From: Dictyostelium discoideum
Taxonomy: Eukaryota
DNA length: 64,000 nt
NCBI GenBank assembly: GCA_000004695.1
Contig: CM000154.2
Span: forward strand, 4,832,001-4,896,000
Reading direction: 5' to 3'
Shown here: one piece after another, positions 1 through 64,000 of the stretch
How positions within the stretch are numbered: position 1 is the stretch's first letter
Layout: every line of letters begins with the position of its first letter
Notes under the pieces: model-generated
What the model was told of the DNA's origin: nothing
What the model saw: the letters and a program-made list of their open reading frames with translations, nothing else
Databases searched by the model: none
Program-made: the position numbers and the translations under genes

Positions 1-721
1 TTATAATTTTAACATAAATTTCAGTTGCTAATTAATTTACATGATTTGAATATATTGACAATCGTTATCTATATGTTTTTCGATATCTTCCCTTTTAATT
101 TTCATTTGACAACCTTTTAACAATCAATTTCATATTTTGGGCATTCAGTAAGATGATTTTTTACTTGATTCTTTGTGATAGATTTCATACAAAATGAACA
201 TACTTTCAATTTATAACCATTGATATTCATGTTCTTGTAATGATTTTAATCTAACAATTTTATCACACCCTTTATATGAACATGGCACAAGTTTAAATTT
301 ACAATTTTGTATATGACTATCTAATAGATCTACAGTTTTAATATCTTTACAGCCATTAATTTGATCTTATACTAATTTTTTTTTTAGATTTTCATCAAAA
401 ACAATTTCCACTTAAAGTTGTGTAAGTGTAAGAATAAATACAAAAACATTCTTCTTTACTAAAAAACTGTTCAATTACTAAACATCTTGATAAATCATTG
501 ATTAAATTTACTTTAATTCTACAAATCATACATTCTTTTTTATTTTTTAATGATGTTTCCCAACATCCTTGACATGCGAAATGGCCAGATTTACATTGAT
601 AAATTGATTTCTTGTAAATAAATTCACAACAAATTGGACATGAATATTTATTATTATTTTGTAATGATTCTTGATTTAATAAAAAATCATTGATTGTAAA
701 TTTGATATCAATTATTGACAT
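1..721 (-). pseudogene. TRAF-like RING + TRAF-type zinc-finger gene, 5' part only (MATH/C-terminus would lie beyond position 1); reading frame broken at least twice
   Basis: ORF 395-721 (-) encodes a C3HC4-like RING (CPICC...[11 protein letters not shown]...CMICR). Downstream on the same strand I translated three TRAF-type zinc-finger units: [43 protein letters not shown], then KVCSFCMKSITKNQVKNHLTECPKYEIDC, then KGCQMKIKREDIEKHIDNDCQYIQI. They are in three different frames with no room for introns between them, which implies +1 and -1 single-nucleotide shifts. The RING-to-finger-1 junction could be a 76-nt GTATTT..AG intron. Confidence 0.45.
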
Positions 722-818
722 ACTCAGAGAGAATATATATATTTTTTTTAAAAAAAAATAGGAATTAAAATAAAATAAATAAATAAGAAATGATTTAATG
801 AATTGGTGAGCACATATA

Positions 819-885
<67 letters not shown>

Positions 886-1191
886 TATGTAAGTAAATTT
901 GAATTTTTGAAAAAATAAAACTGTTATTATAATAAATTAAATTCTATAAATAAAATTTTTGGTTATATAATAATATTTTGGCACACTTGAAAAAAAAAAA
1001 AAAAAAAAAAAAAAAGACTTAAAAAAATAAGAAAAAAAATTGTAATATGGTGACTCAATCAAAAAACACACAAATAATTTTCAAAATTGGCTTAAAAAAA
1101 TAAGAAAAAAATTAAAAAATATTTGAAAATGAAGTAACTACCATTTTCACAATGACAAATTACAAAAAAAAAAAAAAAAAATATTTAAATC

Positions 1192-1223
<32 letters not shown>

Positions 1224-1258
1224 CATTCACAATATAACAATAATAATAATTATTTAAA

Positions 1259-1448
1259 ATGGGTAATTTATTATCTCATACTTATGGAGTCCCTTCAATA
1301 ATTTCAATAATAATTATAGTATCCTCATCAATTTTTTTAATAATTTTAAAAAAAGATAAACAAAAATATATAAATAATCAAATTAATAATCAAATTAATA
1401 ATCAAATTGTTCCTGAAATATCCAATAATAATAGTTATAATAATAGTG

Positions 1449-1543
<95 letters not shown>

Positions 1544-3306
1544 GATGATTCATCTGTTAATCTTGGCAATAATTTAAAAACTACAGATTATGATATTGTA
1601 ATTGATTTACAAAGTGTTGATACATTTGTAATTAAAGATGCTTGTTGGACAGTATATGTCAATAAAGATTTACTTAAAAATGTTAAAGAAGATTCACCAA
1701 ATCCACTAGACTGTCTTTTAGAAGGTTCAAATAAATTTAGAACTGCAACCATTATTGGTTATTTTAAAAGAGGTAAATATTAAATCAATCAATCAATCAA
1801 TTAATCAATCAATCTACATATTTATTAACATTTGTATATTAATTTTCATAATTTTTTTTAATAGGCAAAACCTTTACAGCAAATTTAATAAATAATATTA
1901 ATTTACCATCTGGTAGTAAAACTAAAACAAAAGGTTTATCAATTTATATTTCTCATACAAATGATACTTTATTTATTGATACTCAAGGTAGTAATACTCC
2001 TCTACCATTTTTTGTAGATGAAAATGAAAATGAAGAACTTAAAAAAGCTTATAATATCAATCAAGCTGATGGAAGTATTAAATTGAATAATCTTCATCTT
2101 GCACGTAAGAAAGCAACTGAATCATTCATTCAAGAGACTGCTATTAGTTTATCAAATGTTGTAATTTTCGTTGTTAATGAAATGACATGGCACGATCAAC
2201 AAAATATAATGGCCATTCAAAAGAAGATTAAAACTCAAAATCCAATTGAAAAACAAAAAATCAGAGAACTCTATGTGTTTCATAATTATATGAATATTTC
2301 AAATATGGTTGATCTAATGGCAATGATTAAAACCTATGTAACAACTCCATTCAAAGGTTATTTTCATACTGAATTCAGCCTTCATTCTGATAATGAATAT
2401 ATAATTTATTATACAGATGCCGAGAATTTTACAACTCATTTCTTTTTATGTAATCATGGTAGTGAGTTTGGCAAAAAGTGGAATGAATTAGTGGGTAAAT
2501 TTGTCAAGACTAAAATTAAAAATGTTACAAATCAAAACTATGCATTTGATACAATACTATTAGAAACTTTAAAAGAGAAAATGAAAACCAATATTAAAAA
2601 TCCAACAGATTTAAAAATTGTACCATATTATAATTCTCAAACTCAAGTTGTGGAAATTGAAAATAAATCATCGAGTACAAGATCAAACACATTTGTATAT
2701 AAGAGACAGACTGGTATACCATTAAAGGATCAAAAAACATTGGAAGATTTAGAAGAAATGTTCAATCAAGTTAAAGCACATACTATTGATATTAACCAAG
2801 TTCCAATGTATTCGATTGTACCTGCTATTAAAAATAATGAATATGAGCAATGGAAATATGCATTAAATAACAAGGATATCATTTTCATTGATAATCTATT
2901 GATTGTAACTGGAAGTTTCAATCCAACCTATGACAGTCTTGAATGTGAGAATCGTACATTAATATTCACATTTGATTTACCAGATATTCCAGAATCTCAT
3001 TTCTCTCATTCAATCTACTATGATCCAAGTGACAAAGTTAGATACTTAAAAGTCTCGGGTAATAGAAAATTAAGTTATAGAGCATTAACTGGTACACGTG
3101 GTGGTGAGAGTACAATTAATGAATATCCATCAGCTGGTGTTAAAATTGGTAATAGTTTAAATCTTAGAAAAGATGGAGAATTTGATCTGAGAATTCCAAT
3201 TGAAGCAAATTATAGTAAAAATTATTCAAATCATTTTGAAAATGGTGTTTTAACATTAACATTTAAAGAAGAAATTGAAGGTCTTCCAGATGAAAGTTGC
3301 AAATAA
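1259..3306 (+). CDS. Membrane-anchored GBP/atlastin-like GTPase with C-terminal Hsp20/alpha-crystallin domain; exons 1259-1772 and 1865-3306 (about 651 aa)
   Basis: ORFs 1259-1783 and 2083-3306 are in compatible phase across a 92-nt intron (AG|GTAAAT...TTTAATAG|GC). The splice reconstitutes a P-loop, GYFKRG|KT. Motifs TKGLSIY and LFIDTQG (G3 DxxG) follow, arranged as in GBP/atlastin-type G domains. The C-terminus (FTFDLPDI...ENGVLTLTF) has the Hsp20 beta-sandwich signature. The N-terminus has a hydrophobic anchor (IISIIIIVSSSIFLIIL) and a 30-residue poly-Asn tract encoded by (AAT)n. The ORF-track start at 2083 is TTG, so it is an internal fragment. Confidence 0.7.
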
Positions 3307-3829
3307 AAAAAATATTAAAAAAATAAAAAATAATAAATAAATAATAATCTAAAAAAATAAATCAAAAAAATTAATTTTTTATTACTTTAAGATTATCAAT
3401 CAAAACCCTAAAGTGTTTTGTTTTGTTTTTTTTTTTAATTTTTTTTTTTTATTTTTATTTTTATTTTTTATCTTTTCCCCCCTCGATTTAGGATATTTTT
3501 TTATTTTTATTTTAATTTTTATTTTATTTTTTTTTTATTTTTTATTTTTTTCGTGTGTTTGTGCGCTTATGTGGTTTTATTAAAAAAAAAAAAAAAATTT
3601 CAATTTTTTTGAATTTTTAAGATAAACAAAAATAAAATAACCAATATAAACCATTAATTAAAAAAAAAAAAAGAAGAAAGAAAAGAAAAGGAATAGGGAT
3701 ATTAATAATAAAAACACATAATATAATAAACAATACATAACATATACATATATACACCTCATCCCATATACATATATACATATATACCTACATACACACA
3801 CACACAATAAAATAAATATAAATTAAAGA

Positions 3830-4413
3830 ATGGACTCAATTAAAAGTTTATTAGGAGATAAAGAACCAGAGAAAGAACCATCAATGTGGGATGATTTAAA
3901 TAATCAATGTTCATTAACATTTACACAACGTGTTATTGGTTTTGCAGTATGTGCTGCATTAGGTTTATTATTTGCATTCTTATCATTAATGTTTTTTATA
4001 TCACCAACAACATTTGCACTTTTATTTACATTAGGTGATATATTAATGGTTATGGCGTATGTGTATTTCAAATATTATTATAATTATTATAATTATAATC
4101 ATAAAACACAAACACTAATAATAATAATAATTTTACTTTATTTTATTTTATTTTATTTTTCAGTACTGGTTTTATAGTTGGACCAATTAAACAAATTAAA
4201 AATATGGCAGAACCACATAGAATTATTTGTGCAATCGTATTTGTAGCATCAATGATTCTTACTTTAGTTGCAGTTTTCTTAGATTGGGGTATCATTCTCG
4301 TCATTTTCTTCATTTTATTCCAAGTTGCTTCATTATTATATTACACTTTTTCATATATCCCATATGGTAGACAATGTTTAAGAGGAATGTGTTCTTCTGT
4401 TGTCTCTGTGTAA
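3830..4413 (+). CDS. sft2: Vesicle transport protein SFT2 (Got1/SFT2 family); exons 3830-4056 and 4164-4413
   Basis: Donor GC|GTATGT at 4057 and acceptor TTTTCAG|T at 4163 join ORFs 3830-4177 and 4204-4413 in phase (gc+t gives Ala). The product has the SFT2 four-TM layout and the conserved ...STGFIVGPIKQIKNM... and ...YTFSYIPYGRQ motifs. Confidence 0.85.
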
Positions 4414-4533
4414 AAAAAAAAAAAACAACAACAACAACCAACAATAAAAAAAAAAAAAAGAAATAAATCGACAAAAAATTAATATATTATTATTATTATT
4501 TATAAATAAAATAAAATAAAATAAAATAAATAT

Positions 4534-5652
4534 TTATTTGTTTTCTTTTTCTTTTTCTTTTTCAGCTTCTTTTTCTTTTTCAGCTTCTTCTTTTTCAATT
4601 TGTGATTTTACTTCTTGTAATTTTTTATCAATTGATTCAATTTCTAAATCTAATAAATGTTTTGTATTTTCTAAATCTTCATTTGTAGTTGACTCATTTT
4701 CAAAATATTTTTTATATTCATCTTGTTCTAATTTTTTCATTTTCTTTGAATATTCTTCACCAGAAAGTATGTAAGAGAATTCATCAGCATTTAATAATTC
4801 ACCAGATTTTTCAAAAAAGAATAATGAACCATTCTCTAATAGAATATAAGGTGATCCGTTTTCAGAGAATTTCGATGACTGAATATCTGAAATTGGGATT
4901 TTTAAAACTTGCATCCCTGGATTAATATGACATAATTTTATAAATTTCGAATTTGGTTCTCTATAAATTCTAATACCAAAAACACTTATCATCTTTTGAC
5001 CAATTAATTGGAATGATAATGCCCAAAATGAAAATACTGATAAAAATAAAACAGTTTTCATCTTTTTTGTATTTAAAAAAATTAAAAATTAGAAAATAAA
5101 TAAAAATATATATAATTATGTATATATATATATATGCACACATACATCTAAATGATTAATATAAGCAATGATTGGTGAGGAAATACCAAGTAATGATTGA
5201 GCAGTTAAAAATAATTTACCAGCATTAAATAGATTTTCTTTATTTGATTGGTAAATTAAGTAATCTGGATTTTGATCTTCAATAGTTTCATTAGTTTTAT
5301 ATTTTTCTAAATCTAAACCAAATGGTTTCTTTTTTTTTGGTTTTTCATTTTCAAATGGGTCTGTATAAATTTCTTCTTTTTCTTCTTTTTCTACTTTTTC
5401 TAATTTTTCTACTTTTTTTTCAACATCAATATCTTTTTTATTATTATTATTATTATCATTTAATATTGTTGAAAATGATCTAAAAAAAGTTTTATTAAAA
5501 TCTTTAATTTCTTTAAATGATGATAATGATGATGATTGATTCTTTAAAATTGATTTATTTGTATTTAAAAATAATCTTTGATTACTTCTATTACAATTTA
5601 CAATTGATTTAATTAATGTTGAATTTAAATTTAATTTATTAAATTTATTCAT
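4534..5652 (-). CDS. Hypothetical protein with presequence-like N-terminus and one TM segment; proposed exons 5652-5149 and 5061-4534
   Basis: ORFs 5116-5652 and 4534-5061 lie on the same strand only 55 bp apart, too short for a Dictyostelium promoter. An in-frame GAT|GTATGT donor at 5149/5148 and an AAAAAAG|ATG acceptor at 5062 would splice out 87 nt and join them in phase 0. The N-terminus is basic and hydroxylated, like a mitochondrial presequence. MKTVLFLSVFSFWALSFQ would then be an internal TM rather than a signal peptide. The C-terminus is K/E-rich and coiled-coil-like. The alternative is two separate genes. Confidence 0.5.
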
Positions 5653-6043
5653 TTTTTTTTTTACAGTTTACAATGAAAATAAAAAAAAAAAAAATTGATT
5701 GTGGTTTATGAAAAAAAAAAAATAAAAAAAAATTAATGAAAGTGTGGAAAAAAAAAAAAAAAAACGAAAAAAATGACACACAATAATCGTGAAACTTTTT
5801 TTTTTTAATACAATCAATTAATTTTAAATATCAATTGAGTTTTGCTTTTTTTATTTTATTTTATTTCTTTTTTTTAAATTTCTTTTCTTTATTATTTCAA
5901 ATGGGTTGAAATTCGCTTTTTTTTTTTTTTTTTTTTTTTGATTTGGTTTAATTATAATGCATAAATATGTAATATTAATTTGAGATTTTTTTTTTTTTTT
6001 GTTGGTTTTTGTAGTTTTTTAAGTGTGTATTTATATATTTAAT

Positions 6044-6564
6044 TTAAATTGAAAGTTCATCTACACTCCAATCTTCGTACATTCCATTTGGAAGGAATCT
6101 AAATAATGTTGAAAAAAAAAATAAAAAAAAAATAAAAAAAAAAATAAAAAAATAATAATAATAATAGATTAGAATATGTGTGATTTATATTATATATATA
6201 TATATTTTATATATTACCTTCTAATAATTAATGGAATTTTCTTTGCTCTTAATTCTTTCCAAGCAATTTGTAATGGATCAGTTTCACCTTCTAATTCTAC
6301 CATGATTGGTGCATTCATACTAATTTGTAATGCTCTTGAACCAAGTAATCTAGCTCTTTCGTATTTTGTCATGTATCTTGTTGTTTTTCTAAGGTGATTT
6401 GGAATTCTACCTGCTTCTGCTGTATTTGCATCTGCTGAAGGATCAATAATATCTGTATATGCCTCTGTTGTTTCTGTTTCTTCAACATATTCCTCTTCAA
6501 AACCACCTCCCTCATCAAACTCTTCATAACCACCATCATCACCACCACCTTCAAAATCTGCCAT
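6044..6564 (-). CDS. rpb6: DNA-directed RNA polymerases I/II/III subunit RPABC2 (Rpb6); exons 6564-6228 and 6098-6044
   Basis: Acidic N-terminus, then [61 protein letters not shown], which is near-identical to the Rpb6 core. Donor AG|GTAATA at 6227 and acceptor TTATTTAG|A at 6099 add a 55-nt terminal exon encoding (R)[17 protein letters not shown]. That matches the conserved Rpb6 C-terminus (RRYLPDGSYEDW...). Confidence 0.85.
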
Positions 6565-7560
6565 TTTTTATTTAATTTATTATATATTTATACAAAAAAA
6601 AAAAAAAATAAAAATAAAAATAAAAATAAAAAATAATAAATGAAAATAAAAAAATTAAAAAAAAAAAAAAAAAAAAAATAAAATAAATGCTCAAAAAAAA
6701 AAAAATGAGAAAAGAAAAACAACGAAAAAAAAAAAAAAAAAAAATTTGAAAAAAATAAAAAAAATAAAAAAAAAAAAAAAAATTTAAAAAATTTAAAAAA
6801 AAAAAAAAAAAAAAACTAAAACAGAATATTTGTTATATATATAATAATAAAAAAAAAAAACCAGGGGAAAATATCCAACTTAAATTTTTTTTAATGGGTT
6901 TTTATTATAATAATAATAATAATAATTTTTTTTTTAATTTTTTTTAAATCCCTTTTTCCAATTTTAAATTTTAAAAAACCCCGGGGGGGTGTGGAAAAAA
7001 AAAAAAACCCATGGTTTTTTTTTTTTTTTTTTTTTAAAATTTTTTTAAAATTTGAAGCCATGAATTTTTTTTTTAAAAAATTGATGAATCGCATTTTTTT
7101 GTTTTGGTTTTAAAAAAAAATTTTTTTTTTTTTTTTTTTTTTTTTAACCAAACACTCTTTGTACTTTACATAAACCCCCACTCACTCACACTATTCAGTT
7201 TTTTTTTTTTTCTTTTTTTGGAACACAATTTAAATTTTTTTAGATAAATTGGTTTTTTTTTTTTTTTTTAATATATTAATATAATCACACACCCACATAT
7301 ATATATATAACATATTTATTTTTTTTTATTATTAATTTTTTTATTTAAATTTTCTCATCATTCACATTAAATTTAAATAAATAAAAAAAAAAAAAAAAAA
7401 TTTATATAATAAAAAAAAAAAAAAAAAAATATTAACATACATTTTTTTTTTTATTTAAACGCCTCATTTTGATAATAATAAAACTCTTTACTCTTTGTAT
7501 TATTTTTCAAAAATATTAATTTAAATAGTTTTCTATAAAAAAAAAAAATAAAAAAATAAA
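6565..7560. promoter_or_regulatory. About 1 kb divergent intergenic/promoter region between rpb6 (-) and the ankyrin-KH gene (+), made almost entirely of A and T homopolymer runs
   Basis: The two start codons face away from each other at 6564 and 7561. The sequence is A(n)/T(n) blocks with a few isolated G/C islands (ccaggggaaaat at 6851-6862, ccccgggggggtgtgg at 6971-6986, aaacccatgg at 7007-7016). Confidence 0.4.
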
Positions 7561-8749
7561 ATGGATACTACTGAACAAATTACCTCTACCACTGTTACTT
7601 CCTCCATTCCAGAAGAAAATAATACTACTACTACTACCACTACTACTACCACTACAACTACAAATACCAACAGTAATAATAATATTGATGAAGCATCAAA
7701 TATGAATAAAGAAAAAGCAATTGAAAATGGTGGATTATTAAAAGCATATGCTGAACAAGGTAATTTAGAAAAAGTAAAACATTTAATTGAAGTTGAAAAA
7801 GTTTCACCAAATCAACCAGATTTATTTGGTGATTCAGCTCTTCATGGTGCTTCTGCAAATGGTAGAATTTGTAAGTTTATTATTATTATTATTTAATTTT
7901 ATAATAAATAATAAAGAAAATAAATACTAAATAATAAATAATAATATTAATAATTTTTTTTATTTTTTTATTTTATTTTATTTATTTATTTTAAAAAATA
8001 AAACAGCTGTTATTGAATATTTACTTGGAAAGAAATCAAATCCAAATATTAAGAATAAAGTTGGATCAACACCATTACATAAAGCAGTTACAATTGATCA
8101 TAGTTCAATTGGATTGGGAGTTCAAATGAATTTGATAAGATTATTATTAAAGTTTGGAGCTGATCCAACCATTGTTAATATGGCAGGATTGATACCAGAG
8201 CAATTGGCAACTAGTATTCGTGTGAAGGAGATGCTACAAGGTGACCAGGCCGTGACTATCCTCTTGCCAATTCCAAAGGTTCATCATGGCAAAATCATTG
8301 GTCGTGGTGGCAAGAACTTAAAAGAGTTGAGAGAGCTCACCAATACTCAAATCCAATTGCCAGAATCCAACGTTACCGATAACAAAATCACAATTAAAGG
8401 TAGAAAAGATGATGTAGAGAAAGCTCGTCAAATGATATTGGATATCGTTAATCCACCAAAAACTCCAGAAGAGATTGAAGCTGAAGAAAAGAAAAGAAAG
8501 GAAGAAGAGGAAGCCGATATTGAAATACTTAATCTCACCTCGATCGCCAAAGAAAAGCATAGTTTAATCATTGGTTCTCAAGGTAAAAATATCAAATACT
8601 TGCGTTCTCATTTCAATGTTAAAATTACAATTCCACCAACAAATTCATCTGAAAATAATATCTCAATTCAAGGTAAATCTGAAGATATTGATAATGCAAT
8701 GAAATATATTAATGAAATTTTAAAAAAAAATAATGAAATTAAAAATAGA

Positions 8750-8782
<33 letters not shown>

Positions 8783-8851
8783 ACTAATAATAGTAATAAT
8801 AATAGCGGTAATAATAATTTTTCAAGACCAAAACCAAAAATTGTTAAATAA
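7561..8851 (+). CDS. Ankyrin-repeat plus two KH-domain protein (small ANKHD1/MASK-like); exons 7561-7870 and 7998-8851
   Basis: Donor T|GTAAGT at 7871 and acceptor AAAACAG|CT at 7997 join ORFs 7561-7896 and 8114-8851 in phase. Ankyrin repeats (GDSALHGASANGRI/SVIEYLLGKKSNPNIKNKVGSTPLHKAV...LIRLLLKFGADPTIVN) are followed by two type-I KH units (IIGRGGKNLKELRELTNTQIQLP and IIGSQGKNIKYLRSHFNVKITIP). Confidence 0.75.
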
Positions 8852-9152
8852 TAATATAATTTTTTTTTTTTTTTATTAGATTAATAAATTTTTTTTAAAA
8901 AAAATATATTTCTTTTCTTTTTTAAATAAGATAAATATAAAATTTTTATTTTTATTTTATTTTTTTATTTTTTTTTTTTGTTTTTTTTCATTTTTTATTT
9001 TTTTTTCTTAAAAAATAAAAAAAAAAATAAAAAAAAAAAATCCCAATAATTTAAAATTTTAATTCTAATTTAGTGTGTTTATTTTATTTGTATTTGAATA
9101 AATGTGTTATAATTAAGTGTACTATAGAAAAATAAAAAAAAAAAAAATAATA

Positions 9153-10751
9153 ATGGATAAAGAAAGAGGAGGAGGGGAATTAAATAAAAGCCCAGATAAA
9201 AAAGATAATGATATTCAAAATATAGTTATTATTAATGATCATTCCGATATTAATGACCATCAAAATAACAATGATAAAGAACCACTCTTAAAAAAACAAC
9301 AAAATTTAAAAAAACAAATAGATGAAAATAATTATATAAATGGATATAATATAAATAGTAAACGATTAACTACAACAACTACAACAACGACCCAAAGTAA
9401 TAAAGATACAATGATTAATATTGAAAATTCACAACAAATTTGTAATAATAGTAATAATAATAATATAGATAATAGCAATAATAATAATAATATTAATAAT
9501 AATAATAATAATAATAATTTAAAAAAGAAAAATGATATGGTTAGATCATATGAAAATAATATAATTTATAAAACAGAAGGACCATTTAATGAAACTATAC
9601 CAATTATGATAAAGGATGATGAAACTGGGCCATTAAATTTACCATTTACATTTTTAAGAGGATTATGGGTGATCATATTGGTAGCTATATTTTTATTATT
9701 GGCAACAAGTTATTTTATAGAATATAGATTTTTAGATTTACACCCAAATAATAATGGAGAAAGAGCAATTCATTACACATTCATTGCTACAAGACCAGTA
9801 GTATTGGTGCCTTTGATTTTCATAATTCCATTATATGGTTTAAACGATAGAAAAACAAGTAAATATAGTTTTTTCATTGGTATCGCCTTGGTATTAAATA
9901 TTATAGGTGATTGTATATATTCAATTCAAATTAATGATCAACTTGAAAATGTTGCAAATAGTAGTGGTGGTGGTGGTACAGATGGAGATACAAATTCTCG
10001 TCAAGAAAATCAAAATTTATTATTAAATGAAATGATGTATTTATTCTCATTAATATTTTATATGTGTTCAAGATTAATGTATACAATTGCATTCTTAATT
10101 GGTATTGGAAAAAATATAAAACCAAGATTATTTCACTCAATACCATTTTATGTTTATTCAGCTACTTTAATTTTATTAATTGTATTTTCAAAATCAATTT
10201 CACCATATATGAGTAGAAATACTTTTCAACCATTACCAGATTTAGAACCAAATAGTAATAATAATAATTATAATTATAATAATAATAATGGTACAGTTAG
10301 TGGTGGTGGTGATTCCGATAGTTCATCAGATTTAACAGATGTTGATCCAGCTCATTTCTCTTTAATTTGTATTTATGGATTTATTGAAGCAACTATGGTT
10401 TGGAGGGCAATTTCATTGACATCATCATTCCCTGGTACATCACCTTCGAAAATGTTACTTTGGTTGGGTGTTTTAGGTGCTACTACATTTGGTATTGTCG
10501 ATACTTTATTAGTTATCAATTCTTATTATCATCCAATCAATGCTATTTTCTATTTATCAACTGGTGGTATTTGGTTAGGAACTTCATTAATAGTTTTTAG
10601 TATTCCTCGAAGACCTGATGTCAAAGATTATATTTTTAAAGTATTTAGATTAAATAAACGTGGTATTAAAATCATTTCAAAATCAAGAGCATTTGAAAAT
10701 ACATTAGTTAAAGAAAATAGTATAAATAGAAAATCGAGTATAAATAATTAA
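9153..10751 (+). CDS. Multi-pass (8 or more TM) membrane protein of unknown family
   Basis: Single ORF. The likely start is ATG GAT AAA at 9153; the track's 9117 start lies in a K-rich leader. Several 20-23-residue hydrophobic segments (VIILVAIFLLLATSYFI, VVLVPLIFIIPLYGL, FFIGIALVLNIIGDCIY, LFSLIFYMCSRLMYTIAFLIG, YVYSATLILLIVFS, LICIYGFIEATMVWRAISL, LLWLGVLGATTFGIV, IWLGTSLIVFSI) are separated by N/S/G-rich loops. No family could be assigned from sequence alone. Confidence 0.6.
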   Translation: MDKERGGGELNKSPDKKDNDIQNIVIINDHSDINDHQNNNDKEPLLKKQQNLKKQIDENNYINGYNINSKRLTTTTTTTTQSNKDTMINIENSQQICNNSNNNNIDNSNNNNNINNNNNNNNLKKKNDMVRSYENNIIYKTEGPFNETIPIMIKDDETGPLNLPFTFLRGLWVIILVAIFLLLATSYFIEYRFLDLHPNNNGERAIHYTFIATRPVVLVPLIFIIPLYGLNDRKTSKYSFFIGIALVLNIIGDCIYSIQINDQLENVANSSGGGGTDGDTNSRQENQNLLLNEMMYLFSLIFYMCSRLMYTIAFLIGIGKNIKPRLFHSIPFYVYSATLILLIVFSKSISPYMSRNTFQPLPDLEPNSNNNNYNYNNNNGTVSGGGDSDSSSDLTDVDPAHFSLICIYGFIEATMVWRAISLTSSFPGTSPSKMLLWLGVLGATTFGIVDTLLVINSYYHPINAIFYLSTGGIWLGTSLIVFSIPRRPDVKDYIFKVFRLNKRGIKIISKSRAFENTLVKENSINRKSSINN

Positions 10752-10778
10752 AAAATTAAAAAATTAAAAATTAATAAA

Positions 10779-10780
<2 letters not shown>

Positions 10781-10860
<80 letters not shown>
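10781..10860. repeat. (AAT)n microsatellite, about 27 units, in the 3' flank of the membrane-protein gene
   Basis: Perfect aataataat... run visible at 10781-10860. Confidence 0.95.
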
Positions 10861-11220
10861 GTAAGATCAGGTTTAAAAAAATCCAATTTCAATAAAATTA
10901 ATTTTTACATAATTCGCTTTAGTTTTTTTTTTTTTATTTTTTTTTCTATTTTTTTTATTTATTTTAATTTTAGTAAATATTAAGTGTACTGAATTATATT
11001 GGTTTTTCGACATATATATATTTATTTTTTTGAATGGAGATGATTTATAATACTTAATGATAATAAAACCACCAATATCTTTTTAAAATAATTATCTTAT
11101 TTTTTTACAAACCCCCAATTTTTAATTTAATTTTATTTATTTATTTAAATTTTTAAATTATTATTTTTTAATTGTTATTTTATATTTATATTTTAAAAAA
11201 TTAATTATTATCTTTTAAAA

Positions 11221-12590
11221 ATAAATAAAAAATGAATTTTTTAATAATATTAATTAATATTATAATAGTTTTAACAACAATTATTTTCTTAAAAAATAAT
11301 AAAAAAAAAAAATAAATATATACCTGGTCCTATTGGGTTACCAATTTTAGGAAATTTATTATCATTAAAAGGTTAATCTCATTTCAAGAATTTTATAAAC
11401 AATATGGACCAATTTATAGAATTAGAATGGGTTCTATAGAAACTATAGTTTTAACAGAATCCTCTACTTTAAAGGAGGCATTTATTGGAAATTCTTATAT
11501 TTTTGAAAATAGATTTCAAAAAGAAAGAAATAATTGTGAGAATGTGTTATTGGCAAATGGAGAATTGTTTAAAATTATTCAAAGAATTAGATAACCTTGC
11601 TGAAATTGGTGAACCAATAATTTTAAATAGATATAAAATTGATTTCATCGAATGTCATGCTAACTTTTACATATGGTGATAAATTATTATATAAATATAA
11701 TGAAATTGAAACTTTTGAAGAATATTTAAAAAATTTATCAAATTATTTAAAAGTTACAGGTCGACCAATTTTATCAGATTTTATTCCATTTTTAAAACCA
11801 TTTTCAAAAAATGTGAATATTGATGATTGTAATGATTTTTTTTACATCCAATTCAAATAAATATATTGAGAAATTTAAATCTGGAAAAAATTCAAAACAA
11901 TCTAAAACAGAAAATAAACCAATAATTTCAAAACTATTATCATTATATGAAAATGGTGAAATATCATGGGCATCTGTTATTGGATCTTGCATTGATATGC
12001 AAGCTTCTAGTACTGATACAATTATGTTTTGTTTAATAGAATTAACAAATTTAAAAAATATTCAAAATAAAGTTTACAATGAAATAAAACAAGAAATTAA
12101 AAAACAAAATATTAATAATAATAACAATGAAGATGAAGTTTTAATCCAGTATAATAAATATCGTAATTCCCTACCATACTTTTCAATGGTAATAAAAGAA
12201 ACATTTAGAAAACATCCAGTAACAGCTCATGAAACTTCAAATGATGTTGAATTTAGAGGTTATAAAATTTCAAAAGGTACCCAAATCATTAAAAATATTT
12301 GGGCAACTCATAGAAATGAAAAAATATTTCAATCACCAAACTCATTTATTCCTGAAAGATTCTTGGAAGAATTACCAAATTCTAATTTAGTTCATTTTGG
12401 AGTTGGTGTAAGAGATTGTATGGGTAAATCATTAGCTGAATCACAAATATTTACAATATTGGCAAGTTTTATTAACAGATATGAATTTTTAAATCCTAAT
12501 CCATCAATACCATTAAATGATGTTGGTAAATTTGGTCTTGCCTTTTCTTGTCCTCAAAATAAAATAATTATTAAAAAGAGAATTTAATAA
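11221..12590 (+). pseudogene. Cytochrome P450 pseudogene, full-length but frame-disrupted
   Basis: P450 landmarks are present in order: N-terminal anchor MNFLIILINIIIVLTTIIF, PGPIGLPILGNLLSL, KQYGPIYRIRMGSIETIVLTE, ANGELFKIIQR, I-helix ASSTDTIMFCLIEL, ExxR (ETFRKHP), PERF (IPERF), and the heme loop FGVGVRDCMGKSLAE. They are spread over at least four reading frames (ORF-track pieces at 11485, 11639, 11820 plus two untracked pieces) with in-frame stops. The junctions are too tight for introns. Confidence 0.7.
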
Positions 12591-12884
12591 CACACACACA
12601 CCACAACAAACTTTATCAAAATTTAAATAAAAAAAACAGAATAAATAAATTTTAAGGTAATCACAATTAGTGATTGAAATTAATATTTTATTAATTAATT
12701 TTTCATTAAACTCATATGAAATAATGTAAACAATTAAGTTCAGTATTTAAAAAAGAGAGAAATAAATTTTTTAATAAATTATTATTGATTATTATTGATT
12801 ATTATTATTGATTATTATTGATTATTATTATTGTCTATTTTTGATTATAATTATTATTATTATTATTATTTAAAAATATTTTAT

Positions 12885-13499
12885 TTAATTTAAAATTAAA
12901 TTTTCAATATCATAATAATAAAAATCTAAAATTATACTACCACCAACATCATCTCTAATCATTAAAAAGGAATGCAAACCAGGTATAGGATGACCAAGAT
13001 AAGTGTTTACCCATTTTTGAATTGCTTTTGGTTGTAATGATAAATGGATTGAAACAGTGCCATCATGAGATTCCAAATCATCCATTATTACAGTTGATAA
13101 TTTACCACTTTGTTGAGTTGTCAATTGTGGAGAGATTGAAAGTAAATTACAAAGATCATGAATTATTGATGGTTTTTGATTTAATGCTTCAATTTTAATA
13201 CTTGAAATTGAACGAGTCTTTGAAAATTCTAATAATAATTTAAATTTATTATCAAAATTAAATGAAACACCATCCTTATTAAATAAATATTTAGTTGCAG
13301 TTAAAGTTAACTCTACTAATAAATTACCACTTGATGGTAAAATATTCATTGTATAACGTGGTTTAAATGATTCTTCTAATAATAAATTTCTAATCCATTC
13401 TTTTAAATCACTATAATGTACCCAAAGTGATTTAAAATCTTTATTACAATTTAAAAACCAATTACTATTTAATAATATTTGATAAATTATTTGTTGTTG

Positions 13500-13558
<59 letters not shown>

Positions 13559-15573
13559 CATTATTTTCAGATGAATTTGAAATTAATAAAGAATGATCAA
13601 ATGAAGATTTTAAAAATTTAGTTTTCCAAAATATTTGATCAGAACAAACTCTATAAAAACTTGATGAAACTTGACTGCAATTATTTAAATCTCTAATATC
13701 ATTTAATTGATTTAATATATTTTGAATAATTTCTTGTGGTAAATTATTAATTGATAATGGTATTATTGGTAAAGTAAATTGTAATGATGAAGATGATGAA
13801 GATGATGATGATAATGAAAATTGTGGTGATATTATATTATTATTATTTGATAAAATTGAAGAAAATAATTGATTTTGTTGTTGCTGTTGTGGTTGTTGTT
13901 GATAATTATTATATTGAGGACGATATGGATTAATTGTTTTCTTTAATAATAAATAATATAATAAATTATCAATTTGAATTGAATTTAAAATTGATTTTGT
14001 AAATGTTAAATTTGGAATTGTACAATGAGGTAAATGAAGTAATGAATTATCTTGAACAATTGAAATATCTTGAAAATCTGAATTAAATTGTGATTTGAAA
14101 CTATCAAAACCATTTGAATTAAATCCAAATGAATTACAAATTGAACATTGTTGAATAAATGTATTAAAATTTGATGATGATGATTGTTGATGTTGATGTG
14201 GTTGTTGTTGTTGATGATGATATTGTTGATAAATATTAATTAATTCAAAATTTGAAATGAAACCAATTTTTTCATCATTAGCATCTTTTAAAGTTTTATT
14301 ACAAGATAAACAGAATAAAGTTGGTTTACATCTACAATTACCATTACCAACACGTAATGATTTAATAACATTTTCAAAACAAATTGGAAAATCAATGAAA
14401 CCACAATTTGAACAATGATTGAATTTAATTTGATAGAATCTATTCTCTAGTGAAGTTTGTAAGAATTCTTTCATTTCCCAAGAATTACAAAGTGTGAATG
14501 CAGAATCTGCACCATTTTTACTCTTAATTTTTGGATCGGCTCCATATTCCAAGAGTAACTTTATTATTGGGAAATTGTTTGAAACTGGTTGAAATACACC
14601 ATCATATTGTATACATTTCATTAATGGTGAAAATCCTTCACTATCAGTTTGATTAATTGAACAACCCAATTCTAATAATTGTTTAACCACTCTTTGATTA
14701 CCTTGTTTACATGCTTTTGTCAATATGGTTGGACATTCAAATTCTGAATGTTTCTCTTTAAACGTTGAATCTAAATTTAATGATTTCATCCTCAACAATG
14801 AATCATTTAAATATCTATCACCTGCGCATAATGATAGAAATAATAATTCTGATGCTTCTGATGGTGAAAGATAACCTGTTTCATATTTTAATAATATATG
14901 AATTTTACATTGATTATTATTATTTAAATTATTTAAATTATTTAAATTATTATTACTATTAAATCTAGATTGTTGTGATTCTAATATTGTTACAGGTATC
15001 CAAAGTTCTAATATCTTTTCTCTTTCAATTTCAAATAAATCAAATTCTTTTGATTCCGCTATAATTATACTTGTTGGAGTTTGTTGTTGTTGCTGATCAG
15101 CACCATTGTTATTATTATTATTTAAACTATAATCATGAAAATAAAAAATTAAATTTTGAGTATTTAATGAAAATCTTTGCATTGGATTTGTTAACGGAAT
15201 TTCAAAATATTGTTTCCAATATAATTGATTCGAACTCTTTAATTGGGTTTCTTTTTTTGTATCTTGTAAACCAACTTTAACTTTACAACCAATTGTAACT
15301 GGTGGTGGTGGTGGTGAAGTACCATCATTATTTTGAAAACCTGTGCATTCAACTACAACCAAATGTAATTTATCAACTATTGATTGTTGTTGATGTTGAT
15401 GATAATGGTGTTGTTGTAAATTATTATATGAATTTTTATATTGTTCTCTGATTAAAAAATTATTAAATTCTTGTACCAATACTGATTTTTCTTGATTTGA
15501 TGGTTTTTGTTTTTGTAATAATTGTTCTTCTTGGCGTATTCTTTGTTGATTAATATTAATATTATTATTATTA

Positions 15574-15614
<41 letters not shown>

Positions 15615-15821
15615 ATTATTACTATTTTCATTGTTTATATAATAAAAATCATTATCTTTTCCATTATCAATTGATAATAATGGTGATGATAATAATGGTG
15701 GACTATTTGGTAATCTAATTGAATAATGTTCATTTGATTGATGCTGTATATTATTATTATTATTATTATTACTGTTACTACTACTATTGTTGTTGTTATT
15801 ATTATTATTACTGTTACTATT

Positions 15822-15852
<31 letters not shown>

Positions 15853-16368
15853 CTATTATTATTACTTAAAAAAGGATTAGTATTTGTGTTGTCAACTTGA
15901 TTTTGAAATATATTTGAATTTTTAATTGACTTTATAACATCTCTAAGTTTTTGAGAATTTCTAACTAATGAATTCTTTCTTTTAGGTTGTGCTGATTGTG
16001 TATTGTTATTTAAATTATTTATACTAGAAGTTGTTGTGGTTGTTGTGGTTGTTGTGGTAGTAGTTGTTGTTGTTGGTGGTACATTGTTATTATTAAGATA
16101 ATCATAAGTAGTGTTATCATTTGTTATGTTATCATTATTATTACTATCAAAATCACTATCAACTTGCATTGGTTCAAAATCTTTTTGGTTTATATTTTCA
16201 GAAGATGAATCTGAGTAAATTGATTTCTTTTTATATACAATATGTAAATGAACTTCACCATAATAAGTAGTTGAACTAAAAATATTATTATTGTTATTAT
16301 TATTATTATTATTATTTTGAACTGGAAATGGATTATAGAATTCTTTTGGTGTTTTATTTGTTATTGTA

Positions 16369-16399
<31 letters not shown>

Positions 16400-17083
16400 T
16401 ATTATTATTACTATTGATACTTATATTATTATTAGTATTATTATAATTATTACTATTGTAATTATTATTATTATAATTATAATTATTATAATTATAAAGT
16501 GGAATTAAAGTTGAAGGAATAATGGGAATACATAAATGATGACTTGTTGAAAATTGTAATTGATTTTGAATTGGTGGTTGTTTCTCTAAATAATTATTGA
16601 TTTGATTATATAGATTCGAAAGATCAACTTTACATTCACCCATTATTTCACCTAAAAATCCATCTTCAATTATTTTAATGATTAAACTTGGATATTTGGG
16701 TTTATATTTAATGTTTACTTGACAATTAATTGCAACTGTTCCATTATTATTATAAGTTTTTGAATTTGTTTTAACCCAATTTCCAATTCTACCATTTCCA
16801 ATCTTTAATTTAATATTTTTAGGAATATATCCATTTCCTAATTTTTTATTAAATTTAAAAAAATAAATAAATAAGAAAATAAAAAAATTATAAAAAAAAA
16901 AAATAAAAAAAAAATAAAAAAAAAATTAATGAATAAAAAAAAATAAAAAAATAAAAAAATAAATAATTAATATTATTGATAATTTATGAGAAAAAAAAAA
17001 ATTAAATTAAAAGAAAAAATAATATTACCATTTTTAATTGATAAATTTTTAATTTCAATAATTTTAACTTCAAAAGTACCCAT
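12885..17083 (-). CDS. Large C2-domain / ankyrin-repeat / F-box protein; exons 17083-17029 and 16837-12885 (about 1337 aa)
   Basis: ORF 12885-16643 stays open upstream with no ATG. A 55-nt first exon (ATG GGT ACT TTT GAA GTT AAA ATT ... AAT G|GTAATA) and an acceptor ...AAAATTAG|GA at 16838 give an N-terminus MGTFEVKIIEIKNLSIKNGNGYIPKNIKLKIGNGRIGNWVKTN...IIEDGFLGEIMGECKVD, which is C2-domain-like. Further on there are ankyrin repeats (GFSPLMKCIQYDG...IIKLLLEYGADPKIKSKNGADSA) and an F-box (LPQEIIQNILNQLNDIRDLNNCSQVSSSFYRVCSDQIFW). The rest is long N/Q/T-rich low-complexity sequence. Confidence 0.7.
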
Positions 17084-17502
17084 CAATATTAAAATCTATA
17101 GTAATACCCCACCTATTTTTTAAAAAATAAAGAAAAAGAATATTAATATTTTTATTTATATTTATATGTAAATAGAAATAAATAAATAAATAAATGGAAA
17201 AATAAAAAAAAAAAAAAAAAAAAAAAAAAAATGTTTGATGATTGTGATGGTTTTGTTTAAGAAGGAAAAAAAAAATGTTTTGATGTGATAAAAAAAGAGA
17301 AAGGGAGAAAAAAATAAAAAAAAATAATTAAATTTAAAAAAAAAAAAATAAAAAAAATAATTAAAAAAAAACAATAAACGGCAATGTTTTGATGTATTTA
17401 TAAATAGATTTTTTTATTTTATTTTTTTTATTTATTTTCGGGTGCTGATGAATTCAATAACCACACAATGGGGTGTTGTGTAAATATATATATTTTTTGT
17501 GT

Positions 17503-17533
<31 letters not shown>

Positions 17534-17583
17534 TATTTTGATTTAATTTAATTTTATATTATTAATTATGATTGTTACAAATT

Positions 17584-17635
<52 letters not shown>

Positions 17636-18006
17636 TTGAACACTCAATTATTCAGATTTGCACAAATAATAACTATTTGAATGATTATTTTATGATTTTT
17701 TTTTTTTTTATGATTTTTTTTTTTTTTTTTCTTGGTTTTTTTTTTTTTTTGGGTTTTTTTTTTTTTTTATACAACTTACCAATTTTGTTTAAAAGAGATT
17801 TACTAAATTAGATAATGGTTTTTTTTTTTTATTATTTTAACTAAATTTGTATTTTGACTTGAATTATAATATATGAGGTTTTATTTTTGTTTTTTTTTAA
17901 TAAATGTGTGAAGATGTGTAATGATACAAAAAAATATAATAATAATAAAAATCAAAAATAGATAAATATACCTCAAATTTGCATAAAATAAATAAAAGGA
18001 ATTACA

Positions 18007-18044
<38 letters not shown>

Positions 18045-18944
18045 GGGCTTAAGCAACCTAACAAAAAAAGAGTGAATCAGTGTCAGTTGATCAAAAATAA
18101 AAAAAAAAAATAAAAAAAAAAAAAAAATAAAAAATAAATAAATAAGGTTGGAGTCCAAGTCTAACCGCTTTTAAAAGTAGTTGACCGAAAGTTTTTTTTT
18201 TTTTTTTATTATTTTTTTTTTTATTGTTTTTGTTTTTGTTTTTGTTTTTTTTTTTTTTTTATAATGATGTAAAAAATTAACCAAAAAAAAAAAAAACTTA
18301 AAAACCTAAAAAAAAAAAAAAAAAAAAAAAAAAGGCTATTACTTAAAAGGTTTTATGTTTTTTTTATAAAAACTTTTTATTTATATATGAAAAAAAAAAA
18401 ATATTAAAAAAATAAGAAAAAAAAAAAAACAGATAAAAAAGAATATAAATATCTTACCGTCCCACAAGCAGACTTTTTATTATTTTCTTTTTTTTTCCAG
18501 ATATTTTTTATTATTTTTATATTTTTTTATTTTTTTTTTTTATTTTTTTTTTTTTTCTGAAATTAATTTTTGTGGTTGGCGAAATGCGACTTTTTTTTAA
18601 ACCATGAAGATAAAAAAAAAAAAAAAAAAAAAAAAAAACTTTTTTATTTTATTTTAACCATTAATTTTGCAAAAAACCAAGAGGTTATACTCGAAAAGTG
18701 GAATTTACTTTTTATTATCAGAGTAACCAACTATATTCTTAATTTTAATAGTTTCCAAAAAAAAAAATTTTAAAAAAAAAAAAATAAAAAAATAAAAATA
18801 AAAAATATTAATAAAAAATCTGGAAAATTATATTATTATTATTTCTATTTATATATAAATAAATAAATTAATAAATAAATAAAATAATAATTTTATTTTT
18901 AAAATTTTTTAATTTTTTTTTTTAAATTTTTTTAATTTTTTTTT

Positions 18945-21002
18945 TTAATACATAACTTCATATTCTTGGATTTTTGATTTTAATGAAGTATTTTCAGAAT
19001 CAATTTGTTTAAATTTTAATAAAATATCACGTAATTTAGATTCTAAAGAACTAATTTTCTCATCTTTATGAGAGAGTAAAGTTTGAAGACGAGTTGATTC
19101 TCTTTGATATAAACCCAAATCCATATCACGTTGTACCAATTCACCTTCTAATTGTTTAATTTTCTCTAATGCACTATCTTGATTAAATGATGTTAGGAAA
19201 TCAATCTTTTTATTCTTTTCTTCAAGTTCTAATTCTAATTTTGCCATTTTACTTTGAATTTGAATGAGTTCATTACTTTCAAAACCATTGCCACTACCAC
19301 CACCAATTGTTAAAGAACTTGTCGATTGTGATAATGGTGAAATATGTGAATTGTTGTTGTTATTTTGACTTGGTGATTGAAGTAATAAATTACTAAATGA
19401 ATTTGGTGTAATACTACCTAAATCTCCATGATGATGATGACTATTTTGACTTGGTGAAACAAATGTTGATCTACTACCATTACCATTACCACTACCACTA
19501 CCACCTTTTGAAGCTGAATTATTAACAGAAGTTGAAACTAAAATTAATTTATTTAAATTATTAATCTTTGATTCTAATAATGATCTATGTTTTTCAGCAT
19601 CAACTAATTTATGTAACAATTCTTGATTGGTTATTTTCATTTTTTCTTTTTCAGTTAGAGTCTCTTGTAATTCTTTTTCAGTTGATAATGCATCTGATAA
19701 TTTTGATTTTAATTCAGCAATTTCATTTCTATATTGTTTTAATAATGCTTTATCATCAAGAATTTCATTAACCTTGGCATTGTTTGATATCTTTTTAGCT
19801 CTACTTGCAAATTTTAATGTATTGTGAGACTCTTCGAAATTGTTTGATGCTAATGTGATCGTACATATGATTGCAACTCTAGAATTACCACTTAATGAAT
19901 TTTGCAAGACTCTAGTTAATTTAGAATCACGATACGGTATATAACCAGTATCTTTCTCTGATAACTTTGAAATCACAGTACCAAGTGTCAATAATGATTT
20001 ATTAATATATGAACCTTCTTTATTTCTAATTGCGCTAATTGTTGACTCTGATGCTTTCTCTGAACCTGCTAAATCTATTAAATTCAATGTACTATATCTA
20101 ACGGGTGATTCTAGACCACCACTACCACTCCCCTCTGGTAAAACCTCTTTACTTTCAATGATCATTTTGAAAATGGTATGACTACGTGATGATTGTAAAT
20201 TGTATGATGTACTACCGACATGTCTATGTGCTTCACCTGCTGATATTAATGAGAGTACATGTTCAACCGATAAAACGATCTCTTCTTTTAAACCGGCGAC
20301 GTAAACACCTGTGACTGGATGTTCGTGTATTTTTAAATTGAAATTCTCTTGATTCACACCCAACAAATCGTTTACAGTCTCATTGTAAATCTCTAAATAG
20401 GATACTCTGAGAAGGAATTCACGCTCTTTGCACTCTTGAATATACGTGAAAATATCCTGAATTGATAGAGGAATAATACCAGGATTCTTCTTACCGCTAC
20501 CTGTCATTGTAAAGGTTTTACCACTACTAGTGATACCATATGCCATAATCGATGCATTATAACCCTCCATTGCACTCTTTACTAATTCTCTTGCAACCGT
20601 ATCATACACTTCATAATTATCACATGTTGGTGGAAAAAGATGATCATATGTATATGAATTTGATACAAATTTTGATGTTAATGAAGATGTTGGTGCTGGT
20701 GATGCTGGTACTGTTGTATTGGTAGTGGTGCTATTTGTTTTTAATGGTGTTTTTAATGGTGTTTTTAATGGTGTTTTTAATGGTGTTTTTAATGATCCTG
20801 CTGATGTTGATGTTGATGATGATGATGATGATTTTATTGGTGTTGAAATTGGTGGTAAAGAAGAAACTGGCTGTGTAATTGGTGGTGGTAATGATGTAAT
20901 TGTATTATTATTTCCAAATTGCCAAAGGCAATGTTCTTTATCTTTAACTTCTTTCTCATTAAATGGTCTAGCTCTTACGCTAACCGATATATTCTCGTTC
21001 AT
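18945..21002 (-). CDS. Kinesin motor protein (CENP-E/kinesin-7-like motor, 685 aa, single exon)
   Basis: The N-terminal motor has IRVSVRARPF, the P-loop GITSSGKTFTM, switch I SSRSHTIF, switch II LIDLAGSEK, and the neck VNEI. A coiled-coil stalk follows. The length (685 aa) and CENP-E-like motor suggest it may be the Dictyostelium kif11 gene, but I cannot confirm the symbol from sequence. It contains a (TPLK)x4 repeat encoded by a 12-bp tandem array. Confidence 0.9.
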   Translation of the reverse strand: MNENISVSVRARPFNEKEVKDKEHCLWQFGNNNTITSLPPPITQPVSSLPPISTPIKSSSSSSTSTSAGSLKTPLKTPLKTPLKTPLKTNSTTTNTTVPASPAPTSSLTSKFVSNSYTYDHLFPPTCDNYEVYDTVARELVKSAMEGYNASIMAYGITSSGKTFTMTGSGKKNPGIIPLSIQDIFTYIQECKEREFLLRVSYLEIYNETVNDLLGVNQENFNLKIHEHPVTGVYVAGLKEEIVLSVEHVLSLISAGEAHRHVGSTSYNLQSSRSHTIFKMIIESKEVLPEGSGSGGLESPVRYSTLNLIDLAGSEKASESTISAIRNKEGSYINKSLLTLGTVISKLSEKDTGYIPYRDSKLTRVLQNSLSGNSRVAIICTITLASNNFEESHNTLKFASRAKKISNNAKVNEILDDKALLKQYRNEIAELKSKLSDALSTEKELQETLTEKEKMKITNQELLHKLVDAEKHRSLLESKINNLNKLILVSTSVNNSASKGGSGSGNGNGSRSTFVSPSQNSHHHHGDLGSITPNSFSNLLLQSPSQNNNNNSHISPLSQSTSSLTIGGGSGNGFESNELIQIQSKMAKLELELEEKNKKIDFLTSFNQDSALEKIKQLEGELVQRDMDLGLYQRESTRLQTLLSHKDEKISSLESKLRDILLKFKQIDSENTSLKSKIQEYEVMY
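20736..20797. repeat. 12-bp tandem repeat (gtttttaatggt)x5 inside the kinesin CDS, encoding TPLKTPLKTPLKTPLK
   Basis: Directly visible tandem array at 20736-20797; in frame on the minus strand. Confidence 0.9.
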
Positions 21003-21200
21003 TCTATATAAATAAATAAATTGTCTTTTTTTTTTTTTTATTACAAATTTTTTCTACAAAAATAAATAATCTTTTTTTTTTTTTTTTTTTCATAAATTAA
21101 TTTTTTTTTTTTTTTTTGTGGCGCCATTGAAAAAAAAAAAAAAAAAAAAATTAAATAAATAAAATAAAAAAAAATAAAATAAAATGAAATAAAATAAAAT

Positions 21201-21302
21201 AAAATCAAATAATGATAATTCAAATAAAAATGAAAATTTGGTAATAAAATAAAATAAAATCAAATAATGATAATTCAAATAAAAATGAAAACTTGGTAAT
21301 GA
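21201..21302. repeat. About 45-bp direct tandem duplication in the kinesin / F-box divergent intergenic region
   Basis: aaaatcaaataatgataattcaaataaaaatgaaaatttggtaat at 21201-21245 is repeated at 21258-21302 with one mismatch. Confidence 0.8.
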
Positions 21303-22166
21303 AAAATAAAATTTAAAAAAAAAAAAAAAAAAATGAAATAGAGTCTGTGTGGAAAATAAAATAAATTTAAAAATAAAAAAAATTAATTAAAAAAAATCGA
21401 ATCTGTCTTTAATTTTAAACAACTATAAAAAAAAAAAAAGAAAAAAAAAAAAAAAAAAAAAAATAGAAAAATAAAAGGAAAAATAAAAAAAAATGATAAG
21501 GTTAATTAAAACAGATTCGTACTACGCTCGTTATTATGTGGAGTCGATTTTAAATATTGTTTGGGAAAAACAATGGTTTAAAAAATCTAAAGTTAATTGT
21601 GGTGATTTTTTTTAACTGAAAAATGGTACCCCTCACCCATATTATAGCCACGAAAAAAAAGTTTTTTTTTTTTTTTTTTTAATTAAGTTTTTTTTTTCAA
21701 GATTTTTTTTTTTTTTTTTTATTTAAGTTTTTTTTTTTTTTTTTTTTCTTTATTTATATTTCCTCTATTTTTTTCTTTTTTATATTTATATAATATTTAT
21801 TTTACTTTTTTTTTTTTTTTTTGTTAACATTTTTTAGATTGTTTTTAAAAGTTTTTGTTATTTTTAAATATTTAAATTTTTTTTTTTTTTTTTTTGGAGG
21901 TGGTACAATCTTAATTGATTTTTTTTTTTTCGTGGTTTGTGTGTATTAAATAAAAATCTTTGGGAAAAAAAAAAAAAAAAAAAAAAAAATCAAAATTTTT
22001 TGAAAATTTTTTCAATTTTTTTTTTTTTTCCACCATTCAAATAATATCACAATCATATCAAAAAAAAAAAAAAAATAACAAAAGGAATAATACTACATTA
22101 AAAAAAAAAAAAAAAAGTTCATAACAATAACAAATAAGTGTCCCATTGCACTAATTAATAAAAATA

Positions 22167-22338
22167 ATGTCAATGACAATGGATTCGGATGAAGAAAACT
22201 TAACAAAGGTAATATAATATAAATACCACCTCAATTTTTTTAATTTTTTTAAAGACACACCCCTTCTCACAAATCGGTTGGTTTTAAAAAAAAAAAAAAA
22301 AAAAAAAAAAGTTGACAAAAAAAAAAAATAAAAAATAA

Positions 22339-22382
<44 letters not shown>

Positions 22383-23001
22383 TAATAAATTATTAATCAT
22401 AAAATAATAAAAAATTGTATTAATTAATTAATTAATTTTTTTTATTTATTTTTTTTTTTTTTTTTTAAATTCTTAATTTTATAGCTTTTACAAGCTTTTA
22501 GTAATTGCAATTATATTGAATTTGTAAAAGTATTTTCAGTAGTTCATGGATTTGATGCAACATTGGAATTTTGTAAAAATTGTTTTGTTTCATTACCATT
22601 TATGGCATTAAAAAGAAAGTTTGGAATATATGATGATGAAAAAGAGGTCCAACCACAACAACAATTAGAACCTCCTCCCAAAAGGCAAGGAATAAGATCA
22701 ACATGGGAAGATGATTCAAGACAAGAATATTGGAAACCAAAAATTTTATATGATAGTGATGATTATTTCCAAAAATATAAAGAAAATAATAATAATAATA
22801 ATAATAATAATATTAATGATAATAATATTAATAATAATATTAATAAAAATATTATAAATAATAGTAACAATATTATTAATAGTAATAGTAATAATAGAAT
22901 TAATACTTTAAGTCAAATAAATAATAATATGAATAGTAATATAAATAATATAAATAATATAAATAATATAAATAATAATATAAATAGTATAAATAGTATA
23001 A

Positions 23002-23032
<31 letters not shown>

Positions 23033-24907
23033 TCATAATAATATAAATATTGTAAATAGTAATAATAGTATAATAAATAATAATTTTAATTTTAATCAAC
23101 AACCACCTCAAAGAAGGTCAAGTAAAAAAAGATTAAAACCGGCTTCTTCTTATACAACTTGGTAAATATATATATATATTTATATTTTTTTTTTTTAAAA
23201 ATATTAAATTTAAAATTATTTATTAACTATTTATTTTTTCATTTTTTTTTTTTTAGTATTGAAGATTTACCATTTGAAGTTTTAATTCATATATTTAGTT
23301 TTTTAAAATATTCAGATATTTTAATAGTATCATTAGTTTGTAAAGAATGGAATTCGCATAGTTTAGTTGCAACTACAGAATTAACAATTGAAAATAGAAA
23401 AGCATTAAGTGTTGATCTTGTAAATAGAAGAATTTATAAACATAGTAATTATCTTAAAAAGATTAGATGTTGTCAATGTAAATTATTTAATTCACAATCA
23501 ATTCGTATGATCATTGATAATTGTGTATCGTTATGTGAATTACAACTATTCAATTGTCAATTGATAAAGGATGCAGAGATTGAATTGGTTTGTAGTAAAT
23601 TACCAAAACTAACAAAGATGGTAATTCATTCAGAGAATTTAACTCACAAATCCATTGAATCTCTATCGAGGGCACCAAAATTACAAGAGATTGAATTGGG
23701 TGGATTTTCACGTGTACCCATCGAGGCATTTGGTAAATTATCAGAGATTCAAACATTACGTAAATTGGATGTAAGTGCACTCTTGGGTAAAAATGCCAAT
23801 CAATTAACCTTTGAACTTGGTAAATGTACAAATCTAACCTCACTCAGATTAGGTAGCGCCACTGAATCCTCCTTGGCCAATTTACCATTCTTGGGCAACC
23901 TAACATTACTATCGATTGGTGAATGGCGTTTAGAGGATGTCGAACATACAACTACCAATCAAGAGACAATGTCAACCGTTACAACCATCTCCTCAAGCTC
24001 AAGTGATGGTGGTTGTCTAAGATTCTTGGATCAATGTAAAAAGATTGAAAAACTTGAAATCACCGGATCTGAGGATTTCATACTAAGAGATTTATCTTAC
24101 ATTCACGGCATTGCCGATACCTTGAAAGTGTTAGACTTGGATTTCTCCTATTGCAATGAATTGGATGGCCCAGCATTTAAAAAGGTTTTCTCATCATTGG
24201 TTCGTTTGGAGAGTCTTTTCATTAGTAAATTCAATCTAAGTGGTGAATGTTGGGATGCTTTCTCAAAGATGCCAAACCTCTACGCCCTAAGTATCTGTTG
24301 TGTTAAAATGAACACCAATTGGGTTAATCGTGGTCTTGAACATTTGGGACATTGTAGAAATCTTCAAAAACTTTCAATCATAAACTCAACCGAACATTGG
24401 ATTGACATTAGTGATAAATCATTCTCAAATCTCTTACAACCACGTGGTGGAACCTCATTCAACCATGGATCTTTCCAAAAGAATTTACTCGAACTTAGAT
24501 TAGGTGGTTCAAGAGGTGGTGGTTGGGTACTTAATGAAGGTGTTTTCCGTTCAATTGGCCAATTGAAATCTTTACAATCTTTGGATCTTTCAAATTCACG
24601 TGGTATCAGTGAGCAATGTTTCATTCATCTTTCAAATTGTCCAGATTTAGAAACATTAGAAGGTTCAATTAGAGTTGAAGAAAATATTGTTAGAAATACC
24701 ATCGCAGAATGGTGCGGAACTGGAACTTTAATAAATTGTCCTTCCCTTAGAAAAGTTTCAATCGATGTAAAATTACCACATTTTATAAACTCTGAAATTA
24801 GATCACCAAATAATTTACCAATTCAACAACAACAAACTAAAACTAATAATGGTTTCAATTTAATGGCTAAAATTTCAAAAGATCATAATAATAATTATTT
24901 AAATTAA
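22167..24907 (+). CDS. F-box / leucine-rich-repeat protein (FBXL-like); exons 22167-22208, 22485-23161, 23257-24907
   Basis: A 42-nt first exon ([14 protein letters not shown], donor AAG|GTAATA) and acceptor TTTATAG|CTT at 22484 lead in phase 0 into ORF 22563, whose listed start is TTG. Donor TG|GTAAAT at 23162 and acceptor TTTTTAG|T at 23256 give TG+T=Cys and the F-box [33 protein letters not shown]. Many LRRs follow (LxxLxLxxC...). There is a 90-residue poly-Asn/Ile low-complexity insert in exon 2. Confidence 0.75.
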
Positions 24908-25042
24908 ATAATATCTTAAAATTTAAAAAAAAAAATAAAAATAAAAAAAAAAATAAAAAAAAAAAAAAATAAATAAAATAAAAATTAGTAATAAACAAAA
25001 AAAAAAAGTAATTAGTAATAATAAGTATTTATATATAATTTG

Positions 25043-25074
<32 letters not shown>

Positions 25075-25086
25075 TAAAATAATATT

Positions 25087-27177
<2,091 letters not shown>

Positions 27178-27391
27178 TTTTTAATTGTCTAAAAAGTAGG
27201 TCTTTTGAAATAAATGAAAATGAAAATGAAAAAAAAAAAAAAAAAAAAAAAAATGAAACGAAAATTTGGAAAATTATAAAAAAAAAAAATTAAAAAAAAA
27301 AAAATTAAAACTCTTTACTTTAAAAAAAACGAACGAAAAATAAAAAATGGGATATTTTTAGAATTGGAAATGGATTTATTTGGGACACTTC

Positions 27392-27422
<31 letters not shown>

Positions 27423-27469
27423 TAATTATTAATGAAAATAATATCAATTTTTTATTTTCCAAATAATCT

Positions 27470-27617
27470 TTATTTATTTTCTTTTCTTTTTACAATAATT
27501 TCAAAACCTCCCTCTTGAATCACAGAAGTGCAAGAATAATCTGCCAATAAAATTGGTATTGTTTTTTTTACATTTGTTCCACTTGAACTTGTTAAACTAA
27601 ATGAAAAATTTAAAACT

Positions 27618-27688
<71 letters not shown>

Positions 27689-28080
27689 TTTATTTTCTTT
27701 TTGTTCTTCTTTTTGTTCTTCTTTTTCCTGTTTTAAGCCATCATCGCTATTATCGCTGTTATCACTATTGTAATTATTATTATTTTTATGAATACCACTA
27801 TTATTGTTGGTGGTGGTGGTGGTGGTGTTATTTATTTCATTATTGTTGTTGTTGTTGACGACATTTTCATTATTAATAGGTGATTTTGGTAATTGATTTC
27901 CAGTAAATATTTTGGATTGTTGCGCTTCATCAGTTTTTGTAGTACTTGAAAAATTAGTGTCAACAATTGGATTGCTATTTTTAAATATATTATTATTATT
28001 AATATTGTTGTTGCTATGGTTACTATGGTTGCTATTATTTACAGTTGTATTTTTATTTCCAATATTATTAATATTATTAA

Positions 28081-28114
<34 letters not shown>

Positions 28115-28870
28115 TAGCGATTTGATTAACGATGGTTTAGTTGGTAAAGTTGGTCGTATTGAATAAGATGAAATACTTGGCTTTATTGCATATGGTTGTT
28201 TTGGAATTTCAGTTATCTTTGGTGAGGCACTGGTTGTAGTTACAGTTGTGGTTATAGGATTATTTGAAGGTATAGGATTTTCAAATTTAATAAAAGAAAG
28301 ACTATTCTTTTTTTCATCTTCATTATGAGTTTTAATTGTTTCGCTTCTTTCTTTTTCTTTGGTGGTGATACTATCATTTTGATCATTATTATTATTATTA
28401 TTACTACCACCACTACTGGCTATAATACTATAGTTTAAACCATCAAAAAAATCCTCATCTAATTGATTGTCATCTTCTATAGTTTTAGTGCCACTGTCAA
28501 TACCACTATTATTATTATTGTTATTATTATTGGTATTGGTAGTAGTAGTTGTGGTAGTAGTTGTAGTGGTTAACTTTTTCGTTTGTTGATCTTCGCTATC
28601 AACTCTTAGTTTTTTATTTTCATCGACGCCTTTGACTTGATGTCCAGCAAAAGTATTACTTTCTAATAAATCATAAATATCGTCAGGGTCACTTTCAAAT
28701 TCATTTAATCTTTTTCTTTTAGAAGTTTGATTATTATTATTATTATTATTATTATCATTATTGTTGTTATTGTCATCACTCTTTTGAACCTCTTCCATTA
28801 AATTTTGAATATTTTCAAAGTCTGACATTTCTTCATCTTGTTGTTTCTCTTGTTGTTGTTTCTCTTTCTC

Positions 28871-28906
<36 letters not shown>

Positions 28907-29836
28907 TAATTTTTGAATAATCTGTTGTTTCTTTACTTGTGATTGATGCTCTTCTCTATACTTTTCATATAGTTGTCTCATTTGAATATTTTCTCCTTCT
29001 TCTTCTTTTTCAAAATTTTTTTGATTCTTTTCTTCTTCTTCCTCTTCTTCATATTCTTGACTACTACCATCATTTGTTGAATCTAACATTGATAAATTTC
29101 CTTCAGTGAGATCTTGTAATGATAATTGTTTAGTTATTTGAGTTGGTAAATTCCATAACTCTAATGAATTTAAAATCTCCAATTGATCACTCGAAATTAA
29201 AGATTCTGAATAAATTATATTATTTCCTATATTATTACTTGCATTTTTATTCATATCTTTTTTTCTATTCAATAATAAAAGGTTAGTATATAGTGATATA
29301 TTAATATATTAATATTAAAATGTTTTAAATTTTCTAAATACATACATTCTTAATAATGATATAACCCTTGGATGTTTTGAAATTGGAGTTGGTGATATTG
29401 GTGAATGTTTATTTTTATTTAAAATGACAAATTTATTAATATTTAACACAAATTTTGAAAAATCTTGATCTGGTTTTATTGTATAATCTAAAATTTCAAT
29501 AACACATCCAAATAAAAAACCAAAATTAAATACATTTTTTTTATTTCTATTATTATAATTTAATTTTTAATAGTTATTATTAATATGATATACATATCAT
29601 TAGATTTGTTTATACTACTAATAATATTAATATTAATAACTTACTCTAAGGCCTCTCTAACTGTATTCTCTGAAACAATGATTTGAATATAACAAATATT
29701 ATCAGATAAATATAATGATATGTTTTTCTTTTTATGTGAATCTTCTGGTAATGAAACAATTTGACCACAAGGATTGAGTGGAAATGAATTTGATAAAATT
29801 GCTTTCTCTAGCCATCCTGGCATAATCTCTTTTTTA

Positions 29837-29910
<74 letters not shown>

Positions 29911-31110
29911 ATTGTTTAATTGAAGACTGTTGATTATCTTTTTTGGAGTTGGTTGTTGTTTTTGTTGCTGCTTCTGTTGTTGTTGTGGCTGTTGTTGTGG
30001 TTGTTGTTGTGGTTGTTGTTGTGGTTGTTGTTGTGGTTGTTGTTGTGGTTGTTGTTGTGGTTGTTGAAGTTGTTGCTTTTGTGGTTTAATTTGTTGTTGT
30101 TGCTGTAATTTATGTTCATGTATTTTTTGTTGTTCGAGTAACTCCTCTTCAAATGCATCAAAGTGTTTTGATTGTTTCTGTTGTTGTTGTTGTTGTTGTT
30201 GTTGTTGGAGTTTCAATTTTTGTGGTGATTTATTATCTTTAATTTTTCGTTGAAATTCGTCAAAGCTTTGTTGTTGTTTTTTAGGTAATTGAGGTTTTTG
30301 TGTTAAAGAATGAGCATGTGTGAATAAATGAATTTGATCCTCCTCTTCTTCATTGTGTTCCTCTATGTCTTCTAATTTATCATCATCATTATTGCTATTA
30401 TTATTATTATTATTATTATTATCTATATCATCATAATTATCATCAACTTCATCAACTACTAATGGTTGGGTTGATTCAAAATCTTCAATTTCATCAATCT
30501 CTTCAATTTCTTTTTTCTTTTTCAATTCTATATCATCAATTTGTTTTTTATTGTGTGGTTGTTGTTGATGTGGCTGTGGTTGTGGTTGAGGTAGTGGTGG
30601 TGGTAGTTGTTTAATAGTGGTATTTGTTGATTTATCAAATGTTAAGAGAGATGCATTATAATTTCTTTGAAGTGATTGTAAAAGAAGTGATAATGAATTA
30701 AAATTTTTAGATAAACCTTTTAAAGGTTGATCATTGTTGATGTGTTTATTGGTAATATTTAAATTATGTGATTTTTCTAATTCTGTATCTAAAAAAAGTG
30801 TAATTTCACCTTCTTTATTACTATTATTAAAATATCCAAATATTATTCTAACTTTTTTTGAAGGGAAATTAATAGTTTCTTTTTGTTTATCTTCTAAATG
30901 AATCATTGGAAGAATGTAATGTTTTGTTGATAATAATAATCTTGTATTTTGTGGAATTTTCAAATCTTTCATTTCACCAATTATAAAAAAAAACACTAAT
31001 TTCGATGATACATTATTTATAGACGATGATGAATCTTCTACTCTATTTATCGATCTTTCATACCACTCATATGACGGAATAATTGATGGTTTAGATTGAT
31101 TATCCATCAT
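27470..31110 (-). CDS. Large Q/N/E-rich protein of unknown function; proposed exons 31110-29645, 29546-29346, 29264-27470 (about 1150 aa)
   Basis: The stop of ORF 29641-31110 overlaps a perfect GA|GTAAGT donor. An acceptor AATAATAG|A at 29547 opens a 201-nt exon (NKKNVFNFGFLFGCVIEILDYTIKPDQDFSKFVLNINKFVILNKNKHSPISPTPISKHPRVISLLR) that is open in only one frame and has no ATG. Its AT|GTATGT donor (29345) and TTGAATAG|A acceptor (29265) lead in phase into ORF 27470-29272, whose listed start is TTG. All three phases close exactly. The product has a (QQQP)n tract and poly-N and poly-T runs. Confidence 0.55.
29987..30068. repeat. 12-bp tandem repeat (ggttgttgttgt)x7 within the CDS, encoding (QQQP)n on the minus strand
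   Basis: Visible tandem array at 29987-30068. Confidence 0.9.
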
Positions 31111-31211
31111 ATTATAATTATTATTATTATTATATGTATTAATTCTAAATCAAATAATTTATCTTTTTATTCATAAGAAAAAAAATAAAAAAATAAAAAA
31201 ATAAATAATAT

Positions 31212-31245
<34 letters not shown>

Positions 31246-31476
31246 GAAAAAATGAACGAATTTAGGTTTTTACAAGAAAAAAAAAAAAAAAACAAATAAA
31301 ATTTTTAAAATAAATCATAAAAAATAACAAAAATAGAATATTTAAAAAATATAAATAAACATTATTGGTTTATATTTTAAAAAAATAATATATATTTTTA
31401 TTTGTTACTTTGTTATCATATGACATCAAATTATTAATTTATTATTAATTATTAATTTGAATTTTTTTTTTTTCCA

Positions 31477-31507
<31 letters not shown>

Positions 31508-31620
31508 GTAAAAACCTAAGGGAACTACACATCATTATTCTCTTATGAAAATGAGCGGTCCCTTAAAATTATTATTATTTTTTTTTTTTTTTCTTCCGTC
31601 TTTAATTAACTATTATTTTT

Positions 31621-33155
31621 TTAAAATTTGATATTGATTAAAATTATTATTATCATAATGATTGGTGTACTAAATTTTATAACTGATGAACTATTTATTA
31701 AATTTTCATCATCACCAAAGCTGTCATTTATATTTGATGTTGTTGTTATTTTTGATGTTGTTGTTGTTGCCATTGTTGTTGCTGTTGTTGTTGATGATGA
31801 TGATGATGATGATGATGATGTTGTTGATGTTGTTGATGATGATGTTCCATAATTATTAATATCCTTACTACAAATAGGTAAAAGTTTAATTAAAAACATT
31901 GTTTTATCATCGCTACTACCACTATTTAAAAGATTACCATTAACGCTATTTTTGGTAATATACTCTTTTATATAACCACTATTACCAGTTTTAATATAAT
32001 AACAATTTTTACTACATGATGGATTATTTAATACAGGTTCTAAATTAAACTTTTGATTTTTTAACATTGTTGAACTAACTTCAACATTTGTATTATTCCA
32101 ACTCCAAAAACTTTTAAATTTATCTAAATAAAAATAAAAATAAAAGGTATTAATTATTTATTTATTATTTATTTATTAATTAATTATATAATTAAAACAC
32201 AACATACCTAAAAAACCAATTTTATTATTTTCAAATGTAATAATTTTAAAATAATTTGAATCAGTTAATTCTGATGATAAAGGTATTGTTTTAATGAATT
32301 TATTACCAATATCCCATGCATTAGTAGACCCTTCTGAACTTATATAATTACCAGAAGACATTGATTTAATCGTTACAAGTTGATTACCATATTGAATTGA
32401 TGAACAAAAATTACTATTATCTACATTATTATTATTACTATTATTAAAATCATCATTATTATTATTATTTGGATACAATATTTCCATATTAAAATTATTT
32501 TTATTATCACAAACTTTATTAAAATTTGAAAATATAAAAAAAAATGGTGATTTCCTATATATAATAAATAAATAATAAATATTAGTTTTTATATATATAT
32601 ATTATATAATATATTATATAATAATATGTTACTTTACCTATTTACAAAAATTAAAGAATTAAAAGTAACTTGTTTTGAAATTGAATTTAAATTTTCAACT
32701 AAATAAGAATTATTTGTAGTTGGTTGTATTGAATATAAATCAGTTCTATTTAGATGAACTATATTGAACCTGTATGGATTTAGAAATGGGTCTGTTAGAG
32801 TTGCAATGGTTTGTTTATTTGTACCCCATCTTAGAAAAAAGTATTCATATCCTATATCAGACGGTATTAATTGGTTAAAGATTAATGAAAACTCTTTTTT
32901 ACCATCGACACTACCAGATGCTGTTGTTGATCCGATACTACTAACTATACCATAATTGGTTTTAATTGTTATATATTCATCTCTAATTTGTTCCATTTGA
33001 CAGTACGATACTGTTCCACTACCACTACCACCATCTTCTATATTCTTTATTATTATTACACCATTACTTTCATCACACCGTATTTGAATAATAAATTTTA
33101 AAAAAATTAAAATTAAAAATGATAATAAAAATTGAAATTGCTGTCTTTGTGACAT
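31621..33155 (-). CDS. Secreted or GPI-anchored-type protein (signal peptide, Ser/Thr-rich stalk, C-terminal hydrophobic tail); exons 33155-32638, 32554-32208, 32123-31621
   Basis: Three ORFs join in phase: donor AG|GTAAAG (32637), acceptor TATAG|G (32555), donor G|GTATGT (32207), acceptor TTTATTTAG|A (32124). The N-terminus MSQRQQFQFLLSFLILIFLKFIIQIRC is a signal peptide. The mature domain contains Cys. A long poly-Ser/Thr stretch is followed by a terminal hydrophobic stretch IIMIIIILINIKF, the layout of a GPI-anchored surface protein. Confidence 0.6.
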
Positions 33156-33935
33156 TTAATTTTAATTTTATTTTATTTTCAATTTTTTTAAATTTTATTT
33201 TATTATTTTTTTATTTTATTTTTATTTTATTTTTATTTTTATTTTTATTTTATTTTTATTTTTATTTTAATATTTATTAATTTATTTGAAAATTATTTTA
33301 TTTTATTTTATTATCTTAATATTTATTAATTTATTATTTTGATTGGAGAAGTGTGTGATGAAAAAAAATAAAAATAAAAATAAAAATGGTGAAAAAAAAA
33401 GTTGAGGAGAGAGGTGGTTAAAAATTTTATTATGAAAACGAACCAAATTAAAAAAAAAAAAAAAAAATTTTATTTGTTGGGTGGCCAATCTCGTGATTTT
33501 AAAAAGTGGTTGGACCTTGAGGGCCAAAAAAAAAAAAAAAAAAAATAAAAAAAATTAAAAAAATTTATTTTTGGTTTTGCAGAGATATTTTCGAAAAAAA
33601 AGGGCTGAAAAAAAAAAAAATTAAAAAAACGCTCTGACCAGCATCGCATAAAATTTTTAAGTTTTTTTTTTTTTTTTTTTTTTCATTATTATTAGTTTAA
33701 TTTTTTTTTTTTTTTTTTCTTATATCATCTATGTTCTATGAATAAAAAAAATTAAAATAATACTTTTTTTTTTTTTTATTATTTTTATTTTTTTTTTTTT
33801 TGTGTAGTTTTCCAACTTTTTTAAAAAATACCAAAAAAAAAAAAAAAAAAGTGATTAAAAAAAAAAATTGGAAAATTATTATTATAATTTAATTATTAAT
33901 AATTTATTTATTTATTTATTTAATTAATTAATTAA

Positions 33936-34638
33936 TTAATTATTACAAATTGTAATTGAATTTGAGAACCAACCACATTTTGATTCTAATGGGTAAGTGT
34001 GTGACATTGATGGAGTACCGTTACAACCTGGAGAATTAAAGATTTGTTGAGTTAAAGTAGTAGAGTTACAAACAACATTGAATGATAATTGATTATTTGG
34101 GTCTTTAGAATCAACACAAACGTCAACAGTATTGTAGAATACATTACTAATATCATTCTTCCAAGTGGTAGAGTTACATTGACCAGTGTAATCAAATCTA
34201 ACTAAAGCATTAGTTGGAATATCATAAGTGGCAACACATGAAGCAGTCATTGAAATATTATGTCTATCAGTTGCACAAGTATTGGCAGTGAAATTCCAAA
34301 CATTTTGAACTCTTCCTATAAAATCAAATTTAATAAAAATAAAAAATTAATACAAAATTTTAAAAAAATAAATATATTACTATTATATTTAAAATATTAA
34401 TAATAATGATTTTACCTTTGCAATCACCTCTATGATCATATTCAGTTACAAAGATGGTATTACCATCTGGTGAACATGAGAAGGTGGTATCAAAATCACA
34501 AAAGTTTTCTTCAATGAATTGACCATCAGTGACTACATTTGAACTACAATCACCATCGAATCTTTGTACATTAACAAATGAACAATAAGCAAAATTAACA
34601 ATTGTTAATAATAAAATAATTGATAATAATAATTTCAT
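33936..34638 (-). CDS. Small cysteine-rich secreted protein; exons 34638-34416 and 34315-33936 (about 200 aa)
   Basis: Signal peptide MKLLLSIILLLTIVNFAYC. Donor G|GTAAAA (34415) and acceptor TTTTATAG|G (34316) join ORFs 34360-34638 and 33936-34250 in phase (g+ga gives Gly). About 16 Cys and several N-x-S/T sites. No homopolymer low-complexity sequence. Confidence 0.65.
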
Positions 34639-35137
34639 TTTTCTTTTTTTATTTAAAATTAATAATAATAAATAATAATAATAAAAAAAAAAAACTTTTT
34701 TTATACCCTTTTTTTTTTTAAAATATTTAATTTTAATTTTATTTTAATTTTATTTTATTTTATTTTATTTTAGATTTTATTAAAATTTTGTTTAACAAAA
34801 TTTCAAAGATGTACAAAAAAAAAAAAATCTAAAAAAAAAAAAAAAAAGAAAAATTGTACAATTGGTATGAAAGTTTTGGAAATATGTACAATGTATTTAA
34901 GAGTACCAAAAAAAAAAACAATTAAAAAACTTGATCAAAAAAAAGATTAATTAAAAAAAAAAAAAAAAATAGTGAAATTAAAAATATCTGTCAAATTTTT
35001 GGCTTACACAAAATAAAATTTGGAAAATAAAAATAAAAAAAAAAAAAAAAATAAAAAAATATCTTCCATCCTTTACAATTGACAAACACAATTCCTTTTA
35101 TTTATATTATTTATATATTATATTATATTATATTATA

Positions 35138-35423
35138 TTATTTTTCTATGTTTTTTTTAACCTCATCGCTATTATTATTATTCTTATTATTATTATTATT
35201 ATTATCTTCATTAACACTATTAGTAGTGTTTTTATTATTTATTACTCTTGAAAATGTATCAATAATTGAAGTTGGTACAAAAATAAATGATTTTGAAGGA
35301 TCTTTTGAAATTGATTCGATAGATTCTAATTCACGTAATCTCATTGCAAATGGTGATTTTTCAAGTTCACTAGCTGCTTCTACTAACTAAAAAAAAAAAA
35401 AAAAAAAAAAGTTAATGGAATGC

Positions 35424-35463
<40 letters not shown>

Positions 35464-36142
35464 ATAAAAAATAATAATTTACTATTTTTGAAGAAATTAA
35501 TTCAGATTGAGCTAAAAGTAGTCTTGAATCTTTTATAAATTCAGCTTCAACTTTTTTTGACATTGCATTTGAAACATCTTGAGTGAAAATTATGTCACTT
35601 AGAGTGAAAGATTCCAAATTGATTCCCCAAGATTCAAAAGTTTCATTAACCGAATCGACCAATTCTTTATTGAAACCATCACGTTCATATAGTAATTGAG
35701 CCAATGTTTTCTTTGGCACCATTTCAATTAACTTGATTTGAACTAAATTTTCAATTGATTCATCATGATCTTTTAAATCTTGAACTAGTTTCAATGGATC
35801 AACTACTTTGTATTGTATAATTGAATCAATTGATAAAACAACACCATCTAATGTTACCAAAGTTTGTTTTGGTAAATGTTGAGTACTAGATCTTGTATCG
35901 AATAATTCAATATCATGAATTAATGGTACCATTAATCTTAAACCCGGTCCAAGTATTTTTTTACCAATTTTACCAAACGTATATCTAACACCTAATTCAT
36001 TTTGTTCAATTTTTGTAAAAAATTCCCTTTTTTGTTGATTTATTGTATACAAATTAATTTGTCTAAAAATATTTTCATTTCTTTTATTTATTAAATTTTT
36101 TCCCGAAATTGAAATTTTATTTATAAATCTATTTATAAACAT
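35138..36142 (-). CDS. Stomatin-like / SPFH (band 7) protein with mitochondrial-type presequence (SLP-2-like); exons 36142-35483 and 35386-35138
   Basis: The N-terminus MFINRFINKISISGKNLINKRN is presequence-like. The SPFH core reads ...PGLRLMVPLIHDIELFDTRSSTQHLPKQTLVTLDGVVLSIDSIIQYKVVDPLKLVQDL...WGINLESFTLSDIIF.... Donor ATA|GTAAAT (35482) and acceptor TTTTTAG|TTA (35387) remove a 96-nt poly-A/T intron and attach the C-terminus ...SPFAMRLRELESIESISKDPSKSFIFVPTSIID, which has the stomatin IFVP motif. Confidence 0.8.
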
Positions 36143-36281
36143 TTTTTTTATCTATCTATATATATTTTATTTATTATATTTTTTTTTTTTTGAAATTAAA
36201 TAAATGGAAAAAAAAAAAAAAAAATTGCACTCACCACACGAATAAATTTGGTTTCAAAAAAAATAAAAAATAAAAAATAAA

Positions 36282-36317
<36 letters not shown>

Positions 36318-36326
36318 ATAATTTCA
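36143..36326. promoter_or_regulatory. 184-bp divergent (bidirectional) promoter between the stomatin-like gene (-) and the twin-Cx9C gene (+)
   Basis: Start codons at 36142 (-) and 36327 (+). The interval is an A/T homopolymer block. Confidence 0.45.
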
Positions 36327-36729
36327 ATGACACAAACAACAGAAGTAAAATTATCATTTAAAGAAATGCAAGAAATAAAAGATTTAACTTTACCACCATT
36401 CTTTCCAGCTGTAACTTCACAATGTAAAGAAAAAGCTGCAACTTTTTTCATTTGCATTGAAGAAAAGATGGTTAATATTAATGCTGAAGTAAGTTACTCC
36501 TCCCACCTTTAACACCACCCATAAAAAAAAAAAAAAAACAAGAAAAAAGTAAAAACTTTTAAAAAAAAAAAAAAAACAAATATATAGGTACTAATTAAAA
36601 ATATTAATCTTTATAAAGGATACTCAAGGTGCTAAAAGAGGTTTATCTCAATGTGAAAGTCAATTAAAAGAATACACAAAATGTATGATGGAGTCATTAC
36701 AAAAAGGTGACAGTATTGGATTTTTATAA
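36327..36729 (+). CDS. Twin Cx9C (CHCH-fold) small protein, probable mitochondrial intermembrane-space protein; exons 36327-36488 and 36619-36729 (90 aa)
   Basis: Exon 1 ends GAA|GTAAGT. Acceptor TTTATAAAG|GAT at 36618 continues in phase 0. The product has two Cx9C motifs (C-KEKAATFFI-C and C-ESQLKEYTK-C) in the helix-turn-helix spacing of Cmc1/Mdm35/TRIAP1-type Mia40 substrates. Exon 2 is absent from the ORF track. Confidence 0.65.
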
Positions 36730-37038
36730 ACATACTAAAATTAATAATATAATAATAATTTAAATCGAATAAATAAATATAATTTGTAAATATCGCTATA
36801 ATCTGTTTTATAAGATTTTTTTTTTTTTTTTTTTTTTATATGTTTTTAAAATTTTATATTATATTTGGGGTTTTGGTTTTTTTTTTTTTTTTTTTTTTTT
36901 ATATACAAATAAAATGAATTATATTTGTATTATTATTATTGTTGTTGTTATTATTATTTAGTTTGTTGTTTTTTTTTTTTTTTTTAGATATTATTATTAT
37001 TATTATTATTAATTAAAATTTTCTTTTTTTTTTTTTTT

Positions 37039-38810
37039 TTACAATTTAAGTTGTGATTGAACTGATTCGATAGTTGGAGCATCAGAGACATCACCAACAA
37101 CAACGAGGGTTGGTTTTTTGGAGGTCATTTTCTTGGCAACTCTTTTAATATCTTCAGAGGTAACTTTAGAGATTTCTTCAGCAAATTCAGCTGGAGTTAA
37201 AACTTTGTCGGTATAGATAGCTTGTTTACCAATGAATTCGAGGGCAGAGGTTCTGCTTTCAGCTTGTTCTAAAACGCTTGATTTAGTGACAGCTTTAGCA
37301 CGTTCTAATTCTTGACCAGCAGTCTTTGAGGCAGCAACGATTTCAGAGGTAATTAATGAAACAGTCTTACCAACGGTAGCACCTTCAACTTCAGCAACAA
37401 CACCGAATAAACCAGAATCACCATAAGTTAAATTGAATGCTTCAGAATTAACAATATTTGAATTACTTTTAATAAAAAAAAAATAAAAAAAATAAAAGTT
37501 AAAATTATATTTCTAAATCAATTTAATAATTAATAATAATAATAATACAAACTTTTTAGTTAAACTGAATAATCTTGAGGTTCTACCATGACCTGGTGCA
37601 GTCTTTGGACAACCATTACCTAAGATTGATTGTAAAACTGAAAAGGCAGCAACATCTTTAATGTTTGATTGAGCAGTACCTTCAAAAGCAAGAACAACTT
37701 TAGAGTTACCACTTGAATATTTAAGTGATTCACCACCAATATATTGAGCAGTTTCCTAAAATAAACAATATCATCATATTATTATTTTATTCTATTTTAT
37801 TATATATGATCATTATTATTATTATTATTATTAAAAAAAACTTACATTTGAAATTGAAGTTGATGATTCATCATTACCAAAAGTAACTTTTTCAGCTTCT
37901 TCAATTAATTCATTATGTGAAAGACCAACACCAACCAAGATCATATTTGATGGTTTGTAAGTTGAATTTACCCAATTGGTGACGGCATCTTTGGTGATGT
38001 TACCTAAATTGCAAATTGGTGCAACTAATGGACGACCAAGGGTTTTACCACGAAAAGCAGTTTGATGAACAGATTCAAAGATTGAAGAGTATGAATCGTG
38101 ATTGTAGGCTTCAGATTCTTTAACGATGATTTCGGTGACATCACGAACCTCGTGGTATGGAAGGGTTGGTTTGGTGATGTTTGCTAAATTATTCAACATT
38201 TGAAGTGAACGGTTTGGTAAGGTTTGAAGTGCAATCAATAAATTGTCACGTGATGCTTGAGCGAATGCAGTTGAACCAGAGACTTCAATGTCTCTTTGTA
38301 CTTCAATTCCTAATTTGTTGGTGTTTGATTCAAATGCTAATCCCTTAAGAACTTGATTTAAACCTGCAGTCTCTTGTGTTTCATTTCTGCTACCTGTCTT
38401 TATGTAAAGACCTAATGATACTGCTGGTCCTGTATATCCACCAACTAAACTAACTACTTTTAATCCATTTGAAAGTGTTGTTGATTCAACAATTCTTTTA
38501 CTTTCTTGAAATATTGATGTAGTGTACTATTTATATAAATAATATAAAATTAATATTAATATTAATATTTATTTATATAAATATATAAAGTGAAAAAAAA
38601 ATAAAATAAAATGAAAAAAAAAAAAAATCGTTGTGTGTTGTGTGTGTTTTTTTTTTTTTTTTTTTCATAGCGTTTTTTATTTTATTATTTTTTTTTATTT
38701 TTTTATTTTTTTTATTTTTTATTATTATTGTTCTTTTTCCAAAATTGATTTTTTTATTTTTTATTTTTTTATTTTAATTATGATAGATCATACATTTCTA
38801 GCAATGAATC
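37039..38810 (-). CDS. Cytochrome bc1 complex core protein 2-like (inactive M16 peptidase family); exons 38810-38784, 38526-37846, 37755-37553, 37465-37039
   Basis: A 27-nt first exon MIGRFIARN (donor AAT|GTATGA) joins via acceptor AAATAG|TAC at 38527 to ...TTLSNGLKVVSLVGGYTGPAVSLGLYIKTGSRNETQETAGLNQVLKGLAFES..., which has the M16 N-domain fold but no HxxEH. Donor AAT|GTAAGT (37845) and acceptor TTATTTTAG|G (37756) give ...VVLAFEGTAQSNIKDVAAFSVLQSILGNG.... A last intron (37552-37466) gives ...SEAFNLTYGDSGLFGVVAEV...KKPTLVVVGDVSDAPTIE. The whole product is co-linear with UQCRC2/QCR2. The last donor is the non-consensus AA|GTTTGT. Confidence 0.75.
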
Positions 38811-39783
38811 TTCCGATCATTTTGTATTATATTCTCTTAAATTGTTTATTATTGATAATGAATAATATAAAAAATTTGAAGTGAAAAAAAAAAATGTGAT
38901 GAAAAAAAAAAAAAAAAAATTAAAAAAATAAAAAAAAAATAAAATTGAAAAAAAAAAAAAAAAAAAAAATTTAAAAAAAAAAAAAAAAAACCAAAAAAAT
39001 TTTTATTCTTACAAAAAATTGAAGTTCTGATTGATTTAAATAATATTACCAATAAATAAAAAAAAAATTTTAAAACAAAAAATCAAAACAATTTTTCTAT
39101 TTTTAGAGTAACTTTTTTTTTTTTTTTTTTTTCTTTTTCTCAACTCTTTAGTATTATAAAATTAAAAAAATAAAATTGATTCAATAAAAAAAAAATAAAA
39201 AAAAAAATAAAAAAATAATATAAAATAATCAATTATTGACAAAAAACATTCAAATCTTACACAAAACAAAAAAAAATTATTGATATTATTTTATTTATTT
39301 TTAGTATAGATAAATAGAACACAAAAACACACAAAATGGTAAATAAAAAATAAAAAAAATATTAATATTTCTATTTTTTTTAATTTTTTTTTTTTTTTTT
39401 TTTTTATTTTTAAAATTTCGTTGTTTTTCATCCAAAAAAAAAAATAATTTAAATTTTAGTTTTAAAAAAAAAAAAAAAAAAACACAAAATATACCCCCTC
39501 CTATTTTTTTCTTGTGGATAAAATCATAACAAAATTACTCAAATGTATAGTCATTCTCAAATACCCACTACTAGAACTTTCTAAAAATCTCACTTCAAAC
39601 AATTCTTTAAGAAACAAAATTTTGAAACCAAAAGACACCAGAGGTGACCATTTTATATAAAGGTGGGCCACCTCCCCATTCAATATTCAAGTACCTCCTC
39701 TAAAAAATGCAAATGTCAACCAAATTGCAAAATTCAAACAAGATATGAATGACAACATATTGTTGTGGTATACCTATAAATCC

Positions 39784-39814
<31 letters not shown>

Positions 39815-39834
39815 AATTTATCATAAAGTACCTT

Positions 39835-40073
39835 GGAACTCTTGAAGGGAAATTTCTTTTTTCTTTTACTCTTGACGGATATGGTTTTCTCGACAGACAT
39901 AGCATTGGGCATATAAATAAATAAATAAATCACAAAAACAACCATTGTGAGCTATTTAATTGTATGTTATGTGGATTGGTTACTCCAATGCATGACTTAT
40001 GCCCAATGCTTAGATGTAGAGGAAACCTCTCCTTCAAGATTAAAAACAAAAAGAAATTTCCTTCAAGAATTCC
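39835..40073. repeat. Diverged inverted repeat: about 85-bp arms (39835-39918 and 39990-40073, roughly 80% identity) around a 70-bp spacer
   Basis: The left arm ggaactcttgaagggaaatttctttttt...agcattgggcatataaat pairs with the reverse complement of the right arm ...ttatgcccaatgcttagatgtagaggaaacctctccttcaagattaaaaacaaaaagaaatttccttcaagaattcc. It lies inside a 600-bp island (39480-40080) that is clearly less AT-rich than the surrounding intergenic DNA. Confidence 0.6.
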
Positions 40074-40337
40074 ATTTTTGTTATTATTTATCATTTAATA
40101 TATTAAAAAAAAAAAAAAAATTAAAATAAAAAAAAAAAAAAAAAAAAAAAAATCTTATTTTAATATTTTCTCCTATTTTCAATATTTAATTATTTATCAT
40201 TCATTTTTGTAATTATTTTTTTTTTATTTTAAAGAACCAAGAGCGGGGAATATTTTACATTAAAAAAAAATAAAAAAATTGAAGTTCTGGTTAGTTTTTT
40301 TATTTTTTTAACACTACTATTATTTATTTGTATTTAT

Positions 40338-43094
40338 TTATTTGTATTTATTTGTATTTGAAACAATTTTTATAATATTTCTATCAACTTTATCTTGAAT
40401 AAAATCTTTATATCTATTAAATTGATTAATTTTGTTACAAAGTGTTGTATAATTTTTTTGAGATATTGTTAAATTGAATTTTGATTTAATATCTTGATCA
40501 ATTGTATCATTATTTTCAAAATCATCTAATAATAATTTTACAACCAATAGAGGATAGCTTCTTTCAATGATATTTTTTAAACTGAAAAAATAATTCTCCA
40601 TTGGTTTATAATCCATTTGAATATTTTGAGATTTTAATTTCAAATATAAAAAAACTGCAGTTTTATGATCTAAATCTTGGAATCTAACTGGTTGAATGAA
40701 TTCCAACTCATTTTTAAAATCAACATTATTTATCAAATAAAATGTTAAATAATTTGATTTCCATAAGTCAATATAGGAATAATTGTAAATAAATTTAGCT
40801 TTTAATTTTAATGAGAAATATTTAACCATATATTTTATAGTTGTAATATCTATACAATCTGATAATAAATCATCATTAATATCACCAATCCCATTATCAA
40901 AAAGGTATTGTAAAAATTGAATATCACCACTACCACTACCACTACCACCACCATTACCATTATCACCTTTATTATTATTATGATTATTATAACAAATATC
41001 TCTAACTACTGATTTACTAATATCATCTGAATCCCAAGTAAATAATGATTTATGATTTTCAAAATAATATTTAAATAATTTTTTATTATTTAATAAACAA
41101 TGTGCTGAAAATCTCCTTTGATTCGAGTTGATTATGTTGGCTAATCGATTAGCATGTTTTTTAATTTTAAATTGTGTATTTTTTGGATTTATAATATGGC
41201 TTATTAACATTGGATTTGTGAAATTTGTATTTGTAATTGCAATTTTCAAAAACTCTAATTGAGTTTTAATATCAACTCTATCATGATTAAATAAAGGTTG
41301 ACCATCGATTTTGATTTTATGATCTTTATTCATTTTCAATAATTCACAATCTCCATAGTAACATGCTACTCTTACTAAATTATCACCACCTGATGAACAA
41401 GATGGTGGATAAGTTTTTATTAAATCGTATTCCTTATACTCTGAAATGAATTGATAAATCAATGATTCTAAATCATAATTATAAAATCCTTTTTCACTCT
41501 TTGCAAACCAATCAAAATAAAATACTCTTTTAATTTCTCTAACTAATTCAAAATCTTCATAATCAATTTCAGTAAATTCCGTTTCGTCAAAATAAATATA
41601 CTCTTCATTTTCATCTTCTTCTTCATTTTCAACATTATTATTTTTAATAGTATTATTATTATTATTATTAAAAAATGAATAAATATATGATACTGCATCG
41701 TAAATTAAATAAACAATTTTATCATTAGCTGTTGGTGGTGGTGGTGGAGGTGGTGGAGGTGGTGGTGTTGTTGGTGTTGTTGGTGTTGGTTTTATAATAG
41801 CTAAATTATAAATTGAATTTACTTTTTTAGTTGTTTGATTTTCTTTTAAAATATCAGTTTTTTTTAAAATATGTTTGAATGGGGTTTGAATATTTCTATT
41901 TTCATTATATTCTATTAAATGTTCAACTTTTTTAAAAAGTAATGAAGAGATTTGTTTTTCTTTTTTACTAGTTCTATGTGACACTGATAAAACTAGTAAT
42001 GCTGTTAAAATATAATCAATTTGATATTTTTCAAGCACAGATTTTGTTTTGTGGCTTTTGTCAATACAACGACCGTAATTGAAATCTAAATAACTAGCGA
42101 TAGTGCTATAGTTAGCACAACCACTGCCATAATGGTCAAGATAGTTATCAAGTAAATTGTAACTTAGGAAAATATTATTTAAAACTGAAAATGAATTATA
42201 ACCATTGAATTGCAATAATGGAATGTTATAATCATTATATAAACGTTTAAATAATTGGTGATCTAATCTCATCAAATTTTCAAAATATATTTCAAAACTA
42301 CCAGTAAATGAAATTGGTGGTACGAATCCAATTTCATCCAATAGAAATCTAATTAATTCACATCTCTTATTTGAACATAACGCATTATAAAATGCTTTCA
42401 TTGGATCTTTTACCATAATTCCAAGTTCATAATAAATGAATTTAATAATTTTTAAATCACATTTACCTAATGATTTATCAAATAAATCATCATTATTAAT
42501 TCTAAGTTCTTCTATTGTTGTTGTTGTTGTTGTTGTTGTTGTTTTTGTTGTTGCTGAAGTTGAAGTTGAAGAGGAAGTTGAAGAAGAGGAAGTTGATGAT
42601 GGATTGACGGTACCATAATTTTCAAATATAAATTTTAATAAATCTAAATTAGAAGTATCTAATGAAGTTTTAATTAATTCTTGTGTAAGTTTATTTGTAC
42701 TTAATAAAATTGATTTATTTGTATTTAATAATTGATTTAAAATTATTGACGATTCTTCTTTATTTAATGATAGATTATAATGATTATAATAATTATTATT
42801 AAAAAAATAAATAAATGATGTAATAGATTTTGAATCAATTTGATCAAATTTTTCATTTCTTTTAATTTTATATAATAATAATTCTCTTGCATGCTTTAAA
42901 CACCATTCAAAACCTGCTTGATCATATTTTTTAATTTTAAAACAATCTTCTGAATATGATCTACCACCATAAGAAATTTGTTCATTAAATTTATAAACAT
43001 AATCATATATATAATTTGATAAATATTTATTATTAAATACTGATTTATATAAACTATAAATATCTTTATTTTTATTTTTATTTAAATTATTCAT
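40338..43094 (-). CDS. Large hypothetical protein (918 aa, single exon) with a TPTTPTTPPPPPPPPPPPTA linker and a Ser/Thr tract
   Basis: One uninterrupted ORF. Codon usage matches the neighbours. Outside two short tracts it is not low-complexity. I did not recognise any catalytic motif; the C-terminal third is possibly degenerate ankyrin or helical-repeat sequence. Confidence 0.7.
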   Translation of the reverse strand: MNNLNKNKNKDIYSLYKSVFNNKYLSNYIYDYVYKFNEQISYGGRSYSEDCFKIKKYDQAGFEWCLKHARELLLYKIKRNEKFDQIDSKSITSFIYFFNNNYYNHYNLSLNKEESSIILNQLLNTNKSILLSTNKLTQELIKTSLDTSNLDLLKFIFENYGTVNPSSTSSSSTSSSTSTSATTKTTTTTTTTTIEELRINNDDLFDKSLGKCDLKIIKFIYYELGIMVKDPMKAFYNALCSNKRCELIRFLLDEIGFVPPISFTGSFEIYFENLMRLDHQLFKRLYNDYNIPLLQFNGYNSFSVLNNIFLSYNLLDNYLDHYGSGCANYSTIASYLDFNYGRCIDKSHKTKSVLEKYQIDYILTALLVLSVSHRTSKKEKQISSLLFKKVEHLIEYNENRNIQTPFKHILKKTDILKENQTTKKVNSIYNLAIIKPTPTTPTTPPPPPPPPPPPTANDKIVYLIYDAVSYIYSFFNNNNNNTIKNNNVENEEEDENEEYIYFDETEFTEIDYEDFELVREIKRVFYFDWFAKSEKGFYNYDLESLIYQFISEYKEYDLIKTYPPSCSSGGDNLVRVACYYGDCELLKMNKDHKIKIDGQPLFNHDRVDIKTQLEFLKIAITNTNFTNPMLISHIINPKNTQFKIKKHANRLANIINSNQRRFSAHCLLNNKKLFKYYFENHKSLFTWDSDDISKSVVRDICYNNHNNNKGDNGNGGGSGSGSGDIQFLQYLFDNGIGDINDDLLSDCIDITTIKYMVKYFSLKLKAKFIYNYSYIDLWKSNYLTFYLINNVDFKNELEFIQPVRFQDLDHKTAVFLYLKLKSQNIQMDYKPMENYFFSLKNIIERSYPLLVVKLLLDDFENNDTIDQDIKSKFNLTISQKNYTTLCNKINQFNRYKDFIQDKVDRNIIKIVSNTNKYK

Positions 43095-43337
43095 TTTATT
43101 TTAATTTTTGTTTTTGTTTATCACTGAATTTTTTTTTTTTTTTTTTTTCACACACTTTATCACCATCAAAAAAAAAAAAAAAAAAATAAAGAAAAAAAAA
43201 TAAAAAGATATTTTTTTTTTTTATTTTTTATCAGAAAACATTTGGTGACAAAAATCTAGATATCCAAAATTACCTGAAAAACCACCTTTAAATGTTTATG
43301 TGTTATAAATAAAAAATATAAAAAAAAAACAACAAAA

Positions 43338-43375
<38 letters not shown>

Positions 43376-43485
43376 CAATTATAAAACAACAATATTTTTA
43401 TTTTATTAATTCTGTTACATTCTTTTTTTTTTTAATGATAAATAATTTTTTTTAATTTTTGTTATTATTGTTGTTGTTTATTTTT

Positions 43486-43815
43486 TTATACTTTTACATT
43501 TGCACCAGTTGTAGTTTTAGCATTAATATTGGTAAGACCAGGTGCACTAAGAGTGGTATTGGTGTTTGCTTTAACACTTGTATTTGCGAGGACTGAAATT
43601 TCATTTGTACCAAATTCACCAACATTCAATGATGAATTGAAAATTTGGTTTGATCCTGATGATTTGATTGAACCGAATTTGGAGATTGAGTCTAAAAAAA
43701 GAAATAATTAAAAAAAAAGGAAAAAATAAAAATAATTAAAACTTGTTTTTTTTTTTTAAATATGAGTTAATTAATTTAAATAATAATAATAATAAAAATT
43801 ACTAATTAATGTCAT
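43486..43815 (-). CDS. HssA/B-like (hssA/2C/7E family-like) small protein, 72 aa; exons 43815-43803 and 43691-43486
   Basis: This gene is not in the ORF track. A 13-nt first exon ATGACATTAATTA is followed by donor GTAATT, a 111-nt AT-rich intron, and acceptor TTTTTTTAG|AC. The product is MTLINSISKFGSIKSSGSNQIFNSSLNVGEFGTNEISVLANTSVKANTNTTLSAPGLTNINAKTTTGANVKV. The MT(L/I)..SIS start and the short G/S/N/T-rich body resemble the Dictyostelium HssA/B-like family. The listed plus-strand ORF 43529-43711 is the antisense of this exon; it uses the rare codons GCG and AGG and starts at TTG. Confidence 0.5.
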
Positions 43816-44259
43816 TTTATTAATTTTTTTTTTTTTAATTTTTTAATAATTATTGTTTTGATTGGATATTTAAAAAATAGAATTTATTTAAATCCTTTTA
43901 TACTTTTTTTTTTTTTTGGACTCAAAAAATTTTTTTTTAAAAATTTATATCTTTAATTATTTAAATTAATTAAAATTAAACACTGGGTTTAATTACTATA
44001 TTTATAAATTGTCAAGTGTGTGTTGGTGTGGGTTGTGTTAATAAAAAAAAAAAAGATAAATTACCAATTATAAGAAAAATCTCACACATTTTTTTTTTTA
44101 ATTTACCAAAGTAAATTAATATATCATTATTTTGAAATTATTATAAATAATATTTACAATAAAAAATAAGAAATATTTATCAAAGTTTCTAAACAGTTGA
44201 GTCACTTTGTTCTATTTTTGTTACTTTTTTTTTTTTTTACTACCAAATAATTTTAAATT

Positions 44260-44291
<32 letters not shown>

Positions 44292-44516
44292 AACCTAAAA
44301 CACTAAAACTACTCTAAAAAAAAACTTTATTTTTGAAACACTATATCCTTTATTCAAAAAAAGAAAAAGCTAGTATTTCTTTTCGAAATTGTTTAATAAG
44401 GAAAAAAAGTGTTTAAAATAATGTAAAACTGAAATTTAAATTATTATTTTTTTTTTTAGGAAATGAATTTCGAGTTTGGGTGTCTTTTTAAAAATTATTA
44501 ATAATTTTACCAGTTT

Positions 44517-44520
<4 letters not shown>

Positions 44521-44608
<88 letters not shown>
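44521..44608. repeat. (AAT)n microsatellite, about 29 units, intergenic
   Basis: Perfect run at 44521-44608. Confidence 0.95.
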
Positions 44609-44609
<1 letters not shown>

Positions 44610-44762
44610 TTAATATTAATATTATTATTTTATTTATTTATTTATTTATTTTATATATATTTGTTTTTTTTTGATAAAATAATTTCTTTTATTTTTTTTA
44701 TTATTTTATTAATTTTTTATATTTGTTATGATAATTTTTATTTTTTATTTTATAAAAAATAA

Positions 44763-45758
44763 TTATAATAATTTTGTTAAGAGATTGACAGAGTCGGTAA
44801 ACTTATCACTAAAGGTAACTTTTGAAATTGAGTTTTTAACGGATGTACTGATTGAGCCTGATGGTCTATAATCTTTATAGGTCATTAAAATTGTACCTAA
44901 ACCACAAATACATCTCATTATTAAATCTGGATCAGATTCTGTTGAAATTACTAATGACATACATTCAACATACTTATTAACAATCTCTGTATTTATTTGA
45001 TTATATTGAGAATAAACTGAAATACTAATAAAATTTTGAAAATATATATATTTTTTAAAAAAAAAAAAAAAAAAAAAAAGTTAATATGCATGTAAAATTA
45101 ATTGAAAAAAAATGAAATATAAAATGGAAAAAAACTTACTTTAATAAAAATGTTGATAAAGCAGTTGAATAAGATTTGTTTGAATTTGGTGAAAGTTTTT
45201 GATAGATTGATTTAATTGATTCTAAAATTTGTGGATTTGAGAATAATCTTTGAGTTAATAAAGTACGAAGTGGTTCATGACGGAACATATTTGAAAAGAT
45301 TTTCAAAGCCAACATTTGATTATTCATAACGGTGGATTCTTGTACAATTTTAAAGAGAATAACCAATAGATTATATCTTGATGAAGCTCTATTCTCGATG
45401 ACCATAGATTCAAAGGTCTTTGAAGCACCAGGATGTAGAACCATAACACGAATAACATCAAGGATCGTATAAACTTTATCAGCTGGCCAAGTTAACATTT
45501 TGAAAATAACTTTATATTGATTATCACTAAACGATGAGGAATGATAACGTGATGTCTCTCTGAGTGTTGCTAAAATTCCCTTAAACAATGAAATCTCTTG
45601 TTCATCTTCATCCAATGAAATTGATTTTGTATTTGCATTTGATGAAAGTTGATCATTAAATTCTAATGCTTTAACTAATAATGATTCACTATTTGCTTGT
45701 TCAAATAATGTATAAGTTGCTTGTGGAATTAATGATGTTGGTTTAATATTAAAATCTC

Positions 45759-45816
<58 letters not shown>

Positions 45817-47195
45817 GTTATTGTTATTATTATTATTATTATTATTTGAACTATCTGGAATATATCTACTTGGAACTGTAAATGAATCACTTGGTGAACT
45901 ATAGTTATTATTATTATTATTGTTATTTGAACTACCTGGAATATATCTACTTGAACCAGTTAATGGGTCACCTTGATTTGGAGTTGCTTCAAAAGTCATT
46001 GTATCTTGACCAGAATTTTTAATTATGAATTGAGCGACTTGATCAAGGAATTCTTGACCTAAATCATTTTTTAAGATAAAATCTTGAGCGACAGTGTAAG
46101 GATTTTCAGTGAGATCGTAACCAATTTTGTACATTACACCATCACCAACATCAACATCGAAAATATAATCATACTCTCTACCATTGAGTACACCTTTTGA
46201 ACTATTTCTACTGGCAGCATTAGCATCTACAACCTCACCGATTTTAATCCATTTAGCTTCAGATGCACTCCATTGATGAGCTTCAGCGATTTTACCATTC
46301 TTTACAACCTTTAATTCACCATCTTTAGTGCCATCGGCAATCAATGCTTCATTGACGTCTTGTAATTCATTCATTTTAATATCACCAACATTATCAGACA
46401 TAATAGTTTGAGCTGCTAAATTATCTTGATATTGTTGTACCTCCTCTTGAGTTGCAAATCTTTTTTCATTTCTAGTCCAAACATAACCAACACCATCTGC
46501 ACAGCCAGTGATAATATCGCCATTGGGTGAGTATGATAAATCCCAAACTCCAGATGGATGAGTCAAGGTTTGAACATTCTCACCGTCTCTCCAAATACGT
46601 AAAGTTCTATCCTCACCAACTGAAGCAAACCCAAAGTTTGGAATATTGATAACGGCATAAACAAATGAACTATGACCTGACAACTCTTGAACCAATTCAC
46701 CATCGATTGTCCAAATGAAAACGGTACCATCATTACTACAACTTGCAAACCCTAAATCTGGAATAACTGCCAATCCTCTAACACAATCCTTATGTTTTTT
46801 CAATGTCTTTATCACTGAATAATTTCCTTTACCATTTTGTTCCCAAATCTTTATAGTTTTATCTGCACTTGCTGATACTATATTTCCATTTTGTAATCCA
46901 ATAACTGACCAAATTGATGCTTCATGTCCTGATAATGTTGTTAAACATTCACCATTTTCCCAAACTTTAATTGTTCTAAAATAAAAATAAATATATTAAT
47001 ATTAATATTTTATAAATATATAGAATTTAAAATAATAATAATAAAACTTACTTATCCCAACTACCAGAGATAATCAAACCATCATTTGTTACACCAAGTG
47101 TTGAAACTGAATCATTATGTCCTAATAACATTAATGATGGTGCACCACCTTCATTACCTTTTTTACTACTATTATTATTATTATTGTTATTATTG

Positions 47196-47239
<44 letters not shown>

Positions 47240-47551
47240 TGATGAATCTCTTGGAAAAGCTGATTTTTCCCAAACACAAATAACTTTATCATTACCACCA
47301 GATGCTAATGCACGTTCAGCTAATAATAATGATGGTGGTAATGATACAACTGTGCCAACGAAATGAGTGTGACCATGTAATTCTATACTTGAATAATTAT
47401 TTGATGGATCCCAAACTCTAATTGAATGATCTCTTGAACCTGTAACTATTCTACCATCTGAAAGTACACAAACACTTCTAACATCTTTTGAATGTCCATG
47501 TAATGATTTTGAAAGTTTATATGTTGTATTATTATTTGTTGTTGTTGTCAT
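44763..47551 (-). CDS. Phospholipase A2-activating protein orthologue (PLAA/Doa1/Ufd3: WD40 - PFU - PUL); exons 47551-47052, 46975-45140, 45024-44763
   Basis: Exon 1 (MTTTTNNNTTYKLSKSLHGHSKDVRSV...LGHNDSVSTLGVTNDGLIISGSWDK) ends AA|GTAAGT. Acceptor TATTTTAG|A at 46976 continues the WD repeats (TIKVWENGECLTTLSGHEASIWSV...). The PFU domain is ...REYDYIFDVDVGDGVMYKIGYDLTENPYTVAQDFI.... The PUL/armadillo C-terminus ends at donor AA|GTAAGT (45139); the terminal exon begins at 45024. The ORF-track start at 45136 is GTG. A poly-N tract is encoded by (ATT)n at 45770-45840. Confidence 0.8.
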
Positions 47552-47943
47552 ATTTATAATGAAATTAAAAAAATAAAAAAATAAAAAAAATAAAAAAAAA
47601 CACACAAAAAAAAAGATTGTGTGTGTGGAAAATATTATAAAAAAAAGAAAATAAGAAAAAAAATTGAAAATTAATTTTTATATTAAATTCCAACTTCACA
47701 AAAAAAAAATAAAAATAAAAAAAAATAAAAAAAAAATAAAAAATAAAAAAAAAAAAATTCCCCTAATTAATTTTGTATAATTTTCTACAAAAATGGAAAT
47801 GATTTATAATTTATTTTTTTTATTTATTTATTTATTTCATAGCAATATTAAATAATAATTTTTTTTATTTTTTTATTTTTTTGTTTTTTTTATAAATTCA
47901 CTTTTTCACCAACAAAGAATTATTATATATATATATATGTTAA

Positions 47944-48753
47944 ATGAATAAAATATTAAACTTTAAAAAAAAATTACAAAATAATAATAATAATACAAAC
48001 AATAATAATAACAATAATAATCCAAAAGCATCAATATTAAAAAATAATAATAATGATAATACCAATGATAATTTAAAAAGTAAAATAGTAGTTAAATCAA
48101 CACCTGTAATACAAAAATCATCATCATTTGCTAATGTTCCAAATTCAATTAATGTCAATACAAGTAGTAGTGGAAATAAAAATGGTGATAAACCAATTTT
48201 ATTACAAAGTATGTTTAATAAAGGTAAAAGGTCAAATGAAATAACAAATAGAAAAATTCCACCTCCTTTCTCTGAAGACTCATTTTATAAATCAGGAGTT
48301 ACTTCAAAAGTTTCAACAACAACTACAACAACCTCTTCAACTTCAAAACCAATATTACCTCAAACAATAACAAAACCAAATAAAACAAATGAAACAATAG
48401 TACCAATACCACCAATTAAAAAACCAATATCTAATAATAATATTAATTATAACAATATAAATATTCAACAATCTTCTTCAACTTGTACAATTTCAAATAG
48501 AGTTAGAGATAATTTATTTTTATTAAAAGAAGAGAGTAAGAGTGAATATAATATTAGAGTAAATGAAATTGAAAAAAAAGTAATAAGTAATAACAATATT
48601 GATTATAATGATCCATACACTCAAACAATACAAAAGATTATAATGGTTGAAAAAGAAATGATTGACACTTTTTCTGCAATGATTGAATTTCAACCATTAC
48701 AAAATTTAGCACAAACCCAAATTCTTAAATCATCATCAAGATTATCATCAAAC

Positions 48754-48799
<46 letters not shown>

Positions 48800-48837
48800 G
48801 TAATTTATTATTTTTTTTTGACGATCAAAATAATTAA
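47944..48837 (+). CDS. Low-complexity N/S/T-rich hypothetical protein (297 aa)
   Basis: Single ORF in a divergent arrangement with the PLAA gene. The composition is typical of Dictyostelium low-complexity proteins, and no domain was recognised. I cannot tell from sequence whether it is expressed. Confidence 0.45.
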
Positions 48838-49193
48838 ATAATATTTTAATAAAAATATTATAGTAATATTATTATTATAAAAAAAAAAAAAAAAAAAATA
48901 TCCAACCCCCGTGGACATGGACATGTACCAAAAAAAAAAAAAAAAATAGTAAAAAAAAAAAAAAAAGTGTCTTATGTCAAAAAAGAAAAAATGTCAAAAA
49001 ATTTTAGATGATCTTATAGAATGTGCTTTGCTTGCAATTGATGTACCCAAAAAGAAATAAATACAATCCAAGTTACACAAAAATAAATAAAAAGTGAAAA
49101 GAAGTTTCTCTCCAAAAAAAAAAAAAAAAAAAAAAAAATAAAAATAAAATTAAAAACAATAAAAAATAGATATTTTCCAAAAATCCTGGTGGT

Positions 49194-49232
<39 letters not shown>

Positions 49233-49626
49233 TTAGTTGGTTATATGCTTAAAGTAAAAAAAAATAAAAAAAAAAAAAATAACAAAATAAAAAAAATAAA
49301 AAAATAAAATATTTTTATTTTATTTTAATGCATTCTTTTTTGATCATTCTATTTTTTTTTTTTATTCTTTATTTTTTTAATAAGTGACAACGATTGGAAA
49401 TAAATTTCCACACCCCCAATCATTTTTTATATTTTTAGTTGAAAAAAAAAAAATATCTTACAATTTTCGAAAAATCTTTTTTTTTTTTTTATTATTTTTT
49501 TTTTTCTTGAACCCATTTTTTTATTTTATTTTATTTTTTTTTTTTGCAGTATTTTTTTTTTTTTTTAGCCCCCTTTCAAACCATCACACACCTTTTTCCA
49601 CATCATAAAATAAAAATAAATGGACA

Positions 49627-50645
49627 ATGGAAACACTTGATAGTGTCATTAAAACAGCAACAGACCTAAAACCAAGTGGTTATTATGGTCAAGAAACTGA
49701 AAACAATAATAATACAAATAATAATGATAATCAAGACGAGGAAGAAACAATATCACAAATATTATCTTCAGTACCATCCATTTCAGCATCAAAATTTTTT
49801 TCACCTCCCCAACCACCTCAACCACCCCCACCACAACAACAACACCAACAACAACAAAAACCAATTGAATTAAAATGGAGGCAAACTAAAATACTATTGT
49901 CTTCAGACACAATACCCACTGGTATTAATAATAATATTAGTCCAGATTGTAATATAGAATCAAATACAACATTTAATACATCATCATCTTTACCAGTTCA
50001 ATTAACCAATAATAATGGTTATAATAATAATAATAATAATATAAATATAAACAATAATAATAATAATAACAATAATAATAATAATGAAAAGAATAATAAA
50101 AATAATGAAAAAAATAAAAATTTATCATATCATAGATATAGGAAAGGTAGTTATCAATCAATAATTGAAAAAGCGAAAGCATCAAAAGAAAAGAGAGCAA
50201 ATATTTTACGTGAAATTCAGACAACAGAACAAGCATATATTTCATTTTTAAAAGTTTTAGTTGATGTTTATTTAATGAAAATTAAAGATATTGGTATGTC
50301 TGATCAAGATATTGATGGAATTTTCTCAAATATTGAAGCTATTAAATTAGCCAACGAAGATATTCTATCGAAATTAAGAGAGAAAATTGAATTTCATTCA
50401 TCAAATTCATTTCCTGAAAATGTTGAAATCGCTGATGTTTTCTTAGAATTTGGACCATTCCTTAAAATTTATTCTATATTTGTAAATAATTATTATAATA
50501 GAGCAATTTCAATAATTAAATTAAATACAACAAAAAATAATAAATTTAAACTTTATTTAGCTGTAAGTTAATAATTAAATAATTAAATAAATAAAAAAAA
50601 TAAAAATAATACTAATATTATTTATTTATTTCTTTATTTATTTCT

Positions 50646-50732
<87 letters not shown>

Positions 50733-52580
50733 TTATAGGAATGTAAAAGTTTACCAGCATCAAAAAAATTAGATTTAAATGATTTAATGATTATGCCAAT
50801 TCAAAGATTAGTTAGATATGTATTATTATTAGAAGAATTAATACAACATACACCAGAATCAACAGAACCAAATGAACATAAAAAATTAATTGAAGCAAAG
50901 AATGTAATGAAAGATGTAGCATCATTTGTAAATCAATCAACAGTTGATAAACAAGGTCCATTAGAAACTTTAACAAGAGTTCAACAAACTTTAGGTCCAA
51001 AAACTGGTAATTTAATTCAACCACATAGAAGATTTATTAAATCTGGTGATTTAGTTAGAGTTGTACAAGTCCAAGATGATGAAAATGAAAATGATAATAA
51101 CAATAATCTAAATAATCCAAATGAAAATAAACCAAATAAGAATACTGATGATGGTGATGAAATTATTGAAAAAAGAATTATTAATATTTATTTATTTAAT
51201 GATTTAATAATTTATGCAATTAATAATAAATTTTGGAGAAAGATTTATTTAGTTGAAGTTTGGATTAGAAGTAAAGAGATTAAAGGATTACAAAATGTTT
51301 TTGAAATTTATAGTAAATCATTATCATGTATATTTCAAAATCAATTCTCTAGTGATAGTAGTAGTAGTTTTCAAGAGTGGTCATCTTTAATTCAATCTAC
51401 AATTAATAAATTATTAATTGATGATTCTGATGCAAAAGAAAAAAGATTTAATCTTTTAGAACAAGATGATCAAATTCAAAAAGATTTCACTTTTGAAGAG
51501 AGACAATTCTATTTCGAATCAATGAATAATCCTCAAAATCCTCAATTTAATGATATAAAATTATTTAAAGATTCATTAATTGAAGATGGTATTGTTGAAG
51601 ATAGGAAAAAGAAAATTGAAAGTTTAATTACATTTCGACCAAATATTCCTATTTTAGATCAACAACAAAGTAATAATAATAATAGTAATAATAATAATGT
51701 AGAAAATTGTAGAAGTAGTATTGGTAGTAGTAGTGGTGAAATTAATTTAAATAATAATATTGAACAGAATGGATTTTCTGATAGTTCAGATACAGGTGTT
51801 GCATTATCAGATAATTCAGATAATGAAGAAGCGAAAAAGAAAAGAAATACGTTAAAGAAAAGAATGGTATCTCAAAATAATTTAAATTATAATTCAAATA
51901 AAACCAGTGGTGTAACATTATTGACTCAACAATTAACTGGTAAAAATAAATCGTCGTCGTTGTTATCACATATTGCATTAACTAGACAGAATATAGTTAT
52001 GCAAGGTTATCTTACAAAAATTGGCGAAGTTGTAAAAAATTGGAAGAGAAGGTGGTTCATTTTTGAGAGTAATTATCTTTTCTATTTAAAGAATGAGCAA
52101 TCCTCAAAGGTGTTGGGTATAATACCACTAATTGGCTCAAAAATTGAAAATATCGATCAGACTTCATTCAACATTTCAACTACTTCAAGAACCTATTTAA
52201 TCATTGCTGATTCTCAAAATGAGCTTTCAAAATGGACAAAATCAATATTAGATTTTCATAATTCAAGAGATAATTTCATTAACAATATTAAACAACAATA
52301 TTCAAGTAGTAGTTCTTTAAAATTAATAAATAATCAACAACAACATCAAACTCAACAACAAACTCAACAACAAATTCAAAAAAGATTATCTTGGTTATCT
52401 GCTGCTTTACCAAATATTAATTCAAGTTTTAAAAAACCACCCCAAAATGATAGATCAAAAACAATTGCAAATTTTAGATTCACTCAAATCTTAAATGAAA
52501 ATAATAATATCCCACCAGATTCCTCTTTATCTAAAAGTGTTGATGCTTTAAGCTTAAGTAGTAATACTACCACCACTACA

Positions 52581-52618
<38 letters not shown>

Positions 52619-52694
52619 CGACTATGAAGATGATTGTGATAGTTTATCTTCAGAGGAAGAGTTTGATGATGAAGAAGAAGAATTTGATAGATAA
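49627..52694 (+). CDS. Rho-family guanine nucleotide exchange factor (DH-PH); exons 49627-50562 and 50739-52694
   Basis: Donor GCT|GTAAGT at 50563 and acceptor TATTATAG|GAA at 50738 join ORFs 49627 and 50787 in phase 0. The DH domain spans the junction (...ISFLKVLVDVYLMKIKD...LEFGPFLKIYSIFVNNY.../ECKSLPASKKLDLNDLMIMPIQRLVRYVLLLEELIQHT). The PH domain is QGYLTKIGEVVKNWKRRWFIFESNYLFYLK...WTKSI. The intron is mostly an (ATTT)n array. Confidence 0.8.
50620..50734. repeat. (ATTT)n tetranucleotide microsatellite, about 27 units, inside the RhoGEF intron
   Basis: tatttatttattt... run at 50620-50734. Confidence 0.95.
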
Positions 52695-52943
52695 ATTTAT
52701 TGGTCAAAAAAAAAAAGAAAAAAAAAAAAAAGAAAAAAAAAAAAAGAAAAAAAAAAAAAAAAAAAAAAAATAGTAGTAACATTACAAATATCGATTAAAA
52801 TTTTAAATAAAATGATATTTTCTTTATTGGAAAAAAATAATAATAATAGTTTTTTTTTTTTTCTCTTTAATAAATAAGTTTATTTTTTTTTAAATTTTTT
52901 TTTTTTTTATTTTTTTTTTTTATTATTAAAATTACCTAATTAT

Positions 52944-53711
52944 TTATTTCCATTCATCATCATCTTCTTCTTCTTGTTGTTGTTGGTTATTTGATTCTAT
53001 TTGATCATATCTTTTCATTATATTACTTGCAAAAGAGTCACCAAGATTTGAATCACCAGAAAAGTTTGCAATATTATTACTGTCCATCTTTACAACACTA
53101 TCTACAAATATTGAATCACCAATAGTTTTAATTCTAACTTCATCACCAGATTTAAAAATTTTATGACTAAATTTATCAACATCTGCCCAAAATTCAAAAT
53201 AATTCTTTTTATTTGGATGTAAATTTTTAATTGCTTTTTTTGTTTATTTTAATATATAAAATTAATTAATAAATTAAAAATTAGAAAATTAAAAAAATAT
53301 ATATAAATATTTATTTAGTTAGTTACCATCATCATGAAAATTTGAAGGTAAAGAAGAATTTTTATTTCCATCTGAAATTGCAACTGATAGTTGATCAGCA
53401 TTAATTTTATCAACAAGAGTAGCTTGAACTCTATCAAATTTATTTAAGTAACCTTTTGTGATAGCAGTTGCTCTTGTCATTTTTGGTGGAATTTCAACAC
53501 CATCTTTCCAATTACGTTTTACTGCATTATCAAATTCAATTGTGATTGCAACATATCTAGTTGGTAATACTGTATCTTGTAGTGGTTGTTTTGCTTGTAA
53601 AAATACTGTATGAATATTATGTTTTTGTAAAATACCTTCAACTATAAATCCATCACCACCACAAAAACGTTCTTTAGTGAATGTTCCACTATAATTTGTA
53701 CTTGAACTCAT
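52944..53711 (-). CDS. Hypothetical protein, about 224 aa, two exons (53711-53327 and 53233-52944), not low-complexity
   Basis: Exon 1 is ORF 53319-53711; it ends G|GTAACT. Acceptor AAAAAAAG|CA at 53234 gives g+ca=Ala, then [95 protein letters not shown]. The balanced composition suggests a conserved globular protein. I could not assign a family. Confidence 0.55.
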
Positions 53712-53746
53712 TTTTATTTATCTATAAAATTAAAATTTTAAAAAAT

Positions 53747-53783
<37 letters not shown>

Positions 53784-54163
53784 CAACAAAAAAAAAAATC
53801 TAAAAAAAAAAAGGCATGCCTTTTTATTTTTCAAATAAATTAATTTTTTATTTTTTGGTTATTATTTTTCAATTACCAAATTAATTATTATTATTTTTTT
53901 TTTTTTTTTGTATTTTTGAGATATAATTTGTTATAAATATATCATATTTTTTTTTATATCTAGAAAAATTATAAATTCTTTAAAAAAAAAAATAAACTTG
54001 ATACGACTGACCCAGATGAAAATGTTTGGTGTGATTTATAATAATGATAACAAATCAAAAAAAAAAGAAAGAATAAATTTATTTAAATAAAAATGAATAA
54101 CCAAATAATAAATAATGGTTTCAAAAAAAAATTCTTTATTTATTTTTAAATTAATAGTATGAT

Positions 54164-54352
54164 TTACCAAAAATCTTTTCCTTTATTTTTTTTCATGATT
54201 TGGTCATGAATTAAATCCTCTTCACTATCACCTTCATCATTATACGATGCCTCTTCATAATCATCATCATCATAATAATCCTCATAATCACTGAGTGTAA
54301 TTGGTCTTTCTTTTGATTGTTGTTGTTGTTGATTTTTATCATTACCATCAGT

Positions 54353-54391
<39 letters not shown>

Positions 54392-57222
54392 TTGTTCACC
54401 ATTTGTATTTTCATCTTGATTATCATTATCATCATCATCATCATCATCACCACTATCATCATCACTAATTAAAGAATTTCTATAATTAATAAGATTTGTA
54501 ATAGTTTGATCGTTTTTTAAATCCTCTTGTAATTTTAATTGTTTTTCCATTGTATCTTTTAATTTTGAAAGATGAGTCGAAGTTTTATCTTTTTTTGGTT
54601 TTAAAGTTGTAAAAGTGATTTTACCAACTTGAACTTGTTGTTGTTCTTCTTTTTCAATTTGTAATCTAACTTGTTCAATTTCTTGTTCTGAAAGAATTGG
54701 AAATTGTGGTTCCAACCATTGTTCATGAATTGAAGATGTGATAAAGACTGGTTCATTATCGATGATTTCATTTGTTGATTTAATTTGACCACCATAAAGA
54801 TTATAGATTCTAATTTTCTTTGGATCATATTCAACCAAATCTGAATCAACAGGAATTAAAAGTTTATTCAATTGATTAACGATTGATTCTTTAAATTCAT
54901 TGAATTTACTATTAACAAATAATTTAAATAATTGTTTCTTTGAGCCATTTTTACAAACTGTAACAGATAATGAACGAACTGGTTGTGAATTTTTAGAATG
55001 ACCACCAGTACTATTTGACATTAATGGTTTTTGATGATGATGATAAAAACTTTGAGTTAATAATTTCTTTAATGTTTTTTGGCAAGATTCTAAAGCATCT
55101 GCTTTTTCTTTTACACCAATGGTATTTGAATTGTAAGCATGTAAAAAGAAGACAGCATTTTGTAAAAGATCGAAATGTCTTTTATTTGTGTATGTTCTTT
55201 CAGTGATGTTTGAAATTAATGATTGATAGATATGTTTAATGATTGGGTCATTACTATGGAATTTACCCTTGAGAAACTCCTCAATGAATGACGAATCTAC
55301 ACTTGAATTATTGCTTGAAATTGTGTCTAAAAAGATTCTAGATTTATTTTTTCTATTCTCATCAATCATTGAACCTGTACAAGTACCATGATCGGAATAA
55401 TCTTTACCACAACTATAACAAAATTGATAACGACATCTTGAACAAGTCATATGATTACAACCCCATGATTTTTCAACTGGGAATTTACATCTACCACAGA
55501 TGGTGGTATTTTCAACAATCCAACGATAACTAAATAGATCACTCTCGTTATGAACTGGTTTATTGCATGGTACTGGCCAATGATAAGAATTTTTCTTACA
55601 AAATAAACAAATTACATGACCGTTGCAACTAATGAATGGGGAATATTTTAAAGCCAATGTTTTTCTCTTTAAATCTGTAGCGACCAATCTAGTACATCCT
55701 TCATATTGACATGGATGAACCGTATTATTTGAATTATAAGAAATATCTTTAATTAAATTTGATGAAATTCCTCTTGATTTACATAATTCAATTGATAATG
55801 ATTCAATAGTAACTTCATCAATTGATTTATTTAAACAATCGGCAGTTAAACAACCAATTGAAATGGAACCACCACTACCATCATTAATTGATGTTGTAAA
55901 ATATTGACTCATACAACCAATACAATAAGAATGACCACAAATTAATTCAATCATTTCATTAACTTCATATTCACAATAACAAATTGAACATTCTTTTTCA
56001 AATTGACTTGATTGGTCAACCAATGTGATTTGTGGTGTTTTAAATTTATACAATTCAATATCCTTTGATTTATGTGGATAACTATTTGTTCTAACACTTT
56101 GACAATCTAATGATATCACTGGTTTAACATCCCAACCATTTTTAAATAATAATTTTTTTGCCACTGAATGTGGAATATTGAAATGATTTGAAACCATTTC
56201 ACAACGTTGATAAATTTCTTGATAAAACTTATTCGTAGTTTCAGATTTCAATAATTCATGTTCATTAAATAAATTTACACAAGTGTCTAAAATTGAACCA
56301 CCACTTCTACTTAACATACAATTATCATAATATTGTTGAATCAATGCAACAATTGCCACGATATCATTTTTATCTTTTTTAAATTGAGTATCAATAATTT
56401 CTTTTAATTCATTCTCTCTGTTTTTTAAACTTATCTTTTCATAATCATTATTCTCATTTAATTCTATAATAATTTCATATGAATAATCGAGTTGGACTGT
56501 TGTTGGTTTTTCAATTAAATAAAACCAAATTCTTGAATCTTTTTCATTATTTGAAATTAAAACTTTACAACGGTATGGATAAGATTCACCAATTAAAACT
56601 TTATTTTTCAAGGTTAATAATTGTTTAATTATACAATTATAAAACTTATTCTTATTCTCTGATACGTCATTGAATAATGAAAGATATTGATTTTCAGATT
56701 CGAGTTTATTTAATTTCTCTTGATATTCTTGTGATGTTGTTAATAGTTTTTTCTCTTCAACATCATCTGGATCAACATCAGAAATTGCACTAATTGATAC
56801 AATTAATATTTGATTATTATATGTATTATCTAAACTCTTAATTCTACGATTACCATTTTCATTAGTTGTTCTAACTCTAATATGTGATCTATCTGATGTT
56901 GTTAATTTAAATTTATTAATTAACAATCCTAAAAATCCTGAAAATGTAAGATTTGTTGGAATTACCAAAACAATACTTTCTTTTTCATTTTCATTCTTTT
57001 TAAAATAAATAAAAAAAAAAAAAAATAATAATAAAAAAAAAATAATAGTAATAAAAAAAAAAAATTGGAAGTTAGGAATTTGATTTCTTTTTTATTTTTT
57101 TTTTTTTTTTTAATTTTATTTTTTTATATGTTTACCTTTTCATAAAAAATTGTGAATCTTTTTCTAAGGTCAGGTGTATTAACTAAAACATATAATGATT
57201 CTTCATTATTTTTATTTGACAT
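54164..57222 (-). CDS. RBR-type (RING1-IBR-RING2) E3 ubiquitin ligase, Ariadne-like catalytic module with long N-terminal region; exons 57222-57136 and 56995-54164
   Basis: RING1 is CSICYCEY...CGHSYCIGCMSQYF, followed by an IBR Cys/His cluster and RING2 CGRCKFPVEKSWGCNHMTCSRCRYQFCYSCGKDYSDHG with the catalytic Cys context. ORF 54164-56968 starts at TTG and is open upstream. An 87-nt first exon MSNKNNEESLYVLVNTPDLRKRFTIFYEK (donor AAG|GTAAAC at 57135) joins acceptor TTTTAAAAAG|AAT at 56996 in phase 0. The C-terminus is acidic D/E/N-rich. Confidence 0.8.
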
Positions 57223-57713
57223 TATTATTTTTTTTTTTTTTTTTGGTTCACAACTTTTTATTTGTATATTGTTATTGATAACAATTTGGTTTTTTTTTTT
57301 TTTTTGAAAAAAAAAAGTTTAAAAATAAAAAAAAAACAAAAAAAAAAAAATTAAAAAAATAAGATATTTTGGAAAGTTTCGAGAAAAAGAAGTTTAAAAA
57401 ATAATAATTTCAAAGATTTGGTTTACTGTAATATTAATAACTTTTATTTGGAAATTTTTAACTTTATAAATAGTTTTTATATCAGATATAGGGTAAATAT
57501 ATAATTTTAATTTTATTTTTTTTTTATTTTTTTATTTTTTTTTTTTTTTTAAGATTAATAATTAAAAGAAATATCATAATATAATCATTTCCTTTTTTTT
57601 TTTTTTTTTAATTTTTTTTTTGTACAATTAAATTTTTTAATTTTTATTTATTTTTTTTTTTTTTTTATTTTTTCCAACATGTAAATAATTATTGAAAAAA
57701 AAAAAAACGAACG

Positions 57714-57762
<49 letters not shown>

Positions 57763-57904
57763 CAATCTTTTTTTTTTTTTTTTTGATAAGATTGGATTAT
57801 TTATTTATATTATATTTTTTTTCCTTTGTATTATATATTTTAAATCAACTTTATAAAAATAAATAAATAAAAAATAAAAATAAATAAATAAAAATATAAA
57901 GAAA

Positions 57905-59053
57905 ATGTCAAAACCAAATAAAGCTAAATTACAACAACAAAAGAAAGGTAAAAAATCAACAACAACAGCAACAACCACAAAGAAAGAATTAACATCAGAA
58001 GAATATATACAACAAGGTGAAAAATATGCAAGTGAATATCATTTCGATAAAGCATTAAGTAGTTTTGAAAATGCATTGAAATTAGATCCAATCAATACAT
58101 TAGTGATGGATACAATCGGAGAGATATTAGTAGAGAATGGTGATATAGAGAACGCTAAAACTTATTTCTTAAAATCAATTAAAACCGATCCAGAAGATTC
58201 ACCATCCAAATACATGAATTTAGGGCAATTGGTCGGTGGTGATGATGCATTGAATTGTTATAGAAAAGGCATACAAATTATGGAACGTGAATTAAAACAA
58301 CTAATTAAAGAACAAGGTTCAAAATATAATGATTTACAACATATTCCAAGACCATTAAAATCATCATCACCAGTTGGTGAGGATGACGATGGCGAGGATA
58401 CAGTTTACGAATCAGATGAAGATGATCCAATAATTATATTAAAACAACAATTATGTTCAGCATTATGCTCAATTTCAGAATTATATTTAACTGATCAATG
58501 TTTTGATGACGATGCAGAGGATCAATGTGAGAGCAATTTAAAGAGGGCTATTGGATACTCACCAAACTCACCAGAACCTTATAGTTTAATGGCATCAATG
58601 AAGATTAGTCAAGTAAAGAATCAAGAGGCAATTGAATATTTGAATAAATCATACCAACTTTGGGAGCATTCTGATATTGATGATCGTCCAGAATTTGATT
58701 ATCGTTTCAACATTTCATTATTATTCATAGAATTAAAAGAGAATAGAACTGCTGTCGACATTTTGGAACAATTAGTAAATGAACAAGATAATATAGCTGA
58801 ATTATGGTACACTTTAGGTGTTGTCTATAATAATCTAAATGAACCATTATCAGCTCAAGAATGTTTAATCACCTCAAAAGAATTATTAAAAATCGCTGCT
58901 CCACAAGGTAGAGATGAAGAATTGGAACATTTAACAAATACTTTATTAAAAAAGGTTGAAATTGATGTTTCTAAATTATCTCCTGAAGAAATTGAAGCTT
59001 TGAATAATGATAATGATGAAGATGAAGCAGAACAAGAAGAAATGGATGAATAA
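57905..59053 (+). CDS. TPR-repeat protein with acidic tail, Acl4-like (possible ribosomal protein L4 assembly chaperone)
   Basis: Single 382-aa ORF. TPR-like helical pairs (EYIQQGEKYASEYHFDKALSSFENALKLDP..., AELWYTLGVVYNNLNEPLSAQECL), an internal acidic loop and a D/E-rich C-terminus match the Acl4/UPF0661 layout. The family call is tentative. Confidence 0.6.
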   Translation: MSKPNKAKLQQQKKGKKSTTTATTTKKELTSEEYIQQGEKYASEYHFDKALSSFENALKLDPINTLVMDTIGEILVENGDIENAKTYFLKSIKTDPEDSPSKYMNLGQLVGGDDALNCYRKGIQIMERELKQLIKEQGSKYNDLQHIPRPLKSSSPVGEDDDGEDTVYESDEDDPIIILKQQLCSALCSISELYLTDQCFDDDAEDQCESNLKRAIGYSPNSPEPYSLMASMKISQVKNQEAIEYLNKSYQLWEHSDIDDRPEFDYRFNISLLFIELKENRTAVDILEQLVNEQDNIAELWYTLGVVYNNLNEPLSAQECLITSKELLKIAAPQGRDEELEHLTNTLLKKVEIDVSKLSPEEIEALNNDNDEDEAEQEEMDE

Positions 59054-59177
59054 AAAAAAAAAGTAAAAAAAATAAAAATAAAAATAAAAAATTTAAAAAT
59101 AATTTATTAATTTATTTATTTATTTCACACCCTCTTTCGTGTTTTTGGGTTTTTTTTAAAAAAAGTGTCAAAACTTA

Positions 59178-59667
59178 TTATTTTGTTGGTGGTGGTGGTT
59201 TTCTTAAAGTTCTTTCATATTTCTTTTTACTTTGAGATAGTTGTTTACTATAAAGATATAGTAAACTATTTAAATCGATTTTATCTGGTATTTGAATGAA
59301 TCTAATATTCCTACTTTGGATTAATATCTCTTGAACATGTTCATCTCTTTTATTCTTGTATCTTGTATTTGTTAATTTTGCATCAGAAAGTTCAATACTA
59401 GTATTAAGAGTGAATGAGTGAGTGAGTATATATTAGTATTGATTTTAATATTGGGTATAAATAAAAAACATACTTTAAATATGCATCGACATTAGTAATT
59501 GTACCATAGATTTCACAATTTGATCTTAATTGTATTGTAATTTGTGTTCCTCTTAATGCTGTGAATACACATAAAAGTGATTGAAATTCTTTAGCTATAA
59601 ATTTTTTTTTGCTATTATTGGTATTGTTTTTTAAATCTTTTTCATCTTTTTTATATGTTATTGACAT
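59178..59667 (-). CDS. Sm-fold protein, SmD1 paralogue of the LSm10 type (U7 snRNP-specific); exons 59667-59474 and 59397-59178 (137 aa)
   Basis: Donor AA|GTATGT (59473) and acceptor TACTAG|T (59398) give ...LLCVFTALRGTQITIQLRSNCEIYGTITNVDAYLN-IELSDAKLTNTRYKNKRDEHVQEILIQSRNIRFIQIPDKIDLNSLL.... The Sm1 (GTITNVD..MN) and Sm2 (IRFIQIPD) motifs are co-linear with SmD1 and LSm10. Unlike canonical SmD1 it has a 27-residue N-terminal extension and no C-terminal RG repeats. Those are the features that separate LSm10 from SmD1. Confidence 0.6.
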
Positions 59668-61257
59668 TGATTTGACATAAACACATAATCATACGCATGA
59701 TGATTTTTTTTTTTTTTTTAATTTTTTGTTTTTTTTTTTATTGACTGTTTTTTTGACAATTTTTTATTTTTTTTTATTATTTTTAATTAAAAATTTTATT
59801 TTTAGAATTTAATTATTTTTTATATTCTTTTTTTTGTAATTTTTTATTTATTTAGAAGAAAAATGGGAAGGGAATAAATTTTCTATTAAAAAAAAAATAA
59901 AAAAAAAAATAAAAAAAACTGATTGGGTTGGAATAGTTATTACCTTTTTTTTATTTTTTATTTTTTATTTATAATTTTTTAATTTTTAAATCAAAAAAAT
60001 AAATGAATTAAATCTGGATTGAAAAAATAAAATCAATTTTTATTTCTTTTTTAATTTTTTTAAATATAAAATATAATCCCTTTCATTGTTTAAAATATAG
60101 AAAAAAAAAAAAAAAAACATCACATAATTCAGCCCCCGAATAATCTAGATTATTAATTCCAAAAATAGGTCTGTAAATTAACAAATAATTTTTTCCAAAT
60201 TTGAAAAAAAAAAACAAAAAATTAATAGATAATAATTATGAAAAATAAAAAAGGTTAAATGGGTTTAAATATTTTTTTTTTAATTTTATTTTTGATCTTA
60301 TAAAAAAAAAAAAAAAAATTGGGAATTTATTTGGTATAAATAGAGCCAATTTTTTTTTTTTTTTTTTCTTCATTTTTATTAACCAACAAACAAAGAAATT
60401 GTAGCTTTCTAAAAAAAATTGAGTAATTCTTAAGGTTGGCCGGATATAAAAAATTCATTATCTAAGTGGTGAAAAGTAATTATGATGCACTAATCGCCTT
60501 TATTTTTACATTTATTTTTTATTTTCTATTCAGCTCCACTTTAAAAAAATAATTTAGTTTATTTATCTGTTTTTTAATTATTTATATTTCCAATTGAAAA
60601 AAAAAAAAAAAACCAAAAAAAAATTAAAAAAAAACCTACTTAGACATGGAGGGGATAAAAGAAATAAAGGAGTTAATATATTGAAAAATATCTTTCTTTT
60701 GGAAGGGGTTTTATTAATTCCTTTATTTCATTTTCTTCTTCATGTCTATGTAGTTTTTTTATTATTTTTTCAAATGGAAAAATAAATAATTAAAAAATAT
60801 TGATTTACAAATCTCTGTTGAATCAGATTCTAAAGAAAAAAAAATAATAATCCAAAATATTAAAAAAATATCAAATATAAAATATATGAGATAACAATCA
60901 TTATAAACAGTTACACCCGAATATACCAGCATTTATAAATATAATAAAGTAAAAGAAAGATCAAAACATATAATTTCATTTGAAAAAGATAGAAATAAAA
61001 AATTAGACAAAAAAGAAACAATATAAACACCAGATGATAATAATAATAAAAAAAAGGAAAAAGAGTAAATAGAGGAAAAAGAGTAAATAGAGCAATTAGA
61101 AAGATATAAAGAAACATTTGTTTATAATTTCTTTATTTCTTTCTTCTTCTATTTCCTCTTTTTCCTTACTTTCCTCTTTTTCCTTTTTTTATTATTATTA
61201 TCATCATCTGGTCCATAGATTCACATCATAAGTTTTTAATGTTTGTTTAATATTTTA

Positions 61258-61259
61258 TT

Positions 61260-61334
<75 letters not shown>

Positions 61335-61335
61335 T
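61258..61335. repeat. (ATT)n microsatellite with one interruption, intergenic
   Basis: ttattattatt... run at 61258-61335. Confidence 0.9.
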
Positions 61336-62199
61336 TATTATTTATAATTATTGTTTTATTATTATTATTTTATTATTAATATTATTACTATTATTATCAT
61401 ATACAATGTCACCAAGTTTGATCTTGGATAATTTGCAAAATTGGACATAAAATTTAACAGGTGGATTTTTATTTAAATTTGTTGTTCCACTTGAGCTGCT
61501 GCCACTACTATTACTACTACTACCAATAATATCTCTAAAACCTAAACTATTACTACAATTTTCCTACCACACCAATACTATTTCCATCAACTGAATTTAA
61601 ACTTGTTGAGTTTGTTATTGATACTGATGTTGCAGTTGAGGTATTGGTAGTAATTGTTGTATTTGTTGACAATAAGGAAGAATGTGAAATGGAAATTTGA
61701 TAAAATTGAACAGAGAAATGAAAAGTTTTGCAAATTCTAGAGAAATGATAAACTTTATGAACTAATTTACTCTTTGTATTTATACCAATGTTTCTTTGAT
61801 ACTTTATAAATAAATTGGAGATTCAAGTTTCAAACCAATATTTAAAATGGTACCTTTGAATTGACCAGACCTCGCTAGATAGCTGTTAATGCCGTATTAG
61901 ATGCAAACAATATCAAAAATTGGAAACAATTTTACCACCACCCCAAGAGAATTCAATATTTGAAACTCGTTAAGAAAATGATTAAGGTGATGCATTCCAT
62001 GATAGATTGCCATGGTACTTTTCCCGAAAATATTTTCGGGTTGTATAGCAGTTAGAGTAACTACTTATATCAATGTTTTAATTTTTTGAAATAAAATAAA
62101 ATAAAATAAAATAAAATAAAATAAAACAAAATAAAATAAAATCTACTTTATATATTTATTTATTTATTTATTTTTGTCTTTAAACTTTTTTTTATTATT

Positions 62200-63222
62200 T
62201 TATTTTGGAATTATAGAAATTATATAATCAGCTAAATTTGAATCATTTGATTCTTTCCAAGATTGATAATAAATTCCTATGGAATCAATAAATGATGGTT
62301 GTGTAGGATGATAACCTAATAATGTTTCTGCTTTTTTAAAAGATAAACGTTGATTAAATTGCATACCAGTTAAGAATAAATCAGATTCTGGTGCTTCAAC
62401 ATATTGAATTGAAATTGGTTTATTATTATTATTATTTAAATTTTTATTATCAAAGTCAATTCCAATTGATTTAAAATGATACTTATAAATTAACTTCAAT
62501 AAATCATCAACTCTTTCTGTATAAGAATTTGCAATGAAAATTTCACCTCTAATCTTTGAAGCATTTTTAATTAAAAGTAAATAAAATTTACATAAATCAA
62601 AAATATGAATAAAACCTTGATAAAATCCATTTGGATATTTTTTATTATTACCATAGGTTTTAATTATATGTTTTTCAGCAGCAGCACTATTATTATCATC
62701 ATTATTGAATGATTGATTTATACATTCAAAATAGTAACTACAATATGAACAATTTAAACCATAAATCATAGTTGGTATGATAATTATTGCGTTAATTCTT
62801 CTATAGGTGTCTTCAATTTCTTTAATTGCTTTCCAACCATCTGTATTTAATCTTGAATTTGATTTTTCATCTATTAAATTCTCATTATCACCAAATGAAA
62901 ATGAAGCATTTGTGAAAATGATTGTTAAATTATCACCTTTGATTTCTTTTAATTTAACCAAATAATTTAAAACTAATTTTGGTGTTTCTGGATTTCTTGA
63001 TGAAATCGATTCGATAACTATATCAATCTCTGTTTCAACTAAATTAAACCATTTACTTTCATCACTAACATCGCAAATAATTGGTATAATTTCATTTCTT
63101 TTCATTTTTAATCTATCATTTTCATCAATTGACATTCCATAAACTTTATAACCTTCTCTTCTTAATGCACAACCAACATTAAATCCAATGAACCCAACTC
63201 CTAATATTAAAACTGATACCAT
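62200..63222 (-). CDS. NAD(P)-binding Rossmann-fold protein, NAD-dependent epimerase/dehydratase (NmrA-like) family, 340 aa
   Basis: Single ORF. The N-terminal dinucleotide-binding motif is VLILGVGFIGFNVGCAL (GxGxxG), followed by an acidic residue. No poly-N tracts. Confidence 0.7.
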   Translation of the reverse strand: MVSVLILGVGFIGFNVGCALRREGYKVYGMSIDENDRLKMKRNEIIPIICDVSDESKWFNLVETEIDIVIESISSRNPETPKLVLNYLVKLKEIKGDNLTIIFTNASFSFGDNENLIDEKSNSRLNTDGWKAIKEIEDTYRRINAIIIIPTMIYGLNCSYCSYYFECINQSFNNDDNNSAAAEKHIIKTYGNNKKYPNGFYQGFIHIFDLCKFYLLLIKNASKIRGEIFIANSYTERVDDLLKLIYKYHFKSIGIDFDNKNLNNNNNKPISIQYVEAPESDLFLTGMQFNQRLSFKKAETLLGYHPTQPSFIDSIGIYYQSWKESNDSNLADYIISIIPK

Positions 63223-64000
63223 TATTTTTTTATTAATTTATTTAATTAATTATTTATTTATTTATTTATTTTATTTATTTATTTTATAAATTTATTTTAT
63301 TTATTTATTTTATCTTTTCATTTATTAAATGAAAATTTAAAAAAAAAAAAAAAAAAAATTAAAAAAAAAAAAAAAATTATTGTTGTGTGGTAAATTAATA
63401 CACACTGTTTTTTTTAATGAAAACATTTCTGAAAAGAAAATATGAAAATCTAAAAAAAATACATTTCCCAATGGAAATATTCATGCCACAGAGTTAACTT
63501 TATAAACATAATCATTAAAGATATTAATAAACAATGTAATTGTTGTGTAAATTTTTACACAGCAGTTGGTGTGATGCTGCAAAAAAAAAAAAAAGAAAGT
63601 TGATCATTTTTTTATGAAATCTTGGCATACCCTTGATATCAAATTTTGAAAAAGGTTTTTTTATTTTGTTTTTTTTATTTTTCTCACTTTTTAATTTTTT
63701 TTATTTATTTATTCAAATGAATTGGCTAACATCACTGAAAAACTTATTCCACTTCTTCGCCATATCAAAAACTAACAATTGAGGTACTGCCAAGGAAAAA
63801 GATAAGTTATGGATCATATGTCACATTAATCTACTACTTAAAAAGATCTTTAACTAAACAAATAACTTAAAATAAAAGATCACTTTTTAATAACCAAAAC
63901 AAAATACAGCTATAATAATAAATATATTAAAAACAATAATGGGGGTAGTTTTTAAATTTTTTTTTTCTATTTTTATATTATTTTTTTATTTATTTTAATT

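What the first reader, a model, noticed from the sequence alone, without database searches (positions are those of the whole stretch)
27470..31110. A hidden 201-nt exon links ORFs 29641-31110 and 27470-29272 into one gene of about 1150 aa
The upstream ORF's stop codon is embedded in GA|GTAAGT. The only single-frame-open stretch in the gap begins at a consensus acceptor and ends at AT|GTATGT. The downstream ORF begins (TTG) exactly at the next acceptor. Three independent phase matches (2+1, 2+1) are unlikely by chance. The middle exon, ...FGFLFGCVIEILDYTIKPDQDFSKFVLNINKFVI..., is the only non-low-complexity part and may be the functional core.
Basis: seen in the sequence. Interest (0 to 1): 0.5.

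Follow-up and report, generated by a model that had tools for sequence, protein, structure and literature searches.

The report
Annotated three-exon Dictyostelium gene, TPP1-like fold

Summary
On the minus strand, exons 31110-29645, 29546-29346 (201 nt) and 29264-27470 join through two GT...AG introns (98 and 81 nt, 11-14% GC) into one 1153-aa frame. A compatible middle exon this long arises in 0.02% of shuffled gaps. Exon 2 has coding-type codon usage only in the predicted frame.

It is not hidden. The window is D. discoideum AX4, and a public D. discoideum annotation (GCA_054883475.1) calls a gene from the same ATG with a 1153-residue product.

Exon 2 is also not the only non-repetitive part.

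What I add: residues about 426-561, spanning both junctions, give a sub-threshold but specific Pfam match to the TPP1/ACD shelterin OB fold (E 2.5e-4, 21.4 bits against a 26.5-bit cutoff). The match appears only when exons 1 and 2 are spliced. Ten decoys give nothing comparable. The full-length protein gives no Pfam hit.

The N-terminal 170 aa form a beta-sandwich shared with small stand-alone proteins (DDB_G0287383 family).

A 2019 paper reported finding no shelterin homologues in Dictyostelium. The TPP1 reading is therefore a plausible new annotation, but it lacks structural or experimental proof.

The parts
29645..31110 (-). Exon 1 (CDS from ATG at 31110; 1466 nt). It encodes residues 1-488 plus two bases of codon 489 and ends at GA|GTAAGT.
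   Evidence: The same ATG starts the public gene call in GCA_054883475.1.
29547..29644 (-). Intron 1 (98 nt, GTAAGT...ATAG, 11.2% GC). It contains the in-frame TAA that ends the mechanical upstream ORF.
   Evidence: Codon-usage score is negative in all frames and the longest homopolymer is 5 nt.
29346..29546 (-). Exon 2 (201 nt; residues 490-555 plus the split codons 489 and 556). It encodes the second half of the OB-fold-like domain.
29265..29345 (-). Intron 2 (81 nt, GTATGT...AATAG, 13.6% GC). It has a TACTAAC box whose branch A lies 18 nt from the 3' splice site.
27470..29264 (-). Exon 3 (1795 nt; residues 557-1153 plus the TAA stop at 27472-27470). It is mostly low-complexity N/Q/T/E tracts. 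It carries a KRKR basic cluster (residues 738-741, within window 28706-28723) and a non-repetitive ~49-aa C-terminal tail.
   Evidence: Reading the basic cluster as a nuclear localisation signal is inference only.
30601..31086 (-). N-terminal beta-sandwich domain (residues about 9-170). It is homologous to the stand-alone 162-174-aa DDB_G0287383 family.
29249..29835 (-). TPP1/ACD-like OB-fold region (residues about 426-561). It is encoded by the exon 1 tail, all of exon 2 and the first codons of exon 3, and is interrupted by both introns.
   Evidence: Pfam PF10341: E 2.5e-4, 21.4 bits, profile positions 20-131 or 21-150 of 158, seen only in spliced constructs. Decoys are negative. BLASTP against PDB 2I46: E 3e-4.

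Best explanation
Window 27470-31110 (minus strand) is one ordinary three-exon protein-coding gene of Dictyostelium discoideum. Two short, very AT-rich GT-AG introns are removed, and the 201-nt middle exon joins the two long ORFs into a 1153-aa protein. Public annotation already makes this call.

The protein has four parts:
- an N-terminal beta-sandwich domain shared with a small family restricted to the D. discoideum species group;
- long low-complexity linkers;
- a central OB-fold-like domain (residues about 426-561) that exists only after splicing;
- a long disordered C-terminal half with a KRKR basic cluster and a short non-repetitive tail.

The central domain is most likely a very divergent TPP1/ACD-type OB fold. 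I infer that the protein is the Dictyostelium counterpart of TPP1, Tpz1 and TEBP-beta. On that reading it would partner the POT1-like protein at the G-rich 3' overhang of the telomeres derived from the rDNA palindrome, and would bridge to telomerase or other end-binding factors through its OB surface and C-terminal motifs.

Shown: the gene structure, the dependence of the domain signal on splicing, and the N-terminal domain family. Inferred: the OB three-dimensional fold, membership of the TPP1 family, and any telomere function.

The overall confidence of 0.6 combines about 0.95 for the gene model, about 0.6 for the central domain being a true TPP1-family OB fold, and about 0.45 for a telomere function.
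For: Gene model:
- The exact splice reconstruction gives 1153 aa.
- The public gene call in GCA_054883475.1 starts at the same ATG and has 1153 residues. The exon-skipped model would give 1086 aa and the unspliced ORF 489 aa.
- A compatible middle exon of at least 201 nt arises in 2e-4 of shuffled gaps.
- Exon/intron GC steps and frame-specific codon usage fit the model. The introns lack the 25-29-nt homopolymer runs found in both true intergenic flanks.

Organism: neighbouring ORFs are exact matches to DDB_G0290999, DDB_G0291013 and DDB_G0291019 of AX4.

TPP1-like domain:
- PF10341 is the only Pfam hit. It scores E 2.5e-4 to 3.4e-4 and covers about 110-130 of 158 profile positions.
- The hit is absent for the exon 1 tail alone, exon 2 alone, and exon 1 joined to exon 3.
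- The reversed sequence and 9 shuffled decoys give at best E 0.02, over 32 residues, to unrelated families.
- A targeted BLASTP against the human TPP1 OB fold (PDB 2I46, sequence verified) is collinear across the junction: 25 bits, E 3e-4, 22% identity over 119 residues. 3 of 2000 shuffles reach the Smith-Waterman score.

Context: PMC6759168 describes G-rich telomeric overhangs, measurable telomerase-like activity and a POT1-like protein (DDB_G0286375) in D. discoideum, but no TPP1 candidate. A POT1 partner is therefore expected and currently missing.
Against: - The Pfam score (21.4 bits) is below the curated gathering cutoff (26.5).
- The full-length protein gives no Pfam hit at E <= 1.
- A PDB-wide phmmer search with the domain did not list TPP1 at E <= 10. 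The pairwise BLASTP E-value holds only for a single pre-chosen comparison, and it is not independent of the Pfam hit.
- Most of the pairwise score comes from the exon 1 part (43 of 45).
- The acidic TEL-patch residues of human TPP1 (E168, E169, E171) align with K, K and V.
- No orthologue outside the withheld self cluster was found for the OB region, so there is no conservation or covariation support.
- The structure of the spliced domain could not be predicted here, because the tools refuse spliced sequences.
- No transcript data were available.
- I saw only the start and the product length of the public gene call, not its exon coordinates.
Confidence: 0.6

Rival explanations
1. The gene model is right, but the central domain is not TPP1-related. 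The Pfam hit would then be a chance or composition-driven match, and the protein a lineage-specific, mostly disordered nuclear protein of unknown role whose folded parts (an N-terminal beta-sandwich and a central beta-rich domain) mediate other interactions.
For: The score is below the Pfam gathering cutoff. The full-length protein gives no hit. The PDB-wide phmmer search gives no TPP1 hit. No homologues of the central region turn up among 5.8 billion proteins or in metagenomes. The TEL-patch residues are not conserved. The N-terminal domain family is restricted to the D. discoideum species group, which suggests a young, fast-evolving protein.
Against: HMMER E-values of 2.5e-4 that cover about 70-80% of a profile are seldom spurious. 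Ten composition-matched decoys gave no TPP1 hit and nothing better than E 0.02. The match is collinear with human TPP1 from the N-terminal W-x-x-x-I-L helix to the last strand. It appears only when the two exons are joined in the predicted frame.
Confidence: 0.3
2. Exon 2 is a cassette exon. Some or most transcripts would splice exon 1 directly to exon 3 through a single 380-nt intron, giving an in-frame 1086-aa isoform without the second half of the central domain.
For: Exon 1 joined to exon 3 is in frame with no stop, so skipping would not trigger a frameshift.
Against: The public gene call has 1153 residues, not 1086. Exon 2 has coding-type GC content and codon usage in the correct frame. 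The Pfam domain needs exon 2. Both internal splice sites are strong (GTATGT donor; a TACTAAC box 18 nt from the AG). From general knowledge, a 380-nt intron would be long for Dictyostelium.
Confidence: 0.07
3. There are two separate genes, read without splicing: a 489-aa protein ending at TAA 29641, and an independent 594-aa protein starting at ATG 29254. The 380-nt gap would be intergenic.
For: Both ORFs are open on their own, and the downstream one has an ATG (29254) 10 nt inside exon 3.
Against: The gap contains an 83-codon open stretch (P about 0.01 for 67 codons or more) with coding-type codon usage in exactly the splice-predicted frame. It lacks the 25-29-nt homopolymer runs of the real intergenic flanks. 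Neither the 489-aa nor the 594-aa product is in the protein collection, although the neighbouring genes are. The public call has 1153 residues. A domain match is created only by splicing.
Confidence: 0.03

Closest known systems
Human TPP1/ACD (shelterin subunit; OB fold PDB 2I46; Pfam PF10341)
   Same: The sequence match to the OB-fold profile is collinear and nearly full length. The shared motifs are W-[IL]-x-x-x-I-L, L-x-x-S-D-x-x-x-x-[IV], REAL, F-x-F and F-x-L-x-[IV]-x-x-F-x-[IL]-L. The overall layout is also similar: an OB fold followed by a long disordered region and a short non-repetitive C-terminal tail. The layout comparison rests on general knowledge of TPP1.
   Different: The score is below Pfam's gathering cutoff. 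The OB fold sits centrally (residues about 426-561) behind an extra N-terminal beta-sandwich domain and about 250 aa of low complexity, whereas in TPP1 it is near the N-terminus. The acidic TEL-patch residues E168, E169 and E171 align with K, K and V. No POT1-binding or TIN2-binding motif could be recognised. The protein is more than twice as long.
Fission-yeast Tpz1, ciliate TEBP-beta and p50, budding-yeast Est3 (TPP1-type OB proteins; from general knowledge)
   Same: They are the functional analogy: a divergent OB-fold partner of a POT1-type single-strand telomere binder, or a telomerase accessory subunit. These families are known to be almost unrecognisable to each other by sequence, which fits the weak signal here.
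   Different: No sequence similarity to any of them was detected. Only the PF10341 model matched. Structural comparison was not possible.
DDB_G0287383 family (uncharacterised 162-174-aa proteins of D. discoideum, D. citrinum, D. cf. discoideum and D. dimigraforme)
   Same: About 40% identity to residues 9-170 of this protein, with 24 invariant columns across 9 sequences.
   Different: Those proteins are stand-alone single-domain genes, tandemly duplicated in one genome (L003). Here the domain is fused to a ~980-aa extension that carries the OB-like domain.
VHL beta-domain (PDB 4WQO)
   Different: The score is weak, the model is of medium confidence (pLDDT 72), and Foldseek finds no match at E <= 0.001. 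This is a generic beta-sandwich resemblance and not evidence of relationship.

Membership tests
Spliceosomal GT-AG intron-containing Dictyostelium gene | Introns begin with GT (consensus GTAAGT or GTATGT) and end with AG. | tested here: met
   GTAAGT...ATAG and GTATGT...AATAG.
Spliceosomal GT-AG intron-containing Dictyostelium gene | Introns are short and much more AT-rich than the flanking exons, and their removal restores one open frame. | tested here: met
   98 and 81 nt at 11.2% and 13.6% GC, against 19-27% in the exons. The joined frame is a 1153-aa ORF.
Spliceosomal GT-AG intron-containing Dictyostelium gene | Transcript evidence for the junctions (cDNA or RNA-seq). | not testable with these tools
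   No expression data were available. The indirect support is a public gene call with the same start and 1153 residues.
TPP1/ACD family (Pfam PF10341) | The sequence matches the TPP1 OB-fold profile at or above the curated gathering score (26.5 bits). | tested here: not met
   20.9-21.4 bits, E 2.5e-4 to 3.4e-4, over 112-135 residues of the excised spliced domain. The full-length protein gives no hit. Decoys are negative. The signal is significant but below the cutoff.
TPP1/ACD family (Pfam PF10341) | A five-stranded OB barrel that superposes on the TPP1 OB fold (PDB 2I46). | not testable with these tools
   Structure prediction refuses spliced sequences, and the AlphaFold database library was not available.
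TPP1/ACD family (Pfam PF10341) | A TEL patch on the OB surface (human E168, E169, E171, R180, L183) that recruits telomerase. | tested here: not met
   In the BLASTP alignment these positions are K, K, V, C and E. The alignment is uncertain at 22% identity. From general knowledge, TEL-patch chemistry also differs in non-vertebrate TPP1 analogues.
TPP1/ACD family (Pfam PF10341) | A POT1-binding segment C-terminal to the OB fold, and physical heterodimerisation with a POT1 orthologue. | not testable with these tools
   A POT1-like protein (DDB_G0286375) is proposed in PMC6759168. No interaction prediction or assay was possible.
TPP1/ACD family (Pfam PF10341) | Telomere localisation, or an effect on telomerase or telomere length. 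| not testable with these tools
   This needs experiments.
DDB_G0287383-like N-terminal domain family | Significant sequence similarity over the whole ~160-aa domain. | tested here: met
   phmmer E 1.6e-26 and 1.5e-9. The profile search found 8 members at E 1e-48 to 1e-83, each 37-43% identical to this protein's N-terminal domain.

The most novel reading that the evidence does not exclude
This gene encodes the missing TPP1-type subunit of a Dictyostelium POT1-TPP1-like end-protection and telomerase-recruitment complex. Low-complexity tracts hide it from domain annotation, and an intron splits its OB fold. That would mean amoebozoan telomeres, despite their unusual ends derived from the rDNA palindrome, use the conserved POT1-TPP1 module. 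It would run against the published statement that no shelterin homologues can be found in D. discoideum. The N-terminal beta-sandwich, shared with a family of small proteins specific to the species group, would be a lineage-specific addition to that module.
Probability: 0.45. Interest if true: 0.55.

Novelty: new member of a known kind. Interest (0 to 1): 0.3.

Why it matters
As a gene-structure call it changes nothing. The three-exon model is ordinary and is already in public annotation.

The added value is functional. Telomere maintenance in Dictyostelium is poorly understood. The chromosome ends derive from the rDNA palindrome, the TERT-like protein is atypical, no telomerase RNA is known, and a 2019 study found no shelterin homologues apart from a POT1-like candidate (PMC6759168).

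A credible TPP1 candidate would give a testable entry point in a genetically tractable amoebozoan: knockout, ChIP, and interaction with DDB_G0286375 and TERT. It would also extend the POT1-TPP1 module to another eukaryotic supergroup.

There is a practical lesson too. Whole-protein domain scans of low-complexity-rich Dictyostelium proteins can miss real domains that become visible when the domain is cut out.

Tried and rejected
1. An exact look-up of the merged product, and of each ORF alone, found none of them in the 15-billion-protein collection. The neighbouring genes are present. The target's own cluster, and probably its close orthologues, appear to be withheld, so this absence says nothing about annotation.
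2. Word-seeded homology searches found nothing, with either the central 206 aa or a 469-aa concatenate of all informative segments.
3. A metagenome scan with the OB region gave pattern matches only, none confirmed.
4. A PDB-wide phmmer search with the central region returned only chance-level hits: Nanchung and a RAMP protein at E 0.05-0.13.
The afdb50 fold library was unavailable.
6. A single-sequence AlphaFold model of the N-terminal domain was useless (pLDDT 39). A 9-sequence alignment raised it to pLDDT 72, but the fold searches gave only weak beta-sandwich neighbours. I considered and rejected the idea that the N-terminal domain is a second OB fold.
7. I looked for full-length orthologues next to the N-terminal-domain homologues in D. 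citrinum (L002) and D. cf. discoideum (L003). Those are stand-alone small genes followed by an unrelated Erf4-like gene, not split orthologues.
8. Literature searches for guessed locus IDs (DDB_G0290983 to DDB_G0290991), for DDB_G0287383, and for a Dictyostelium or amoebozoan TPP1 found nothing relevant beyond PMC6759168.
9. I could not obtain the exon coordinates or the end of the public gene call, because no single-exon anchor gene lies within 10 kb.
Full report
**1. What is there**

The window has about 22% GC with poly-N and poly-Q coding tracts. Three neighbouring ORFs are exact matches to D. discoideum AX4 proteins DDB_G0290999, DDB_G0291013 and DDB_G0291019, so the sequence is nuclear DNA of Dictyostelium discoideum.

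On the minus strand the upstream ORF (31110-29641) ends in a TAA that is part of GA|GTAAGT. A 201-nt segment (29546-29346) is preceded by ATAG and followed by GTATGT. The downstream ORF resumes after GAATAG at 29264.

Joining 31110-29645, 29546-29346 and 29264-27470 gives 1466 + 201 + 1795 nt and a 1153-aa product with no internal stop. The introns are 98 and 81 nt at 11.2% and 13.6% GC, against 19-27% in the exons. Intron 2 carries a TACTAAC box with its branch A 18 nt from the AG.

**2. Is it more than chance?**

Yes. I shuffled the 380-nt gap while keeping the outer boundaries.

- Some frame-compatible GT/AG-bounded middle exon of at least 30 nt is common (38% of shuffles).
- One of at least 201 nt occurs in 0.02% of 5000 shuffles. 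With a GTANGT donor, none of that length occurred in 5000.
- I scored codon usage with a model trained on other ORFs of the window against intergenic sequence. Exon 2 is positive only in the splice-predicted frame (+0.21 against -0.73 and -0.65 bits per codon). Both introns are negative in all frames.
- The two true intergenic flanks carry homopolymer runs of 29 and 25 nt. The introns have runs of at most 5 nt.

Exon 1 joined directly to exon 3 is itself in frame (1086 aa). The added information is therefore an open middle exon whose length is a multiple of three, flanked by good splice sites.

**3. Is it hidden?**

No. Around DDB_G0290999 the annotated D. discoideum assembly GCA_054883475.1 has a gene on the same strand with a product of 1153 residues. 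Its first codon is the ATG at window 31110.

That length equals the three-exon model and excludes the 489-aa unspliced model, the 594-aa downstream-only model and the 1086-aa exon-skipped model. I could not retrieve the exon coordinates. The protein and its close relatives appear to be withheld from the searchable collections, and the tools refuse spliced sequences.

**4. What does the protein look like?**

*(a) N-terminal domain, residues about 9-170.* An exhaustive HMMER search found two short homologues. A profile search found eight in all. Every one is an uncharacterised stand-alone protein of 115-174 aa from D. discoideum (DDB_G0287383), D. citrinum, D. cf. discoideum or D. dimigraforme, about 40% identical to this domain.

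*(b) Central domain, residues about 426-561.* When the domain is cut out, the only Pfam hit is PF10341, the TPP1/ACD shelterin OB fold. It scores E 2.5e-4 to 3.4e-4 and 20.9-21.4 bits, covering profile positions 20-131 or 21-150 of 158.

The controls are informative. The exon 1 tail alone, exon 2 alone, and exon 1 joined to exon 3 all give no hit. The reversed sequence and nine shuffles give at best E 0.02, over 32 residues, to unrelated families.

I verified the human TPP1 OB sequence against PDB 2I46. A targeted BLASTP then gave a collinear alignment across the exon 1/exon 2 junction: 25 bits, E 3e-4, 22% identity over 119 residues. 3 of 2000 shuffles reach the Smith-Waterman score.

The weaknesses are real:
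- The score is below Pfam's 26.5-bit cutoff.
- The full-length protein gives no hit at all. This also explains why the public call carries no domain annotation.
- A PDB-wide phmmer search does not rank TPP1.
- Most of the pairwise score lies in the exon 1 part.
- The human TEL-patch acidic residues align with K, K and V.

*(c) The remaining ~600 aa* are mostly low complexity, with a KRKR cluster (residues 738-741) and a non-repetitive ~49-aa C-terminal tail. No family matches them.

**5. Mechanism**

Shown: two GT-AG introns must be removed to create a single reading frame, and the central domain signal exists only in the spliced product. Exon 2 supplies the second half of that domain.

Inferred: the domain is a divergent TPP1-type OB fold, and the protein acts as the partner of the POT1-like protein at Dictyostelium telomeres.

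The inference fits the literature. D. discoideum has G-rich 3' overhangs, a TERT-like protein with measurable activity, and a proposed POT1-like protein (DDB_G0286375). [quoted passage not shown] Reviews that mention Dictyostelium list only TERT and Ctc1.

My estimates are about 0.95 for the gene model, about 0.6 for true TPP1-family homology, and about 0.45 for a telomere function.

**6. Rivals**

- A chance Pfam match in a lineage-specific disordered protein: about 0.3.
- Exon 2 as a cassette exon, since skipping it stays in frame: possible as a minor isoform, about 0.07 as the main form.
- Two independent genes: about 0.03.

**7. Verdict**

The gene structure is ordinary.

The modest interest lies in the unreported, sub-threshold TPP1-like OB fold, which low complexity masks and an intron splits. 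A structure prediction of the spliced domain and a POT1-interaction test would settle it quickly.

Noticed in passing
[not shown]
   Followed up: partly
window 27470-31110 (-), whole product: The full-length 1153-aa protein gives no Pfam hit at E <= 1, but the excised 136-210-aa central segment hits PF10341 at E about 3e-4. The low-complexity tracts suppress the whole-protein score. Other Dictyostelium 'hypothetical proteins' may hide domains in the same way.
   Followed up: yes
window 29645/29264 (-): Skipping exon 2 keeps the reading frame (1086 aa) and would remove the second half of the OB-like domain. An in-frame cassette isoform is therefore possible in principle, but nothing suggests it is used.
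   Followed up: partly
window 29282-29288 (-), intron 2: There is a perfect yeast-type TACTAAC branch-point box, with its branch A 18 nt upstream of the 3' splice site. Intron 1 has only looser YTRAY matches.
   Followed up: no
L001 18421-19111 (window about 33998-34688, -): The public call for the neighbouring 197-aa CfaA_B_C-family gene ends at ...ACAATT, while the open frame continues TGT AAT AAT TAA. The annotated range seems to stop 3 codons before the stop codon, or to use a boundary I could not reconstruct.
   Followed up: no
window 25644-27177 (-): The downstream neighbour is a multi-exon gene. By eye its ORF pieces (…VAIILGYSGTNYAGMQ…, …RCARTDKGVSA…) look like a tRNA pseudouridine synthase of the PUS1/TruA type. 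Its ATG at 27177 leaves a 292-nt 3' intergenic spacer for the gene studied here.
   Followed up: no
L001 against the window: The newer D. discoideum assembly (GCA_054883475.1, CM142511.1) is not strictly collinear base for base with the window over 22.7 kb, presumably through indels in homopolymer or repeat tracts. Gene starts nevertheless map consistently.
   Followed up: no

Follow-up and report, generated by a model that had tools for sequence, protein, structure and literature searches.

The inverted repeat at positions 39835-40073 of the window, by which we mean the whole 64,000-nt stretch of Dictyostelium discoideum AX4 chromosome 5 analysed here, is almost certainly the precursor stem of a published D. 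discoideum microRNA, miRNA_can_D2. Among the candidates raised in the original prediction, a structured noncoding RNA precursor or hairpin RNA turned out to be the right one, the repeat corresponding to the published miRNA_can_D2 precursor with a mature strand in each of its arms. The locus is already known: small-RNA sequencing revealed it in 2016, confirmation followed in 2018, and its identification here in itself adds nothing. In the literature surveyed, the miRNA_can_D2 sequence was found only in those two reports (Meier 2016, Liao 2018); it does not appear in the supplement to a stringent 2024 re-annotation of miRNAs in the Amoebozoa, in which can_D1 was renamed ddi-mir-1186 and from which some miRNAs reported earlier were not recovered. 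Compared with the published miRNA_can_D2 (PMC4894637, PMC6161686), the locus described here has the same mature sequences, strand and coordinates, and differs in possessing a stem that is ~48 nt longer on each side.

Published chromosome 5 coordinates were converted to window positions by subtraction of 4,832,000. The hairpin listed as intergenic at DDB0232432:4871883-4872029 (+) (Liao 2018 Table S1, PMC6161686) thereby becomes a 147-nt pre-miRNA at 39883-40029 (+), and the mature positions at chr5 4871887..4871908 and 4872005..4872026 on the plus strand (Meier 2016 Table S4, PMC4894637) become 39887-39908 for the dominant strand, miRNA_can_D2-5p (TTCTCGACAGACATAGCATTGG), and 40005-40026 for the star strand, miRNA_can_D2-3p (AATGCTTAGATGTAGAGGAAAC). 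Within the window, each mature sequence has a single exact match, which is on the + strand. The primary transcript and upstream motif of the same locus were reported at DDB0232432:4871472-4872110 (+) and DDB0232432:4871397-4871423, respectively (Liao 2018 Table S3, PMC6161686), and because the single offset of 4,832,000 fits the motif, the primary transcript, the hairpin and the mature positions alike, all of the published coordinates are reconciled.

The 5p and 3p sequences lie on opposite arms of the predicted fold, in which pairing involves 16 of the 22 nt of 5p and leaves 3' overhangs of 2 and 3 nt; as modelled, this is a Dicer-type duplex. Liao 2018 applied the high-confidence criteria of Kozomara & Griffiths-Jones 2014, which call for mature strands on opposite arms, pairing of at least 60% of the duplex bases and a 3' overhang of 0-4 nt, all of which miRNA_can_D2 displays, together with at least 10 reads per arm, at least 50% of them with a common 5' end. 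At 37 C the 147-nt hairpin folds with an energy of -56.5 kcal/mol, or -0.38 kcal/mol/nt, which lies below the -0.2 threshold, and a longer, 257-nt hairpin reaches -0.39 kcal/mol/nt; the published value is -0.51 kcal/mol/nt (Liao 2018, PMC6161686).

Published expression data describe a small RNA of low abundance whose levels respond strongly to mutations in the silencing machinery. Raw 5p reads numbered 14 in AX2, 827 in agnA- and 2 in rbdB- cells, with a normalised count of 915 in agnA- (Meier 2016, PMC4894637), and the miRNA_can_D2 small RNAs were reported as ~65-fold up in agnA- and down in rbdB-. By Northern analysis a signal was detected only in agnA- and rrpC- strains, and none in the wild type (PMC4894637). 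Liao 2018 subsequently listed can_D2 among the DrnB-dependent candidates with 55 reads for 5p and 10 for 3p (Table S1, PMC6161686), and gave 5' precisions of 88% (5p) and 56% (3p), reporting that the locus qualified under every one of the high-confidence criteria (PMC6161686). Differential expression of miRNA_can_D2 in development was stated by the authors as 'data not shown'.

The features originally read from the sequence were for the most part borne out. The repeat itself was confirmed at 39835-40073, its arms being 79 nt (39835-39913, +) and 76 nt (39998-40073, +) in length instead of the 85 first proposed, and the identity of ~80% claimed for them compares with 65 of 79 columns, or 82%, when 39835-39913 is globally aligned with the reverse complement of 39998-40073. 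The palindromic core holds exactly, AGCATTGGGCATA (39901-39913) and TATGCCCAATGCT (39998-40010) forming a perfect 13-nt complement. Weaker, low-complexity complementarity continues outward from the arms, where a T-run at 39787-39813 faces an A-run at 40106-40132. Folding of the region, which had been suggested as a check, yielded for the + strand RNA of 39825-40085 a single long hairpin, capped by a branched terminal loop, at -100.9 kcal/mol, equivalent to a z score of -12.3 against 200 dinucleotide shuffles (mean -46.6 +/- 4.4), none of which folded as well (0/200). The 84-nt terminal loop spans 39914-39997 (+) in this fold, and an (ATAA)4 microsatellite is situated at ~39913-39930, at the top of the 5' arm. 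The hairpin is retained when the whole 39472-40110 transcript is folded. The - strand of the hairpin region folds nearly as well (-95 kcal/mol, z = -11), so the strand is not given by the fold alone.

At both ends the paired stem outruns the published 147-nt hairpin by ~48 nt, reaching 39835 and 40073 through lower-stem extensions at 39835-39882 in the 5' arm and 40030-40073 in the 3' arm. With ~79 nt per arm the stem is far longer than the annotated precursor, and part of the output of the locus could therefore be siRNA-like. One may accordingly picture a long-hairpin endogenous siRNA locus, whose ~79-bp stem is diced in several registers and whose published 5p and 3p are simply the most abundant product. 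The length of the additional stem would suit such a locus: the 52 nt that separate the stem base at 39835 from the 5p start at 39887 would accommodate two extra 22-nt duplexes, and two adjacent duplexes are known from other published D. discoideum hairpins. The low read counts and the 56% precision of 3p (Liao 2018, PMC6161686) also point in this direction, as does the failure of the 2024 stringent pipeline to recover can_D2. We nevertheless regard an siRNA locus as unlikely, because the 88% precision of 5p and the full set of reported high-confidence features (PMC6161686) speak for a miRNA, as does the miRNA-type response in the rbdB- and agnA- mutants. For the lower stem an siRNA reading is possible, though not the one we favour; in addition to the miRNA duplex, the unannotated ~48-bp lower stem may yield phased small RNAs.

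The miRNA_can_D2 hairpin sits within a block of mixed base composition that was originally described as foreign to its A/T-rich surroundings. The compositional contrast is real, with 28.3% GC at 39472-40110 against 10.3% and 12.8% in the flanking spacers (the window overall has 21.8%), and since this GC-richer island coincides with the published pri-miRNA at 39472-40110 (+), predicted from poly(A) RNA-seq coverage (Liao 2018 Table S3), the island is the primary miRNA transcript. The statement that the block holds no ORF is true in a loose sense: both strands contain mechanical ORFs of 54-81 aa, and a Pfam search with the four mechanical ORFs of the island returned no matches. No relevant Rfam family was found, either with gathering thresholds across the whole window or with a permissive E-value across 39300-40300, where one chance match to rli24 appeared at E = 5.4. 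A tRNA scan of the window was likewise negative, and a scan for bacterial promoters and terminators, a method unsuited to a eukaryote, returned nothing. In the whole-transcript fold, a small local hairpin, AGGTGACC...GGCCACCT, forms at 39640-39675 (+) in the pri-miRNA leader; it is not conserved in two other assemblies labelled D. discoideum, those of strains ACTFIW (GCA_054859355.1) and ACTFIR (GCA_054859385.1).

Two T-rich elements are candidates for the site at which transcription begins. The putative start motif assigned by Liao 2018 (Table S3), whose presence we checked in the sequence, occupies 39397-39423 (+) and ends in a G at 39423; motifs of the same type, T-rich up to a G, precede 13 other pri-miRNAs (Liao 2018, PMC6161686). 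A second element at 39774-39814 (+), directly 5' of the hairpin, consists of TATAAAT, 28 T and then a G (run and G at 39786-39814), and it fits the published 'T-run then G' motif (Liao 2018 section 2.8) better than the assigned 39397-39423. This internal match may mark an alternative transcription start, as judged from the sequence, and the adjoining leader block at 39668-39785 could then supply promoter or regulatory sequence for it. Poly(A) coverage beginning at 39472 argues for the longer transcript over an internal start. The internal element varies among assemblies, the G being replaced by A in both ACTFIW and ACTFIR and the run shortened to 25 T in the AX4-type assembly. The block 39668-39785 is 90% identical to AX4 in ACTFIW and 78% in ACTFIR, values that exceed those for the mature 5p (see below), and the leader segment 39480-39640 is missing from ACTFIW.

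Drawing on what has been found for other D. discoideum miRNAs, we propose that miRNA_can_D2 would be produced from a ~640-nt poly(A)+ primary transcript of the + strand, presumably made by RNA polymerase II, that would run between the mitochondrial-processing-peptidase alpha-2 gene and DDB_G0290999, in the reverse orientation to both. Transcription would start downstream of the T-rich motif, a mode of initiation that has been shown experimentally for pri-mir-1176, -1177 and -7097. The 3' half of the pri-miRNA would then fold into the long imperfect hairpin, from the top of whose stem the nuclear Dicer-like protein DrnB and the dsRNA-binding protein RbdB would cut the 22-nt duplex (39887-39908 / 40005-40026); the 5p strand would accumulate, presumably become loaded into Argonaute and repress its targets. 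For can_D2 itself, we infer Pol II transcription, Argonaute loading and target repression, as well as any role of the lower stem. When the 64-kb window was searched for complements or near-copies of 5p or 3p with no more than 3 mismatches, the locus itself was returned and nothing else, so there is no target or parent sequence within the 64 kb; likewise, neither the window nor the fetched loci of other assemblies yielded a gene similar to the arms that could be their parent or target.

The genes on either side supplied the anchors for comparison with other strains and species. The ORF at 40338-43094 (-) corresponds residue-for-residue to DDB_G0290999 of D. discoideum AX4, and the gene at ~37042-38820 (-) is that of mitochondrial-processing peptidase subunit alpha-2 (Q54F93). 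A 433-aa concatenation of the peptidase exons retrieved nine named dictyostelid orthologues and three further close homologues, with E values down to 1e-253; a single 227-aa exon used as query gave no match at E <= 1e-20, the word-based prefilter evidently missing near-identical proteins. At the DNA level the peptidase exons are 92-93% identical to those of D. citrinum and 98-99% identical to those of ACTFIW and ACTFIR, and the protein clusters at >=90%. DDB_G0290999 carries no Pfam domain and evolves very rapidly: its product and that of the D. citrinum orthologue agree at 47% of amino acids, and at its 3' end the DNA identity to two other D. discoideum-labelled assemblies is only 93%. A 14-mer, TTATTTATTTGTAT, is present as an exact tandem duplicate at 40320-40347, overlapping the stop-codon region of DDB_G0290999, and is likewise repeated at the equivalent position in D. 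cf. discoideum ACTFIY.

The syntenic region was fetched from nine assemblies via both flanking genes, and the spacer was measured between the DDB_G0290999 orthologue and the peptidase orthologue. Three of these assemblies are labelled D. discoideum, and their spacers are long: 1500 bp in the AX4-type assembly, 1385 bp in ACTFIR and 1170 bp in ACTFIW. Five others are short, namely those of D. citrinum (740 bp), D. cf. discoideum ACTFIZ (596 bp), D. dimigraforme (593 bp), D. firmibasis (433 bp) and D. purpureum (432 bp); these five (432-740 bp) contain 9-14% GC and are without the mixed-composition block. The spacer of D. cf. discoideum ACTFIY, at 533-4000 of the fetched ACTFIY locus, measures 3468 bp and is rearranged, with two extra predicted genes. 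These genes, of 206 aa and 184 aa (the latter with a weak TIG match), are found in no other assembly; in the same locus a 107-bp piece with an 87% match to 39555-39656 adjoins the end of the DDB_G0290999 orthologue.

Across the nine assemblies compared, the miRNA_can_D2 hairpin is present only in those labelled D. discoideum, in diverged form in ACTFIW and ACTFIR, and the syntenic spacers of the other six, which represent five named taxa (D. citrinum, D. dimigraforme, D. firmibasis, D. purpureum and, with two assemblies, D. cf. discoideum), lack it. The start-motif word AAATTTCGTT is similarly confined to the three fetched D. discoideum loci with the hairpin. Because the hairpin and AAATTTCGTT both occur only in D. 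discoideum-labelled assemblies, the promoter-plus-hairpin module is specific to D. discoideum proper. Conservation across species is limited to ~200 bp beside the peptidase start (38821-39032), and none of the related species compared has an orthologous hairpin that preserves the mature sequence, as would be expected of a conserved miRNA family. The synteny analysis of the 2024 Amoebozoa study did not include the can_D2 locus.

The distribution of the module also bears on the other candidate of the original prediction, a non-autonomous DNA transposon (MITE) remnant with terminal inverted repeats, of which the small RNAs would be a by-product. Such an origin has some appeal for an inverted repeat within an AT-rich spacer, given that the entire module represents an insertion or deletion relative to the sister species and that some D. 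discoideum miRNA loci reside in the repetitive element thug-S (Liao 2018, PMC6161686). The checks proposed at the outset nonetheless turned against it. Published mapping assigned can_D2 to one locus, in contrast to the multicopy can_D3, which mapped to several positions (PMC4894637), and the motif analysis of Liao 2018 dropped multicopy loci and retained can_D2 (PMC6161686). No second copy was found in the 64-kb window by BLAST or by a search with the mature sequences, the BLAST comparison of the island with the window returning only low-complexity T/A-run matches and the inverted repeat itself. The flanks AAAGTACCTT and ATTTTTGTTA are without a direct repeat that could be taken for a target-site duplication. 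Moreover, the boundaries of the empty site fall away from the repeat ends: the block missing from the relatives runs from ~39033 to ~40310 (~1.2 kb) and is not delimited by the repeat, and ACTFIY possesses 39555-39656, upstream of the repeat, without possessing the repeat. D. discoideum miRNAs associated with thug-S likewise have an inverted-repeat hairpin, but can_D2 exists as a single copy, is not flanked by a target-site duplication and lies outside known repeats. Taken with these observations, a transposon remnant is very improbable.

Among the assemblies labelled D. discoideum, the miRNA_can_D2 locus occurs in two diverged forms. The AX4-type assembly equals AX4 except in the lengths of homopolymers, and ACTFIW and ACTFIR constitute a second lineage, with 99.4% mutual identity in the neighbouring gene and 92.8% identity to AX4; these strains may represent a cryptic sister population. 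Both lineage members form a long hairpin that is weaker than that of AX4 (-74.8 kcal/mol for ACTFIW and -86.8 for ACTFIR, against -100.9). Identity to AX4 (ACTFIW and ACTFIR, respectively) is highest in the 3' lower stem (96% in both) and the loop (93% and 94%), is 89% in both for the 5' lower stem, declines to 87% and 83% in 3p, and falls to 73% and 19% in 5p. The dominant 5p arm is thus the least conserved segment of the hairpin between D. discoideum lineages, which argues against a conserved target interaction. The 5p of ACTFIW has a different seed and reads TTTTTTGCAGATATAGCATTGT in the alignment, and in ACTFIR an expanded (AAAT)n, possibly an assembly artefact, replaces the upper 5' arm. 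At ~2860-2990 of the fetched GCA_054859385.1 region (- strand of the locus), many further units have been added to the (ATAA)4 of AX4, and the tract takes the place of the 13-nt 5' core.

Variation at paired positions affects 20 of the 93 pairs that make up the AX4 fold, a count that is biased in that the structure was derived from AX4. One clean compensatory change was found, at 39889/40021 (C-G to U-A), and at 39877/40032 an A.A mismatch is replaced by a G-C pair; most of the other varying pairs are unpaired in the non-AX4 alleles. Since ACTFIW and ACTFIR form one lineage and there is no outgroup with the hairpin, the differences between AX4 and these two strains are treated here as unpolarised. 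Concerted evolution of the two arms was considered as well and rejected, orthologous arms being 89-96% alike and the arms within a genome only ~82%.

Collectively, the locus has the appearance of a young miRNA that is restricted to D. discoideum and only weakly constrained, and two readings of that youth were weighed. By the first, the hairpin would be a neutral 'proto-miRNA' that is transcribed and diced and regulates nothing, a proposal about function that leaves the identity of the locus as the miRNA_can_D2 precursor untouched. Its restriction to D. discoideum fits this proposal, as do the very low wild-type abundance (PMC4894637), the lineage-specific variation of the 5p seed and the partial deletion and replacement of the 5p arm by (AAAT)n in ACTFIR; in addition, the 2024 Amoebozoa study reports normal development of drnB- cells and a rapid turnover of miRNAs in the Amoebozoa. 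Neutrality sits less comfortably with the good conservation of the lower stem, loop and promoter word between lineages, with the changes at 39889/40021 and 39877/40032 that keep or improve pairing, and with the reported developmental regulation, and we hold it to be a serious possibility that is somewhat less probable than its negation. By the second reading, to which we assign slightly less than an even chance, miRNA_can_D2 would be a newborn and still polymorphic miRNA gene, whose module is found only in D. discoideum proper, whose dominant arm changes fastest and whose upper 5' arm has been lost to (AAAT)n in ACTFIR.

Set beside other small-RNA loci, miRNA_can_D2 shares much with the established intergenic miRNAs of its species. 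Like ddi-mir-1176, -1177, -7097 and -1186, it is intergenic, has a T-run-G upstream, depends on DrnB and RbdB, is elevated in agnA- and gives a 21-22-nt product. Members of that class have a capped Pol II-type primary transcript, whereas for can_D2 the start is predicted and the cap presumed. Relative to other intergenic D. discoideum miRNAs, can_D2 is lower in abundance and longer in stem; the 2024 Amoebozoa study took unusually long hairpins as a mark of young miRNAs. The same study found ddi-mir-1177 to be conserved across group 4 dictyostelids, in contrast to can_D2, which is absent from the spacers of D. firmibasis, D. citrinum and the other relatives compared. Young plant MIR genes and Drosophila hairpin-RNA endo-siRNA loci are also long and imperfect, lineage-restricted, fast-evolving and weakly expressed, but can_D2 differs from them in its amoebozoan DrnB/RbdB processing.

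For the study of miRNAs in D. discoideum, the recovery of this locus means that a real miRNA precursor was detectable from composition and self-complementarity alone in a genome of 80% A+T. The comparative result is new and constitutes a modest addition to the published account of rapid miRNA gain and loss in the Amoebozoa, and it singles out strains whose miRNA is predicted to be different or missing. If miRNA_can_D2 is indeed a newborn and polymorphic gene, its strong, weak and broken hairpins would form a natural allelic series for following the birth and loss of a miRNA.

Follow-up and report, generated by a model that had tools for sequence, protein, structure and literature searches.

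Our analysis showed that positions 43486-43815 of a 64-kb stretch of Dictyostelium discoideum DNA, hereafter the window, contain on the minus strand a two-exon gene whose model is confirmed and stands well above chance. The gene is DDB_G0291001. Taken as a whole, it is in our view likely to be a spliced coding gene, a divergent, cysteine-free derivative of the hssA/2C/7E family that has kept the 5' module of that family; with low confidence, we suggest that it may encode a GBF-regulated accessory protein. Its parts are:

43803-43815, minus strand: coding part of exon 1, 13 nt (ATGACATTAATTA), giving MTLI and the first base of codon 5 on in-silico splicing

43692-43802, minus strand: phase-1 intron of 111 nt, GTAATT...TTTTTTTAG, G+C 8%

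43486-43691, minus strand: exon 2, 206 nt including the TAA stop codon (43486-43488), coding for residues 5-72

In-silico splicing of the minus strand yields a coding sequence of 219 nt and a protein of 72 aa, MTLINSISKFGSIKSSGSNQIFNSSLNVGEFGTNEISVLANTSVKANTNTTLSAPGLTNINAKTTTGANVKV, which is residue for residue that of DDB_G0291001 on chromosome 5 of D. discoideum AX4 (XP_635446.1 / EAL61931.1 / UniProt Q54F91). The earlier note had proposed this two-exon minus-strand model (13-nt exon, GTAATT donor, 111-nt intron, 72 aa) from the letters of the DNA, and each coordinate was reproduced. It had also described the product as rich in G, S, N and T, and these four residues indeed make up 53% of it. 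The pattern of exon 1 plus donor, ATGACNNTNNTNNGTAA, has a single match in the 64 kb, where 0.04 would be expected by chance. No in-frame ATG is present in exon 2 and, without splicing, the frame of exon 1 ends after 14 codons (frame-1 translation read by eye), so that an open frame needs the 43803/43691 splice; the only other AG in the intron leads to a stop as well (intron sequence read by eye). The G+C content is 32% in the exons, 8% in the intron and 12-15% in the flanks, with a window average of about 22%. With a codon model derived from 18 long ORFs in the window, the 72-codon minus-strand frame has a log-likelihood of +34 bits, the best of the six frames, and the score is negative for the four frames other than this coding sequence and a plus-strand ORF considered below. 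The exons include the codons GGT, TTC, ATC, AAC and ACC, which are preferred in D. discoideum. Scans for Rfam families, tRNAs and tandem repeats between 42.9 and 44.8 kb revealed no RNA gene and nothing in the exons; the tandem-repeat scan of this interval found simple AT repeats in the flanks only.

The mechanical list of open reading frames has one entry at this place:

43529-43711, plus strand: mechanical ORF of 60 aa with a TTG start, antisense shadow of exon 2

It is scarcely credible that this ORF represents the true gene and that the model on the minus strand is an artefact. The mechanical six-frame scan lists no other ORF of 60 aa or more here, and the codon score of the ORF is mildly positive (+12 to +15 bits), but a score of about +12 bits is what is expected opposite a coding region, and it stays below the +34 bits of the minus strand. 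The ORF has no ATG and begins at TTG, a start that is not expected in eukaryotic genes; it reaches into the AT-rich intron that interrupts the gene on the minus strand, and public annotation sits on the opposite, minus strand. It also uses GCG and AGG, which occur at 0.54 and 1.2 per 1000 codons, respectively, in the genes of the window. The TTG start and both rare codons had been pointed out beforehand, together with the idea that the ORF mirrors a real minus-strand exon; all three are present and codon usage favours the minus strand. The start, the rare codons and the lower score together identify the ORF as the antisense shadow of exon 2.

The claim that the gene is unlisted is true only of the mechanical ORF list, since the exact product is already public for AX4 (RefSeq/UniProt), where it is labelled 'uncharacterized' (UniProt) or 'hypothetical' (NCBI), not HssA/B-like. 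The gene is thus already known, and its family assignment was very probably recorded as well, as the most divergent entry of a census published in 2008 (see below). The significance of the locus is accordingly small and mostly a matter of annotation hygiene: a six-frame ORF list misrepresents small Dictyostelium genes with 13-nt first exons, and here lists only the antisense shadow. Another D. discoideum assembly, the newer, laboratory-type GCA_054883475.1, matches the window with 100% identity across a 1668-bp interval, yet has no gene called here; the corresponding site is:

5280-5609 of the GCA_054883475.1 locus, equal to window positions 43815-43486: site of DDB_G0291001, DNA identity 100%

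This assembly is a case of automated pipelines dropping small genes that have 13-nt first exons. A literature search for DDB_G0291001 and Q54F91 returned no mention and no expression or peptide evidence, and the gene was not found in the supplements of the RNA-seq and proteome papers examined. Two peptides of the product, ANTNTTLSAPGLTNINAK and SSGSNQIFNSSLNVGEFGTNEISVLANTSVK, are candidate targets for mass spectrometry.

The gene structure is that of the hssA/2C/7E family. Vicente et al. (2008) described 96 D. discoideum genes for SigN-like proteins of less than 120 aa, with a first-exon ORF of 13 nt in 89 of the 96 and introns of 66-128 nt in their table. Kin et al. (2018; PMC6198379) give nearly 100 hssA/7E/2C genes of ~213 bp, with a first exon of 13 bp and a second of about 200 bp. 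For comparison we assembled a sample of ten database proteins, namely HssA/B-like 49, 50, 52 and 62, HssB, three more proteins from D. discoideum or D. cf. discoideum, and single proteins from D. firmibasis and Cavenderia fasciculata. The first retrieval query was a provisional HssA-like sequence, which led to five real members; later queries were the member alignment, the window protein, a second provisional full-length sequence and 128 synthetic N-terminal peptides. The second provisional sequence (89 aa) is absent from the protein collection and was not used as evidence; provisional and synthetic sequences served as retrieval devices only, and our conclusions rest on the ten real database proteins. 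Six members rescanned against PF05710 scored 57-77 bits, and the invariant columns of the ten-member sample include M1, T2, I7, C37, C41 and C67. In loci of D. firmibasis and D. discoideum, the first exon of all seven hssA-type genes examined is 13 nt long and is followed by a GTAA donor and an intron of 71-95 nt; the first exons read directly are ATGACACTCTTTT, ATGACACTTTTTT and similar.

DDB_G0291001 resembles these genes in several ways. At 72 aa its product is below the 120-aa limit of Vicente et al. (2008) and within the 43-118 aa spanned by the family. The architecture of 13 nt, a phase-1 intron of 111 nt and 206 nt is also that of the family, which shares with it a 13-nt exon ORF starting with ATGAC, a short AT-rich phase-1 intron and an exon 2 of about 200 nt, and the intron length falls inside the family range of 66-128 nt. 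The protein begins with MTLINSIS, to be compared with MTLFSSIS, MTILSAIT and MTILAAIS in members; this agrees with the N-terminal family motif, written MT[IL][LF]x[SA]I[ST]SI or MT[IL][ILF]xxI[ST], and with the MTLxxSIS block. Residues 1-17 align without a gap to the Cavenderia fasciculata member. A second block, FGSxxSxGSNxI, may be shared too: hhalign matched FGSIKSSGSNQI (residues 10-21) to the family block FGSGTSMGSNSI at 67% identity and an E-value of 0.0054, with a probability of only 6.7%. In the best pairwise and profile alignments this block is shifted by ~14 residues towards the N-terminus relative to D. discoideum members such as hssl49, so that a gap has to be assumed at this point, and the invariant A-C that follows it in the family (S-F-G-S-x-x-S-M-G-S-N-S-[IV]-A-C) is F-N in DDB_G0291001. 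Both the protein and the family are Ser-rich with few charged residues, and both have a G-box-type promoter element, putative in the case of DDB_G0291001.

Several of these observations bear on whether the resemblance is one of descent. Residues 1-25 reach a local BLOSUM62 score of 46 with the N-termini of the family, a value that is equalled by 25 of 3000 shuffles (p 0.008) and by 2 of 4000 25-mers taken from real proteins of the window (empirical p ~5e-4). The earlier note regarded a likeness confined to the first six residues as telling against the family; judging by the alignments and the 25-mer controls, the similarity reaches about residue 21. The only Pfam family matched by the native 72-aa protein is PF05710, named 'Coiled' (14.6 bits, E 0.062). 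It is quite improbable, in our estimation, that DDB_G0291001 is an unrelated small gene which shares the 13-nt exon and the MTLxxSIS start by coincidence or convergence. Such a view can draw on the sub-threshold Pfam match, of a strength that amounts to noise for this composition, on the low hhalign probability, on curated databases not calling the gene HssA/B-like and on the existence of D. discoideum small-protein groups without hssA similarity (PMC3640940). It would have to explain why an exon-1 pattern as specific as 0.04 expected per 64 kb is found here with an intron whose phase and position match those of 7/7 family genes examined, why the first 21 residues hold two co-linear family blocks at an empirical p of ~5e-4 against 25-mers of the same genome, and why the sole Pfam match is to the very family that the gene structure had already led us to expect.

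The homology census of Vicente et al. also appears to include the gene, if it is sigN180. The last row of their Additional file 1 gives sigN180 as DDB0189205, on chromosome 5, with exons 13//205, an intron of 110 and 72 aa; it has 12% identity to SigN1 (Vicente et al., 2008). Exon-2 lengths in the census are uniformly one base short (sigN1, for instance, is entered as 13//256 for 89 aa), and applying the same one-base offset to the introns turns the sigN180 row into 13/206/111 nt and 72 aa, which is exactly DDB_G0291001. The census lists only three family members on chromosome 5, of 91, 75 and 72 aa, with sigN179 among them; it also has low-identity genes on chromosome 4 (sigN173, 176, 178 and 181), which are candidate intermediates between DDB_G0291001 and the core family. 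DDB_G0291001 is thus very probably sigN180, with DDB0189205 equated to it from the numbers in the row rather than from a database cross-reference.

Beyond the N-terminus the kinship fades. The gathering threshold of PF05710 is 21.4 bits, and DDB_G0291001 falls short of it with 14.6 bits, compared to 57-77 for members. Members have an ACGGC-type motif and a C-terminal CxC or CCGI, whereas DDB_G0291001 is Cys-free; likewise, the C-terminal half of members is Gly-rich or hydrophobic, whereas the tail of DDB_G0291001 is rich in Thr, Asn, Ser and Ala. The absence of the Cys-rich tail, already remarked upon in the earlier note, is in fact complete: the product has no cysteine at all, not even the invariant ones, while each of the ten members examined has at least four (4-8 in six of them, and at least six in the other four by inspection). 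We considered exon 2 as a frame-shifted family exon and rejected this, since neither of its other two sense frames is Gly/Cys-rich and both are riddled with stops. No match to PF05710 was obtained with truncations of the 72-aa protein, with full shuffles or with its reversed sequence. When residues 1-22 were left intact and the rest was shuffled, one of seven constructs still matched (12.1 bits), and none of four did when the N-terminus was shuffled and the tail left as it was; these controls place the Pfam signal in the N-terminal module (residues 1-22) alone. The tail of 50 residues shows no specific likeness to the family. Shuffles also matched unrelated Pfam families (NusA KH, E 0.0016; NADH_dehy_S2_C, E 0.014; YqfI, E 0.044), so that Pfam E-values of about 0.01-0.1 are uninformative for S/T/N-rich compositions. 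Our own HMM of the ten members gave DDB_G0291001 only 5.8 bits, which is not significant and was equalled by 125 of 5000 shuffles.

Homology searches identified no relative. A word-index search with the 72-aa protein and a phmmer search of 1.84 billion representative proteins (E <= 0.001) each returned the protein itself only, none of the 600 pattern matches in a metagenome scan was confirmed as a relative, and a search of the 64-kb window for paralogues (tblastn and the exon-1 pattern) found none. DDB_G0291001 is solitary, and not part of a tandem cluster within the window. The label HssA/B-like, which the earlier note had attached to the gene with some hesitation, therefore holds in part. 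It is supported by the architecture, by some 21 N-terminal residues, by PF05710 as the sole Pfam family and by the matching sigN180 row, but it does not hold as ordinary membership, given a Cys-free product, a Pfam score below the cut-off, a signal that is N-terminal only and databases that do not use the name.

DDB_G0291001 is the middle one of three minus-strand genes arranged head to tail. Upstream of it, beyond an AT-rich spacer of ~950 bp, is a gene at 44763-46401, and 390 bp beyond DDB_G0291001 lies DDB_G0290999, to whose product (D. discoideum AX4 chromosome 5) that of the 918-aa minus-strand ORF at 40338-43094 is identical. The upstream spacer contains a (TAA)35 microsatellite (44518-44621), and an (ATAA)17 repeat (43305-43372) lies between DDB_G0291001 and DDB_G0290999; simple repeats of the (TAA)n and (ATAA)n type are typical of Dictyostelium intergenic DNA. 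The upstream ORF (45136-46401, minus strand) ends inside a GTAAGT donor (GT at 45139-45138), followed by an intron of ~110 nt and a terminal exon with its stop at 44763, and the newer assembly has a single 865-aa product without a Pfam domain for this gene (44763-46401). Around DDB_G0291001 itself we noted three candidate signals:

43897-43902, minus strand: TATAAA, putative TATA box, 87 nt upstream of the ATG

44017-44033, no strand assigned: paired G-box/CA-rich element, putative GBF site, TGTGTGTTGGTGTGGGT on the plus strand, ~200-220 nt upstream of the ATG

43477-43482, minus strand: AATAAA, putative polyadenylation signal, beginning 6 nt downstream of the first stop-codon base

The element at 44017-44033 contains a pair of half-sites of the form (T/G)G(T/G)G(T/G)G(T/G). 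A consensus for GBF, and its occurrence in sigN promoters, have been described (PMC2257962). Expression of the family is developmentally regulated, post-aggregative and for the most part prestalk or cup. Paired sites of this type occur only twice in the 64 kb, the second being a paired GBF-type G-box at 38632-38647 on the plus strand (TGTGTGTTGTGTGTGT). A non-coding CA-rich element at 12588-12613 (plus strand, TAACACACACACACCACAACAAACTT), located directly after the stop of the ORF at 11823-12587, resembles the element upstream of DDB_G0291001.

The main rival to our reading takes DDB_G0291001 for the relic, decaying or without function, of a duplicated hssA-family gene; it may or may not be transcribed, and its ORF would have been kept only by chance or because the duplication is recent. 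We consider this unlikely. The loss of all invariant cysteines, the end of family similarity at about residue 21, the singleton status with no homologue detected and the gene not being found in the literature or supplements examined all agree with a relic, and selection on single family members may be weak. What speaks against it is the state of the gene. Its 72-codon frame is intact although a random AT-rich frame would meet a stop about every 11 codons (an estimate from base composition), its donor and acceptor are both intact, and its exons stand out with 32% G+C from surroundings of 8-15%. In codon usage it outscores the five other frames, and it includes the preferred codons named above, and the TATA-like, G-box and AATAAA signals lie at the expected positions.

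We therefore continue to favour a coding gene that is a divergent Cys-free derivative of the hssA/2C/7E (sigN, PF05710) family. DDB_G0291001 would have descended from one of the ~100 small developmental genes of this family and would have kept the 5' module, consisting of the ATGACN-type 13-nt exon, the short AT-rich phase-1 intron and the N-terminal MTLINSIS followed by KFGSIKSSGSNQI. The remainder would have changed so far as to be unrecognisable, with the Cys-free Thr/Asn/Ser/Ala tail taking the place of the cysteine motifs and of the Gly-rich or hydrophobic half. The paired G-box of GBF type ~200 bp upstream is a candidate for switching the gene on after aggregation, although we propose this with low confidence, and with equally low confidence we suggest that the product may be a redundant, non-essential accessory protein of multicellular development. 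Among the better studied relatives, antibodies against SigN group 2 proteins disaggregate mounds, whereas deletion of all 13 sigN genes of groups 1 and 2 produced no phenotype (Vicente et al., 2008), and neither did six further family knockouts (PMC8554618). A disulphide 'knot' has been proposed for SigN proteins; the lack of cysteines makes such a knot impossible for DDB_G0291001. With both the cysteines and the hydrophobic C-terminus missing, any activity shared with the family would be confined to the conserved N-terminal module.

This last point leads to a variant of the same scheme, which we regard as improbable: a 'module swap', in which the hssA-type 5' module, here with the promoter G-box counted in, was kept under selection and the Cys/Gly-rich body was exchanged for an unrelated, Cys-free polar tail. 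If this were true, the functional unit in this family of ~100 genes would be the N-terminal/5' module and not the Cys-rich body, and the module might be a targeting or interaction peptide, or might act at the RNA level. An RNA-level role would fit the finding that hssA suppresses the STATa defect even if it is frame-shifted, which has been taken to suggest an RNA-level effect (summarised in PMC6198379). A Cys-free natural variant such as DDB_G0291001 is in any event mildly useful for deciding which part of the family proteins is functional.

The preferred reading of DDB_G0291001 as a divergent family derivative can be set beside two other kinds of small Dictyostelium protein. SRCP1 (serine-rich chaperone protein 1, 88 aa) suppresses polyglutamine aggregation, has been reported as one of the same large class of small proteins under developmental regulation (PMC8554618) and is reported to act via a C-terminal 'pseudo-amyloid' region. 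SRCP1 and DDB_G0291001 are both small, Ser-rich and without recognisable domains, but the pseudo-amyloid region is expected to be hydrophobic whereas the tail of DDB_G0291001 is polar, a comparison made by description and not by sequence; a pseudo-amyloid mechanism is unlikely for DDB_G0291001. The D. discoideum small-protein groups without hssA similarity include prestalk proteins of 57-59 aa and prespore proteins of 69-72 aa, e.g. DDB_G0285863 (PMC3640940). These are small developmental proteins of similar size for which no function is known, and which we set beside DDB_G0291001 by description only, and any kinship to them would be remote, judging by the blank phmmer search (E <= 0.001).

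The predicted product of DDB_G0291001 is a basic protein of 7.4 kDa (pI ~9.8, no Cys). Its maximal Kyte-Doolittle hydropathy over 15 residues is 0.59, and it has no hydrophobic stretch that could serve as a signal peptide or membrane segment. AlphaFold2 run on the single sequence gave a mean pLDDT of 47 and no secondary structure. The model is consistent with a disordered product, the low pLDDT being weak evidence for disorder because it was obtained without an alignment.

A further observation concerns D. firmibasis (GCA_036169595.1), where positions 5077-5392 of the locus examined (minus strand) encode an 80-aa product, MAILESFYSLS...PHCGCN, with a 13-nt first exon and a 73-nt intron. This product has the C-terminal CGCN typical of the family and no recorded Pfam hit, and it is encoded ~4 kb from two PF05710 genes. 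It looks like a further divergent hssA-type gene that was missed by profile annotation.

Follow-up and report, generated by a model that had tools for sequence, protein, structure and literature searches.

The DDB_G0291015 locus

The window analysed here is a 64,000-nt stretch of the Dictyostelium discoideum genome, with a G+C content of ~22%. Its minus strand carries the gene DDB_G0291015, whose coding sequence starts with an ATG at position 59667 and closes with a TAA stop ending at 59178, yielding a product of 137 aa. The start codon is the first in-frame ATG, and an in-frame TGA is found 8 codons upstream. The coding sequence is arranged as follows:

59474..59667, minus strand: coding exon 1, 194 nt, comprising codons 1-64 and two bases of codon 65, and encoding the N-terminal extension, alpha-1 and the larger part of Sm1
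59398..59473, minus strand: spliceosomal intron, 76 nt, GTATGT...TAG (GT..AG), phase 2, splitting the N65 codon, which specifies the invariant asparagine of Sm1
59178..59397, minus strand: coding exon 2 including the TAA stop, 220 nt, encoding the remainder of Sm1, the variable loop L4, Sm2 and the conserved C-terminal helix

An initial annotation, made from the bare sequence, had described the gene as split by a 76-nt intron, and the gene model bears this out: the intron runs from 59473 to 59398 with GT..AG borders, the spliced product is 100% identical to the NCBI entry 'hypothetical protein DDB_G0291015 [Dictyostelium discoideum AX4]', and the gene model in the public record extends over exactly these 490 bp. 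Without removal of the intron, a stop closes the frame 87 codons in and excludes the Sm2 motif, while the alignment of dictyostelid orthologues is gap-free over the splice junction. The two strings that had been quoted as its Sm1 and Sm2 motifs, GTITNVDAYLNIELSDAKLT and SRNIRFIQIPD, were both found in the spliced product; since GTITNVDAYLNIELSDAKLT crosses the splice junction, removal of the intron is required to obtain it. DDB_G0291015 was not named in the literature searched.

A gene for a TPR-repeat protein faces DDB_G0291015 from the plus strand. It is part of the context of the locus and falls outside the function of an LSm10 protein. The neighbouring gene and the spacer contain the following features:

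57905..59053, plus strand: TPR-repeat protein gene, intronless, 382 aa, with matches to several TPR Pfam families
59054..59177, no strand assigned: convergent intergenic spacer, 124 bp between stop codons, containing the AATAAA signals of both genes
59071, 59077 and 59083 (59071-59088), plus strand: AATAAA signals of the TPR gene
59124-59103, minus strand: AATAAA signals of the LSm gene

The convergence of the two genes with 124 bp between their stop codons, as proposed earlier, is confirmed by these coordinates, with the TPR gene ending at 59053 on the plus strand and the stop codon of the LSm gene ending at 59178 on the minus strand. Within the spacer, the two sets of poly(A) signals face each other at distances of 15-50 bp. 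With cleavage 10-30 nt past each AATAAA, the two transcripts would overlap by zero to a few tens of bases, so that the suggested overlap of their 3' UTRs is plausible. The convergent TPR neighbour is kept in Polysphondylium violaceum, with a 222-bp gap, and is not found in Acytostelium. The LSm-TPR pair was also considered as a functional unit; it was treated as residual synteny instead, since Acytostelium is without the pairing.

Sm domain and flanking regions of the protein

The product of DDB_G0291015 was divided into four regions:

59593..59667, minus strand: N-terminal extension, residues 1-25, low-complexity, basic and predicted disordered, forming ~25 residues ahead of alpha-1
59385..59556, minus strand: Sm1 motif, residues 38-69, LRGTQITIQLRSNCEIYGTITNVDAYLNIELS, interrupted by the intron and forming strands beta1-beta3 in the AF2 model
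59283..59336, minus strand: Sm2 motif region, residues 86-103, VQEILIQSRNIRFIQIPD, aligned to named LSm10, SmD1 and LSm2 proteins
59205..59273, minus strand: C-terminal helix, residues 107-129, LNSLLYLYSKQLSQSKKKYERTL, with pLDDT values of 80-88, conserved in dictyostelids

The Pfam family LSM (PF01423) matched residues 37-100 over its gathering score, with an E-value of 7e-11 that is far beyond chance. The AF2 model (mean pLDDT 79) predicts a canonical Sm fold composed of alpha1 and five strands, followed by an extra C-terminal helix at residues 107-129. The Pfam match and the predicted fold, together with the presence of both quoted strings in the spliced product, support the earlier description of co-linear Sm1 and Sm2 motifs. 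In the family alignment, residues G55, D61 and N65 of Sm1 are nearly invariant, and R97 and P102 of the Sm2 region are invariant. The Sm2 motif shows the LSm10-type pattern [GS]-[RK]-N-[IV]-R-[YF]-[IV]-x-I-P-D.

At the N-terminal end, residues 1-18 have pLDDT values below 50 and are modelled as disordered, and the alignment of dictyostelid sequences showed that the extension is poorly conserved apart from a basic patch. The C-terminal helix includes a K-x-Y-x-R motif, and a similar motif is present in many protist relatives. The tail of the protein is ...KKKYERTLRKPPPPTK, which reads RKPPPPTK; no RG repeat tail was found in the 137-aa product, whose sole RG dipeptide is located at residues 39-40.

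Characters shared with LSm10, SmD1 and LSm2

Signature residues were compared in an alignment that drew on four NCBI-named LSm10 proteins, human LSm10, SmD1 and LSm2. Human LSm10 (Q969L4; chain C of PDB 6V4X, 9NH5 and 9N96) was the best match in the profile, single-sequence and fold searches. LSm10 and the dictyostelid proteins both have a basic extension ahead of alpha-1, followed by a helix with a common 'SLxC[LV]' motif, which reads 'SL[IV]CLLQ' in LSm10 and 'SLLCVF' in the dictyostelids. The beta1 strand contains 'QLR' in dictyostelids and 'LR' in LSm10, as compared with 'ELK' in SmD1 and LSm2, and the Sm1 motif of both LSm10 and DDB_G0291015 contains 'NVDA[FY]xNI'. The Sm2 motif is 'QSRNIRFIQIPD' in dictyostelids and 'xGRN[IV]RY[IV]HIPD' in LSm10, whereas it is 'RGNNIRYFILPD' in SmD1 and 'RGSxVRYVQL' in LSm2. 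Both LSm10 and DDB_G0291015 are without the Arg of the canonical Sm2 'RG', both fit x-[GS]-R-N-[IV]-R-[YF]-[IV]-x-I-P-D, and neither has an RG tail.

Several differences from LSm10 were also observed. The identity between DDB_G0291015 and human LSm10 is only ~25-27%, and the dictyostelid Sm2 has a Ser where LSm10 has a Gly, a substitution also present in the relative P0135. The N-terminal extension of DDB_G0291015 is longer than that of human LSm10 and is of low complexity, and the C-terminal helix of the dictyostelids has the ending K-K-Y-E-R-T-x-R-K-P, to which vertebrate LSm10 offers only a weak match.

SmD1, the second-best match of DDB_G0291015, has the same fold, co-linear Sm1 and Sm2 motifs and the same predicted ring position. 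Unlike DDB_G0291015, SmD1 begins directly with alpha-1 and has an RG repeat at its C-terminus as well as the 'ELKNG', 'RGNNIRY' and 'LPD' motifs; over the Sm domain the two are ~30% identical, and DDB_G0291015 is without the RGNNIRY[FY]ILPD Sm2 motif. LSm2 has in common with DDB_G0291015 the 'VDxYLNIxL' stretch in Sm1 and the lack of an RG tail, but it starts at alpha1, without an N-terminal extension, and its Sm2 motif is 'IRGSxVRYVQL'. The initial annotation had regarded the extension at the N-terminus and the lack of an RG tail as the features that distinguish LSm10 from SmD1. Both are indeed present in this protein, although taken alone they are weak markers of LSm10, because LSm2 is also without an RG tail.

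Profile and sequence comparisons

When the single D. discoideum sequence was compared with all PDB chains, human LSm10 scored 42.3 bits, SmD1 40.5 bits and LSm2 36.6 bits. Judged by the D. discoideum sequence alone, the outcome is close to a tie, with LSm10 ahead of SmD1 by ~2 bits, and a profile of orthologues is needed. Human LSm10 was the best single-sequence match for all nine dictyostelid orthologues compared (9/9).

A hidden Markov model (HMM) built from eight dictyostelid orthologues gave 970 matches at E<1e-3 among 1.84 billion (1.84e9) representative proteins. Among the top 150 matches, 139 of the 140 newly retrieved proteins scored best to human LSm10, the majority of them by 30-60 bits (usually 60-100 bits to LSm10 vs ~30 to SmD1 or LSm2), and no canonical SmD1 was present. 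Eight vertebrate LSm10 proteins, which had been retrieved independently with human LSm10, recurred in this top list, and the named top matches were NCBI entries for 'U7 snRNA-associated Sm-like protein LSm10' from Anneissia (crinoid), Pollicipes (barnacle), Branchiostoma (amphioxus) and Galendromus (mite).

The dictyostelid profile was also compared with all PDB chains, where LSm10 (6v4x_C) reached 63 bits (E = 2e-16), a result that was reproduced locally. The best SmD1 score was 43.1 bits, with 41.2 for S. pombe, 40.8 for C. elegans and 35 for yeast, so that every SmD1 in the PDB (human, S. pombe, C. elegans, alga and yeast) was at or below 43.1 bits, and LSm2 was at or below 41.0 bits. The scores of SmD1 from human, S. 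pombe and C. elegans differed by no more than 3 bits and lay 20 bits under that of LSm10.

For the reverse comparison, an HMM was built independently of the query from vertebrate-only LSm10 sequences retrieved with human LSm10; the word-index search with human LSm10 gave vertebrates only among the best 120 of 450 matches. This model assigned 57.8 bits to the D. discoideum protein (P0001) and 46-66 bits to the dictyostelids, as compared with 47.4 bits for human SmD1 and 41.3 bits for LSm2. Human SmD1 was outscored by seven of the eight dictyostelid proteins, with the orthologue P0010 just under it, and LSm2 was outscored by all eight; the margin of the D. discoideum protein over SmD1 was ~10 bits. 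A broader LSm10 HMM gave 94-108 bits for the dictyostelids vs 68 and 66 bits for the paralogues, from a set that is biased towards the query because its members were chosen by similarity to it. The reciprocal comparison with SmD1 and LSm10 came out on the side of LSm10 in both directions.

Tree and fold comparison

A neighbour-joining tree was built from 152 sequences with 200 bootstraps. Its references included yeast and S. pombe sequences, and the Sm domains of the human LSm10 and SmD1 references were confirmed by the alignments printed in the PDB searches. The SmD1 and LSm2 references were split from all other sequences, dictyostelids included, in 141 of the 200 bootstraps, and the dictyostelids grouped exclusively with SmD1 and LSm2 in two of the 200. 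The dictyostelid proteins are among the long-branched members of the tree, close to the point of attachment of SmD1 and LSm2. The top Foldseek match of the AF2 model was LSm10 in the human U7 snRNP (9nh5_C), which gave the longest alignment and the highest query TM-score; the E-values for LSm10 and SmD1 differ by a factor of ~3 only, and the fold search does not separate the two.

The forward and reverse profiles, the PDB profile search, the single-sequence scores, the signature residues and the neighbour-joining tree uphold the earlier assignment of this gene as LSm10-type and not SmD1 itself. By these sequence comparisons, DDB_G0291015 is a member of the LSm10 family and is neither an SmD1 nor an LSm2, and its Sm1 and Sm2 motifs are intact.

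Distribution of the family and a conserved intron

Orthologues of DDB_G0291015 were found in all four dictyostelid groups, including Dictyostelium species, D. purpureum, Polysphondylium violaceum, Acytostelium subglobosum and Cavenderia, with a strongly conserved core and C-terminal helix. A wider-family profile that included divergent relatives, run over 8000 candidates, retrieved, among the matches listed, proteins of the volvocine and related algae Edaphochlamys, Astrephomene, four Volvox species, Pleodorina, Chlamydomonas incerta and C. schloesseri, annotated as 'hypothetical' or 'Sm domain-containing'. A relative in another volvocine alga, Tetrabaena socialis, is already annotated as LSm10. 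Further relatives among the matches listed come from the brown alga Pylaiella and from a pelagophyte, and a cluster look-up added Coleochaete scutata, the chlorarachniophyte Norrisiella sphaerica and marine protist transcriptomes. Neither fungi nor land plants were represented among the named matches listed, an absence that is suggestive only, as ~25 non-dictyostelid proteins were named.

The intron of DDB_G0291015, in phase 2 within the Sm1 Asn codon, was found at the same position and phase in P. violaceum, A. subglobosum and the green alga Edaphochlamys debaryana. A matching donor, ATGAA|GTGAGT, is present in Pylaiella littoralis, where the annotated model apparently contains a spurious extra exon. 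Three supergroups have this intron in common. The intron was absent from the three animal LSm10 genes examined, namely those of amphioxus, with introns elsewhere, and of a shark and a crinoid, whose coding regions are intronless. Most conserved introns in these gene families are unique to one Sm or LSm gene (Veretnik et al., PMC2650416). The shared intron therefore points to orthology of the protist genes and to a considerable age. Since the intron is missing from the animal LSm10 genes examined, it ties the protist genes to each other and not to animal LSm10. On the evidence of these matches, the LSm10-type family reaches the green algae, stramenopiles and Rhizaria, with an ancient intron common to some of the lineages.

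Histone 3' processing and other Sm genes

In the animal U7 particle, the places of SmD1 and SmD2 in the seven-membered Sm ring are taken by LSm10 and LSm11. The ring forms on the U7 snRNA Sm site AAUUUGUCUAG, and both LSm proteins touch the cleavage module composed of symplekin, CPSF100 and CPSF73; only two proteins are specific to the U7 Sm ring, LSm10 among them (10.1101/2023.08.19.553944). U7-dependent cleavage of histone pre-mRNA is routinely called metazoan, and U7 snRNA has been described in animals only (PMC5054213; 10.1101/2023.08.19.553944). Outside animals, the classic examples of histone genes without polyadenylation are those of Chlamydomonas and Volvox, and the SLBP homologue of D. 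discoideum is DDB0169192 (PMC5054213). According to a passage of PMC8600027 that cites Davila Lopez & Samuelsson 2008, the histone transcripts of D. discoideum use the stem-loop route, polyadenylation or both.

Physarum polycephalum, likewise an amoebozoan, has been reported from sequence to encode PpLSm10, PpLSm11 and two SLBPs and to contain histone stem-loop and HDE signals, and a search for its U7 snRNA was unsuccessful, with none reported outside animals (PMC8600027). That paper makes no mention of DDB_G0291015, and the Physarum proteins are likened to it here by their description and not by sequence.

Within the window, Rfam at gathering thresholds detected no RNA family over the whole 64 kb, and accordingly no U7 and no histone stem-loop. 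The window was also searched by tblastn with fragments of human H2A, H2B, H3, H4, the SLBP RNA-binding domain, LSm2 and LSm11, none of which gave a match, and with a human SmD1 fragment, which matched the DDB_G0291015 locus only, and weakly.

A 'regular' (NCBI-annotated) SmD1 (gi|66816135) and LSm2 (gi|66812912) are listed for D. discoideum by Veretnik et al. (PMC2650416, Table 1). This indicates that DDB_G0291015 coexists with separate SmD1 and LSm2 genes, which are known here from the annotation table and not from sequence. The idea that DDB_G0291015 is the sole SmD1-like gene of the organism, under which it would be SmD1 itself, is contradicted by this table, because an SmD1 is listed there while DDB_G0291015 is annotated as 'hypothetical'.

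A possible U7-type particle in Dictyostelium

DDB_G0291015 is probably an LSm10 orthologue that acts in a U7-type particle. We infer such a U7 role in Dictyostelium from its family membership together with the reported SLBP homologue, the histone stem-loop signals and the LSm10 and LSm11 proteins of Physarum. In the proposed mechanism, Dictyostelium LSm10 would pair with an LSm11-like protein and also with SmB, D3, E, F and G; the resulting Sm ring would close around the non-canonical Sm site of a putative U7-like small RNA. The particle could then base-pair 3' of the stem-loop of an SLBP-bound histone pre-mRNA and recruit the CPSF73 cleavage module, as in animals.

It is also conceivable, if unlikely, that DDB_G0291015 is a true LSm10-family protein that in Dictyostelium, and perhaps in other protists, works outside a U7 snRNP, in an alternative Sm ring on another small RNA or in a role without histone 3' processing, in which case the U7 role would be a later animal specialisation. 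The description of U7 snRNA in animals only, with none found in the Physarum search, is consistent with this, as are the weak match of the protist C-terminal K-x-Y-x-R helix in vertebrate LSm10 and the passage of PMC8600027 in which D. discoideum histone transcripts may use stem-loop processing, polyadenylation or both. However, U7 RNAs are short and fast-evolving, as a passage of PMC5054213 states, and because of this a failed similarity search is weak evidence of their absence. Moreover, the named matches of the family fall where non-polyadenylated histone genes or SLBP have been reported, in volvocine algae and Dictyostelium, and Physarum is a further case, with LSm11 as well as LSm10; fungi and land plants contribute none of the named matches listed.

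Trypanosomes have snRNA-specific Sm variants. By analogy, DDB_G0291015 might be a fast-evolving, lineage-specific duplicate of SmD1 or LSm2, made similar to LSm10 by convergence or by long branches and serving a specialised spliceosomal snRNP. The close single-sequence scores and the long branches of the dictyostelids near the attachment of SmD1 and LSm2 would fit this origin, which is nevertheless quite improbable: the orthologue profile favours LSm10 by 20 bits over all solved SmD1 and LSm2 proteins, canonical SmD1 does not appear in the top 150 of 1.84e9 proteins, several motif-level characters are common to LSm10 and the dictyostelids, and the exclusive grouping with SmD1 and LSm2 was recovered in two of 200 bootstraps. 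In addition, the close relatives in green and brown algae that have the intron in common imply that the gene is not lineage-specific. Hardly credible is the proposal that this gene is a divergent SmD1 and the only one in the organism; its SmD1-like architecture would agree with that, but a regular SmD1 and LSm2 are listed in Table 1 of PMC2650416, the protein has neither the RG tail nor the RGNNIRY[FY]ILPD motif, the identity is ~30%, and SmD1 scores 20 bits below LSm10.

The distribution of the family and the shared intron argue that the U7-type Sm ring is older than animals. The wider proposal, that LSm10 is not an animal invention and that protist lineages including Dictyostelium carry a U7-like guide RNA for histone mRNA 3' cleavage, stands at about even chances. 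If it is true, tagging DDB_G0291015 would offer direct access to the first U7 snRNA from outside animals, and D. discoideum, being genetically tractable, would provide an experimental handle on U7 outside animals. No new kind of system is involved, as LSm10 and LSm11 have already been claimed for Physarum and the Tetrabaena relative is already labelled LSm10. The comparison also improves on the current labels of DDB_G0291015 and its orthologues, 'hypothetical' or 'Sm domain-containing'.

Upstream ORFs and 3' flank of the LSm10 gene

Four ATGs, all out of frame with LSm10, directly precede the main start codon of DDB_G0291015 (ATG at 59667, minus strand):

59678-59698, minus strand, upstream ATGs at 59698, 59692, 59686 and 59678

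Translation from these ATGs yields a pair of short upstream ORFs that encode MRMIMCLCQINVNNI and MSNQCQ; each ends in a stop codon, and both overlap the LSm10 main start codon. If they are located in the 5' UTR, these ORFs would reduce LSm10 translation, which would be consistent with a report that animal LSm10 is far less abundant than SmD1 (10.1101/2023.08.19.553944).

In the 124 bp spacer that separates LSm10 from the convergent TPR gene (59054-59177), an island relatively rich in G+C, CACACCCTCTTTCGTGTTTTTGGG (59124-59152), lies between both sets of poly(A) signals, and the remainder of the spacer is composed of A/T only. The island can form a 4-bp hairpin at most.

Gene structure in other species

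A second intron was found in the genes of two other dictyostelids:

L002 5001-5595, Polysphondylium violaceum gene with second intron
L003 5001-5563, Acytostelium subglobosum gene with second intron

In both species it is a phase-0 intron that separates Y from S in the C-terminal helix ('LY|SK'), and it has been lost in D. discoideum.

Two gene models of relatives are probably faulty. One of them is that of P0286, the family protein of Pylaiella littoralis:

L005 1001-4708, Pylaiella littoralis gene for P0286

As annotated, P0286 carries a 27-residue insert, GAVCAIAALQCLTRRRRAGPRHIWVLS, immediately C-terminal to the Sm1 'NMN', a site where its relatives have 'NMNLKMVDV'. The family consensus is regained if the 2561/2562 donor is joined without an intervening exon to the acceptor that precedes 'C TTG TCT ATG GTG GAT' (~3313). 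An error in the gene model probably accounts for the extra exon. The other is P0133, the Cavenderia fasciculata orthologue DFA_00406, which is annotated at 251 aa and in which the family profile matches two separate segments; its gene model is probably fused or mis-spliced.

Other genes in and beside the window

Further coding regions were as follows:

45136-46815, minus strand, ORF with WD40, PFU and PUL domains
49627-52694, plus strand, two neighbouring ORFs with the first half of a RhoGEF domain, its second half and then a PH domain
54164-56968, minus strand, RING and IBR domains in one large ORF
62200-63222, minus strand, 340-aa protein upstream of LSm10, weak NAD-dependent epimerase match
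Past the window end on the public contig, just beyond the epimerase-like protein, 2205-aa kinesin with PH domain

The RING and IBR domains identify the large ORF as an RBR-type E3 ubiquitin ligase, and the neighbouring ORF pair most likely represents two exons of a single RhoGEF-PH gene. The domain combination of the 45136-46815 ORF is the architecture of the ubiquitin-binding protein PLAA/Doa1/Ufd3.
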